Positions 1-64,000 are shown, counted from the stretch's first letter. The stretch: DNA of 64,000 bases from Camelus ferus (GCF_009834535.1 NC_045697.1:91140001-91204000), one strand, 5' to 3'. Made by a program: numbers and translations. The notes: a model not told the origin generated them from the sequence alone.

Positions 1-765
1 CAGCTCACCATTCTCCCAGCCACTCAAACCTAAGCTAGGGGTCATCTGCAATTCATCTCTTTTTTTTTGCTCCTCAAATCCTACTCATCAGCAAGTTCTG
101 GTTGTCCTCCTTTAAAATACGTCCTAGAATCTGAACCCTTCTATCCATCCCAATAACCACCACCCTTGTTGGCCCAAAGGTTCGTCCTACTCTCTCTTTC
201 CTGAGCTACTCTAACAGTTTCCCAATTAGCCTCCCTGCTTTCACTCCTGCTTTCCTAAAATCCCAACTTAAAGTCATCTTTCAAAAACATAGATCAGATT
301 ATGTCTTTCTCTCTCCTGTTTAATCTTCACTGACATCTTCCTACTGCATTTAGAATAAATCCCAGTCCCATAGAAGGGCACACAATGCCTTGTGTGAGCT
401 GGAGCTTGTCCATTTCTCTAAACTCATTTTGTATCCCCTAAGTACTTTCCCATCTCACAGCCAACTTTGCACCTGCATTCTCTTTGCTGGCATCACCTCC
501 TTCCTTAGATATTTAACATTATCTCTTCAAAAACGTGCCAAATAATACACCTCCACATGCACCTCTCAAATACCCTACCACATCACCCTTTCAATTTTTT
601 ATGCAGCAATTATTCCAATCTATTATTACTTTATTAACAGGTTGGTTGTTCTTTTATGTCTTCCATTGGAGGGCTAGATCTCATCTGTCTAAATCCTCAG
701 AGCCTTGCACAGTGTCTGACAAATTAGGGTTCATTAAATATCTGATAAAGACATGCATGAAAGAA
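1..765 (+). mobile_element. L2 LINE 3' fragment (ancient)
   Basis: Pyrimidine-rich sequence matching the L2 3' pattern (ctcaaacctaagctaggggtcatc...atagatcagattatgtc...), ending in the L2 terminus gccttgcacagtgtctgacaaattagggttcattaaata. Boundaries approximate. Confidence 0.7.
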
Positions 766-2629
766 TGCATCACAATGACTTATTAAAGTATTATTGTGTT
801 CTTAAGCTTAGGTGCATATAGGGGACACATTTTGGAGTGTCTGCTCAGCTCATAATAACCCTCTTAACTGGGTCCCCCAATTCAGAGAAAATGGCCCCCA
901 GGACTATTGGTTGAACATGCCCTTATCTCCAGCCACAGTGAACTGGGTAGCTGACCCAGTCAGAGCCAGCCAAAATTGCAACACTTGCAATTTGGAATTG
1001 GGACTGAGAGTAATATGGTTGGACTGCACTGTGTATCCTCAGGAGACCTGAGCAGTCATGAGTTCTGCTCTGGGGATCAGAGAAGGCTGGTGAGCAGAGA
1101 AAGAGAGAGGAGACAGTAGATGTGCAAAGAGAAACTGTGACATGAGACACCAGGAGAGAGTCTGGATGACTTTCCAGGTCCTGATTCCAGTATCTTTTTG
1201 CTGCCCAGCTGAGCTCTGCCCTTGGGCTCAGGAAATATCAGCTGCCTGCCCTTCAACTGCTATCCCATGAGTGAAGCCAGTGTAGTGGGGATACCTCAGT
1301 CAACTTAACAGCTCGTGAAAACAAATTTGCCATTAACATGTTGGTTGTGCTTTAGCACATGCTGCTCTGTGCCATTTTCACCTCGTACGATGATAGATGA
1401 ATTGCTTTTCAGCTAGAAACTCTGTGTAAGTGAGAAGGTTTCTAGAGGAAGCAAATGGAGAAAAAGCAGTGAAAGCCCAACATCTCTGTGGCATCCCTCG
1501 TAAGGAGAGAGTCAGGCAACGTCTGAAAGACGGAGGTGTGAATGATGAGAAAGCAAGTGCTGAAGCAAACAACAGGGAGCTCTGTGGGCTCAGACACAAT
1601 GAGCAGGGCTGCTGGGGACTCGGGGACTTGTAGGATATAAAATCCCTGGTTCCAAGATATGAGTTCAGAAGCAGCAGAGTGAATCTCCTCAGGTGATGGA
1701 TCATGATGCTGAAATCAATCATCACAATGGAAGACAAAGTCAGCAAAAATGAAATATTCCCTTGGAACCAGGGGTTTAAAGTATAGTAGGTTTTTCCTCT
1801 GTTGATAGCAATCAATACCAACTCAGTTTAACAGCACACAAGGCCCTGTTAGCCCGACCTTATTACACCTGGTACTAATGATGGACTAAAGTCCAATGGT
1901 CATGGGTGGCAGTTTAAGATTCCTACAATCACAACCAATTCAGAAGCCCTCTATCAGCAAAGGAGTGGGGGAGAAATACGTTGGCATCTCAGCAATGCAA
2001 CCAGCTGTAAAGTATCTCTCGATGAGTTCACCTACGTGTGAACTTCAAAAGCCCAGCAGGAGCTATTTTTATTTGAAGATTATTAGGCATGAGCTGCACA
2101 GAGGAATTGCCTCTGAAAACAATGCCCCTAACTAGGTACTCCTGCAGTAAACCCCAGAGCACAGGGCTCTCCAGAGTAATTTTCATTCTTATGAGAGTCA
2201 ACTTCTTGGCTTGGAGTGCCGTTTCCTCTACTGGTGTGTATATGGACAGGATGGGGAAGAAAGTGAACTCCAGGGACATGTGAGAGTTGAACGTCGGTTA
2301 CCTTTGTACAGATCAACAGACCATCTGTTACTTCCACTACTAACACTTTTTAAACCTGAGGTGAGACTAACAGACACAGTTCACATCTGCTTAAAAGACA
2401 TATGTAAAAAATCCCGGGACTCTTTGACCCAGGGAAAGCACTGCATCTGTGATTGCATTCTGGCCCTGCTGGACAGCCACAAGACTTGGCTGGAGGAAGT
2501 CTCTTTCCCAAGAGAGAGAGGTTATAAGACCTGGAGCAGTGTTTCCCAAACTGAGCTCAACAGGGTGTTAGTATGGGTGAGGAGACAAAAGGATTACATG
2601 GGCAATGTTTGTGAGATACTGAATTAAAC

Positions 2630-4445
2630 AAGTTAAATTAAGATTTAGAATGTATGCATATAACATTCACGCATAACAAAAAATATAAATAAAACATATA
2701 TAGGTATAAAGAGCAATACAAACCCATCCTAATAAATACAACATTACAATCCCATCAATCCAGCTGGGTACCCCTTTTCTGACTGTTCTCCTCTCTCCCC
2801 AGGGAACCAGTTTTCTGAATTTTGTGTTTGAGTTTTGCTTTTCATAATGGTTCAATTATATGTGTATATATCCTTAAATAATATATTTTAAATTTTTATA
2901 TGGTTTTGAATTATCTTTATATCAATAACATGCTGTAGATATTCTTCTGAGATTTGCTCTTCATTCAACTCTGTGTTCCTGGTCTTTATATGCATTGGTA
3001 TGTACAATGTAGTCCATTTTCATTGTTATTATTCATTCCATGGATATATCACAATTTATTTACCATTTTTTTGTATTTTAAATTATTTATTTAGGATTAA
3101 TTTCTAAAAATGAAATTTAGAAGTCAAAGGGGAATGTATGTTTTTTCCTATTACTCTTTTTTCCATTTTTATTATGTAGAATTATTACAGTTCAACTGCA
3201 CATACACATTATATTGCATGTAAATACATATGAACAGTATTCTGCACATTTTTCAGTTTTCATATATGTACTAATTATTGTCTCTAAGAACGGATTAGAG
3301 CTTTAGCTTTTTAAACTTACATAGTTATCAAAGGAATAAAGCCAACTACAAAATAAGAGACAACAGAATGCGGTAATCCAATCATAAAGGATAGTCAAAT
3401 GTGCTTACACATTCAAGAAATCAAAATAATAATTAGTTCATTTGTGTCATTATTATTGTTATTATTTTTTAGATTCTTCATGTAAATGATGTCATATGGC
3501 TTTTTTCTTTCTCTTTCTGGCCCACTTCACTTTGAATGACAGTCTTCAGTTCCATCCATNNNNNNNNNNNNNNNNNNNNNNNNNNNNNNNNNNNNNNNNN
3601 NNNNNNNNNNNNNNNNNNNNNNNNNNNNNNNNNNNNNNNNNNNNNNNNNNNNNNNNNNNNNNNNNNNNNNNNNNNNNNNNNNNNNNNNNNNNTTTTATGG
3701 ATAGCATGTTGCTTAACAGTGTTTTGCTATTACAAAGAGTGGAATTATGAACTTTCTTGTACATGTTTCCTGGGGCACATGTGCAAGAATGTCTCTAGAG
3801 TACATACCTAAGAGTAGAATTACTGGTTGTGAGGGTTGGCACATCTTCGACTTTGTAGGATAAACCAAGTTTCCTTCCAAAGTGATGGTTGCAATTTTTA
3901 TTCACTCCAACAGGCTTTAAGAGTTTGTTGTTCTGTATCCTCATCAACATATTGTCATGTCAGACAAACTTTTTAGCCTGTCTCATTGTGATTATGGTTC
4001 TCATTTCTCTTATTATTTGTGAAATCAGTCATCTTTTCATATATCTTATTGATCATTTGAGTTTCGTCTTTTGTAAATGCTGTCCAGGTTCTTGCCCAGT
4101 TTCTGATTATGTTATTTGTCTTTTTCCTTATTGATTTGTGGGAGTAAGAGTTCTATTTGCATTCTTCATTGGAATTCTTAAGTTATGTGTTTGTAAACTT
4201 CTTCTCCCAAATTATGATTTGAGTTTTCTCTTTCTTAGTGGTGTCCTTTCATGAAGAAAAGTTTTACATTTTAATATAGGTGGATTTATCAATCTTCTGT
4301 TATAGTTGTGCTTTTGGGGTCTGATTTAATATTTCTATACCCAGAGGTTATAAAGATGTTGTCCTGGATATTCTAAAATTTTGCTTTTCACATTTAAATC
4401 TCTAATCTCTGGTTTTTGTTTTTGGTTTCTTTTTTTTCCTGAATA
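2630..4445 (-). mobile_element. Composite of L1 3' fragments (older L1M-type pieces plus a younger L1 piece at about 3430-3692)
   Basis: agttcatttgtgtc...agattcttcatgtaaatgatgtcatatgg matches the L1 3' regions at 16.8 kb and 36.3 kb. 3693-4440 has L1M 3'UTR motifs (tacatacctaagagtagaattactgg). N gap at 3560-3692. Confidence 0.7.
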
Positions 4446-4859
4446 GATTTCTTTGCCTCAGGACTTCTCTCAGTTGTTAATATGCATTATGGGCTTCCCT
4501 GAAGGGAGGCAGTATGCAGCATTTCCCTGTTGTAATCTGGCCTTGGATTTCTTTTTCAGAAGGATCTCCACTGATGCCTTGAAACATACTTTAAGAACCA
4601 CTGCTCTGTAGAGTAGAAAAAAAAATGAAGCCCACTTTCTACCTACATTCTTGACCAATTCTGGGACCCTGGATCGATGGCTGGGTCACTTTGTGATTTG
4701 TTTTTCATATTTTGAAAATAAAGACCTTATTACCTCAGCTAAAATATAAGAGACAATAAACGAATTCATAGGTATCAAGAACACTAGCTAGGGTGAAAAT
4801 ATTAATGTTAAAAAGGATAAAAATCATTACTGTCTGACTATACTCCGTCCCTCTCTTCA

Positions 4860-5170
4860 TCCCATGCCTCTCAGTGGGGACAGGAGTGTGGTATGAAAGA
4901 TTCCGCCTGCTGGATTCTCCTCTGAGCTTTGCTGTGGTGAATCTGGGGGATGGCTGTGTGGTGGGAAGACAAGAAAGCTAAAGTGATGAGTGTGATGAAG
5001 ATACTGAGGAGAAGGGGTTAGAGATGAGACAGACACAGACAAGTCTTGATTCTTGGCTGTTGGAGAGATGTCAGGGGCAGAGTTGAGAGTGAGGAGTTTA
5101 AAAAGCAAGAGGCTCAAAAATAACCATAGAGTATGAGAGAATTTGAAAGGCATGATGTGGGGACCTACAA
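4860..5170 (-). mobile_element. L2 fragment
   Basis: Purine-rich reverse-strand L2 pattern (gtgatgaagatactgaggagaagggg...gagagtgaggagtttaaaaagc). Confidence 0.5.
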
Positions 5171-5349
5171 AACAGTGCTGTGAGTAGTAAATTAGATCTC
5201 TTTTAATGCCCGTGAAGAGATACAAGTATATATCAGAGTAACGTAACTTGCAGTTGTTGAATTTCTTTTTGTTTCTTTCACTGCAATGCCACAGTATGGC
5301 TGACTAATTGGGCGTCCCAGATAGATATATATATATATATATATATTCG

Positions 5350-5520
5350 TTTTTTACTCATGTGACTTCATTTGATCATAACAATAATCCAGTGAGATAG
5401 GTAGGAAAAACATTATTTATCTCCATTTAATCTCTGAGAATACTGACTCGGAGACATGAAGTAACTCTCTAAGGATACAGCTGGAGAGTGATTAGACAGG
5501 ATTCAAATCCAGGACTGAAA
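5350..5520 (-). mobile_element. MIR SINE
   Basis: Reverse MIR core: ttcatttgatcataacaataatccagtgagatagg...tgactcggagacatgaagtaactctctaagg...ggattcaaatccagg. Confidence 0.6.
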
Positions 5521-8070
5521 AATGTAGCATCTCTGTCTTCTTACCATCCTATGTGCATGTAGGGAAGATTAACATACGTATGCTCTTTGAAAAACTAATT
5601 TGTGCAAATGTTAACCACCTCCAAATAAAAATGGTTATTTTCTATTACTGGGTTTTGTGATCATAAGTTCTTAAGAAATGCTACTCAGAGGTTACTGGCA
5701 AGTACTGATATCTTATGTAATTTTGTGAGATAATTTTGTTTAACTCAGTGTTTCTCAAGTTTAACTCACACAAAGACGACTTTACTTTTTAAATAAGGGG
5801 ATCTTTCTGTCAGTAACAGGAGTACTGTATCCATAAATTCATAATGATGTAGTTCAAATTTTTCTCTATATGCCTGAGAAAATAATGGCAGAACAGCAGT
5901 GGAAGAGGTAGCTTCAAATTTGTGTTCAACAAGATTAAAAAGTTAACCATCTCTAGGGAAATAAGCCCCCTAACAATTCAATGAAGTAGGACCAGCGTCC
6001 TCATTTGCTGAGGAATGTATTTAACACCATGGTTGAGTGGATCTCACTTTTCCATTTCACAAAATCCATATGTGCACTAATGTATACTCTCAGGTGGCTT
6101 AAAAGGGGCCATCTTAAAACTGGAAATGAATATAACTATTTCTTGACATTACAAGGGTGATAGTCAAAATATTTCAGGTGTGGGAAATATTTCAAGAAAT
6201 TACTGTTTTATTAACAAAGTCTCTCCAACTACTACTCCTAGCAATTAATTTTCACTGGTTTCAGCTGAAGTTAATAGCATCCCCATTTTTTCCACTACTG
6301 AGTTTTTTCCCTCAGTAATGCACTGGGAGTCCATTTCCTATAGTAGCCCCATCTTGGCTGCAGTGTGCAGTCATTCTGTGCATCATTTCCTCTGATGAAT
6401 GGAGTAAACCTGTGAGCATGTGCCCCACTACAAAATCTGTAAAGTCAGATCTGGGGCCCCAATATGATAGCAACAAACGTGATCAACAGTTTGTTTTAAT
6501 GAGGCCATGGGTATTCAATAAATTATTGATTTTTCTCAGCATCTTACTAAAATGCTTTGGAATGTGAAAAAAAAATCCTCTACTCATATAAAGCAGTATT
6601 GATTAAGTATGAATTCATACATCGGGATTCTGGATGCTTTGTTATCTCAGGGCCAGTGTATAATACCTGATTAATATTGATTGCACTGTGGTCATCAGTG
6701 AATTCTCAAGGCATCATTTTTAGTCAAGGAAGAATGAATTGTTTAGTGTGACCCTGAAATCACTTTGTAGCAGATCCAGAGAAAGTCAAGTTGTTGATGA
6801 CTCAAGCCAAGTGGCCATGGATTTAATTTGCTGAACTGGATTTAATTTGTTCCAATGATTTCAATGTTACAGTTATGCTTAGGAGATGTTCTCTGTTGAT
6901 ATTCTTTTACTCCATTTTTCATGCAAATTTTTCCCTGCTCAGTATGTTCCTTCTCTTATTTTCTACATGGCAAACTTCTACTCATCCTTCAGAACCCTAT
7001 TCAGAAGTCATCTCTGGGACCCTGTTCGTGATTCCCTTGGGAAGATTTTGCTCTCCTGGGCCCTCTCATCACCCTTTGTTGTACACAAGTCTTCAATACA
7101 GAGGGATAAATGTTAGTAATGATGTTTTATCTCTGCTCCCTACTAAACCATGAGCTTCTTTTGGGCAGGGCTGTATATTGTCTCTTACGATTTGTTTGCC
7201 TCAGATAATCCTCAGTATCCAAGAAGAAGGTTCATAGCTGGCAATGTGTAAATACTTCCTGCTGTTACACATTGGGTAGGTGTCTTTTTACAATATCAGA
7301 ATCTGGAACTTCTGGTCCCACAGGATTTAAATGGGCTTTATATTGCCTTGGAGTTTCAGAGTCACAGGTATTGCTGAACCAGGTATCTTTATTTCTCCCA
7401 CCACCACCACTACTTAAGGATTGCTTGCATGGGTTACATTGTGCTAAACACTTTAAAAACAAAATCTCATTAATTTCCCACTGTGGAGCAAGGTTATTGT
7501 TATGTTCTCCATTTTGGAGATAAAGTGAGGCTTAATACTTTTCCTAAGGTCATATCACTAGTAAATGGTGAATCAGGGAATCAAATCAAGGTCTCTCAAT
7601 TCAAAGCCCATGTGTGTAGTGTGACTGGAGACATTCTGGTAAAGACACAGCCAAATCAAGAACCCAAAATTCCACCCTTAAAGATTAAGTTTTTTGAGTC
7701 TTTTAGGCTTTACAGGGGCAGTGGGAGTAAGAGGATGAAAAATACCCAAACAGAGTGTCCTAATATACTGGAAATAGTTGGTGAACTGTAATGTTTTAAG
7801 TTCTTGCCAACTAATTTCTCAACATAGATCAGTTGACAATTAGAAAAAACATTTTCCCTTTAGCAGTAGTTTACACGGGAAAGAACACAGAGAAGGAAGG
7901 CAGTGAGGGGCTAGAGAAGAAGAGAGTGACTGAAAGGAGAGTAGAAGGTGCTAAAGACTAAAGGTGGGGGGTCCTTTTGGTTTTTATAAAGAATTTGACT
8001 GCCACTGAGGTAATGGTGTCACTTCAAGTAGATCAAAATGAAGGGGAAATGCAACATCCATCTAGAGCAC

Positions 8071-8550
8071 TGTATTAGTTTCCTGTTGCTGCTCTAATAA
8101 TTTGTGATAATTTGCCTCAAACTTAGTGGTTTAAAACAACAAACATTTATCCTCTTATGCTTCTGGAGATCCAAAGTCTGAAAGAGTCTCATGGGGCTAA
8201 ATTCAAGGTGTCCGCAGAATTGAATTCCTTCTGGAGGCTCCAGAACCCATTTCCTTGCCTTTTCCATATTTTAGAGGCCACCTGGTGTTCCTTAGCTTGT
8301 GGTCTCTTCCTCTATCCGCAAAGCCAGCAGCGTAAGTTCTAATCTCTCTGACTGACTCTGGCCCTCACGCTCCTGCTCCCTCTTTCACTTATAAGAACCT
8401 TTGTGATTACATTGGGCCACCTGGATAATACAGGATTATCTCCCCATCTCAAAATCTGTACCTTAGTCACATCTGCAAAGCCTCTTTTGCATGTAAGATT
8501 CCATATTTACAGGGTCTGTGGATTAGGAATTAGACATCTTTGGGGTATAA
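8071..8550 (-). mobile_element. MaLR solo LTR (MLT1C/D-like)
   Basis: Starts tgtattagtttcctgttgctgct and contains ttctggaggctccag, cttataagaacctttgtgattacattgggcc and ggattaggaattagacatctttgggg, which are typical MLT1 reverse-strand motifs. Confidence 0.75.
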
Positions 8551-9699
8551 GTGTGTTAGAGTGGAAATTAGAGGGGACTGAGTTCCAATCTTGGTGTGGC
8601 CACTGAGGAGTTACGTGTCTTGGGGCAAATCTCAGCTTCTCTGGGCCATTGCTTCCCAGGTGCCTTTACCTAAACGCTGGGAGGCATGGCTCTGGCTAAT
8701 TAAAAGCCAGACCTGTTTTACACACCTGCAAATGATACCGTAGCATTTATTGAAGGCCACTTTTGAGCATGTCATTAGTCCTTCTAATGGAGTTTCTGCA
8801 GGTTCTCAGCTGATTTCTGCTTACCATCCTACATTTACTTACACCTTGCCTGCAGAGCATGTAAGTTTTCAATTTCTCGTTTTAAATAGGGAGTTCCAGT
8901 TCTGTAGCGTGGCCGATGCATTAAATATCCACAGCCAAATTGCTTAATGCCAAGGTTTTTTACCCCCTTCAAATTAAAGCTTTTAAAACACCCAGACTTC
9001 ATGCTGGCTGAATGACACACACACACTTTCTGCCGGCTCTCGGGGGCAGGTGATACTGGTTTCTGTCAAGTTCTAAATCTGGATGCTTTTTTATAGTGGA
9101 ACAACTAAAAGGAATTGCTTCCTTAGGATATATAACTACTACTTATTATAGACTGATCCATTTTGCAGCAGGGAGGTGGCAGGCAGGGGGCTGGAGGAAG
9201 AACAAGAACCAATCTGAGACCTGAGAGAAAGTAACCTTCTAATTGCCTTTTCCATGACAGCATCATAAGCTTCTTTATGGCAGCTTTATTTCACAGTGAC
9301 CTGTCACACTGCTCTAATTTTTCTGGTGTCACTCATGCGGGTTTAAAAAATGATTGGTTTTACGGCTTTTATTTGGGAATTTGTCAAGGTTTCACATTTG
9401 TGGAAGCCTTGAAGCAGTGGCCTAATAGTCCATAATTTGGTGTTTAAAGGGATCTTGGTGGTTAACCTTCTTGGGCCCACAGGTGCCTATAGTGATCACA
9501 TCCTTATGCCTAGCGGGGAAATCTCCATAATTTCTTTTATGCTACAGTAAACCTTTGCTGTCAGAAAACTCCATTCCAGGTTCCAGAGGACTCCTGGCAT
9601 CCTGAGATGGGAGAAAACCCTTTCAAGCTTCATGATCAGGTTGATATTTAAACCTAATTCCCATGAAATGTACTTCAGGTGTTAGTAAACCCAGACTCG

Positions 9700-10700
9700 G
9701 GTCAGCGTATTTTGGCCATCCAGATTTACGCACTCTTTTTTATGACTCACAGTCTGGAAATGAAAAGCACTGGACTCTTAGCCGCCCCCCACCCCTTATC
9801 CCTCTTCTCTCCCTCCCCCCACCTCCTCCCCTCCCTCTCTTTCCCTCTCTCTCTTTCTCCCTCCTTAGGATCTCAAAACCCCTAACAGATGTTTTTAAAA
9901 GCCTCACTTTTGAGGACTGTTTTGGCCTCCTGCCACTGTGTGTACTTTTAGGTTTAATGAAAATTGGTGCCTCCCAAGCTCTCCTCCTGAGGGGGAAAGC
10001 AGCGAGTCTCTAGTGAACTTGCTCGTTCTTGCTCAGAAAGAACAAACTGAGCTGGTGAGGTCGTGTGTAAACATGCATACACACACACACCTGCCTGGTC
10101 CCTGGCTCCTTTTTCTTGCGTCTGCCTGGGTGCCACAGTTTGGTGCAGCCCTGCTGGTGTTGATCCCAGTTGGCGTTTGTCCCCCTCCCGTGCGCCTCAG
10201 CATAGCCGGTGCTCATTTGAGCAGCAGGCGATTTTTCTGAAGTGACCTCCGTGGGGCGGGAGATTTATGGTGGCGTGAGCTTTCATTATGTGTCGAGGCT
10301 GCCTCGTGAGCTCACTGCNNNNNNNNNNNNNNNNNNNNNNNNNNNNNNNNNNNNNNNNNNNNNNNNNNNNNNNNNNNNNNNNNNNNNNNNNNNNNNNNNN
10401 NNNNNNNNNNNNNNNNNNNNNNNNNNNNNNNNNNNNNNNNNNNNNNNNNNNNNNNNNNNNNNNNNNNNNNNNNNNNNNNNNNNNNNNNNNNNNNNNNNNN
10501 NNNNNTATTTACTCGTGGAAAAAAAAAATCTCANNNNNNNNNNNNNNNNNNNNNNNNNNNNNNNNNNNNNNNNNNNNNNNNNNNNNNNNNNNNNNNNNNN
10601 NNNNNNNNNNNNNNNNNNNNNNNNNNNNNNNNNNNNNNNNNNNNNNNNNNNNNNNNNNNNNNNNNNNNNNNNNGTAGTTCTGAGTATAAGGAAACTTGAT
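9700..10700 (+). promoter_or_regulatory. Probable CpG-rich promoter / first-exon region of an unidentified host gene (partly hidden in N gaps)
   Basis: CpG density rises sharply at 10130-10318. GC box GGGGCGGG at 10253-10260, AP-1 site TGACTCA at 9743-9749, CT-rich tract at 9800-9870. N runs at 10319-10505 and 10534-10673. Strand is inferred only from the downstream exon. Confidence 0.5.
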
Positions 10701-13700
10701 TAGGAAACAGCTTGTCTCTGAGCAAGCTGGGTATTGCCTTCTGTGATCTTGCTGGCCTCCTTGTAAAAGATGGCTTGCAAGATTCTTGCCTAATGCTGCT
10801 CAAGCCACCCTGAAAAACAGGTACTTTTCTCAAGCTAGATGTTACTGCCCGTCACTCAGACCACAGTGGCCTTGTTGTACCCCACTATGATAATATCTTC
10901 CTCTTGGGTTCTGTCCAGCAAACACAAAAACTAAATGAGAGAATGTTCAGTAATTGAGTGAGTTCTGGGCAAGTCCAAAGAGCTCTTCTAGCAAATTTAG
11001 GCCAAAGCATATTTTACCAGTGTCCTTTGACTTCATTGCTTGGTATTGACTAGATGAAAAGATGATCTGATGCACACAGCCATTCCCAGAGCCCAAACCT
11101 ATTTGGAGGGTGAGGGAGGAACTGAGGGGAGGAGGACAAGGAGACTCCTATGCAAGCTGCTCATAAACATATACAGCCCTAGGCTCATGCCCTTTGGCGG
11201 CTTCCTTTTGAAAACTGCTTACGATGTTTGCTTTGTGTGTGTGTGTAAGGGACTGTGGCGTGGTGGCAGAAGTACTCTAAGTGAGAGGTTGGGGTGGATT
11301 GGGGGCCTACTCACCATGATTTTTCCTGCGCCTCAAGTCCTTTGGGCACTTCCCATACTTTGAGTAACATTCCATGCAGCAACATATTGGATTGAGTTTA
11401 CTTCTTGGGAAACTTACAAGCTGAGCATCTCGTTAAGAGTATTTCATCTGAGGTGGGCACATGTAGGGCTGATTTCAGGACTGCTGTATGTGCTGGTACA
11501 GTTGTTTGGCTGTTACATACTGGTATCTCTAGCAGTTGGTAAATCACTGCCTGAGATCCACTGCCCAGCATGAAGGGGAAGCCTCTGAGACAGTGATGGG
11601 GCTCCGGAGCCTCGCGGCCCTGGATGTCCATGCAGTTGCCAGGAGCCCAAGCCTCAAAGGAACTTGCCTGTGCCTGCCTAGACCCTTGAGGCAGCCAGAG
11701 TGCTGAGCCCCCTTGGCCACAGTTAGGCTTGTGTGGGGGAGGTCAGACAAAAGAGACTTGTCAAGGCAGTGCTCCCAGCCATGCCAACAAAATTCAGTTT
11801 TTAAAAGAAATTTTGAGCCATTTGGGAGATCAAAGCTTCTTTCTTCCTACCCTCACAACTCTTTTCCCTCATACTGGGGTGAAGTCCAGAAGCCTTCACT
11901 GTGGAGACCAGTTCAGGGACGGAAGATGTAATTCTAGTCCCGGCTCCAACACTTAATAACTCCACGACCTTGGGCAAGGGACTTAACCTCTCCACACTGT
12001 AGTTTTCTCATCTGCAGAGTATTGATGTTGGACTCAATTCCTTCCAGCTGTAACAACAAATGATTTTTAGTCCTTACATTTCTGTTTACTAGCCCATTCA
12101 CCCACCCCATCAATGGATATGCCATTTATGCATCAAGAAAGAAAGAAAAATAACATCATCTGCTAACAAATAATGTTTGAACACCAGTGAAGGTAAGAAT
12201 GATGCCAAGTGCTCTGATGCAGCCTGAAAGAGAGAGTTGACAGGCACAGGATATGGCTGGCTGGCTGGCTCCACCCCTGCTCACCACATCTGTTAGCACA
12301 GGTGAGGGCTCTGGCTGAGCTCGGCTGCTGGAGCTTCATGCTGATGGAGCCATGGCCACAGATTTAATCCCCATTCTATCTGGCTAAGGTCATCCATCTC
12401 CTGTCCTGCCCTAGCAACCACCTTTAAAATGTCATTGTGGCTCATCAAGGGCCCTAAAAAGTATGTTGATGGGCCAATGCAAATTCATTATTATTAACAG
12501 GAAAAATAATCTCAACATGCAAGTGACAGTGTCATACACTTGGCATAGAGGGATATGGTGTTAATGGACCTAGCATTGTTTTTGATTTTGTGGCTCATTT
12601 TGAGTATTGGTAGTTGTAAGTTATACATTATGTTATTTCTTTATGATTTTGAAAAAGTTTTTGGTCTTTTAAATTGTATTTTTTTTTTAATATTTCGGGG
12701 GTATTCTGGGGTAGGGGAGAGGAGGGAAAGTTACACCTCTTATTTTAGAGTAAATATCAGTCATAATGTCAAAGCTAATATGCAGAAATTCATTTTGTCT
12801 ATTTTTATTATCAATTTATTCCCTACATGGAGATTATCCTTAGAAAACATCATGGTCATCAAGGAGAATGACTAGGACTAAGAGATCGTGATACTGTCGT
12901 CTGCTGTTGGGAGGATTGTTGTTTTATGTTTGTTAAAGACAGAAGAGTTTATAGATCCATGTGTGAGTCTGTGGTTTTCTGAAAAGTTGCAGTTCCAGCC
13001 TGGCCTATATTTCTAAGGGCTTCAGTGCCATGGTGCTGATAGTCAAAATGTTGTGGTGGTTTTGGGGACACCCTTGTTGTTTTTAGGAAAGTGAGGTTTT
13101 AATCTGGATTCTCATCTCATTTCTCTATTTCACTTTGGCTTCCTTTCTGTCCCCATAAACAAAAATCCTACCAGGCTTGAACTCCAGCTTGATTTTAGGA
13201 ATCATAGCCAGCTTTTTACACAATCAACACTACAGACACTTAATGGAAGAATTTAAGCTGAGACATGTAATACTCTTGAATTAGGAAATCCTGAGATTTG
13301 TCCCTATTCAAAATCTTCCTTAATTTAAAAGCTAAAAAAGATTGATAAATGTCACTTCCCGATGCACACACTAAATTCAAGATTAAAAATAATTTCCAAA
13401 GTACAGTGTGAATTGGTTGATGTTCCTTCAGCAGTTGAACTGTGTCAGAATTTCATACTGGGGGTTTGTCAGTCATTGTTGTGATAACATTTTAAGTCTG
13501 AACCTGACTTTCCTATAGTGCCAAACTTACCAGCCAGCCTTCCCTGCTCTTTTATTATATGTGTGTTAAGGAACCTGCAAGACCCCTTGGTAAATCAAAG
13601 CCTGATTCATCAAGGCTTAGCAGTGAAGGAAGAATCTGCACCTCGGGAGGGACAGCCAGGAGTTATGGCAAACATTTGTTCCCAGGACTCCCCTTCTCCT

Positions 13701-16559
13701 TGTGGATTTTTTTACTTATTATGCTGTTGTCACCACATTAGTCCCCCCCACATTAATTAATTAGGTCACTTCTCCTCCAATAATGCTCAGGTCAAGGGTG
13801 GACCCAAATGTCTCCTTAATTCTCCAAAGCCCATAGTGTGGCTGTGACCAAACTACAACTTTTAAACAACAATTTTTAGGTACCAAAAACTTTGGGTTTA
13901 CAAAAGGGAAATAAATACTAAGAGTCACATAAAAACAGATGATCTGGTTTGCAAGATTCATCTCTCTGCCTTGTTTCTGCCTCCTTTGGAGGAAATCTTC
14001 AATCTCTACCACCTGGCAGTGGCCTCATGCCAAGTCCCAGAGAAAGAACGACTGTTCCCTTCCCACCTATCTCAGGATCTCTTTTTCTAGCCAGGGACCT
14101 TTTTTCCCTTGGATGATAGATATTGGGAATGTCCAGCTTGTGAGGGCTTTATTCTATGGCCTTCACAAGATCAGAATGAACCTGGATTGACTCAGCAGCC
14201 CTATGAGACATCCAGGAGAATAAGGGGTATTGATGTTTGAGCAATATAGGAAAGTCAGGACCAACCCCCAAATGCTTTCTGGTAACAGTGATTCTCACCC
14301 TTTTGAGTATTAAGATCTTTTTCAGTACACTTGAAGAAATGGAAAATTAGCAAGTCAACAGTCATTATAAAACAATAACTTCTATGATATTACAGCTCTT
14401 ACTGCGTTTTATCACTTTGCTTCTACTGAATAGAACCATGTGTGGATCTGACTTATTCTCTTTAGGCTTCTAAGGGCAAAGTTCTCCCTTATTCCAGTAA
14501 ATTTTTTTTGTTTGTTTGCTTTGGTTTAATGTTACCACTGCCTTATGTCCCCCGCCTAGGAGGTTGTCCATTTGTTCTACATCATGTTGCTTCTGTCCAT
14601 TAGGCTGTATGGTCCATCCAATGGACATCATAGGCTTCATACTTCAAATATTTTCCACATTGTTTAAAATTTATTAGTACACTTATGAAGCTTTCTCTGA
14701 CATACCTAAGTGTCACAGGACCCTAGCTGACAATAAATGTACTACATTATTAGGGTTAATTTGAATAAGATCAGAATTTTTAGACTGCATATTTTTGACT
14801 AGTTTTATTATATAAACTTGTTTTTAGCATGCATGTGATAGGTATTGGAAAAGAAATTTGCATTTAAATTTCCTACATGTATGTGAATTTAGGTGTATGT
14901 GTATGTTTTAAATAAACAATATGGCAAGGAATGCTGGCTCACATACAAAGATCTATAGATGACTTTCTCAGTATGGGCCCTTGGGTTTTGTGGTGCTGTG
15001 ACTACCTCAAAACAAAGGGAAATGTTTTGCTATGAATTTCCTGTTCCTGGAAGACTACATAGTTGAAAAAAATCTCTTCTTTCCTCTTGAGAGCTCTCCG
15101 AGTGCCAAAGTAAGGAGAAGCCCTTGAAAGGATTACTCAGGTTCCCCGTACATTTTCTCCTCACCCCCAAAGTCTAATAATTTAAAAAAGAAACGGAAGA
15201 GCACTTGTCACTAACTTCTTAGCACTTTAAAATAGCCAGATGCAGTTCATGCATCTCTGTCAGGTTTGGACTCACACCAGCCATGAAAATGCTCTGTCTT
15301 TTTAGGAAGTAAATTGCATACATATCACAAAGAGTATTCAAAAAGGTGGTTTCCTTTTTGTTTTGTCTGAACTACTTGCATGTCAGTTTTCACTGTGCTC
15401 TCAGTCCATAACCATTTCCTTTAGCTTGGCGAGCTTCACCAGCCTCTCTCTGCTCATTCACCAGAGTGGCTGCACTGTAATAGTTGGTTGCTAAGAGGTC
15501 AAGACCCCTGAGTCTTACTAGGCTTGGAAGGGACATTGAGATGGATCATAAAATGCCCTAATTTTTAAATGAGGAGATTGAAACTTGGAGAGATTGGCTG
15601 GCTTCTGGAGGCCACAAACCTGTCTGTGATGGTCTAGGAGCCAGGCCCCCTCCGTTGATTTAAGGCTGTAACTGCTGCACCTCTGGTGAAGCCCTTTGAA
15701 CACTGCCAGGCTTTCTATAAATGTCAGGTCTCCATGGAGGGCTGATGAAATTGCTGTTGCATTCAATCTTTTGTCAAAAGTGCAGAATCCCACCAAAAGT
15801 TAGTGCTGCTTCTAATGAAAGTTTCAGGGTAAAATCACCCCTTTCCTTTAGCCAGAGCTCACTGGTCTCTTGCTTCTGATGGCTGAGAAAATGCAGTTCA
15901 TTATTATTTGTTTAAAGCTTCAGAATTTAGAAGTTGTGATAATCTAGATGTGAACAAATAGTTCTTACAGAATAATAACTTCAAAATAAGCATTTTTCAA
16001 AGTGATAAATACTTGTGAATTTGTCCAAAATCCATAGTTCAGAAAATAAAGGATTTTATTAAAATGGCTTTATCTTCCAGGTTCAGCATCTAATTCAACA
16101 AAGAAAATACAGTGTTTTTTCATTTTACTGTGCAACATTCTGAGGCCTGTTGACTTGTTTTCATTCACATTAATCTAAATTTTTATCCTTCCTTTAAAGT
16201 TGAGCTGGAATTGTTTGATATTGTGATTATACAAAAGTAACAAAATAAATGATCTTCTGCTCTAATTCTATAACTAGCCTTCACATTTCATTGTTCTGTT
16301 GAGACCCTCACTACCTTTTGACCTTTCTCCCAGTGCATCCAAATGATTGAGGTTCAAATATGCATCATTTTCTCGATAACATCAGAAATCCCCCAGAAAC
16401 AGAGGCAATGTAGCAGAACCCCCTTCTTCATGGTAAAGATCTTGGGGAAGCATCTTTTGCACTAACTAGGTTACATCAGATGGCTCTTAAAGAATGTTTC
16501 CTGGGGGTATGATTTGGGCTGTGGTATCTATAAGTCTGTGTTAACATGAACCATGAGAT

Positions 16560-17408
16560 TTGCTTTTTTTTTTTTTAACAAAGTTTTATGATTCCTGTGC
16601 AGTAAACTACACATATTTCTGATGCACAATTTGATGAATTTTGATGGATGTATACACTATTGAAACCACCACCACAATCAAGACAGTTAACAATTCTATC
16701 ACTCCCCAAGAGGTGCAAATTTTGAATTCCCTATTAACCTCTTCCCACTCCTTTTACCCCTGGTAACTATAAGTTTGTTTTCCATGTCTGTGAGTCTGTT
16801 TCTGTTTTGTAGATAAGTTCATTTGTGTCCTTTTTTTTAAGATTCCACATATAAGTGACGTCATATGCTATTTTTCTTTTTCTTTCTGACTTGCTTCNNN
16901 NNNNNNNNNNNNNNNNNNNNNNNNNNNNNNNNNNNNNNNNNNNNNNNNNNNNNNNNNNNNNNNNNNNNNNNNNNNNNNNNNNNNNNNNNNNNNNNNNNNN
17001 NNNNNNNNNNNNNNNNNNNNNNNNNNNNNNNNNNNNNNNNNNNNNNNNNNNNNNNNNNNNNNNNNNNNNNNNNNNNNNNNNNNNNNNNNNNNTGTCTTTC
17101 TGAGTTATATNNNNNNNNNNNNNNNNNNNNNNNNNNNNNNNNNNNNNNNNNNNNNNNNNNNNNNNNNNNNNNNNNNNNNNNNNNNNNNNNNNNNNNNNNN
17201 NNNNNNNNNNNNNNNNNNNNNNNNNNNNNNNNNNNNNNNNNNNNNNNNNNNNNNNNNNNNNNNTTATCATTTGTGGNNNNNNNNNNNNNNNNNNNNNNNN
17301 NNNNNNNNNNNNNNNNNNNNNNNNNNNNNNNNNNNNNNNNNNNNNNNNNNNNNNNNNNNNNNNNNNNNNNNNNNNNNNNNNNNNNNNNNNNNNNNNNNNN
17401 NNNNNNNN
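16560..17408 (-). mobile_element. 5'-truncated L1 3' end
   Basis: cccctggtaactataagtttgttttccatgtctgtgagtctgtttctg...gattccacatataagtgacgtcatatg closely parallels 36270-36400. T-rich tail at about 16565-16576. Three N gaps. Confidence 0.8.
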
Positions 17409-18440
17409 TGGCAGCCAGATTTCCTTAGTTCCTTGTCCCAGGCTAATTTTCAGAGCTTCTTCATGGAATCTAACCCAAGTTTATGCCCAGTCATTTGAGA
17501 CAACTATGAAGCAGGGGCAGGCCGCCTGCTGTCTGGGTGAGAGGAACTTGTTTATTGAATGGCTGGAATTCAATGAAGTTTACTCTTCTCCTGTCATTGC
17601 CTGAAAACATGCTCTTGGATCTCCCTTCCTCATGCACAGCTTTCCAGCCATTTTCAGGCACAGTATTAAGGTCCACTCAGGTTAAATCTTCTGCCTGCTC
17701 TCCCATCAGGCCTAATCCACAGTGGCCTGTTCTTTCACTTGTTCTCTTTTTCCACCTCTCCTCTGTTGTTGCCTCTGGTCCTCTCTTCCTTCTCTATGCA
17801 GAGCCAGGGAAGAAGGATTAGGGGCAGAAGAAATGTCTCTTACCTGTCAGTGTTGTTTTGGTCTTGTCCCCGTACCCTTGGTGTTCTTCCAGAGCCCTTT
17901 CCTCTGTGGCTGACTTACTGTGACCCTTAGCAGTGTATTCACAGCTAGGGTCTCCTTTTACCCTGCTTAATCCTGGACTCCAACCTACTCTCCAACCCAC
18001 AATCAGTTCCTGGATCATTGGTAACACATGTCTTCAGAGAAATTCTGTCTTTCACATATGTACACCCGCTTGCTACTTTGGTTTTCAAATCAAGAGTTTT
18101 GTTTTTAGTTTGGCTTTGTTTTTCCACCCTGGGTGCTTTCCCTTATTTGAGTCTAGTTGTGTAATTAAAATTTTGTTTCATGCCAGATCTAGTTGTGGTA
18201 GGGTCTCCCAGTGTATCAAGTCTACTGTACTGGGGAAGGAGAAGTAGGACCTCTGAGTTTGGGAAGCTTTGCAAATTTTCAGACAGGGAGAAGCATGACC
18301 ATCTCCCCTCATTGCAGCCTTGCCTGTTCCTATGAATATGTCTATTCCTACATGTCCATTCTAAGAATCTGTTTTTAAATTTCTAGTTTTTAAACAGGGT
18401 GGTAATTGTTAGATTGATTTTTCTGTGTTTTGGTAAGTCT

Positions 18441-18457
18441 CCCCCCCCCCCCCCCCC
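18441..18457. repeat. C17 homopolymer
   Basis: 17 consecutive C read directly. Confidence 0.9.
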
Positions 18458-19629
18458 GATTTTGTGTAAGTACTTAGTACTTACTGTCTCTAGCTTTGGG
18501 GCTTTTGCCAGAATTCTGAGACAGAGGAAATGTTCCATCTTGTTCTCTGGTACTTAGCACATGGTTGAGCCCTAGTGTTTCTAGACCATAATTCTTAGCC
18601 TCATTTGGAACTCTAAATACCACTTAAACCAGTTCATTCCAGCCCTCCTGAGGACCTAAACTCCATCATTAATTGTGTTGTCTGGTGAATACCTTTGTTG
18701 GCAAAACTGGTTTGACTTGAGGATTCTGGTATTCTCTTGCAAAGTATAAAGATTCAGAGTTTAGCCACCATGGCATATTTGGGATCTTCAATATAATTTC
18801 TAAAAAAGGAAAATCAGCAGTCCATTCTATGTTTTTACCCTGAGCTTGAACTTTACTCAAACAAGCTGCACATCACAGGGACTTTATAGTAACAACATTG
18901 GAGAAGGGAGTGTGAATGGGAAAAGCTCGTGGAAAGTCAAGATAATGGTTACCACAGCCATTAAGACCAAAGCTGCTGGTCTCTAAGGGTTTATCAAAAT
19001 TCCCCATCAAAAGGTTTCCGAAAGGTATCATGGAAGCCTTAGGAAGGCTTTGGCAGCTTCAAAATACATTGGGCTATATCTTATAGACCTCTGATTAACA
19101 CTCAGACATTAGCGAGCCCTAGAATTTTGAGCTCTGGTAAGTTTTCTAAACACAGACCTCTAAGAATTTAACAGTTTGGAGTGCTTTTTATGCTCCTGTC
19201 CACTCCACAGCCATATTTTTATGCTATGTAGTCTCCTGGCCTTAACTGATTGGATTGGGGTGGACATCTTGACCCCTTCTAGGCTTGATCTTTCTTTCAA
19301 GAATTTGGAATTGGCACTGAGAAATAGTCTGTACTTGTGGCTGAAACTTAAGTAATATAAACTCAGAAACTGTGCATGGAGAAGCATAAAAGAGACAGGA
19401 AAAAAAGAGACATTTTTCCTTGTCTCTTGAGGGTTTTCCCCTTCCCAGAACACTACACAGCTCTTAGTATCATTCTAATGAATTTTCCTTTTAGACAAAA
19501 GATGGCTTAAGTTAATATCTCTTATTTAAAACCAAGACAGCCTTGACAAAGACAGAGAGTCCTCTAGTTTTATAGTATGTCTTACAGTAATTCATGTAAA
19601 TTCTATAAACATGATTACACTGTTTTTAC

Positions 19630-19834
19630 TGCATTTTCAGGGTTCTGAGTTGCAGACAACAGACTCCACGGAGTCAGTCTAGGCAGAAAAAAATAAAGAG
19701 TATTAGATAGTTCATAGAAATTTCTGAATAGAACCAGTCTTGGAGGCTACATGACTAAGAACAAATCCGTCAAGTATAACAACACATCTGGAAGAACTGC
19801 CCAGTTACACCATGGGATTATCCTTAGAGGCACC
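19630..19834 (-). mobile_element. Old MLT1-type LTR fragment interrupted by the MER21-like LTR
   Basis: tcagggttctgagttgcagacaacagactc resembles the terminus of old MLT1J/K LTRs. It may continue after 20743. Confidence 0.4.
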
Positions 19835-20743
19835 TGTGATGTTAGAGTCTGGGTGACAGAACTGCTTTCACAGCTACCCCAGGTTAAGAGGGTTCATGAT
19901 CTCAATTCTAACGTATGTGTGGAGGTTTCCCCATACCAACAAGCAATTATCAGACGCCAGCAGGTGTCTGAGAATTCAACTCAATTCTGACATTATCTAC
20001 CTAGAGATAGAATCAGATTCCATAAGTATAGGACTCAGTCCCACAAGACCATCCTCCACTTCAGATGCCAGTTGCGTGTCTAGATTGTTACCTGACCTCA
20101 TGGCTGTAAATCAGAGATTTATACCCTGACTATAAAACCCTCCTCAGATTTGATCAATCTGCTAGAACAGCTCACAGAACTCAGGAAAACTTGTTTACTC
20201 AGCAAATTACCTATTTATTATAAAAAGATATTAAAGGATATGATCAACAGCCAGCTGAAGAGATACATAAAGGAGGTCCCAAACAAAGGAGCTTCTGTCC
20301 TCATGGAGTGTGGGGCCTGACATGGTGGCACGGCATGGCAGAATCAGTCTGCTTCCCCTAAGAAGGGCCAGAAAGCTATCCTTTGGGTTTTTTATGAAGG
20401 CTACATTACATGGTCATGATGGAATAAATCATTGGCCAATGGCAGTTGATTCAACCTCCAGCCCCTCCCTGGAAATCAGTGGGTAGGACTGAAGGTTCCA
20501 ACCCTCTAATCACATAGTTGATTCTCCTGGCAACCAGCTCCGCCCCCTACACCCTGGGGTGGAATCAGAAAGTCACTTTTTCTGAAGCTTTTTCAGGAAC
20601 TGAGGAGGGGAGACCAAATATCCCATTGTTCTTATTGTTCAGGAAATTCCAAGGGTTTGTGGATCTGTGAGCCAGGAACTGTAGATGAAGACGAACTATA
20701 TATGAGAAAAAAATATGCATTTTCTATAAATCACTATATCACA
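19835..20743 (-). mobile_element. ERV solo LTR, MER21-family-like
   Basis: TG...CA termini (tgtgat at 19835, tatcaca ending 20743). Motifs gaattcaactcaattctgacattatctacctagagatag, gctagaacagctcacagaactcagg and ggaaattccaagggttt...gagccaggaac are as in MER21-type LTRs. No clean TSD seen. Confidence 0.7.
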
Positions 20744-21064
20744 CCAGGAAAAGCCAAAGGCTTCTTCTACCATGTTTATTGGAAGAGTCTGTCTGTCTCA
20801 CTGAGGGTTCAGCCACTGACTCAAATTACTTCCACCTCCAAATCAGTGGTTCCTTGTGAACGTAGGGTTCCATGTGGACCTGAAAGGGATACATAGAGGT
20901 TTTGATAGAACAGTGAATCTGAAGAGGCCTAGGAGCAAGACAAGGAGGTAACAAAAGGTGGAGACCTCCTACCTGGAGGCTATGAGGCAGGAACCTGAGT
21001 CCAGCAGTGGATTCCAGCATAATCCACTTAAGACCAACCAGGATCAGCCACACCCCGGTGGACA

Positions 21065-21079
21065 CCAGCAGGGGGCACT
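21065..21079 (+). promoter_or_regulatory. Candidate CTCF binding site
   Basis: CCAGCAGGGGGCACT matches the CTCF core consensus CCASYAGRKGGCRS at every position. Occupancy cannot be seen from sequence. Confidence 0.55.
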
Positions 21080-22049
21080 CAGAGACTAGACCAGATCAAC
21101 AAAACCCAGCTTGCTGGAAGGCCAGAGTTCCCGCTCTCAATTTCCATCATTCCCTAGAGGCCATCTTGGGAAGTAAGAGGAAGAGAAGAGCCCCTTTGAG
21201 GGATTTGTAAGAATCAGCACTGATATGGGATTTAACTTTGAATTGATTGAATATTTACCCCAAAGAGGATAAGTACCATAGAGATTTTTCTAAAAGTAGA
21301 ACAGACTGAGGTTTAAGTTTAAAAAAATTCTCTCTCTTTCTCTGTCTCTCTCTTCTGAGTGGGAATGGGGCCCCATAGAAAGTTGAGATTTATAACGGTA
21401 AATAAGAGCTACATTTTTTGCACCTTCGGGTTGTAATGTATACATTTCAACCTCCCTGAATGCAAACTAGGAAAACTATAAGCTCCTCTGGAGCAGCATC
21501 TGGTGGTGGTTTGGAAATGGCTTGGTGAGAGTCAGGAAAGGACAAAGGCAGTCCTTTCCTTTTCACTGCAGCTGATGTTGACATTACAAGGCTTCCTAGG
21601 TTTCCAGTCAGCCAAGAGAAGACTAAGAGCCTGCTCAGCTGGTTGAAGGGACTCATTGCCAAAGCTGAGGGAGTGGATGGTTGAGGTGGGGAGCAGACAT
21701 ACCTCCATACTATCCCCAATGGCAGAAGGCTGCAGAAGAGGTGCCCTGCTGGCCACTCCTGACCACTCCCTGATAGCGTGTGAGAGCCGCCTTCCGTACA
21801 ATGCCAGAACCAGAGACCAGGTAAAGAGACCAACAGAGAGCAGACTGCAGGACTTCCCATCCCCACTCTCGGCAGTGACGTCCACCAGATGCCCAGGCAC
21901 CCGCGGGCCACGGGGGCCCCTTTCCCATAGACGTGAGGACATGACTGAGCATTGACCCTAAAGAGGTAGACTTTATCTGAAAGAGACTGTTTAAAACTGA
22001 GGTGAATAGAGAAGATAATTTTAATGGCAAGTTTAATTTTATTTCTCAC

Positions 22050-22290
22050 AGTTTAGCCTAGTGACCAAGAGTATGAACTCTGGAGCCGGATGACCTGCTC
22101 CATTTGTGAGCTATGTGGCCTTGGTCAAATAAACCTCTGACACTGGTTGCTCATCTGCTAAATGGGGATCCTAACAGCGCAACCTCCTAGGATGTGTAGG
22201 ATTAAATGGTTAATATATCTCGAGTCCTTGGAAGAGTGCCTGGCACACAGAGCAACCACTGGTAAGGGTTGCTATTATCATTGCCCTACA
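22050..22290 (+). mobile_element. MIR SINE, near full length
   Basis: gcctagtgaccaagagtatgaactctggagcc...ctcatctgctaaatggggat...ggattaaatgg...agtgcctggcacacagag. Confidence 0.7.
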
Positions 22291-23115
22291 GGATGGTGAT
22301 TCATGAGGAAGTTAAAGTCCGTTAGAGAAACTTAAAAAAAAAAGGAGGTTCCACGTTTGTTCCATCTCATCTGTGACGTGTAAATTTTGGATCCCACCAG
22401 AGACAGATATTTGGCTCCAACAGTCACACCACCCCTGGGAGGAGTATGCCAACAGTCCACTTCATTCTGGATGCAAAGCTCAGAGACACAGACTGCAGGA
22501 GTCTGTTATATGTGTCCACACCCCCCTCTTTAAAGACATTTCAGCCTTTTAGCATTCAAGGCTGTTTTCAGCCCAGAGACAACAGGCCGCTCCCCTGCCT
22601 TGGTCTGACTGCCTGTTTTAGTTGCTATTCTTTTATCTTCCACAACTGGGTGAAGTTGCTCTCTGAATTTTTATAGCACTTCAGGATGCAAAAGGCTATT
22701 GTTACAAGAAGAACCTTTAAGTGTATTGTTCATTCCTTTAAACAGAGATTTGTTGTTATTTTTAAATTCTAAACCTTTGGAGCAGTGAGAGTTTTAGGAG
22801 AACAAACACTTCAATGCATAATGAGACTGGATCTGTGCTATTGAAAGCTGGAGAACCCTGGTGTCAATTGCCTGTGGTAGCGTCTGCGGTTAACAAAACT
22901 CAGGTCAGGCTTCTATCTTGAGTGGGCTGAAGCTAACTATGCCCCCTGCTCCCCGATGACAGACTCTCAAGTGACCACCAATGGATTTAGACAGGTTGTG
23001 ACTTACTGAGGGGCTGGTAAGGACAGATGAGGAACCCCCTATGTAACTGCCATTTGCTGAGAACTTGTCACATGCCAGCATCATACCAGGCACTCTGCAT
23101 TGGACACTCTATCAA

Positions 23116-23552
23116 TGTCCNNNNNNNNNNNNNNNNNNNNNNNNNNNNNNNNNNNNNNNNNNNNNNNNNNNNNNNNNNNNNNNNNNNNNNNNNNNNNNNN
23201 NNNNNNNNNNNNNNNNNNNNNNNNNNNNNNNNNNNNNNNNNNNNNNNNNNNNAAAATCTCTAGGGGTGAGTCCTTCCTTTCCTCTCTAATCCTTGGCTTG
23301 TGGCTGCATCACTCTGATCTCTGCCTCTGTGGTCACATTGCTTTCTCCCTGTCTCTGTGTCTTCTCATCTGTATAAGGATACATCATTGGATTATCTGGG
23401 TGGGTCCTTACCTTACATAATCCAGCAAGATCTCAGATTTTTAACTTAAATATATCTACAAAGACCCTTTCACCAAATAACCCACATTTACAGATTCTGG
23501 GGATTAGGACATGAATATATCTTTTGGGGGGGCCGCCACTCAATATACTATA
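23116..23552 (-). mobile_element. MaLR solo LTR (MLT1C-like)
   Basis: ccttggcttgtggctgcatcactctgatctctgcctctgtggtcacattg...ggattaggacatgaatatatcttttgggggg...caatatactata. N gap at 23121-23252. Confidence 0.75.
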
Positions 23553-23689
23553 GAAATCTCTGAAATTATAACAATTACACTCTGAAAGCATGTGTCATCT
23601 CAAAACTCAACTTCAAAAATTTTTAAATTGCTTAAGATTATGCTGATTGTAAGTGACAGAGATGATTTAAATGCAGAACTGTCTGGTTT

Positions 23690-23945
23690 CAAAGCATTTG
23701 TTCTTTCTACTCTTATCATGCTAAAAATAACAGCAATACTAATTATAGCTGATATTTATCGAATACCAACCATGTATCAGGCACTATGCTAGACATATTA
23801 GCAGTATTAGTTCTGAAATTTCTGACAATCCTATAAATTAGGTTTTCTTATTTACAATTTATAGATGAGGAAACTGAGGCACGGATGAGTTAAAAGGTTT
23901 TAGGTCATACATATAATGAGTGGTTAGGCAGGAATTTGAAACCAA
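23690..23945 (-). mobile_element. MIR SINE
   Basis: tatcaggcactatgctag...tttatagatgaggaaactgaggcacggatgagttaa...ggaatttgaaacc. Confidence 0.65.
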
Positions 23946-26900
23946 ACACAAAGCAAGTCAAGTGCCACTAGAGAAATCTTCAAAGCACCGGGGGAACCCA
24001 CAGAGAGTAGCAGCATGACTTTTGGTAGATGAAGGATTGGCTAAGTCTCTAACAAAGGCGTTAAAATTCCTCAAACCTTTAGGATCAGTTTAACCTATCT
24101 GGTGCAGTGTGGTTTGGGCATTTTCCACACTGTGGGTGAAGCAGAAGCAGAGATTTGAGGCATTTTCTTCTTTTTCTGGTCCTTGAGCCTGTCTTGGTTG
24201 TCAGGTTCTGTCCATGCTTTGACTTGCCCACTTAGAGAGAACTGCCTTTGACGCTATAGAAAACACAGTAACTTCACTTTGAAAAGCACTCTAGCAGAGC
24301 GCTGTCTCATTTATTTCTTAGAACAGTCCCTAAGGTTGGCAGGGTGAGTACCGTTATCTTCATTTTACAATTGAGGAGACTGAATTTCGAAGTGAATTCT
24401 TACTGGCTATTTTTTTCACAGAGGCAGAAGCAACTCGAGGCCTGAAAGTTTGACCGCAATTCTAATTCCTTTTCCAGTGCACCAAGCCTGTTTTAGATTA
24501 GGGGGAAAAATCCAAGAAAAAAAAAATAAAGCTAAATTTGCCTGGCATCAGCTTTTGGTAAAGTTAGCAAAAAATAAAAAGTAGGAAAAAAGTCTCCTTT
24601 CCCTTTTCAGTTTTGAAGGTAAACTATTACATTTTAGCTTTGGTACTCAAAAGTGATTTGCAGTTGAGAACTTTTTCTTAAGGGCAGAGGATTCTTTATG
24701 ACCTTATTTTTCTTACAATTCCAAACAAAAGGGCTAAGTGTGCTCCATTATGTCCAGATTGGTGTTTATAGTCCCATCCTTAGATGATAAATGTTACTTT
24801 ATCAAGTATTACACAGTTCTGATCCCCTCTTCCAAAGACTGGGGCTGTACATGCCAAAACTTTATGACGACAAGTCATAGAATTGGAATGAAAGAAATGT
24901 AATACTCAAATCCTACTAACTCAGATAATATACAGAAGTATCTTTTAAGCCAATGGTTCTTGGTTTTCAAGTCTTCATACTTGAGAGGGAGGTGATTTTC
25001 TAAATACTGTTGAAAGGAAAGCATGATTGCCTACTAAAAGAGTTATTCCCTAAATGCAGTATAAATGCTTCTTTTCTCTTGACTCATTGTTTCCAACATA
25101 AAGCCTATGTACTTTCTTAGATATCATGGTCACTGCCCACTTCTAGGACCTTCAGCTCAGCTGCCCCATTCCAAGGGGTCTCACATGCCAAAGGTCGGAC
25201 ATGCTGAATAATTCACTCTGCCTCTTCATGGCTCATCACAAAGCAGAGGCCACTTCTGCCTGGCATCACTTTGCATTGCTTCATATCTTTCCCCTCTTTC
25301 CTTTTTCTTTAGCCTCACTGGCCTGGGTTTGCACTTCTTAAATAATGTATTAGCACTTTGATCCTTGCTTGAGGCTGTTTTCCAGAGAATCTAGGCTCTT
25401 TCTTACTGGATTGTTATAGAACATATCTAGTAGGTCAGTATCCTCACTTCCAGTTCAGTCCGACACACCTCTTAAGCACATGTTGAATGTGGTGTTCTCC
25501 TTCAGTGGGCCCCATTGTTTGTAAAATTGAGCTGACCTTCCATCATCTGGCCTTAACAGCCCTATATATTTGCTCTCAAACTAATTTTCCAATTTTATTT
25601 TCCATGGTTTTTCATTCACACGTGCTGTTCTTTGGCCAAACTGAACTACTTGAAATGTTTTTATTACTTCTTATTTTCTGACCTCTATGTTCTTCATCAT
25701 GCTGATCCCTCAATCTATAATATTCACACTTATGGCTCTCCACATGTTTAAATTTTATCCATCAAGGACAAGTTCAAATGCCATCTTCTTCTCAGATTAA
25801 TCATAAATTCCCTCCCCTCTGCTGTCAGCCCACAAAATTCAGTAATTTCCTCTGAATCCCCCAAATCATCTTGTCTGTATTTCTCTTGTGGTGCTTACTA
25901 CTTTTTAACCTACTTTGTAGTATTTTGTTTTATTCATTCTCTCCAATTAGACCATAGGCTCCTTGAGGGCACAACTGACTGATGTACTTTTGTTTTTTGA
26001 CACTTAGCATGGCAACTTGCGTGTAATTGGTGCTTAAGAAAATTTCACAAAATTTCACAAAATTCCATTCATTACATAAAAGCCCAGGATTATGGCTAAA
26101 AATAATTAAACTAAAATATTTCTTATCTCAAGCTCTAGATCCTTGGTTTTTCATGGATATACAGGGGGAAAAATGGCCACAGGGATGCTTTTATTTGTAA
26201 GTTGAAAGGTCAAGAGATATTAATAGTGAGAATGCTGTGGCTTTCTGCCTGAGGCCATCAAACAGAACAGGCCATAGCATTTTGCTGACCCTGGACAGTT
26301 GGCTAAGACACAGTACCATATGATTTAGCTTCTTAAGAAATGACCAATCTACAAGGCTTCTGAATAATTATTCCTTCTGATAGGGAGGAAAATTTTGATT
26401 ACAAAATTCCAGCCTGAGTGTATTCTTACAGTGCTTTTACAGCATTTTAAAGTCTAACAGGTTAAAGCCCACAGAAAAAGAATGACCATAAAGAAAATGT
26501 ATAAACTATTTAAACATACTATTTGTAGTCACTCTACATGAATCATGTCTAAGATAAGTGAAATTTTCAGAGGGAGAGTAGGCAAAAACATTGGCTACAT
26601 ATTTCTCCTGTATGAAATGATAAACTATAAAATTCAAATGTATTTAGGAAATCCAGTCATATATTTATTTGTTAATAACAATGAGCTGATATAGAAATTC
26701 AGTAGCATTGGGAAGGTAAATAAATAGCACCAATGGGAGTTATTATTTCCCATTTATATTAAAACTGTCATGTTTACATGGCTGACAGATATATGTCATA
26801 TATATGATAGTGTTTGAGATTAGGAAAACTACTTTATTAAAGTAGAGAGAAATTTGACTTAACACGTTGATCGCCCACTGGATCGCATGTGTTTCCAAGT

Positions 26901-27271
26901 TCACACTTCACCACAGTGTGATGAACTAACAATATATTTGCTTATAATTAATCTGTTTTTCCAGTATAACTGGAATTGTGTTAAAAAAAATTTCTTATTT
27001 TCAATTTTCAACCTCTTTACTATTATAATTCTTCTTGGAATTATTCTGTATAGAATAAATTTGGGTAATGGAATAGTCTGGGGTGCTGTGGCATTACTTT
27101 GATATTTGTTAGCTCGAGAGTGATATATGATCCAATTGGTAGAACTGGTAGATAAGTGGTTGTTTAAAATGGTACTCTGCTCGTTTGCCTGCTCTGTTCA
27201 ATTCAGCTCGGCAGTTTTATTCTGCATCTTAGAGTCTGTGCATCTTTCAAGTATTTTTCATATCCTTACAA

Positions 27272-28970
27272 CGTAAAAATACAGTTGAGAGTGACACTAG
27301 CAGTGACAATGAAGTAATCCATGTCAGAAGAAGATAAATAAAATTTTGTTAAGTTCAAGCTCAGAGAATGAGGAGAAAGGTTATGCTGAAGTTGAAAACA
27401 CTGAGGAGATTTTAGAACAATTAGTTGTAGAGGAAGAGGAAGAAACAGAGGAGGATAATGATGGTGCACTAGATAATACTCAGTGAAAAGAGTTTACTGG
27501 CAGACAAAAGTCATTTATATTCACAGGAAAAGGTGGACTTCAGACAGAATTACCTCGTGATATCAGCCCAGGCAAAATTCTTTTGCTATTTTTAGATGAC
27601 GTAATAATAAACCATCTGGTAAAGGAGACAAACAGATATGTGGAACAAAAATTACTTCAACATCTAAACATGGTGTGTAGTCGAATAAAGAGGTGGAAAC
27701 CTACTTCTGAAGAAATTAAAAAATTCCTTGCTCTTCTGATTTGGACAGGTCTAGTGAAACCAATATCTATGACTAAATATTGCTCAAAAGACCCCCTTTA
27801 CAATTTCACATTGTCGTGTACTGTAATGTCTCATAATCATTTTCATTTGTTATTATCAAATTTGCACTTTGCAAATAATGAGACAATTGAAAGAGGTGAT
27901 AGGCTTGGAAAAATATTACCACTGGTTAAACTTTGATTGAAAATTATCAAAACAATTTTTCACTGGGCCCAGATGTCATAATCGATGAGACAATGGTTCC
28001 TTGGAGGGGAAGACTTATATTTAGACAGTATATACCAAATAAAACACACGAATATGGAATAAAATTATTTAAGTTCTGTTCGACCAAAGGTTATACGAGG
28101 TTGATAAAAATATGTTCTGGATGAGAGACTAGTAGAGCCGAGCAAATCGGATTAGCTCAAAATGTTTGCAGTGCGCTTGCAGAAAAATTACTGAATGAAG
28201 GGCATACCTTGTATGTAGATAACTTCTACACCAGCTACTAATTGGTCCTTAAATTTTTTAGTTTGAAAACTCATGTTATTGGGACTGCACAGCATAATAA
28301 AAGTTTATTTCAAAAGATGTTCTGTCCCATCCACTAAAAAGAGGTGAAATGGTGTTGCGAGAAGATGACAATTCCATTGTCATCCTGAAATGGAAAGATG
28401 TTCGGGATGTAAGAATACTTTTGACAAAACACGCACCCATTATGGTACTGGTTCTAATTCATCTGCTCTTCACCACAATCTTATAAAAATGAAGCCACTA
28501 GCCATACTTGATTATAATAAAGGAAAGTGGCATTGATAGAAGTGACCAGATGGTTTTCATATGCAACAACATTATGAAAAAGTATCAAATGCTACCAGAA
28601 ATTAACACTACATCTACTTATTGGGATTGCTGTCATAAATTCACATCTTGTATACCAGGCAAAGGCAAATTTAAAAAGTCAAATATCGAAATTTAGGGAA
28701 CTCTTAGTTAAGGAATGGTTATATTCTCCAAATATTAGGTCCAATAATATGCAAGGGGATAAAGGAGGAGAGATTCACAATTTACAAATTAGAAAAAATC
28801 CCTAAGGCAAAACAATCAGAAGAATGTGTGTCCTCTGTTATCAGGAAAGCAGGCAAACTTTGGAATGACAAGAAACTAGAAAAAATGTAAAAAAGACAGG
28901 AACATATTGTCCTAGTTGTCCAAAAACACTGCAGCTTTGTATAAACTGTTTCAATGAGTATCATAAGTAA
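27272..28970 (+). pseudogene. piggyBac transposase pseudogene (about 565 codons; DDE_Tnp_1_7-type core plus C-terminal Cys-rich domain)
   Basis: Manual translation across frames gives an acidic N-terminus, LVKETNRY, WKPTSEEIKKFLALLIWTGL, MSHNHF (decayed MSRNRF), IIDETMVPWRGRLIFRQYIPNK (D at 27984), LYVDNFYTS (D at 28218), KWKDVRDV, AILDYNKGK and GIDRSDQM (D at 28535). The CRD reads CVLC...CPSC...CINCFNEYHK, with the stop at 28968-28970. I count six frameshifts (about 27335, 27932, 28310, 28450, 28527, 28556) and six premature stops (27484, 28122, 28239, 28575, 28803, 28866). Confidence 0.95.
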
Positions 28971-29116
28971 TGTAATATTATATAATTTTGTTCAAAAGAA
29001 AATATTTTTATCTATCTGCATATATACTTATATGTTGTTACTATTAAATACTTGTATTACAAATGAAAACTGTTGGAAGTTACTTGTAAAAACCTGCATA
29101 ATTGGATGAAGGAAAG

Positions 29117-29180
29117 CGTCACCCATATCTGGGTGACGGGGCCTCTGAGGAGACACAACTGTCACCAGATTTGGGCAATG
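29117..29180. repeat. Two tandem subterminal palindromes of the piggyBac right end
   Basis: CGTCACCCA-TATC-TGGGTGACG at 29117-29138 (perfect 9-bp arms) and a decayed copy TGTCACCAGATTTGGGCAATG at 29160-29180. Confidence 0.8.
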
Positions 29181-29573
29181 TGGTGATCAACATGTTAATA
29201 GATTAATGAGAATAGGAAATTAAGAAGTTCCATATATAAAAGGGTATAATTACGTGCTCATGCATAGTTAGATTTTGTTGATAGACATAGACTTTATTAA
29301 ATCAGTAGAATCAGGCAAATATGACTTGATCAGCAAAACACTTGGAAAAGTAGTTATGATGAAGAGAAAGAGACGGTCAAGTTTTTTATTCTTATTAACA
29401 CGAGAGAGGGAAGAAATGGGTTTCAGTTGATACAAGAACAGAGATCATATAGAATTGGTTGAGCTGGGGATCAAAGAGAACACAATGAGCCTGTGAACTC
29501 AGGAATTCCTTGGGCAGATCTGTTGTGATTTCTCCCATTGGCACCACTATGACTAGCATAAGTAAACTAGGTG

Positions 29574-29730
29574 GGGTGGGTGGATAGCTCAGTGGTAGAG
29601 CACATGCTCAGCATGCATGAGGTCCTGGGTTCAATCCCCAGTACCTCCCATTAAAATAAATAAATAAGTAAGTTAAAAAAAAAAAAAAAAAGAATTACCT
29701 ACCCTTCTCAAAAAAAAATTAAAAAAAAAA
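29574..29730 (+). mobile_element. tRNA-derived SINE, camelid Vic-type, with TSD
   Basis: A box TAGCTCAGTGGTAGAG, B box GGTTCAATCCC and an A-rich tail with an aattacct insert. 15-bp TSD taagtaaacYaggtg at 29559-29573 and 29731-29745 (one mismatch). Confidence 0.9.
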
Positions 29731-30894
29731 TAAGTAAACCAGGTGTTTGTGGATCCATGTTGCCTCACTGGTCCTACCTTTAAGTATCACTTGCTGGCCT
29801 GGGAAACAGCAGAGCTCATTCTTTTCAGGGCTTTTGGGAATCACTGCGGTAGCCTGGTGCCCCAGTAGTTCTCCTTGCTCCTGATTCCTGCTAAAAATGG
29901 ATGTGATCTCACAGAGGAGTCAGCAGTAGCCTAAACCAAGTGACTATAGTCTGGGGCCAGGCTCCCTAGGCCCAGTTCTGATTAATGCCCCCTATTAAAA
30001 AAAAATACACACACACAAAAAAAACGGTATACTTTTTGCTGGCATGATTTCAAGAACTTGTGTTTTATAGCTTCCTCTTAAAACGGTTAAAACTTTTTTT
30101 CTTGAAGGAGATATTCCATTCCTTATAGCTGTGTACTAAGCTAGTTTTCCCACCACTTGTTTTGTTTTGTTTTGTTTTGTTTTTTATCCCCCAGAAACTC
30201 AGGGAGACCACAGGATGTGAAACATTTACAGTGCCTCCATAAAATGCTTTTTTCTGCTTTCTCCGACACTCTTAGGTTCTCTGCAGTGTTTACCATACAA
30301 CCAAGTCAAGCCACTAAAGTAGGTATGCTCTGTGTGAGGTGTCAGCAAAGAGAAACTTGCTGAGGGCAGAATAAGTGCAAAATAAGATATGACAATCCTT
30401 CCACCCTAACAAAGGAACAGAAACAAAAACGAATCTCTTGAGTTTGACTCCTTGAGGCTCTGTTAAAATTCCGAAATATTCATTAAATAGGGACAGTCTG
30501 AAACTCAATATTGGATTGAAAAACAAGGATTCTAAGAGGTAAACACAAAAGATTATAAGCCATTGATCAAAAAGAGCTAAAGAATTGTTGGGCAGCAGAA
30601 GCCAGACAATTTTGATGAATTTCCAGAGAGTCTAACTTTTTGGTTGTGTTTGTTTTATCAACAATGGACCCTTTATAGCAGAAAAACCCAGGTCAAAAAG
30701 CATAATCCACACACAAAACCTTCAGTGTAATAAGTTAGCGTCATTCCCAGAGGAGTGAGCCTGGCTAAGAGACTCCTCACTTGACTAATTTAAAACTGGT
30801 ATCTATGTTGTTGATGAAAGTGCATTCTGAGTATGCTTCATGAAGCAAGTGTCCTATTATGTCTATGAGTTTTTTTTTAACCTTTGGGTTAAAA

Positions 30895-31020
30895 AATAAT
30901 TTTATTAAAAAGTATCACAGTGAAATTTACTTTTTAAAATGTCTGTATATAGTTCTATGAATTTAAAACATGTATAGATTTGTGTAATCACCATCACCAG
31001 TGATATGCACAACAGTTCCT
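30895..31020 (-). mobile_element. Short L1M 3' terminal fragment
   Basis: tatagttctatgaatttaaaacatgtatagatttgtgtaatcaccatcacc is an L1MB-type 3' end motif. Confidence 0.55.
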
Positions 31021-31299
31021 GTGAGATGTTTTTATTATGTATGCACTTTAGTTTGGGATTCAAGCAGTCAGTGAATGTCCAAATCTACATGCTCCACAGA
31101 GTCTGGTCCACTAGAGAACAGTAAGAATTAAATATTAAACAATGGTAATATTGCTAATCTCAAAGAGTATCTAAAGTTTAATGTTTAATTCTTACTATGT
31201 TCTACGGTGCTTAACTCCAAATACCTGCCAATAATAGTTACCTGGGCAATCCCATACTTACCCACTCCTTTGATTATAATGCCTTCCAGTTGTATAGCT

Positions 31300-31480
31300 C
31301 TTGGAGAAATACTTTCATCAAAATATTCTCATTTAACTTATGTAACAGCCATGTATTTTATATATTATTATCATTATATTTTCACAAATGGGATCTAAGA
31401 GATCAGGTGATTCGCCTAAGCTAAATAAGTGCCAGAGCTGAAATTTCAACTATAACCTCCTGCCGAGGTGTTGACTCCAA
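31300..31480 (-). mobile_element. MIR SINE
   Basis: ctcatttaac...cattatattttcacaaatgggatctaagagatcaggtgattcgcctaag...gccagagctgaaatttcaac...tgactccaag. Confidence 0.55.
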
Positions 31481-32871
31481 GTTATTACAGCTGCAGTTGC
31501 TTCCCATGTAATTACTTTCAAGATATAATATCAAAAGAATACTTTAAGAAAAGTTGTATGCATGTATCTATCACCACAAATAAGAGAGACTTGAGTACCA
31601 AAGACAAATCAAGAGTTTGGTGTAGACCGTCTTACTAAAGTGTAAAATGACATCATGATTAAGTAGATTGGAAACAAAACAAAGAAGATAGAGACATGGG
31701 AGTATAATTAGCAGAAAACCAAGTAGCAGATTTTTATTGCTCAGTTTGGTTTTTTGAAAAAAGCTAAATATTTAAAATTATCTGAAGTCATGTGAAGCTG
31801 ACCCCATGATTTCAATGCAGTGTTTAAAAAAGGTCTCAAGAATATTGGCCCGTTTTCACCAACAGGGCAGTCCCCATTGGTTTCTTGTGCATTTTAGCCT
31901 AAAGGACCCCAGTCTAGGCTCCCCACCACCACCCACTCCTAGCTGAGGAGTCTAAGAATAACAGAATGGAGTGTGCTAACTTAGTTTAATTCTTAAAAGT
32001 ATTTCTGAAGGTCTGGAGCACTAAAGCTTTCTAGCAGAATGCATCATTGTATCGAATTTCTCTACAAAGCTTAGATAAATTACAGGAATCGAGAAGAAGT
32101 TCAAGAGCATGCAATTAACTTTTATTATTCAAGGTCAGAATAAACTGCTTAAATACTTTTTATTATTAGAAGTTCAGTTTGTATTTCTCTCTAAGCAAGG
32201 AATGCCGGGGTCTGCCAGGGACATTGATGGTAGTAGTCTGTTCACTTTCTAGAGAAAATCCTTTTCCCTCCATCCCACAAGAAAAGTGCTGAATAAAGAA
32301 AATCACAAATTTTTATCAGTCTGGGCAGTTGAGTTATGAGTTAGTTACATCAAGGCTATCAAAAATGGCTGGCTGCCTAAATAGTGCCATTGTTACAAAT
32401 AGTGGGAAAGCACAAGGAATGTGGGAAACAAAGGTAGCCCAAAGAGGAGTTATGTGCAGATGGAGTCCCTACAGCAGGCATGAGAATGACTGCCAGCGAA
32501 TCTTGACCCTTTCTCCTCCTCTTCAGCCACTAACTCTTGGCTTTTCATAATTCTTCAGATACAATCAGGTAGGATGTGAGGCCAAGTTTACAGAAAACAC
32601 TGATGTGTTTTAAGCTAAGAGAATTTCAAGGAGAAACAGACTAATAAACTCTAATAAATAGGGCCCTTGGTTCCTAGGCTATGAGATGATCCTGAAGCAA
32701 AAAACAAAATCACAGAGAAGTCNNNNNNNNNNNNNNNNNNNNNNNNNNNNNNNNNNNNNNNNNNNNNNNNNNNNNNNNNNNNNNNNNNNNNNNNNNNNNN
32801 NNNNNNNNNNNNNNNNNNNNNNNNNNNNNNNNNNNNNNNNNNNNNNNNNNNNNNNNNNNNNNNNNNNNNNN

Positions 32872-32931
32872 TGGGGATTGAACCCAGAACCTTGTGCACA
32901 CATGCTCTACCCCTGAGCTATACTCCCACCC
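32872..32931 (-). mobile_element. Vic-type SINE, 5' part (tail presumably in the N gap 32723-32871)
   Basis: Reverse complement reads gggtgggagtatagctcaggggtagagcatgtgtgcacaaggttctgggttcaatcccca. Confidence 0.85.
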
Positions 32932-35059
32932 ACCACAGGAGCATTTTAAATTGGAAAGTGGAAGTGCCTGAACGTCTCCTTTCCCCATTCTTTGGGGGCA
33001 ACACTCCCCAGCCCCAGACAAGACCCATCACCTTTTAGGAGAGTTATCTAAAAGCCTGAGAAAAATAAGAAGTCATGCTTCCTCACCAGAAAGGGTACAG
33101 GCCCTCTCAAATGAATCCTGATGAGGAGAATGAATGGCCTTGGGTTTATAGGTTCTATAAAAGGGCAGAGTTATTACAGGTTGGAGGTTTAAAAGTACAT
33201 CTTAAAGAACAGCAAATGCATTCTATATGGGGGGTAATTTTAATTTTGGATGGGCATTAGTACTCTGTTTCAGACATAATCTAAAACAAAAACACTTTCT
33301 TCTTTAATATGCCATATTTGACATCCTATGTTTTTCTGTCTCTGGGAACTGGAACAGACCTTTCTGCAAAGTCAATGCCCCCAGCTTCCCCTAGCGTGAC
33401 ACTAGCATTCTACTGTCTGGCTATGTTAGCATCACAGGAAGAATGCCCTGGCATCCAAACCATTACGGGTAAAGAAGATCTTAGAAATCAGCTAGCCAAT
33501 GCAGGGGAAGCAACTGGAATCGTTAACTTGTTTTCTTCTAACACAGAAAAGGGCATTTCCTTTGTCCTAAATTGGCCCCCCAAATGCTTTTTAACACTCA
33601 GTTGGGAGCAGTTTGCAAATGGCTAGTATACTGATGGTAGTTATCAATTTGAGTCCTGTTTCCCAGGTTGGAGAAGCCCATGTGTGCAGTTGCCGTTCTG
33701 AAGGCACACCTCCTGCCGAGGTGTTGACGGGAAAGAGGAGGAAGGCAGAATAACGTGACCTGCTTTCACCAGGAAGCCTCAGATCATTTCCCTTTGTCTC
33801 TGTGCCCCTTTGCGAGATTTTGATCCAATCTTCTGTGGTGAGAAGAAACTCTCAACATTAAAAAAAAAAAAACAAAAAACCCAAAACCCAAAACCCAACT
33901 TTCATTTTCCTCCTAAGAAATGGAATTTTATTTCTAGATGACAAGACCTTTGGAAGGCCATGGTCTGGTATAGGAGTGATCCTTTCACAGCTGTCGAACA
34001 TCAGTAGACTACATATCCAAAGTAGTATAGAGGTAGCTCTTAAAATATCAGCCAAAGGAAGACCTTAGAGAGAGCTGAATGTCTTTAAGGAACTATGTGA
34101 ATGTTATTGAATCTTTAAAAAAAAATGTAGTAGCTTCTGTAACAAAGCAACAATCTTCATAGGCTGTATTTATACAGACCTGAGCTCATGGAGATAGCAC
34201 AGGGGGATCTGGAGATACAGAACCCCCTATTAGCTGTTATCTATTTTTAGTATTGTTCTGCACACATTTTCTGTTTTTTCAACCCCCTGGATACTCAGCA
34301 GAAATACTTTAAGAATGCCTGTAACTTAATCTCCTGCCTGGCATCACCTAGGAGTACAGAAGTACAGTGACAGGAGGTTAACTGAGTTCTTGGAGAAAGG
34401 TGCCGTAGGCAGAGACATAGAGGTACAAATCGGTGGAGTAACACTTCCTTTTGATGATGGGGAAGAAGAAATCTGAAATCCTAAAGTGCTTTCTGACATT
34501 TGCCACCCACAGAAATGGATGTGTTAGTTATTAAGGGCCTTTCTGTTTAATTAGAAATCAAACCAAAGACCCTGGTGTCATAATTTATTCTCCTGCAAAA
34601 TGTTGTGACCCAGAGGTTCCAGCATTAACCACAGAGGAATTGGAGGTTGGTAAAAGACTCTCAGAATCAGAACTTCAAAGACATTGGAGGAGCAGAGGGA
34701 AGAAAATGTACCATTAATAAACAGGATGAGGCAAGTGGGCAAATCTTCACCTATGATGTCACCTGCTTCTATATGATGAAATATTACACAGCCAGTTTCA
34801 GAACACTATGTATCACAGGATCCCATTTTTCATTACTTCAATATAAGATACTACATTAATGTCATGTTATTTTTAATAGTTAAATTAAACAAAAGCCCAG
34901 TTCTACCTGTTGCAAGCCACAGATGAGGGAAGTATAAGATGGGGATATACCATAGTTTCATCATTTACCCTATCAGTCAGTGGGCACTGGCATTGGTCTC
35001 AGTTCTAGAAACAATGCTACGACAAACATCCTTGTTCATGGAAGCTTAGATATGGGACA

Positions 35060-35940
35060 TTTTACTCTTTTAAAGCTATAAATAGTTCAAACATACAGAA
35101 AAAAATGGATGATAATTCAAAAACACTGAAGTACCCAATATTATTTTTTTTAAATGTTAACATTTTGCCATATTTACTTCAGGTTTTAAAAATGTTAGAA
35201 TTATAAAGACCTTTTTATTTCTCTTCCATTCCATTTCTTTCCCTCCCTGACCACTATCTCAAGTCAGCTATATACTGTTCGCTTCCACATTTTACTATGT
35301 ATATATAGTTCAGTGGAATTTAAATATTTATATCAGTAGGCTCATACTCTAGGTATCCTTCTGCAATTTCTTATTCAACATTGTATCTTTTAAGACATAT
35401 CCACATTGACACGTGTGGGGCAAATTCCTTAATTTTGACAGATTGAATCTACCACAGTTTACTTATCTGATAATCAGTCATAAAATGCAATGTGATTCAT
35501 ATTGTTTTTAGTTATTCACTATTGTAAACTATGGTTCATTAATCTTTCTTGTAAATACATTCTTAAGGTTATAGTTGATGTTTGTACCCAGCTATGAAGT
35601 TGGTGGGTCAGATACCGACTGTACTTTCCATCAACTTCATGTGGTATGGCCAAATTTGTAACAGTTTGCACTCCTGGACCTCGTACATACTAAACATGTG
35701 CTCTACCACTGAGCTGTACCCCCTCACTCCCTGCCACCAGTGCTTTTTAATCCTTGTCAACCTTGTGACATGAAGCAGTATCTCATCATAGTTTTTATTT
35801 CCCAGATTTTTGGGGAGTTAAGCATATTTTCAGATTTTTATTGGCCATTTGGTTTTCTTCAAATCCTTTGTCCCTTTTTTTTTTTCCCTCTTAGGTTGGT
35901 TGTCTTTTTTAAAAAAAATTGATTTGGAAGAATTCCTTAT
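35060..35940 (-). mobile_element. Older L1M 3' region (continues at about 38950-39780)
   Basis: L1M 3'UTR motifs (aatctttcttgtaaatacattc, atctcatcatagtttttatttccc, tattggccatttgg). Interrupted by a SINE fragment, a MITE and a younger L1. Confidence 0.6.
35676..35724 (-). mobile_element. 3'-truncated Vic-type SINE fragment
   Basis: Reverse complement agggggtacagctcagtggtagagcacatgtttagtatgtacgaggtcc has the A box but no B box or tail. Confidence 0.75.
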
Positions 35941-35941
35941 A

Positions 35942-36020
35942 TTTGGTTGAGTCATATGAAATTGCCATTTTTGTAGGTCAAAAGTTATTGAATATTGGCA
36001 ATTTCATGTATATAAGACAA
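35942..36020. mobile_element. About 80-bp mariner-type MITE (resembles MADE2 as I recall it)
   Basis: Inverted arms atgaaattgcca / tggcaatttcat around tttttgtaggtcaaaagttattgaata. Outer arms are decayed. Confidence 0.6.
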
Positions 36021-36029
36021 ATATTTCTT

Positions 36030-38939
36030 TATATATTTCAATGTTTATTGAAGTATAGTCAGTTTACAATGTTGTGTTAATTTCTGGTGTACAGCATAGT
36101 GATTCAGTTATACATATATATATATTCCTTTTCATTATAGGCTATTGTAAGGTATTGAATATGGTTCCCTGTGTTATACAGTAGGACCTTACTGTTTATC
36201 TGTTTTATATATAGTAGTTAGTATTTGCAAATCCCAAACTCCCAATTTATCCCTCCACCCCCATTTCCCTCCTGGTGACCATAAGTTTATTTTCTATGTC
36301 TGTGAGTCTGTTTCTGTTTTGTAAACAAGTTAATTTGCATCATTTTTTAGATTCCACATGTAAGTGATGTCATATGGTATTTTTCTTTCTCTTTCTGGCT
36401 TGGTTGANNNNNNNNNNNNNNNNNNNNNNNNNNNNNNNNNNNNNNNNNNNNNNNNNNNNNNNNNNNNNNNNNNNNNNNNNNNNNNNNNNNNNNNNNNNNN
36501 NNNNNNNNNNNNNNNNNNNNNNNNNNNNNNNNNNNNNNNNNNNNNNNNNNNNNNNNNNNNNNNNNNNNNNNNNNNNNNNTGCTATGAACATTGGGTTGCA
36601 TGCATCTTTTTGAATTANNNNNNNNNNNNNNNNNNNNNNNNNNNNNNNNNNNNNNNNNNNNNNNNNNNNNNNNNNNNNNNNNNNNNNNNNNNNNNNNNNN
36701 NNNNNNNNNNNNNNNNNNNNNNNNNNNNNNNNNNNNNNNNNNNNNNNNNNNNNNNNNNNNNNNNNNNNNNNNNTCTCCAGCATTTATCATTTGTGAACTC
36801 CTTAATAATGGCCATTCTGACAGATATAAGGTGATACCTCATTGTAGTTTTGATTTGCATTTCTCCAGTAGTTAATGATATTGAGCATTTTTTCTTGTGC
36901 TTATCGGCCATTTATATGTCTTCACTGGAGAAATGTTTGTTTAGGTCTTCTGCACATTTTTTGCTTGAGTTGTTTATTTTTTTGTTTTTCAGTTGTATGA
37001 GCTATTTGTATATTCTGGAAATTAAACTTNNNNNNNNNNNNNNNNNNNNNNNNNNNNNNNNNNNNNNNNNNNNNNNNNNNNNNNNNNNNNNNNNNNNNNN
37101 NNNNNNNNNNNNNNNNNNNNNNNNNNNNNNNNNNNNNNNNNNNNNNNNNNNNNNNNNNNNNNNNNNNNNNNNNNNAGACTGCCTTAGGAGAACATTGCTA
37201 AGATTTATGTTGGAGAATGTTTTGCCTATGGTTTCTTCTAGGAGGTTTATAGTGTCTTGTTTTATGTTTAAGTCTTTAAGCCATTTTGAGTTTATTTTTG
37301 TGTACGTGTGAGGGAGTGTTTTAACTTAATTGATTTACATGTGGCTGTCCAACTTTCCCAAGACAACTTGCTGAAGAGACTGTCTTTTCTTGCCTTCTTT
37401 GTCAAAGATTAATTGACTGTAGGTGTATGGGTTTATTTCTCATCTCTTTATTCTGTTCCTTTGATTCGTATATTTGTTTTTGTGCCAATGCCATACTGTT
37501 TTGATTACTGTAGCTCTGTAGTATTGTCTGAAGTCTGAGAGGGTTATTCTTCCAGCTTTGTTCTTTTTCTTCAGTATTGCTTTGATGATTCTGGGTCTTC
37601 TGTGATTCCATGTAAATTTTAGGATTATTTGTTCTAGTTCTGTAAAAAAATGTTCTGGGTAATTTGATAGAGATTGCATTAAATCTGTAGATTGCTTTGG
37701 GTAGTATGGCCATTTTAACAATATTAATTCTTCCAATCCAAGAGCATGGGATAGCTTTCCATTTCTTTAAGTCATCTTTAATTTCCTTAATCAGTGTTTT
37801 ATAGTTTCTCATCATATAAGTCTTTCACCTCCTTGGTCGTTTATTCCTAAGAATTTAATTTTTTTGATGTGATTTTTTTTGATGTGATTTTAAAAGTGAT
37901 CTTCAAATTTTTTTACTTTCCTTTTCTGATATTTCGTTGTTAGTGTAAAGAAATGCAACAGATTTCTGTATGTTAATCTTGTATCTTGCTACCTTGCTGA
38001 ATTTGTTTATCAGCTCTGGTGGTTTTTGTGTGGAGCCTTTAGAGTTTTCTATATATAGCAGCACATCATCTGCATATAGAGACAATTTTACCTCTTTTCT
38101 TCCAATTTGGATCCTTTTTATTTCTTTTTCTTGTCTGATTGCTTTTTCTTGCCTGATTGGATAGGACTTCCAATACTGTGTTGAATAGAAGTGGTGAGAG
38201 TGAGCGTCATTGTCTTGTTCCTCATTTTAGCAGGAAGGCTTTCAACTTTTCATCATTGAGTATTATGTTGGCTGTGGGTTTGTCATAAATAGCTTTTATT
38301 ATGTCAAGATATGTTCCCTCTATACTCATTTTGGTAAGTTTTTATCATGAATGGATGTTAAATTTTATCAAATGCTTTTTCTTATCTATTGAGATGATCA
38401 AGTGTTTTTTTTCCTCTTTTTTTGTTGATGTAGGGTATCTCATTGATTGATTTGCATATGTTGAAACATCCTTGTGTCTCTGGGGTGAATCCNNNNNNNN
38501 NNNNNNNNNNNNNNNNNNNNNNNNNNNNNNNNNNNNNNNNNNNNNNNNNNNNNNNNNNNNNNNNNNNNNNNNNNNNNNNNNNNNNNNNNNNNNNNNNNNN
38601 NNNNNNNNNNNNNNNNNNNNNNCTGGTGTTGGTCTCAGGGTGATGATGACTTCATAGAATGAGTTTGGGAATGTTCTCTCCTCTTCAGTCTCTTGGAAAG
38701 TTTGAGAAGGATTGGTATAAGTTCCTCTTTGTATGTTTGGTAGAACTCCCCAGTGAAGCCATTTGGTCTTGGACTTTTGTTGGCAGGAAATTTTTTTCAT
38801 TACTGATTCTATTTCACTTCTAGTGATTGGTCTATTCAAATTGTCTAGTTCTTCTTGATTCTTTTGGTTGGACTGTATGTTTCTAGAAATTTGTTCATTT
38901 CTTCTAGGTTGTCCAATTTGTTGCCATATAGTTATTCAT
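36030..38939 (-). mobile_element. 5'-truncated L1 (2.9 kb; ORF2 RT/C-terminal region plus 3'UTR) with 10-bp TSD
   Basis: ORF2 fragments include [12 protein letters not shown] (RT motif), [30 protein letters not shown] and NRPITRSEIESV. TSD AATATTTCTT at 36020-36029 and 38940-38949, an endonuclease-type TC/AAGA site on the element strand. Frameshifted. Confidence 0.92.
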
Positions 38940-41900
38940 AATATTTCTTGATATTAATCTTTTGCTCATTATATGAGTATCAGCTATCTTCTGCCAATTT
39001 ATGACTTTTCTTTTAAATGTGTTTAGGACATCCTTTGGCATGTAGAAGTATACATTATTATAGCCAATTTATCAACATTTTCCTTTACGTTTCATGTTTA
39101 TTATTTAAGGAATCTTTCCCTACTCCAATGCCATGAAGAGTTTGCTCATATTTCTGTGGTGTTAATTTACCAGAAGCAGGATTTTTTGGTTAAAGAATAT
39201 ATGTGTGTATTTAAATTTTACTTAAATTTTCAACACCTATGTGTTAGGCAGTTTTTTTGTGAAGGGATACTCTATCTAGTGAGTGAGAAGAAATATATCA
39301 TTGTTTTTAAACTTTGTATTTCCCCAACAAGTGAAACAAAAACATTTTTATGGGTTTAAGCACCATTTGGATTTGCTCACCTGTGAATTTCCTATTCATA
39401 TTATTTGCTCTTATGTCTGTTGCATTGTTTATCTTTTTCTTATTAATTTGTAGGAGTTATTTGCATTTGACTGATATTAACCCTTTACCTGACATATCCA
39501 TTCCAGGTTTTCCCTAATCAAGTATTCATATTTTAACTTTATTTAAGTATGTATTTTTTAACAAAAATTTTAGTATTTTTATATTTCATTATATCCATCT
39601 TTTCTTGTATGACTTCTGAATTTCTTGCTTTGATATAAACTATATAAAAGCCTCTCTGCTCCCTAGCTTATAAATATAGTCTCCTAAAATTTCTGCTGAG
39701 ATTTTGCTTGCTTATTTTTAAGTATTTAATCTCTCTTGAATAAATTTTTTATATTTAGTGTGAGGTAGGTGTGCAAACAGAAAGAAATAATTTTTCTATC
39801 ACTGGGTATCCTGATATGTAAATAAAATCATACCATATCACATCACATATATATTAACACGTTTGATTTGCTCCACAGCTCAAAGCTAAAAGAGTCATCA
39901 CATGCCTTTATTTTTCCAATTCCATTTCAATGAGACTCAGCCCACTCCATCATGGTTTTGGAGAAGTGTATTCTCAGTCATTTTCCAGGGAGCCCCCTTT
40001 ACCCATTTGGGATCATGAAAGAATTCTAGGCCCTAGTGGTCAAAGATAAATGGGGACCAAGTCCTTGAGTATCAGTCAGTTGGGTTTCTCTCTGAGAACT
40101 TGGCCTTCCTGCCCATGTAATACATTTGTGGATGGGTAACATCTCTGCCAATGTCTAGTTCTCCATGCCCATGCTTTGACCCTGATATCTTTACTGAGAC
40201 CCCCACTCGGGATGCTGAGTTCCTGGCCTGCCTAGACACACACATCCATTGCTACTGGAGTTCCTATCAGCTCCCGAAACCTATCAGCTTAGGAATGTTC
40301 ATCCCCATCCCACTGTCTTCTGGAAGCCAGTGCTCCCTTTTCCCTCTCCCAAAGGTTGGGTCCCTCTGCCTTCTTATTCTCCAAGTACACAGCCTTGATC
40401 TGAGCTTAAATTCTCATCTTTGGGCTTGAAAAACAAAAGATATGTTACCAGTGGGGTAGTGAGGGGTGAAGGTACAAGGGAGTTGTGGTGAAGAATCTAG
40501 ACTTTGTGGTCAAAGGCCTGCGTATCTATTCTCTGGGTTAGAAATTCACTCTTTAGATAGTCAGTAGCTCATCTCCCGTCCACTGAGAATGAATAGTATG
40601 CTTTTTCTCAAATGGCAAAAGCTTAATAATGTGGTTCATCTTTCCTATGCTGCTGCATTTAATTTTTGACAACTCACATATGATATCATATCACATTTTA
40701 TATATTTTAAACATATATTGGTGATATATATTTATATAATATATAAAAACGCATGTTATCTATTATAGTAAATCACATACATATTATATATAAAGATCTG
40801 GAAGGATTACATTAACTTTTGTGGCTAACTCCAAAGGTTGGGAATTACCAAAACTTTTTTTAAATTTCAATAACTGTTGAATCATTATCATTTTTTATCT
40901 CTGTAGTTAGAAAAATAAATATATTTAGGAAAATGTCACAAAATGTTAAAAGGATGTTGGTAGCAAGCAAAAACTTTCTAAACAAAACTTGCAAAAGCTT
41001 TTCAGATATTTACCCTTAAGAAGACCCTTTCCGGATACTTAGGGGAAGGGAGCTATGATGATCGGACAGTGACAAAGGAGCAATGTCTTACATATTCTGA
41101 AAAGCTGTTAGGTATAATGAAAAGATCCCTAAATTAGCAGTCAAGCCATTTGGGTTTTCATTCACAGTTGTGTGATTTTGATAAGTCTCTTAAACTCTGG
41201 GTTCCTAATTCTTTCCTGAAACTAAACAATCTCCAAAGTCTCTTTCGGCTCTAGAATTTTATAATATGTATGATTTAGAGTTTCTTAGTTGGTAGCTATG
41301 ACTCCAGTTGTGACTATTATAGTGTCACAGGCCATAAAATAACCAAACTAACCTCCTTGAGAGGGTAGATGCATCTGCCTGCCATTCCTTCAGCCCTTCC
41401 TGATTTGCAGTGCTCACTGAACCGGAAGCTTACAAGAGCTTTTGCCTGGAAAATGCCTCACTGACTGGAGAGCTGGGATTTTGTTCCCAGTATGGTCCAC
41501 TTAAACAGACTGCCACCAGATCCAACAGCTGGTCTGGCTCCTTCCAGGCAGCCCGCCGGGGATACGCTTGCTGGGCACTGGGATCTCCACAAACATTCTC
41601 GCCTCTGCTCACTTTTTCTCCTTAGGCCTCCAGGGCCTGAGCAGCTGTGCAACTCATGTCCTGGTCACTAGGAGAAGCTGCCTCCACTCTGTAGGGATGG
41701 CTTGGTGACACTGCTCTCCAAAGCTAATTGCATTTCTGTAATAGATTTGTTTTCAGTCTCTCTCTACCTTTTAAAAGTCTCACTTGACACTGCCCTGGGC
41801 AGCACAAGCGGTTTTAGTATCCTTGCCCTACTTAACTGAGTAGTTCTTCTCAACAAGGTAGAAGAAAGATCTATTTCCACCTTTCCAACACCAAGCCCAA

Positions 41901-44366
41901 CCCCTCTTTATAGCTGGGGCTTCTTGAATGTAGCATCTTGGAGAACTGGACTGAGGACTGAGGATGACAAAAGATTATTCTCTTTTTCCATATGAGAATC
42001 AGTGTTCTTTTATTCCTAAAGATGAAGTTATACAGTTATGTTGGGTGGTTTAGCCTAGAAATCATGGGATTTCAGGGTTAAGTAGGTCTCATTGTCACAT
42101 TATCTGACTAAATTTCTATATACTCTATTCATTCGTATTAAGAATATATGAATATTCTTCATTCATATGAATATGAATATATAACCTGCCCCAGTTCCTG
42201 CTGACCAATCTAGATGTATACTATAGAAGTATGTAGTCTTTTATTAATCCATAATCAACAAGTATTTATAGTACATCTGTGCCCAATTTCATAGTGGATG
42301 ACAAGATAGAATGTAGTATAATTCTGGAGTGGCTATTAAAGTTAGAAATGCCTACAACTTAAGTGATTAAAAAAAATCCATCTTATTTAAACCCAGAAGC
42401 GTGTTAAGCATAAAGAAATGAAACTTCTTATTTCTCCTGTGCTTTTGGTTTGGGTGTATTTGTGGGTATATACTGTGATGTTGAATATCCAAGCAAACTG
42501 TTGTGTGTTTTGAGCCTACTGTTGTGAAAGCCATAGACATGGGGAACAAAGAGTATGGGGAGACAAGGTCCTCATGCATTTAAGTTATGAAAACTCAATG
42601 TGTATTTTGCTCAATATGTAGAGACAGCCGTTTTAATTGTGCTGGTGATTACTTCTGACATTTCACTTACTGAGGGTATGTTTGAGGGACTGTGCCTTCG
42701 GAGACATGTGTATCTGACTTACAATGTACAGACCATTTATGTAAATAGAAATGTGACTTTGTTTTTTTCTATAACCGAACACAACTTGGCTCCCAATTCC
42801 TCCTTTCTGATAGGCAATGTAAACATATTATTATTTCAAAATAACTCAGTCACTTCTCATTGAACACTTGATCTCTTTGGGCACACATTTGGGCCGTGGC
42901 AGGATTCTTCCCCTCACCACCCTTCTGCTCTTCTGCTCAGGAGAAGCTCAAGTTATAGGTCTTATCCAAATGTTCTCTTGTCTTTGCTGACCTCAGTTGA
43001 GATGTGACTTCTCCTCCCTAGTTATTGGGCATTGTGACAGCATCCCACTGCTGATGGTTATCAATCCAAGCTCCATGTTCACACTCTACACATTGCCCTT
43101 GACCCAACCCAGGCCTTTTCTGATCCAGTGGCCCCTTTCTTAGGGGGGGACTCAGGAACCCTCAGCTGCTTTTTGCCCTTATGTAGGGGAGTACAAGGGC
43201 TGAGGAGCAGGAGGTAGGCTGCTTTTACACTGTTCCCCATAGACAGTTTGGTGCAATGGATGCCTGTGACTCAGTGGTTGCGAGCTGCATTGCCATTAGA
43301 ATTATTAGAAGCAAATATAAAATCGGTTACCATTTCAGAATAGTCTACACACTGATCTGCTGTTCTCTCAATCCATCCCTGTGTATCAGATGCTAATGCA
43401 ATTCTAGTATTTTAAAGATACATTTTTATTAAGTATTGCCCCTAAATGAAAGTCAGCCATTCACTTCTAGCACTTAACCAAAGCCAGAGGAAATGTTGGC
43501 TGAGTTAGATTTACTCAGACATGGCATGTGCTGTTTTCCAGCATGGTACCCTCCTAAAGGGAATTTCAAAGCTACTTTTGCTTATTCACAATTTCCCCCT
43601 CATATTCTAATTCTATAAATGTTTTATAACATTTTGAACATGTGACTTCACAGAATTTTCCCTGCTCTGTGATTAATGACTTGATTGCTGAAACAGGATT
43701 CAGTGTCTAAAAGAGAACTAATGACTAGAGAGTTCTTACAGCGTTGCCACAGGCAGAATTTCTCTGCTGGAGTTCAGAGAAGCCCATCTAAGAAGCCCAA
43801 AGCAGTGTGGTCTATACCTTCCATGCAGGAGGGCAGAGGCCTGCTTGTTTTGTCCTCCTCTGAATCCCTAGCATGTGGCACTGTACTTAGCACATATTGG
43901 GAGCTCACTATATTTGTTGAATAAATGAATTAACAAACCTCTAAACAGCAGTTTTTTTATCAGTGGAACATAGAATGTGCTGGTAATTGAAACAAAATAG
44001 ATCAGTTTGAGCAAAATTAGTGAGCTTCCTAGGGAGCTGGTCCTTCGACAGTCTGCATGTCAGAGATGCTGACTTTTAGACTGCCCTGATTACAAAAAAA
44101 AGGGGGAAATAATATATTTGATACATACCCTGGATTAGACTGCCTACTTCAAGTTTGCAAGCAAGGCAAACTCCCATGGCACCTGGCCTTTTGATTTTAC
44201 ATTAAGGAATTACATTTACTTCATGCAGAATATTTTGTGGTTCCCTTTAGAATGCTCGTTGGAATTTCAGCCAACTCAACCCACAGAAACATAGCACCTC
44301 ATTCCTGTCACCCCTCAACTCCTTACCCTGCTTTATTTACTGTGTAATACTTTCACCTTGGTATAT

Positions 44367-44370
<4 letters not shown>

Positions 44371-44411
<41 letters not shown>
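44371..44411. repeat. (TG)20 microsatellite
   Basis: Read directly. Confidence 0.95.
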
Positions 44412-44413
<2 letters not shown>

Positions 44414-45084
44414 AAAGACACACTTTGGGACTTTTTTTGTTTGTTAATTGTCTTTTTACCCATTAGAATGTCAGTGACCCAGAGGCAGGGACTTGTAAGA
44501 TGAGGCAGCACTCGGAATCGTACCCGGCAAATGGAAGATGATAAGTCTTTGTGAAATGAATTAGTGCTGTGCTGCTCCAGTTGTCAGCAGAACACATCTG
44601 AGAATTCCATCAGAGTGGTCTTGTTTGGCGTTTCCTCTCTGGAGACTCCATAACGATCAGTTCATGCTCCTTTGATAGACGTAACTCACTCAGCCTATGT
44701 ATCATCTTACCTCTGTCCCTCTGCTAATTGCAAACTTGAAAGCAGAGATTGGTTCTTACCCACCTTTGCATCAATGCTGCTTCTCATACATGCACTTCCT
44801 TCTCCTGTTAGGCCCTATAAAGAGTTTGCTGTATTTCCTGGGTATACAGACTCTCTCCAATGAATCTTCATACATGCTTCAGACAGAGCTTTGTCTTGTA
44901 ATCCTTCTGTGACCCTAAAAGCACCATACACAGAGAACTGTTCTGAAAAGCATTATGACTTGCTGGACTGATCTCAGTGCACACACTGAGACATTACATG
45001 CCATCCAAGGCCCAGTGCATTGCAGTGACTTCAGATACACAGAAGACCAGCAGAGAAAGTTGACTGGTTTCTCTTCCTCTGCAG

Positions 45085-45200
45085 GACAACGCCTGAGGCG
45101 TCCTGAGGACTGTAGACCTCAGTGGGTTTGAACAAAACCACCAGAGTGCACAGCCATTCCACATTCATTTCTCGCACATCTCCGACACCTCCAACTGCTG
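45085..45200 (+). other. Probable 116-nt non-coding (5'UTR or lncRNA) internal exon
   Basis: Strong acceptor tttctcttcctctgcag|G and consensus donor CTG|gtgagt. All three frames have an early stop and there is no ATG. Non-repetitive sequence with several retained CpGs. Confidence 0.6.
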
Positions 45201-45239
45201 GTGAGTCCTTGCCATAATGCCGGGAACTGATTTAGTTCT

Positions 45240-45425
45240 TTGCATAAATTTTCTCAATTAATCCTTACTTGAGGCATGGACTAATATTATCTTCCTTTTA
45301 CACAAGTGGGAACTCAGGCACAGAGAGATTAAGCAACTTGCCCAAGGTCACACAGTGAGTAATTGATGGGGCTAGGGTTCAAACCTAAGCCAACTGCTCC
45401 AGAGCCTGCATGCTTAATCCTTTGC
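45240..45425 (-). mobile_element. MIR SINE
   Basis: ggaactcaggcacagagagattaagcaacttgcccaaggtcacacag...ggttcaaacctaag. Confidence 0.7.
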
Positions 45426-47529
45426 TATGCTGCTGCCATATTATCTGGTTAACACATCCAGTGACAAAGACTCTAGGAGCCAGGTTCGCTTCTTGTTTAA
45501 TGTCTAATCCATAAAGGTAATATATAATGCGATTAGACATTAAAAAAAAAATCACAGCCTGTAATTGAGTGCCTCTTTAGCTGCAAGGTGTAGGGAATAC
45601 AGGCTACAGTGCACCACCTAAATCCGACATTCTCACGGTCCAGACTTCCACAACAAGCCCAGGCTTATCGATGTTTGAAATCCGCTTTGCCGTTCTGCAT
45701 TTGTGATTTTATAATGACTTCCACATGCATTGGCATCCCATTAATGGGCCAGTATATGGAAACAGTTGTCTTATGAAGTGAGGGGACTTTTTTTCCTTTC
45801 TTTTTCTTTTCTATTAAAACCACAGGTGTATAGAATGAAAATGCTCAATCTAATGAGTGTAACCTGGGAAGTAATTTCATGGGCTGCAGTACTTTGATGG
45901 CAATAATTCTTGGATGTCAAAAGGATAAGGACACAGTTTTTTGCTTCTAATTTTATTCTTAGAAAATGATGGTATTGAGCCATCCATGGAGTGCCCCTGT
46001 AGATTAATTCCAGTTTTCCTTTTGTAGAGGAGATTTAAGGGAAGTCTTAATCTGCTTTATATTTAACTCTTATCTCCACATTATGAATTAAAAATAGAAA
46101 GCTGGACTCCAGTCTCACCTCTGCAGACTCTTTGAGGGCTGAAGTTACCCGGGGAAGGATGGGCTGAGAGCCGCTCCAGGTCTCTGTCTGGCTTAGCGCC
46201 CCTCCCGGACTTTCCCAGCAGCTAGCTGCTTCTTCATGATTTTCAGTCCAAGAACCTCCTGTTCACATGTCTAAGATGAGCAGCCCTTATTCCATGATGC
46301 TTAAAGGACACTCAGCATTTTTCCTCAGGTACTTTTCATTTGTCAAGAAACAATGAATTCTGAGTCCTTTAGGATTCTGCAATCTGAGAAATTTCCTGCT
46401 TCCTCTGGTTGTTTTCTCATAAATCCATGCTTAAGATGGGAAGAGAAGTAAAGAGCACTTTGCTCTGCTTTCTCTTCAGCCAGTAAAAATTGCTCTGGAG
46501 TTCTTCCCTCATTTCCTTTCTCCCTGCTTCCATTTCCCATCTCCACACCTTTCCGCAATTCTCTTCTCCTGTCCTTGTCCTGTCTCTCCCTTTGTCAGAC
46601 CATGTCTGAGACAGCAGGAAGGGCAGGAAGAGTTCGGGAGCTGGGGGAGGAGCTGGAATTGCACAGCTCCTTCTCACCTACTGCCCTGTCTCCTACCTGG
46701 AGCTTCAGAAATACAGTTGAGGGTCATTCATCCAAGAAGTAATCATCCAATCAGTCTAGATCAGAAAGGGTAAGACACCTGTATGGAAACCTCTACAGCT
46801 TTGAGTTCCCGGCACTTCCAGCCTGGTAAAGTTAGCATGTCTGGTGAACCGTGGCTGGTGCAGGCTCAGGGAGAAAACCAACCATGTAGGAAGCAAGCAG
46901 AGCATCTACGCTTGTCCTGTCCTCCCTTAATTTATAAACACTCTCCCTCACTTTCTTCCTCCACTGTCCCCCTAGTGGTAAGTTTCAATTCTAGAGTCTT
47001 AACCCAAAATACCAAAAGGAGGCCATTTTTCACTTTGTTAATTGTAAAAATTTCACATCTTCAGGGAAGAGGAGCCCTTTTTTCTCTGTTCCCTCCTCTT
47101 CACCACCACAATCCTAAGAGCAGCGGTGGTGACCACTTACTAAATGCCTGCTGTATGCCTGACTGGGGGTGTTGGATGTACATTCAAAGGAAAAAGAGCG
47201 CCTCAAATCGTGGGGCTATCTGCCCCTCCAGGACAGGACTTTCCAAGCTGTGGATTGTTGGGCAGTACATGAAATTGAGTTAGTTGTGGAGGCTGGCATT
47301 TTAAAAAATAAAGAAAATGGAATGGCATGGACCAGAACAAAGCAGAAAAATATCAGAGAATATTGCATATGGTAGGAGTAAGTATTATTTTGTGAACCTT
47401 TGGTTTTCTAGAGTGGAGAGTGTGATAGTGCTTTCTGGGGGACCCTCTCCGTCTCCTTGTCTCCCTTACAGCCAGCCAGGTGACAGGGCTCTGGCTGTAG
47501 TTGTACGTCCAGAGGGATCTATGCCACTT

Positions 47530-47780
47530 TCAGATATGGCACATAGAACTCTCCTACATAGGCTCCTCCACTCTCTTCCTTCCACATGCCTGCTGGATGA
47601 CACCAGGGCAACCCTGAAGCCACAAGATGTCAGAATCACAGTGTGGAAGCAGCCTGGGTCCCTGAGTCTCACTGGCAGGAGTGCCAGCCACCAGAGTCAC
47701 CTGACCAGGGACCTCAGCTTTTAGCTTTATGTGAATGAGAAATAAACTTCTATTATGTTAAGCCAGATTGTTTCACCTAC
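47530..47780 (+). mobile_element. Old MLT1 (I/J-like) LTR 3' part
   Basis: ggaagcagcctgggtccctgagtc...tgtgaatgagaaataaacttctattatgttaagcca. Confidence 0.65.
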
Positions 47781-47874
47781 CTTGTGCACGTGTATGTGTG
47801 TTTGTATGTATACATGTGGTTTATGTAATAACCTTTATTTCTGAATGTAGATTTTAGTGAAAAACATTTGAAAG

Positions 47875-48065
47875 CCCCTGCTCTCAGTGTTTCAAATGCA
47901 GTCCTAGATCAATTGCAGTTGAATCACTTTGGATGCTGATTAGAAATGACGATTTCTGGACCTTACTGAGCTCTGCTGTGTCAGGATCTTGGTGCTGGGG
48001 CCTGAAAATGTTTAACATGTTTAACAAACTCCACAGATAAACTCTCAAGTTTAAAGAGCACTTTG
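47875..48065. mobile_element. MER5-like hAT MITE
   Basis: gaatcactttggatgctgattagaaatgacgatttctggacc...ggggcctgaaaatgtttaac...aagtttaaagagcact. Confidence 0.6.
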
Positions 48066-48529
48066 GCCCTGGCACTGGTAGAAACATTTTCTTGGCAACC
48101 CTGGGGCTGGATAAATCCACCAAGCTTTATACCTATTTTCTTTGGTCATTGTCCAAAATATGAGTCTCTCCCTGTTCCCCACTCTATCTATACTCTGAAT
48201 AATCTTGTTACAATAATGCTCTGTACTGATTCACATAATCTTTTTCTCAGAACATTTCCCACTCCCCTTTTTCCTAAACACTTTAACTGTCCTCTAAAAA
48301 GCCTGCTGTGTAATTAACAAATGTCCCTATGCCTACAACCTCTTCCCTGGACATTTTCGTAATCTTCTGGCTCTCCTCTGAGTTATCTGTTCTGCTCCCC
48401 ATTCAAATGGGAGCTGTTCATTTTCCATATTATATGTACTATGTATTTTCAGGGTTGGAAAGTGGGGCAAGCCCCCTCCTCAGTACTCATGGCTACTTTC
48501 CAACTGTGACTGCCCCACCCTTTGGATAG

Positions 48530-49800
48530 GCCTGTATTAATTAGTATGCCTTTGGCTGCAAGTCACAGAATACCCAACTAGAAGAGCCATAAACAATAAG
48601 GAAATTCATAATCTCACATTATAAGAAATCATATTCTTGAATGATAACTGGTTAATTCAGCAGCACTTTCCATATTTCCACTTTTTCTTCTCCAGCATGT
48701 TTATCCTCAGACTTGTTTCTTTGTGGTCACAAGATGGCTGCCACAACTCCAGATATCACATCCCTCACAGCTATGTCAGTATTAATTTCCTAAGGCTGCT
48801 GTAACAAATTATCCCAAATTTGGTGACTTAAATGATGATAATTTATTCTTTCACTGGTTGGAGCCAGATGTCTGAAATTAGTATCACTGAACTGAAACCA
48901 AGGTGTGGTCAGGGCCATACTCCAAGCAGGCTTTAAGTGAGAATTTGTTCCTTGCCTCTTCCAGATTCTGGTGGCTGCCAGTATTCCTTGGCTTTTGGCT
49001 GCATCACTCCAATCTCTGCCTCCATCTTCACATTGCCTTTTCTTCTGTCTGTGTCAAATTTCATTCTGCCTCTCTCTTGTGAGTGACTTTAGGTCACTTG
49101 TGATTGCATTTAGGGTCCACCTGGACAATCCAGGATGATCTCCCCATCTCATGATCCTAACCTTAATCATATCTGCAGACTTTTTTTCCCATACAAATTG
49201 ATGTTTATAAATTCTAGGTTTATCACCTGATATCTTTGAATATCATTATTCAGCTTACTACAATGTCCAAAGGTAGAAAGGGCAATTTCTCCTCATCTGT
49301 GATTACTTAACAAGGAGGAAGTCTTTCCCAGGAGCCCCCTGTCTTAGCCAGTTTGGGCTGTTATAACTGAATACTACAGGCTGGCTTAAACAACAAATGT
49401 TTTATTTCTCACAGTTCTGGAGGCTGGGATGTCCAAGATCAAAGCACTGGCAGACCCAGTGTCTGCTGAGATCACTTCCTGATTTGCAGATATGGTCGAA
49501 TCTAGTTGTATACTTCCATGGCTGAGACCACATTTCTCTCAATTACATTTTTTCTTATAAGGGCACTAATTCCATTCATAAGTCTCCTCCTTCATGACCT
49601 AATTATCTCCAGAGGCTTTACTTCCTATAACGGTACATTGTGGGGTTAGGATTTCAACATATGAATTTTGAAGGGACACAAACACTCAGTCCATAAGACT
49701 CCTACCCCTGGCATATTGCCCACTAGTCCTCTTGGCTGTGGTTGGGTCATGAATTCACGCATGTGGCCTCTATCAGCAGAAAAATATGAGAGTCTGAGGG
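48530..49800 (-). mobile_element. Nested MaLR LTR cluster: old MLT1J/K-like LTR interrupted by MLT1C-like (about 48772-49262) and MLT1A-like (about 49340-49698) LTRs
   Basis: Three distinct MLT1 starts (tgtattaattagtatgcctttggctgcaag; gtattaatttcctaaggctgctgtaacaaatt; tgtcttagccagtttgggctgttataac). The host LTR resumes after each insert. Confidence 0.7.
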
Positions 49801-49809
49801 AAGACTATT

Positions 49810-50420
49810 GGTTAGACCATCAGCATCTGCCTCAGGATTCCTGCTCCTTTAAGGCTCATGTTATTGGAACTGCCCGTCCAGAATGCTGTTCTTTTTTGGC
49901 TTTCTGCTCACTCCTTCTCAGTCATTGAAGACTTTGGCATTTGTCTCATAGTCTTTCTTTGTGGCCTATCTACCACTAACCATTCAGCTCTTTGACCTCT
50001 TCATCTTCTAGTGACCATCCCTGCTCCATCCCTGCCTTCCATCCCCACAGCTTCACCCTGGACCTGAACATCACTTGAAACTTCTCCTTCTCTGAAATAG
50101 CAACTACAGACCCTCTGGCCATGTCCTCCCACCCTTCCAGCTTACTCATTTTACCCCTCCTCTCTCCTTTCTGCTTATCCATCAGTCAGTCTTATCATGA
50201 GTTTCCTCCTATCCAGAATATATTTATTGCCCATATTTGAAACACCCTTGACCCTTGGTCCTTCCATTGAAGTTATCCAGCAAAACCCCAATCTTGGATG
50301 AACCCGTATCTGCTTGCTCAAACTTCTTCATTGTCTTTGATTCTCACCCCTTCACTCTCAGCAGATGACTGTACTTCATAGTTAATTAAAATAGAAGACG
50401 TCTGATGGAAACTCGTTAAC
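49810..50420 (+). mobile_element. L2 fragment (ORF2 region)
   Basis: Pyrimidine-rich L2 pattern (ccttccattgaagttatccagcaaaaccccaatcttggatgaacc...cagcagatgactgtacttcatag). Confidence 0.6.
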
Positions 50421-51407
50421 TTCCCAACACTACATTTACTTGTCTGTGTTACTGAGATGTTTAATCATCTGGCCTTGTTACAGTGGAATGGAGCTCCTTC
50501 TGCTAGAGGACAATCCTTCTTGTTCTATGGAAACACGACTAAGCTTTGGTCAACGAGATGTAAGTGGAAGTGTAGTACAGAAGTATTTGCAGCGCTTCTT
50601 TCAAAGATACTGATCATATATCCTTTACCTTATTCTTCTAATCCCCTCCTCCATCCAGATACCTGGAATATGAATGTGACCACTGGAGCTCTTGCAGCCA
50701 TTTTAAAAGAGTGATGCCAATGGAATGGCAGAGGAGTTAGATAGAACTATTTTTACCTTCTTTAAATCATTCCAATTTCTAATCCACACAGGTACAACTC
50801 TTCTCTTAGAGTCTAAATCCTACACTCTTCAGATGTGTTTAAAATTTTGCTCTGCTGAAATAACTTTATGCTAAAAGAACTTCTATCTCCTTTCTAACCT
50901 TGACATATAGTAAAAAATCGGCTTCCATTAACTGCCATGTCCCGTTGTCCTTTCCCAGTTCCTGGCTTTCCTCTCCCTCACAGAGGTGATAGTTGTTGAG
51001 CGACAGGGTTAGGGATGAAAAGAAGAAAGCGTAGCCCCATCACCCATATGTAATTCTAGTCAGTTTTTGGTAAAATTTGTATCATCCTCTCTTTCCTTAT
51101 TTTTCTCCCTCTTTCCTTCCTTGTGCTTTACTTTCTATGCTCCTTTTACCCTGGTTAGAAGTTGATCCAGAGCAGGGAAGATACTCAAACTATATATCAA
51201 CATCAGCAAGTTTTCATTTCTATAGCCTGTATTTTTTTTTGCCTTATGATTTAGATGAAAATATTAAAAATAAAAAGAGGGCTTTTTGAGTGATTACCTT
51301 CTACAGGGACACAAAAAAAACATCCTCTTGAGGGAAAATATAACCTGATCATTTGTCTCAGAGTCTGACTTGAAAAGAGAAAAAGTTCTTGCAAAAGGCA
51401 GCTATAT

Positions 51408-51535
51408 TCAATATTTTGTAGTAACCTATAGTAAAAAAGAATATGAAAATGAATACGTGCATGTCTGAAACATGCTGTACACTAGAAACTGGCACATTAT
51501 AACTGACTATACTTCAATAAAAAAATTTTTTTAAA
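51408..51535 (+). mobile_element. Very short L1 3' terminus
   Basis: gctatattcaatattttgtagtaacctata...catgctgtacactagaaact...actgactatacttcaataaaaaa matches the reverse complement of 36044-36200. Confidence 0.8.
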
Positions 51536-51559
51536 GGTAACCAAAAAAGAAATGGAGGG

Positions 51560-52220
51560 TCAGTGGTTTACGCTCCCTACCCCATCCCATCTTCCACTCT
51601 GCTGCCCAAGTGGCAAGTCTGAAAGGCAAACCTGGTTGTTCACTCTCCTGCTTAAAACCCCTCAGTGGCTCCATTCTAACGTCATCTTTCACCTCTGGTC
51701 TGCCTCACACCCTGTGCCTCCAGTTACCCTGAATCACTTGCTCTTTTACATCTCTGCACTTTCTGTTGCTCTTTTCTGGACTGACCTCCCACCTAATCCT
51801 TCTAGCAAAGACCCATTCAGCTTCAAGGCTCACTTCAAGAACCTTCTTGTCATTCATGAGATTTCTTGTCCCTCTTTACCTCCCTTCTCCCAACTGACCT
51901 TTTCCTTCATTTTGTCTGCCTCTCAAAAAGTATCATTAACACGTGTCACACTTTTTTACAAAATCATTTGACATGCATGTATCCTTCTCTTTGACTGTCA
52001 GCTCACCAAAGCCTTATTTATTCTTTCATTGCTCATGTAATTCACACTTTTCTTTTTGTAAAAGAATCAATATAGAAATATCACATTAGAGTCTCCCTTC
52101 ACTTCTAACCTTCAGTCTCCCTCCCCTCCCCTTCTTATTCGTATTTGAACCCTCAGTGCCTAGTTCAGTGTCTGACACACAGAAGCCCCACAACTGTTTT
52201 AAATGAATGAATGAATAAAT
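51560..52220 (+). mobile_element. L2 3' end
   Basis: ttcactctcctgcttaaaacccctcagtggctcc...cctagttcagtgtctgacacacagaagcc...aatgaatgaatgaataaa. Confidence 0.7.
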
Positions 52221-53264
52221 ATCCTGTCAAGGTTGTCCTTGACTAGTGACACATCTACTCATAAATCTGAGTTTAAATACCCATTCACAGCATGCAGCTT
52301 CCTCACTCCAAGGTAACATCATGTATGTGCTCTCTTGGGATTTATTTTTGCTAACTCACTGTCTGAATCTTCAGTCTCCTCCAGGTCCTGTTTACTTTAA
52401 CTATTCAAAGCTCTGCTCCTCTGCTGGAGCAGTTTACATTGGGAGGAAGTTTTCCCACTGCCTGTGCAGTATAAATTGGTTTCTAAACAATCTTGCCCAG
52501 AGTCTCCATTAATACTGTACTGTAGAGCAAGGCAGGATAAAATATTCAAAGTAGCAGGAGTTACTTTTTAGGATGATTGAATATGATGAAGGAGCCAAGG
52601 ACAAAGGGTAATTTATTCCAAAGGAAGTCAACACCTTNNNNNNNNNNNNNNNNNNNNNNNNNNNNNNNNNNNNNNNNNNNNNNNNNNNNNNNNNNNNNNN
52701 NNNNNNNNNNNNNNNNNNNNNNNNNNNNNNNNNNNNNNNNNNNNNNNNNNNNNNNNNNNNNNNNNNNNNNNNNNNNNNNNNNNNNNNNNNNNNNNNNNNN
52801 NNNNNNNNNNNNNNNNNNNNNNNNNNNNNNNNNNNNNNNNNNNNNNNNNNNNNNNNNNNNNNNNNNNNNNNNNNNNNNNNNNNNNNNNNNNNNNNNNNNN
52901 NNNNNNNNNNNNNNNNNNNNNNNNNNNNNNNNNNNNNNNNNNNNNNNNNNNNNNNNNNNNNNNNNNNNNNNNNNNNAACATCGCAAAGGCAAAGCTCCAG
53001 CAGCTGGGACCTTCCTCAAGGGCAGGGACCTTGTAGTACTGAACTGTGTGTGCTTTGTGTAAATACAGCCCTTTTATCTGAGAGTCTCATGTCACTACCC
53101 AGGCATCAGTCTCATCTTGGTGCTTTTCCTCTAGACTGTAAGCTCCTTGAGATCATGGCCTTGATCCTTTTAAACTTTGAATCCCATAATGCTCAGCGGG
53201 TACAGGCACTCAATGAGTTGTAGGTGTGAACCGACTCAAGGCCTCACAAACTGAATCCAGCAGA

Positions 53265-53500
53265 TGTGAGAGACTGTGCTGTGAAGTGGCTAAGAGTGGA
53301 TATTTTCACTTCAATGTCCTTGAGCTGGTTACCTTGAGCCAGTTGCTTCGACCTCTCTAAGCCTCCATTTCCTCCCCTATAAAAGGTTTTCTGCTTATGA
53401 GGTTTTTGAGAAGGTTCAGAAAGATAATGCATACATAATACTTAGCACAGCACAGGGCCTGGCACACAGCAAGTGCTATTGTTATTGTTGTTGCTGTTGT
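53265..53500 (+). mobile_element. MIR SINE
   Basis: gaagtggctaagagt...ccttgagccagttgcttcgacctctctaagcctccatttcctcccctataaaa...cttagcacagcacagggcctggcacacagc. Confidence 0.7.
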
Positions 53501-53776
53501 TTTGGGGTGAAAGATCACAGGAAAGGGCACGTGGAGGCTGAGGTATAAATCACTTGGAATGTCAGTCCTAGTGCCAGTCAGCCACAAGACAGAACGTTAC
53601 CATGAGTAATAGTACTTGCCACAAAGGCCGATAACTTTTGTTCTGTTTTACCAAGAAAGAAAATGAGTTCCTGAAAGAGAATGGAGGGGCATAAGAAAAC
53701 AAGACCACTCTCTAAACGGTTGATAGAAAGATTCAGTATCAGGCTTTGTAAGTGAGACTCCTCTGTGACTCTAGAT

Positions 53777-55217
53777 TGTCTGCTTCTTGGAAGACAACAG
53801 TGGGCCAGGAACCAGAGTCAGGAAGTCAGGAAGGAAAGGCAAGGTAGGGCTTTCTGTGATGGACTGGGCTATTTCATTCATTCATTCGTTCATTCATTTA
53901 TTCATCATTCAGCTAATATTATTTATTGTGCCCATACCTATGCACTGCACTGTGCTAGGAACTCAGTGACAGGGATGACCATGGAGGTGGACCTAATTGT
54001 TATACAGTTGGAAATTCTAGGCTAGAAATAAAGTGAAGGACCAGAGCTAGAATAAAGATCCAGATGTAATCAGCATGAGGAAGAGCTGGAACTCTGGACA
54101 CAGGGCAGGTCCCGAGGCTGTTCTTTAGGGAACACTCCCAGTGAGGGGATAAGAAAGGGAATTGGCACCAATGAAGCAAACAGAGGAGAAATATGGGAAG
54201 GAAAAGGGCAGAGAAGCCGGGGACGTTGAAGGAGAGGAACGTTTCAACTGGTAGGATGGTAGCTGGCAGAGTCAGCTCTGGGTAAAGTCAATGAGGGTCA
54301 CTGGATCTGGTGATAAGGAGGCCACTGGTGATTCTTCTCCAAGAGGGGGATTACTGTGAGATGAGAATTTGACATCAAGGGTAGGTAGGGGATGATAGGG
54401 TGGGAAGAAAATGTGCGAAAATGTAGGCTATGGTTTGGCAGTAAAAGAATAAAGCTCAGCCAGTAGTTTGAGGGCATAGCACAGTTGGAAAAGACTGTGT
54501 AGTATTGTAGAGACCTAAAGTAGGAGGCAGTGAGAAGAGAGAGAGACAAGATATGAGACAGCTGGAGGTGGTGATACCATCAGGATCAGCCCAAGTCCCA
54601 AGACGTGCAGAAACCTTGTGAGCTGTTCTGTTCTGAGGGACTGAGGCCAGCACCTTCCCATTTAGGTGAGGTGCCTCTTTTCTTTGACTCATAGCCCTGA
54701 TTCTTACCTGTATCCCAATACATGTCAAATTGTAATTTTCAGTTTTTTCATGTCTCCTCCTTTGATGGTGAATTCTTCAACTTCAGGAACCATGTCTTAC
54801 TCATCTGAAATTCCCCAGTGACTACCTAGTTCAAGGTCTGGCACAGTCAATAAGGACTATTGAGTTCAACTACATAATCCCTCATAGCCAGTCTGTTCCA
54901 TCAACTAGAGTTCCCAGTAATTACACAGCCCCTTTATAAACTGTCTGCTTCTTGGAAGACAGCAATGGGCCAGCAACCAGAGTCAGGAAGGAAGGACAAG
55001 GTAGGGCTTTCTGTGGTGGACTGGGTAATTTCATTCATTCATTCATTCATTCATTCATCCATCATGTAGCTAATAGTATCTATTGTGACCATACCTTTGC
55101 AATGCACTATGCTAGGAACTCAGAGATACAGATGACCATGGATGTGGACCTCATTAGTATGCAGTTGGAAATTCTGGGCTAGAAAAACAGTGAAGGATCA
55201 GAACTAGAGAGAAAGAT
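53777..55217 (+). repeat. Diverged local direct duplication, about 280 bp (53777-54059 and 54942-55217)
   Basis: Both copies begin tgtctgcttcttggaagac and align through aaagat, roughly 85% identical by manual alignment. Confidence 0.9.
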
Positions 55218-55619
55218 ATGGCCACCTCTGCCCCCAATCTTATGTATTTCTTATATTAAGGTAAGAGCTGCAAGAAGTTTGGGTATAGTTCACTCCCCTC
55301 CCCATGCTTGCAGGAGCAGACCAGGACACATGGGAGCCTTGTCTCACCCGAAGCTAAATGAACTGTGTGAGGCACTAACTGAAATGAAGCCAAGAAGCCA
55401 CGGTCCTATTCTCTCACAGCTTTTCTTAGAGAGTCTGACCCAGAGTCTTTCTACTTCTCTCTCTACTCTTCCCATTCTGGCTCGTACGTTTTGTCAGCTC
55501 ACCACTGCCTGTATCCTGTTTCTACTTTTGAAAGCCTGTTTTTAGACCCAAGCCTTTCATTTTGCCTTTATTCAAAGTTTTCTGCACCCTCACTAGCTCT
55601 AAGAAAATGATTTTGAACC

Positions 55620-57295
55620 AAAATCTGACAATAGAACTTGAGCCAGCGTTTTTCACCCCTCCAGATCCCACGTGGGTCTGACTCAGACAAGACCCCAAAA
55701 CATAAGCGCTTCTGAGTAACAGCCAACTCTGGGGCCTCTGACGTGGAGCCATCGGCCTTCAGGGAAAGGGACAATCACTATCACGAAGTCAAAGCTGAGT
55801 ACCAGACTGTCCTGATTTTCCTCGATAAGCCGATACTTGGAAAGCTTTCCAGTTAGCAGCTAAGAAACTTTTCCTTTTTCACTCATGCTTACAAAATAAT
55901 TTTCTTTTTCCAGAAAATGTTTTACTAGTAATTTCTTTTGGTTTAATCCTCTATTATTCAATTTGAACACCTTGGCTTTCTACATGTTGCGGGATCAGGA
56001 CAGGCCTGGCAGTGACCCAGGGGCACAAAGGGGACAGCAAAGTGTGGTGTAATTCTATTCCTGTCACTGACACCTCCTGCCTTCTCCGGGACCTCTGCAC
56101 ACTCACCCTCCTGTGAGTCACAGTTTGCAGATCCTGAGGTCCAAGAAAAGGAAGCATTGTCTCACAGCTGTAAATCAAGAGTTGTGTTTGTGGATTTCGT
56201 TTTCCTGCTTCTCGTTCATACTTGTTCTTGTTTTCCCGGCACAAGGGCATCTGTGCCTAAAACAGCCGCTTATCTCAGTTGACTGCTGTTTGCTGATATC
56301 TGGCTCATTCTGTTCTGAAAAGCCACACAAAGGAAAAAGTTGGGAATTCTTTCTAATACAACGTTAAACTTATCCATGCTAGATATGTCTCAAACACCCA
56401 AACTGCCTTAAAACCTAAACCAAGCTCAACATATGACTCACTCTCAGCCATGCGGCGGGGGGGGGGGGGTCGGGGGGGAAGAGGGATGCTGTTGGGGGAG
56501 AAACACACAAACCCTGATCACCTCATTATACAGCTCTTGTCCATTTCGCTCTTCCACATGGCTTATACCTTCAGCTTCTCTCTATCTTGAATTTCTGGGT
56601 TCCTGACTGACACAGGTTCTCTTCTTGGTCAGTGGGGTTTAGAATTCAGCACCAAGTGGCTTGGGTGGTGAGGGAGTGGCCACACACAGCGCCTCCTGCA
56701 GTCTCTGAGCGGGACTACGGGTAACTGAGCGGCGTCTAACCAGCCACCTCTCATGCTTGATGTGTCCACACAGAGCCTTTCCTTGGCTGGCTCTGTGGGT
56801 TGACAGTTCGCGATTTGGCCCCTTTCTTCCTGCGGTGCCTTCGCTAGAGGAGAACCTCCAAAGGTGCCATGTTTGTGTCTCTGATACTGTTTCATAGCAG
56901 CTCAGAGTAAGAGTCATCTGAAGCATAATACCTGAAGACTTATTCCATGCACTCTGCTTCCGCTGCAGCTCACCAAAAAAAGGAGCTGCTTATTTATCCA
57001 GCTGTCAGCCATTTCCCATAAATGTCTGGCCCGGCGAGCTGCACTGTGGCAGGCATTGCTTTAGTGCCAATAGGCTGGCCCTCTGCCAGGTCCTCATTGT
57101 TGGCGACTCCATCTTGCTATTGAACGCTAAGTATGAGTCAGAGGGGATGCTGATAGAATCCCCAGCAGGTCCTGACCACACGGGCAGACCGAGCCACACA
57201 GGGAGAGGGGCTGACCTCCACTCTGCAGAGTGGTTAGTTCTGAAGCTTGGTGCCATGTTAGTGCAAACAGTATGACATACAATTCAACTGCTCTG
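55620..57295. promoter_or_regulatory. Candidate enhancer / alternative promoter
   Basis: Four AP-1 heptamers (55679-55685, 56114-56120, 56434-56440, 57134-57140), E-box CACGTG at 55669-55674, G-run at 56457-56478, locally raised CpG at 56690-57200, and no recognisable repeats. Confidence 0.5.
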
Positions 57296-60200
57296 NNNNN
57301 NNNNNNNNNNNNNNNNNNNNNNNNNNNNNNNNNNNNNNNNNNNNNNNNNNNNNNNNNNNNNNNNNNNNNNNNNNNNNNNNNNNNNNNNNNNNNNNNNNNN
57401 NNNNNNNNNNNNNNNNNNNNNNNNNNNNNNNNNNNCTTTTTTGGAAGAAAATTGTTGCTTTGTGTAGGCCGATGTGTAACTTTAATAATCTTATGATTAG
57501 CTCTGAGTATACTGTGCTAATTATTCATAGTTGTCCTTCATCTTTTGTATGTATTATTGTATTTATACAGCAGCAGCTGGTGATGACTGTATCATTAGAT
57601 AATGCCCATATTTTGAAAGGTTAAATTTCCTAGAAACCATTTTCTAGTTTTCATGTGTCCTTGCTTGTGCTCTTTAAAGAGACTGAAAAAGAATGTTCTA
57701 CAAAATCCTGCCTTGCTCTGCGGTGATGAGGTCAGACAGACCTCCCCCATGAGGCTGACTAAAGCTGCCATACAACTGTGGAGTGGCTTTGGAAACTTGG
57801 AGACATTTGGGCCTGTTTAGTCACCACCACAGCTCAATCCCATGGCTCCTGTCACCACTTTGGTGAGTTGGTGGTACAATAGACATGTCATCATGAAAGG
57901 GCCTGAAATGAGGTGAAATGAGGGCAGTCACAGGGCTGTTTTCCTGCTAAAAACAACAATAAGTTGTTTCTAGTTATTTCGTATTAGAAGGAATTTCCTA
58001 ACAGAAAATTCTCCTCCACTAAATAGGATTTTACCTGTACAATACTTTATTGCTTATGAATATCAGAGTCAACTCCAACTGGCATCTGAGAGCTGGAAAA
58101 TGATATCTGTCCTTACAAGAGAAAGAAGTATTTTTTCCTATATTGGTCAAAAGCCAAGTCATTAACTGCCAACCAATAAAGGTACAAGGGGAAAAAAGAA
58201 TTGAGTCTTAATTACCTCTGAAATTCCAGATAGAAAATTGTACATTCAGTTACACCTGAGGTAGCAGAAAACTCCAAGGGACTAAGTCCTCTGGCCAAAC
58301 CAAAATTTGGTTTATTTAACTTTCTCTAGAAATGGATCATTGGGCCTTGTACATATGTTTGTTATATAGAGATTTTTCTCAGTATAACCTCAGGTGGATT
58401 ATAATAAGATATGTGTATGTGTCTGGTATATTAATCATAAGGCACCAAATTATTCAAATTATTTTCAAAGACACAAATTTTATGTGAGGGTAAAAGTATT
58501 ATCATGTAAAATGCAGAAATGCTTCCTAGCTATGCTGATATTTTATGCCAATTGAATACAGAACTTAGCTTAAGAAAATCATAGATTTGTAAATTAAAAT
58601 GAGATGGAAAAAATGTTGACCAGCTATATAAAAAGGGCAGCAATTCAAGCTGTAGAATCTGGGTTATTTCTTTTTCACTGCCCCAGATTTTGTTTAGAGT
58701 CAATGTTAAAAAGTCAGGGTTTTTCCCACACTATAGAGCACTGATAATATTTTCAATATTTCAATATTTTCTCACCTACTGGAGTAGGTATATTACATTA
58801 TATACCTACTGGAATATAATGTAAATTCTTAAGTGTGATTTAATAATTCTTTAGAAATCATTCTTTGGATTTTGCTGTTTATAGAGTGGGAGGGAATTGA
58901 CATATTCCATGTGTTTTTATTAAAGCTAAGATTTTTAAAAAATAAGAAGCACTAGAAAAGTCCAGAGTCACCTCAGATTTTGGTCAGAGGCGGCAGAAGA
59001 AGAGTAGAGAAGGGGAGGATGACACAGTGATGGCTGGAGTGGAAGCCATTACCCAGCACTGCAATGGCAGATTGCTTCGTGGCGTGACACTCAGAGGTTG
59101 TTTTTGATTTTAGTTTAGATATGAAAGAAAATTTTACACTGTTTCAGACAAATAGATTGACAACTTGTATTTCACAACATCGTATGTGCAAAGCACTTCA
59201 CACCAATCCCAGGTCACGTTGACTTCACACCGGGGCGCTGGGAGAGGAGGTAACACAATGATGTGGAAGGCAGCATGCCCCACACCTGCAAATGCTGTGG
59301 TTATGGAGAAGAGATCTGATCCTTTGTTTCTCCCATCCAAGACCATAAATTAATTCCTTCATTTAGTCAACAAATATTTATTGAGCTCAATATTTATTGA
59401 GCTATGATAGTCTGGGAAGTGGTCTTTTATGAGTTGTGATATGCCACAGATTAGTATTAATTGTTGTGTTGTGAATTAAGAGAGGAACTTGAAGTACCAA
59501 TCAATATAAAGGGATCAGGAGTAGCTCAGAACTCTCCCTGAGGCATCCCATGTAACTTGGCAGTGGCTGTGTAGAAATGAAAGGGACATGCGTTTTGCTA
59601 TCTAGGCAGTTGCTGCTGGTCAAATTGCCACTGTGTTTTGCATGATGAATAGGCAAAGAATTCCATCAGTAAAGTGCAAGTCTTCAAAACTAAGATACTT
59701 TCATCTTGGAATATAGGCAAAATGGATTTGTCTGTAGAGGGCTTGAATCAGGAAGGACCACAAGGTAGGGGCCTACTTTGAGCATCAAGAGTTTACATGA
59801 TCAAGAGGGAGGTAAGCTTATGATTCAGAAATTCAGAATCAGCACAACCTAATAATCCTGGACTTAGAGGAGCAGCTGTTTCTCTATGGCTCATTTAAGA
59901 TGCCTTACAAAACCAGAAGCTCTAGAGCCTGAAGATATAGGAAAATAAACTATAAATGGAGCAACATTTAATAGCAGGGCCCTATGAGTACCATACAGAG
60001 GAAGTTTGATTTTTCATTGTCATGTAGGTTTATTTCTATTGAAATATGAATCTGTCACATTTTGCAAAAACCAAAAATCTCCTAAAATGGGGAAGTTTTC
60101 AGAATGTTGTTCTCATGAATCATTCCCTGATATCATAACTAGGTAAGGTGGGGATGGAGTTCTAAGAATGAAGGCATTTACATGGCCATTATCATAAAAA

Positions 60201-61739
60201 AAAAAAAAGTGGAAGTAATGTCATAAGTGAATGCCCGGTAGCTAAAGTATAATCTGAATCAGTAAAAGGCAGGTGCTACTGTCTAGGAAATGATCTAACT
60301 GATAGGCTGTTCTGTTGTGAAATAGACACTGATTTACTAGATTTTTGTACTCCTTAACAAACCTGTAAATAGTGGAAGTTGAAAATTTTCAATGGCAATA
60401 GCCGTAACTGGAGAGGTACTTTTTTTCCCCTGAATGTTAAAACCAATGTAAAATAGTAGCATTGTTTCATTGCTGAATGCCCCTAAATCACCCAGCTATT
60501 TCTATTATGAATGATTTAGATACAATTCTATTGCATTGTAGAGAACAGCTCAGATAAACTCTTGGAATATCTCCAATGTCTATAATTCCCTTGTGAAAAG
60601 TACACATAATAGGCAAAAAAAAAAAAAAAATTATTTTTTTTTCTATTTTATCTAAGACTATTTCTGCTCAGTGATTCTTTTTCCTTTTTATTCCATTTTT
60701 GGAGATATTGAACCACCAAATATGTAACAGAAACAAAATATGGTTAAAAATCTTTCCTAGATTCCCTACCTAAGGGCTGTAGACTATGGTGGGGATATTG
60801 AAGTAGGGGACCGAGTATGTATTTTCACTACATTGTTTATGTTGTAATAAACAGTGTGATGCATATATTTGTATTTTATTTCTTAAGTATATATAAGTAC
60901 TGAGGAGATTATTCATTTTAGAACACTACTAGGTTTACAGAAGCTTTTAACATTATATGTTTTCTCAGTCAACTGAACACTAAAAATATAATTATGATAA
61001 AATGGAGATTCCTCAAGAATTTTTGACTTTAGAAAGGAATTCTCAAACTTGTCACTGAAAGAACTGTGGTGTTAGATGTGGAAGGACTTCCTTGAGGTTA
61101 ATTTTTTTCTATTTTTTCCCAAGGACAATATTAGTAAAAGATGCAGCAGGAATATTTTAGGATGTTATAGATGATATTATGTCTGTTTCCACAAAAATTA
61201 CATGCCTACATTTAATTATGTAACCCTTAAATAGGGGAAATTATAATTCTATCCATTTGAGAATGTATAATCTTTTTCAAACACATTTAGATATAAGCCA
61301 TATGTTAAATTGAGTAAATCAGGTGTTGAAATAATATGCTTTACTTTTGAATATATTACCCCAGTATTTTAAAAACTACAAAAAGTCAGTAGCAGCCACA
61401 CTATATCAGAATAAATTATCAGGCTCGTAGCTCTGCTGGAGGAGGATATTGCTTTGACAGTTGGAATTTGGCAGTTGGTAACCTGACAGATGATGGTTAA
61501 TGAGATGATACCTATAGTTGGTGAGCAGGGAGCTTGCCTTCAGCATGTCGGTATTATCTGTCCTTGCATCCACTGGCACCAGTGCTGGCCAACTGACATG
61601 GGACATGGGTTGTCCAGTTGACTCTTTAGTGGCACCCTTAACTCCCCTAGCATAAGTCATCTTTCTTTGGACCATGAGGATTATCCATTGAAGATTATTG
61701 GCAGCAATTTTAATCTGCATCCTCTCTTCTTCACCTTGC

Positions 61740-63540
61740 AATGTTCATTTATTCATTCATACATTGAAAAATATTTACGGTGCTCCAGGAGCTGTGCTAG
61801 ATGCCAGGGTACAATGCTGAGCAAATATCGGCACAATCAAATAATCATGCAATGAATACACAATTACAAAGCAAGATAGGTGCTGTAGGGAAGGATAAGG
61901 GTCATGAGGGAGAGGACTCTGAACCCAGATAGGGACTTAGAGAAGGCTGCCCTAAGGAAGTTTGGCTTGAGTAAGCTCTAAAGCTATGCCAACAAAAATA
62001 AGTGCTAACTATGTGTGATTATTTAAATACAAAGTAATTAAAATTAAATAAATTTTAAAATTCAGTTTATCATTCACACAAACCACAATCAAGTGCTGAA
62101 TAGCCACACATGGCTAGTGCCTACCATATTGGACAGTGCTGCTTAGAAGATTCGCATCATTGCAAGTTCTGTTGGATGGCGCTTGAGGAATAGAAATTAA
62201 ACAGCAGACTGTTAAGCAAAAACATTACAGGCTGAGATAATCTACGTACAAAGATTCTGTTAGTTGGGGATGCAGTTTACAAACAGAAAGAAGGCTATTA
62301 TGGCTGGAGAGAAAAACCTGACAAAAGTATAAGATGAAGCTAGAAACGTAAGTAGGGTCGAGAGCTTGCAAGGACTTGTAGGCCTTATTAGGGATTCTGG
62401 TCTATTCCCTGAGAGTAATGAGAGGTGGATGGGTGGTGGGAGGTGAGTGTCACAGGCTGAAGAGAGCAGAGTTTCAGACAGTTATGGAGAGTGAGATCAG
62501 GGAACTGTAGGAGGTTTGCTAGGCAATGTTAAGGAACTCTTTTGAGTTTGGTGATCATGAATTCATAGTGACACCAATCCTCATTGTGTAACTTTCTCCA
62601 AAAAAGCAGCTTAGGTGCAGAAATAGAGAAAGATAGAAGGGTAGATGCAGAGCTAGGATTCTTCCAGAAGGGTGTGGGCTAGGGAGTTCAGGGTACTGAC
62701 AAGATTGTCATTGAAATGGCAGGCAGGCCATGGGTTTTAGCTGGGCAAGAAACTAGGGCATAAAAGAAGAGGGCTGATGGACTGGTTGAAAGTGAAGGGG
62801 GTCAATTGACTGAAAATCCAAATTCAGACACAGAATGATCATAGTGGGAAGGACAAGCTGAAGGAGAGGCTGGTGGAGTCAGAGAGCAGGTTGCTTGAAT
62901 CAGTGCCTGGTGGGTGGTGCAATTGCAGATGATGACAAAATCCAGGGTGTGACCCTAAGAGTGGGTAGCTGAGAGGAAGGGAAGTTAAGGTCATTAGAAA
63001 TGAGGAGACTAAGGCCTGGAGTCTAGATTATCATATGGGTCAACCCTAGCTTTTGAAATTTCTGCAGACATTGGCTGGATTTGGTGTTGCCAGGAGCCTT
63101 GTTAGTACACCAAAGAGTAAATGAGAGGCCTGGAGATGAAACTTACTAGGAGGGAGAAAGGAGGTGCCATTAGGGGATGTGACACTGACTCAGAGGAGAG
63201 GGTTACAAAGTGTAAGGAGTAAGGGTCTGGAAATGGCAAATGGGGGACAATGAAACACCAACTCCTCCTCCACCTGGTGTGTGAGAACATAAATAACCAC
63301 CACTTGAGAGGTCCACGGGAGAAGTGGCGTCTGCAGACAAAAGCCAGGTTTTAGTTGAAGCAAGAAAGTGAAGAGACTGTTTAGAGAGGTGGTTGATGAT
63401 ATAGGAGAGTTTGCTGAATATGCAGCATATGGAGGGCATCGTGGGAGGTTTGGACAAGTGAGGTGGAGTGGAGGGCTCATCCAAAGAGCAGGAGGATTGT
63501 GCTAGAGGACTGGTGACTATAATGGACGTATATTGTAGTA
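61740..63540 (-). mobile_element. L2 LINE (about 1.6 kb) interrupted by a MER3-like hAT MITE at about 62000-62145
   Basis: The L2 terminus reversed (ttcatttattcattcatacattg...tgctccaggagctgtgctagatgcc) is followed by long purine-rich L2 sequence. The insert has the MER3/MER33 motif atagccacacatggctagtgcctaccatattggacagtgc. Confidence 0.7.
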
Positions 63541-63896
63541 TTAACTGATAAAAAGTAAGTCAACAGGCATGCATGTGATTACTGGCCCAGTGATCGAGGG
63601 GCTTGACTCATTTGGCCTGAGACAGAGGTGTTTCTGTAGGAGTTTCTGCACATGCTCCTACCTGGGATGTTCTTGCGTCAGTAGCTGCAGTTTCAGCCCC
63701 TGTACAGCTTAGTGTAGCATTGTTCCCAAAGGCTTCAACTTCAATACCTTCTGGAGTGTTAGTTATTTCAGAGGTTAGGTGTTAAGAATCCCACAGATTG
63801 GAGTTAAGGATTCTACGGGAGGTGTTGGACTCTATCACTTGCTGTTCAGGTATAGACGTGCATCTCCTAGGAATGCCAACGATCCATTCTCTGGGG

Positions 63897-63966
63897 ATAG
63901 AGATATAGATATAGATAGATATAGATATAGATATAGATATAGATATATATATAGATATAGATATAG
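63897..63966. repeat. (GATATA)n microsatellite
   Basis: Read directly. It explains the DIDRYRYRYR tail of ORF 63779-63982. Confidence 0.95.
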
Positions 63967-64000
63967 TGCTGTGGCTTATTAGAACTCAGGGAGTTAGGAT

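Follow-up and report, generated by a model that had tools for sequence, protein, structure and literature searches.

Within a 64-kb window, the whole stretch of DNA analysed in this study, positions 26863-29194 hold a single copy, dead but complete in structure, of an autonomous piggyBac-like DNA transposon, 2,332 bp in length and flanked by TTAA on both sides (Table 1). The features that define the piggyBac superfamily can all be read directly: the TTAA duplication, terminal inverted repeats (TIRs) of ~13 bp, PF13843 together with the DDD catalytic triad, and a Cys-rich domain. The left and right TIRs agree at 11 of 13 positions, both mismatches representing CpG to TpG/CpA decay. No nested insertion was found in the element, the length of which compares with 2,343-2,344 bp in two intact hymenopteran relatives; sequence and length thus confirm the preliminary description of a complete piggyBac fossil with both TTAA copies, both 13-bp TIRs and no nested insertion. 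Neither further matches to the TIR pattern nor further copies of the element were found within the 64-kb window.

Table 1 Features of the piggyBac-like element, in window coordinates, and locations of intact hymenopteran relatives.
Feature	Position	Strand	Basis
Left TTAA target-site duplication	26859..26862		sequence
Left 13-bp TIR, CACGTTGATCGCC	26863..26875	+	12/13 identity to the perfect Osmia/Athalia TIR, CACGTTGAACGCC
Small left subterminal inverted repeat, TCACACT-N7-AGTGTGA	26901..26921		read from sequence
Transposase pseudogene, ~569 codons	27260..28970	+	frameshift-aware alignment to Osmia P0192; Pfam PF13843
Longest stop-free piece, 149 aa: N-terminal domain and start of catalytic domain	27487..27933	+	PF13843, E=7e-21
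First catalytic Asp, IIDETMVPWRGR motif, kept	27984..27986	+	Osmia alignment; motif conserved in the clade consensus
Second catalytic Asp, LYVDNFYTSY motif, kept	28218..28220	+	Osmia alignment
Third catalytic Asp, GIDRSDQM motif, kept	28535..28537	+	Osmia alignment
C-terminal Cys-rich domain, CxxC ... CxxC ... CxxCxxxxH, two in-frame stops	28806..28967	+	Osmia alignment
3' subterminal palindrome, GTCACCCA-TATC-TGGGTGAC, then GGGGCC	29118..29143		exact pattern match
Second palindrome copy, decayed: one deletion and several substitutions	29161..29179		alignment
Right 13-bp TIR, reverse complement CATGTTGATCACC	29182..29194	-	sequence
Right TTAA target-site duplication	29195..29198		sequence
Intact Osmia bicornis element	CAJRAL010000016.1 (L004:2625-4976)		
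Intact Athalia rosae element	OU795002.1 (L005:2772-5122)		
Intact Anthophora quadrimaculata elements	L006-L008		

A frameshift-aware alignment to the 566-aa transposase of Osmia bicornis (P0192) spans its residues 5-565, with 59.9% identity, which shows the coding region to be full length; this region begins at a start codon that is probably now ATA, at 27260, and ends with a terminal TAA at 28968-28970. The frame is broken by six in-frame stops (27484, 28122, 28239, 28575, 28803 and 28866) and six frameshifts (near 27330, 27930, 28300, 28450, 28528 and 28556), leaving no uninterrupted transposase open reading frame (ORF) of the kind expected in a currently active autonomous transposon. The extent of the coding region agrees with the full-length transposase of the preliminary description. 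Three stop-free pieces score above the gathering score of PF13843 (DDE_Tnp_1_7; E = 7e-21, 3e-12 and 4e-5), the longest of which, 149 aa, is 60% identical to a protein of Polistes fuscatus and gave an AlphaFold model with a pLDDT of 83.5. The Pfam zinc-finger match of the Cys-rich domain is weak.

Relatives in Hymenoptera

Intact TTAA-flanked elements with perfect 13-bp TIRs, CACGTTGAACGCC or CACGTTCGTCGCC, are present in genomes of Osmia bicornis, Athalia rosae and Anthophora, and the fossil TIR matches those of Osmia and Athalia at 12/13 positions and that of Anthophora at 10/13. Like the fossil, these elements have a TTAA target, 13-bp TIRs starting with CACGTT, a length of ~2.33 kb and a transposase of ~565 aa, encoded by a single ORF, that carries the DDD triad and a Cys-rich domain. 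They are intact, whereas the fossil copy is dead and lies in a CpG-depleted, mammal-type host genome, and they differ from it in the 5' subterminal region, where no alignable sequence is present past ~25 bp; the small left subterminal repeat TCACACT-N7-AGTGTGA has no conserved counterpart in the left ends of the hymenopteran elements compared.

Aligned from position 413 through its 3' end, the fossil shares 66% nucleotide identity with the Osmia element and shows no large gap against the intact relatives. The last ~90 bases are conserved between the fossil and the hymenopteran elements and include in both two GTCACCC-N6-GGGTGAC palindromes, then GGGGCC; in the fossil, one of the paired palindromes is exact and the other decayed. 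The palindrome pattern matched the fossil exactly and five hymenopteran loci, with 0 chance matches expected in the window, while viral and bacterial genome contigs gave chance matches only, in GC-rich DNA.

At the protein level, the fossil transposase is 58-60% identical to hymenopteran transposases, and the 149-aa piece 56-60% identical to hymenopteran proteins. These relatives, which include proteins of Polistes and Dinoponera, carry the annotation 'piggyBac transposable element-derived protein 4-like', and every named relative among the best protein hits is an arthropod. In a careful tree, the sister group of the fossil consists of Hymenoptera only (9 rows, UFBoot/SH-aLRT 100/100), and a quick tree groups it with 10 hymenopteran rows (SH-aLRT 100), both trees sampling only the proteins present in the searched collection. 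As observed directly in these comparisons, the fossil family shares its lineage with intact elements of bees, wasps, ants and sawflies, which are probably still mobile. Judging by their identities (60% amino acid, 66% nucleotide), the sampled hymenopteran elements are too divergent to be the donors, and closer relatives may exist in unsampled taxa, other vertebrates included. No relatives were found in metagenome contigs searched with the 149-aa piece or in viral contigs searched with the Osmia protein.

Separately, a contig with insect-like CpG content (L003) carries a possible left end, TTAACACGTTGA, and lacks a matching right end; it was left out of the evidence.

Decay, age and host setting

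The decay of the copy is directly visible in its CpG content. The element retains 24 CpGs, compared with 86-127 in intact relatives, and its CpG observed/expected ratio, 0.35, exceeds those of the 5-kb flanks (0.17-0.18) and the entire window (0.16), with a Poisson probability of 0.0003-0.0014, in agreement with the earlier remark that CpGs had survived here better than in the flanking DNA; the host sequence around the element is CpG-depleted and mammal-type. With 62-80 stops expected per unit K, the six observed correspond to K = 0.075-0.097, and the stop count taken by itself has a 95% Poisson range of K = 0.03-0.2. Among superfamily columns conserved at at least 90%, 14/85 are changed in the fossil (~16%), many by CpG decay, and 12/75 hymenopteran-invariant 3'-end sites differ, the latter allowing a somewhat older age. 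Three decay measures concur on ~0.08 substitutions per site. From this decay we infer an insertion age of roughly 35-60 million years, an estimate of wide error that depends on a single copy and on an assumed rate of neutral change. DNA runs of two organisms, more than 20 independent runs in all, contain 0.83-0.92 of the element's words, so the element is germline and predates the split between the two.

The state of preservation bears on the possibility that the copy belongs to a catalogued, ancient eutherian-wide family resembling Looper or UCON29, inherited vertically and well preserved by chance. Any eutherian genome is expected to contain the piggyBac families Looper and UCON29, for which hg19 counts are available (PMC4625184), and the 3'-end comparison permits a divergence of up to ~16%. 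However, intact inverted terminal repeats (ITRs) with TTAA are found in 0/531 Looper copies and 0/240 UCON29 copies in human (PMC4625184), whereas the fossil keeps both ends and both duplications, a frame readable over its full length at K ~0.08 and a CpG observed/expected ratio twice that of the surrounding DNA. Judged by the published copy state of both families, the fossil is improbable as one of their members.

Exaptation or domestication, with the element kept by the host for a gene or regulatory function, is more improbable still. Preservation seems good at first glance, and RNA-seq contigs of one organism contain 8-21% of the element's words, but partial coverage of this kind fits intronic or read-through transcription. 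With six stops, six frameshifts and ~16% of superfamily-conserved residues changed, many via CpG decay, the frame is broken and CpG has been lost as under neutrality, on which grounds we rejected domestication.

Comparison with other piggyBac families

MER75/PGBD4, MER85/PGBD3, Looper and UCON29 are, like the fossil, mammalian piggyBac fossils or derivatives of the same superfamily. Membership in a younger mammalian family (MER75/PGBD4, MER85/PGBD3, bat piggyBat/piggyBac_ML or mouse-lemur piggyBac1/2_Mm) would agree with the name 'PGBD4-like' given by NCBI to the closest insect proteins and with PGBD4 being the top Swiss-Prot structural match of the 149-aa piece. Yet the same 149 aa show 28% identity to PGBD4 (147 aligned residues) and 31% to PGBD3 (124 aligned residues), far from the 56-60% shared with hymenopteran proteins; identities to PGBD1/2/5 are 20-28%, and the piggyBat transposase (PDB 9c0f) scores 40.9 bits (E=1.9e-9) versus 171 bits for the Polistes match. 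These low identities and scores relative to hymenopteran proteins led us to reject membership in MER75/PGBD4, MER85/PGBD3 and piggyBat/piggyBac_ML, and a younger-family origin is highly implausible. The TIRs point the same way, those of mouse-lemur piggyBac1/2_Mm starting with CCCTTTGCAC, of CCC type, and the ITRs of MER75/MER85 resembling the CCC-type Trichoplusia ni ITR (PMC4625184). PGBD3 and PGBD4 are also restricted to primates (PMC5381638).

The distinctness from human piggyBac families put forward in the preliminary description is thus borne out by protein identity. Its argument that a CAC-starting TIR is distinctive did not stand, as such TIRs are common among bee piggyBac elements (PMC10140906).

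The type element of the superfamily, Trichoplusia ni piggyBac (IFP2), resembles the fossil in its TTAA target, 13-bp TIRs, asymmetric subterminal repeats and a transposase that combines the DDD triad with a Cys-rich domain at the C terminus, as known for the superfamily (PMC4625184). Its TIR is CCCTAGAAAGATA (PMC4625184), as against CACGTTGATCGCC in the fossil, and it is absent from the closest proteins. Myotis piggyBat, the piggyBac1/2_ML group and mouse-lemur piggyBac1/2_Mm are documented horizontal piggyBac invasions of a mammalian lineage (PMC2997546, PMC10162687); these families are young or active, whereas the fossil is roughly 8% decayed.

Probable horizontal arrival in a mammal-type genome

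That the closest related elements come from insects might suggest insect contamination or a chimeric assembly, but this reading has next to no probability and was rejected: the fossil has a CpG observed/expected ratio of 0.35 compared with 1.0-1.15 in the insect copies, the broken copy is bounded exactly by TTAA inside host sequence, and more than 20 independent runs from two organisms contain it.

From what is known of the superfamily, the DDD transposase would have bound the 13-bp TIRs, its C-terminal Cys-rich domain mediating binding to the subterminal palindromes, and would have cut the element out and inserted it again at a TTAA, duplicating that target. The fossil copy represents a single insertion at a TTAA of a CpG-depleted, mammal-type genome, followed by neutral decay to ~0.08 substitutions per site.

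Since the fossil shares its lineage with the hymenopteran elements, its family most likely arrived by horizontal transfer. Both the arthropod affinity and the horizontal transfer proposed in the preliminary description find support in the exclusively arthropod named relatives, the sister position to Hymenoptera at 100/100, the 12/13 TIR match and the palindromes held in common with Osmia and Athalia, and because of this affinity transfer is the best reading. We infer that the family probably reached the host's ancestor from, or through, an arthropod-associated source ~35-60 million years ago. Our confidence is high that this is a dead piggyBac copy of a hymenopteran lineage, and not of MER75/PGBD4, MER85/PGBD3 or piggyBat, with horizontal arrival most likely. 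Considerably more tentative is the wider proposal of an undescribed cross-phylum transfer, whereby a lineage still moving between Hymenoptera invaded the host's mammalian stem, possibly that of camelids, in the Paleogene; we put this forward as a possibility that the odds do not favour.

No description of the family was found in literature on TIR sequences and on piggyBac in camelids, and a DNA-transposon invasion of camelids was not reported in the literature searched; recent mammal-wide curation of families of <4% divergence would not have captured the fossil family. Were the family already in Dfam/Repbase, it would be an ordinary annotated repeat, with only the link to Hymenoptera noteworthy. 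Few DNA-transposon invasions of mammals are documented from the time after the early eutherian radiation, most of them in bats, strepsirrhines, tenrecs and a few others (PMC10162687, PMC2997546), and an insect-type piggyBac of mid-Cenozoic age in a further mammalian lineage would, if true, constitute one more independent transfer. The hymenopteran family seems prone to transfer today; DNA identity between its copies in bee and sawfly is 94.5%. Set beside the intact insect copies, the fossil also reveals which cis elements are conserved in the lineage, namely the TIR and the pair of subterminal palindromes, which are likely binding sites of the transposase.

Structure of the element and its transposase

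Both TTAA copies and both 13-bp terminal inverted repeats (TIRs) claimed in the preliminary description are present. The left end reads CACGTTGATCGCC and the right end, as its reverse complement, CATGTTGATCACC; the two TIRs are identical at 11 of 13 positions and were probably identical originally, since both mismatches are CpG to TpG/CpA transitions. A degenerate TTAA-plus-TIR pattern allowing up to 3 mismatches matches these two ends alone in 64 kb, and no second copy turned up when the window was searched with the element by BLASTN. No nested insertion interrupts it, as had been stated: its 2,332 bp compare with 2,343–2,344 bp in intact relatives, with no large gap in the alignment from position 413 to the last base.

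Three stop-free pieces exceed the Pfam gathering threshold for PF13843 (DDE_Tnp_1_7) and are arranged in profile order, while frameshift-aware protein-to-DNA alignment with P0192, the 566-aa transposase of an Osmia bicornis element, covers residues 5–565 at 59.9% identity. The transposase is therefore full-length in extent, as described, but the gene is dead, carrying six in-frame stops and six frameshifts. All three catalytic Asp motifs (IIDETMVPWRGR, LYVDNFYTSY and GIDRSDQM) and the C-terminal CxxC...CxxC...CxxCxxxxH domain pattern are kept; the presumed start codon is at present ATA.

Coordinates of the fossil, its neighbours in the window and the intact hymenopteran elements
Feature	Position	Details
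Left TTAA	26859-26862	Read directly from window
piggyBac-like element	26863-29194	2,332 bp, between both TTAA copies
Transposase alignment to P0192	~27269-28964
Longest stop-free piece	27487-27933 (+)	149 aa
In-frame stops (6)	27484, 28122, 28239, 28575, 28803, 28866
Frameshifts (6)	near 27330, 27930, 28300, 28450, 28528, 28556
Palindrome pattern match	29118-29143
Right TTAA	29195-29198	Read directly from window
tRNA-Ala(AGC)-like SINE	29558-29745	Retroposed
tRNA-like head of SINE	29578-29649	Rfam 49.5 bits; ARAGORN
L1 ORF2-like open fragment	37402-37815 (-)	137 aa
L1 ORF2-like open fragment	38345-38839 (-)	164 aa, broken by masked block
Osmia bicornis element	L004:2629-4972	2,344 bp; TIR CACGTTGAACGCC
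Athalia rosae element	L005:2776-5118	2,343 bp; TIR CACGTTGAACGCC
Anthophora quadrimaculata element		2,509 bp; TIR CACGTTCGTCGCC

Relationship to hymenopteran and mammalian elements

An exhaustive HMMER search of 1.84 billion representative proteins with the 149-aa piece gave 1,994 matches, the named proteins among the best being all arthropod (Anopheles, Habropoda, Polistes, Vespula, Anthonomus, Anastrepha and Holotrichia); a word-indexed search recovered a Polistes fuscatus protein at 60% identity. Among the best 120 proteins of a profile search with full-length relatives, every named one was arthropod and none was from a mammal or other vertebrate, and local ranking placed Osmia bicornis, Anthophora quadrimaculata, Athalia rosae, Polistes species and Dinoponera closest to the element. 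Maximum-likelihood trees recover the fossil as sister of a purely hymenopteran clade (SH-aLRT 100 in a 77-row quick tree; UFBoot/SH-aLRT 100/100 in a 39-row careful tree, where the hymenopteran rows cluster at 97/92), which bears out the arthropod affinity suspected from the sequence.

Known mammalian families are more distant. The 149-aa piece, modelled with AlphaFold (pLDDT 83.5), was compared with Swiss-Prot models; identity to human PGBD4, PGBD3, PGBD2, PGBD5 and PGBD1 is 28, 31, 28, 23 and 20%, respectively, against 56–60% for hymenopteran proteins over the same piece, and the piggyBat transposase (PDB 9c0f) scores 40.9 bits against the fossil. The mouse-lemur npiggy1_Mm TIR begins CCCTTTGCAC (PMC2997546), and the ITRs of MER75 and MER85 are similar to the CCC-type ITR of T. 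ni (PMC4625184). The CAC-starting TIR, previously taken as one sign of a separate invasion, is not by itself a mark of novelty, being common among bee piggyBac elements (PMC10140906). Membership of Looper or UCON29 fits poorly with the state of the fossil because no human copy of either keeps intact ends (PMC4625184), a separation drawn from the condition of the copies.

For the proteins from Osmia, Athalia and Anthophora, a scan of the genomic flanks for TTAA and inverted 13-mers showed that each ORF lies inside an element bounded by TTAA and by perfect 13-bp TIRs; the Osmia and Athalia TIRs differ from that of the fossil by one base. At the right end, the final ~90 bases are conserved between the mammal-type fossil and each of the three insects. 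They include a palindrome in two copies, each arm 8 bp long (GTCACCCR-N4-YGGGTGAC); GGGGCC follows the first copy. One match to GTCACCC-N6-GGGTGAYRGGGCC lies in the window, where none is expected by chance, and one in each hymenopteran locus; viral contigs and bacterial genome contigs gave chance matches only. The left ends have only the first ~25 bases in common. What the fossil has in common with the insect elements thus extends beyond the transposase fold to the architecture of the ends. In T. ni piggyBac the Cys-rich domain binds subterminal repeats and, by analogy, the 3' palindromes are likely candidate transposase binding sites.

The Osmia and Athalia elements show 94.5% DNA identity across all 2,344 bp, non-coding ends included, although bee and sawfly belong to deeply diverged hymenopteran lineages. 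This likeness suggests recent horizontal transfer of this piggyBac family among Hymenoptera, and the CACGTT-TIR lineage seems transfer-prone. In Anthophora quadrimaculata, at least three loci (L006, L007 and L008), two of them ~51 kb apart on the same contig, encode an identical 559-aa transposase, all with perfect TIRs, which fits activity now or in the very recent past. L003, a 2.7-kb Logan contig of insect-like CpG content, carries a decayed relative with 68% nucleotide identity to the fossil and a possible left end (L003:494-511, TTAACACGTTGA) with no right end to match; on L051, a 1.9-kb ENA contig of human gut metagenome origin, a PF13843 fragment matches the window piece at 49% identity and may represent arthropod DNA from the diet or the environment.

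Age and origin of the insertion

Three decay measures from this one copy agree on K ~0.08 substitutions per site. Codon usage of intact relatives predicts 62–80 stop-creating changes per unit K, so that six stops give K = 0.075–0.097 (Poisson 95% range ~0.03–0.2). Of 85 columns conserved in ≥90% of 131 relatives, 14 are altered, many by CpG-type changes (R to H, Q or stop; A to V; P to L), giving K ~0.07–0.08. CpG loss, from 86–127 in intact relatives to 24, fits the same K given an assumed ~8-fold faster mutation at CpG sites. At the 3' end, 12 of 75 hymenopteran-invariant sites differ, which is an upper bound. Many CpGs survive, as first noticed: observed/expected is 0.35 in the element, a significant excess (Poisson p = 0.0003–0.0014) over the flanks (0.17–0.18) and the whole window (0.16). 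At the general mammalian rate of 2.2e-9 substitutions/site/year (bioRxiv 10.1101/2022.12.28.522108), K = 0.08 would correspond to ~36 million years, or ~57 million years at 1.4e-9, with wide error. The insertion is germline and predates the split of two coded organisms, evidently very close, because DNA runs of both contain 83–92% of the element's words.

What remains at the locus is a neutrally decayed member of a piggyBac-like family that belongs to the hymenopteran CACGTT-TIR lineage. More than half a billion years separate Hymenoptera from mammals, and the insertion dates back only tens of millions of years; the family therefore most likely entered the host lineage by horizontal transfer, as originally proposed, this being the only reasonable origin. 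The hymenopteran relatives cannot name the donor, as 60% amino-acid and 66% nucleotide identity are too distant. Literature on TIR sequences and on piggyBac in camelids yielded no published description of such a family. Since Zoonomia curation aimed at families below 4% divergence, it could have missed a low-copy family at ~8%, which may be present in automated libraries.

Neighbouring features

RNA-seq contigs from runs X25–X38 (the coded organism A, and runs labelled reproductive system metagenome) contain 8–21% of the element's words, and transcription probably runs across the locus, for example as part of an intron. The adjoining SINE has a tRNA-like head followed by an A-rich tail; its insertion looks young because 16-bp direct repeats (ATAAGTAAACTAGGTG and ATAAGTAAACCAGGTG) flank it, and this tRNA-Ala-derived unit may resemble the camelid SINE, which is a lead only and may help to place the host lineage. 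The two L1 ORF2-like fragments have best database identities of 74–77%, to metagenome-derived fragments.
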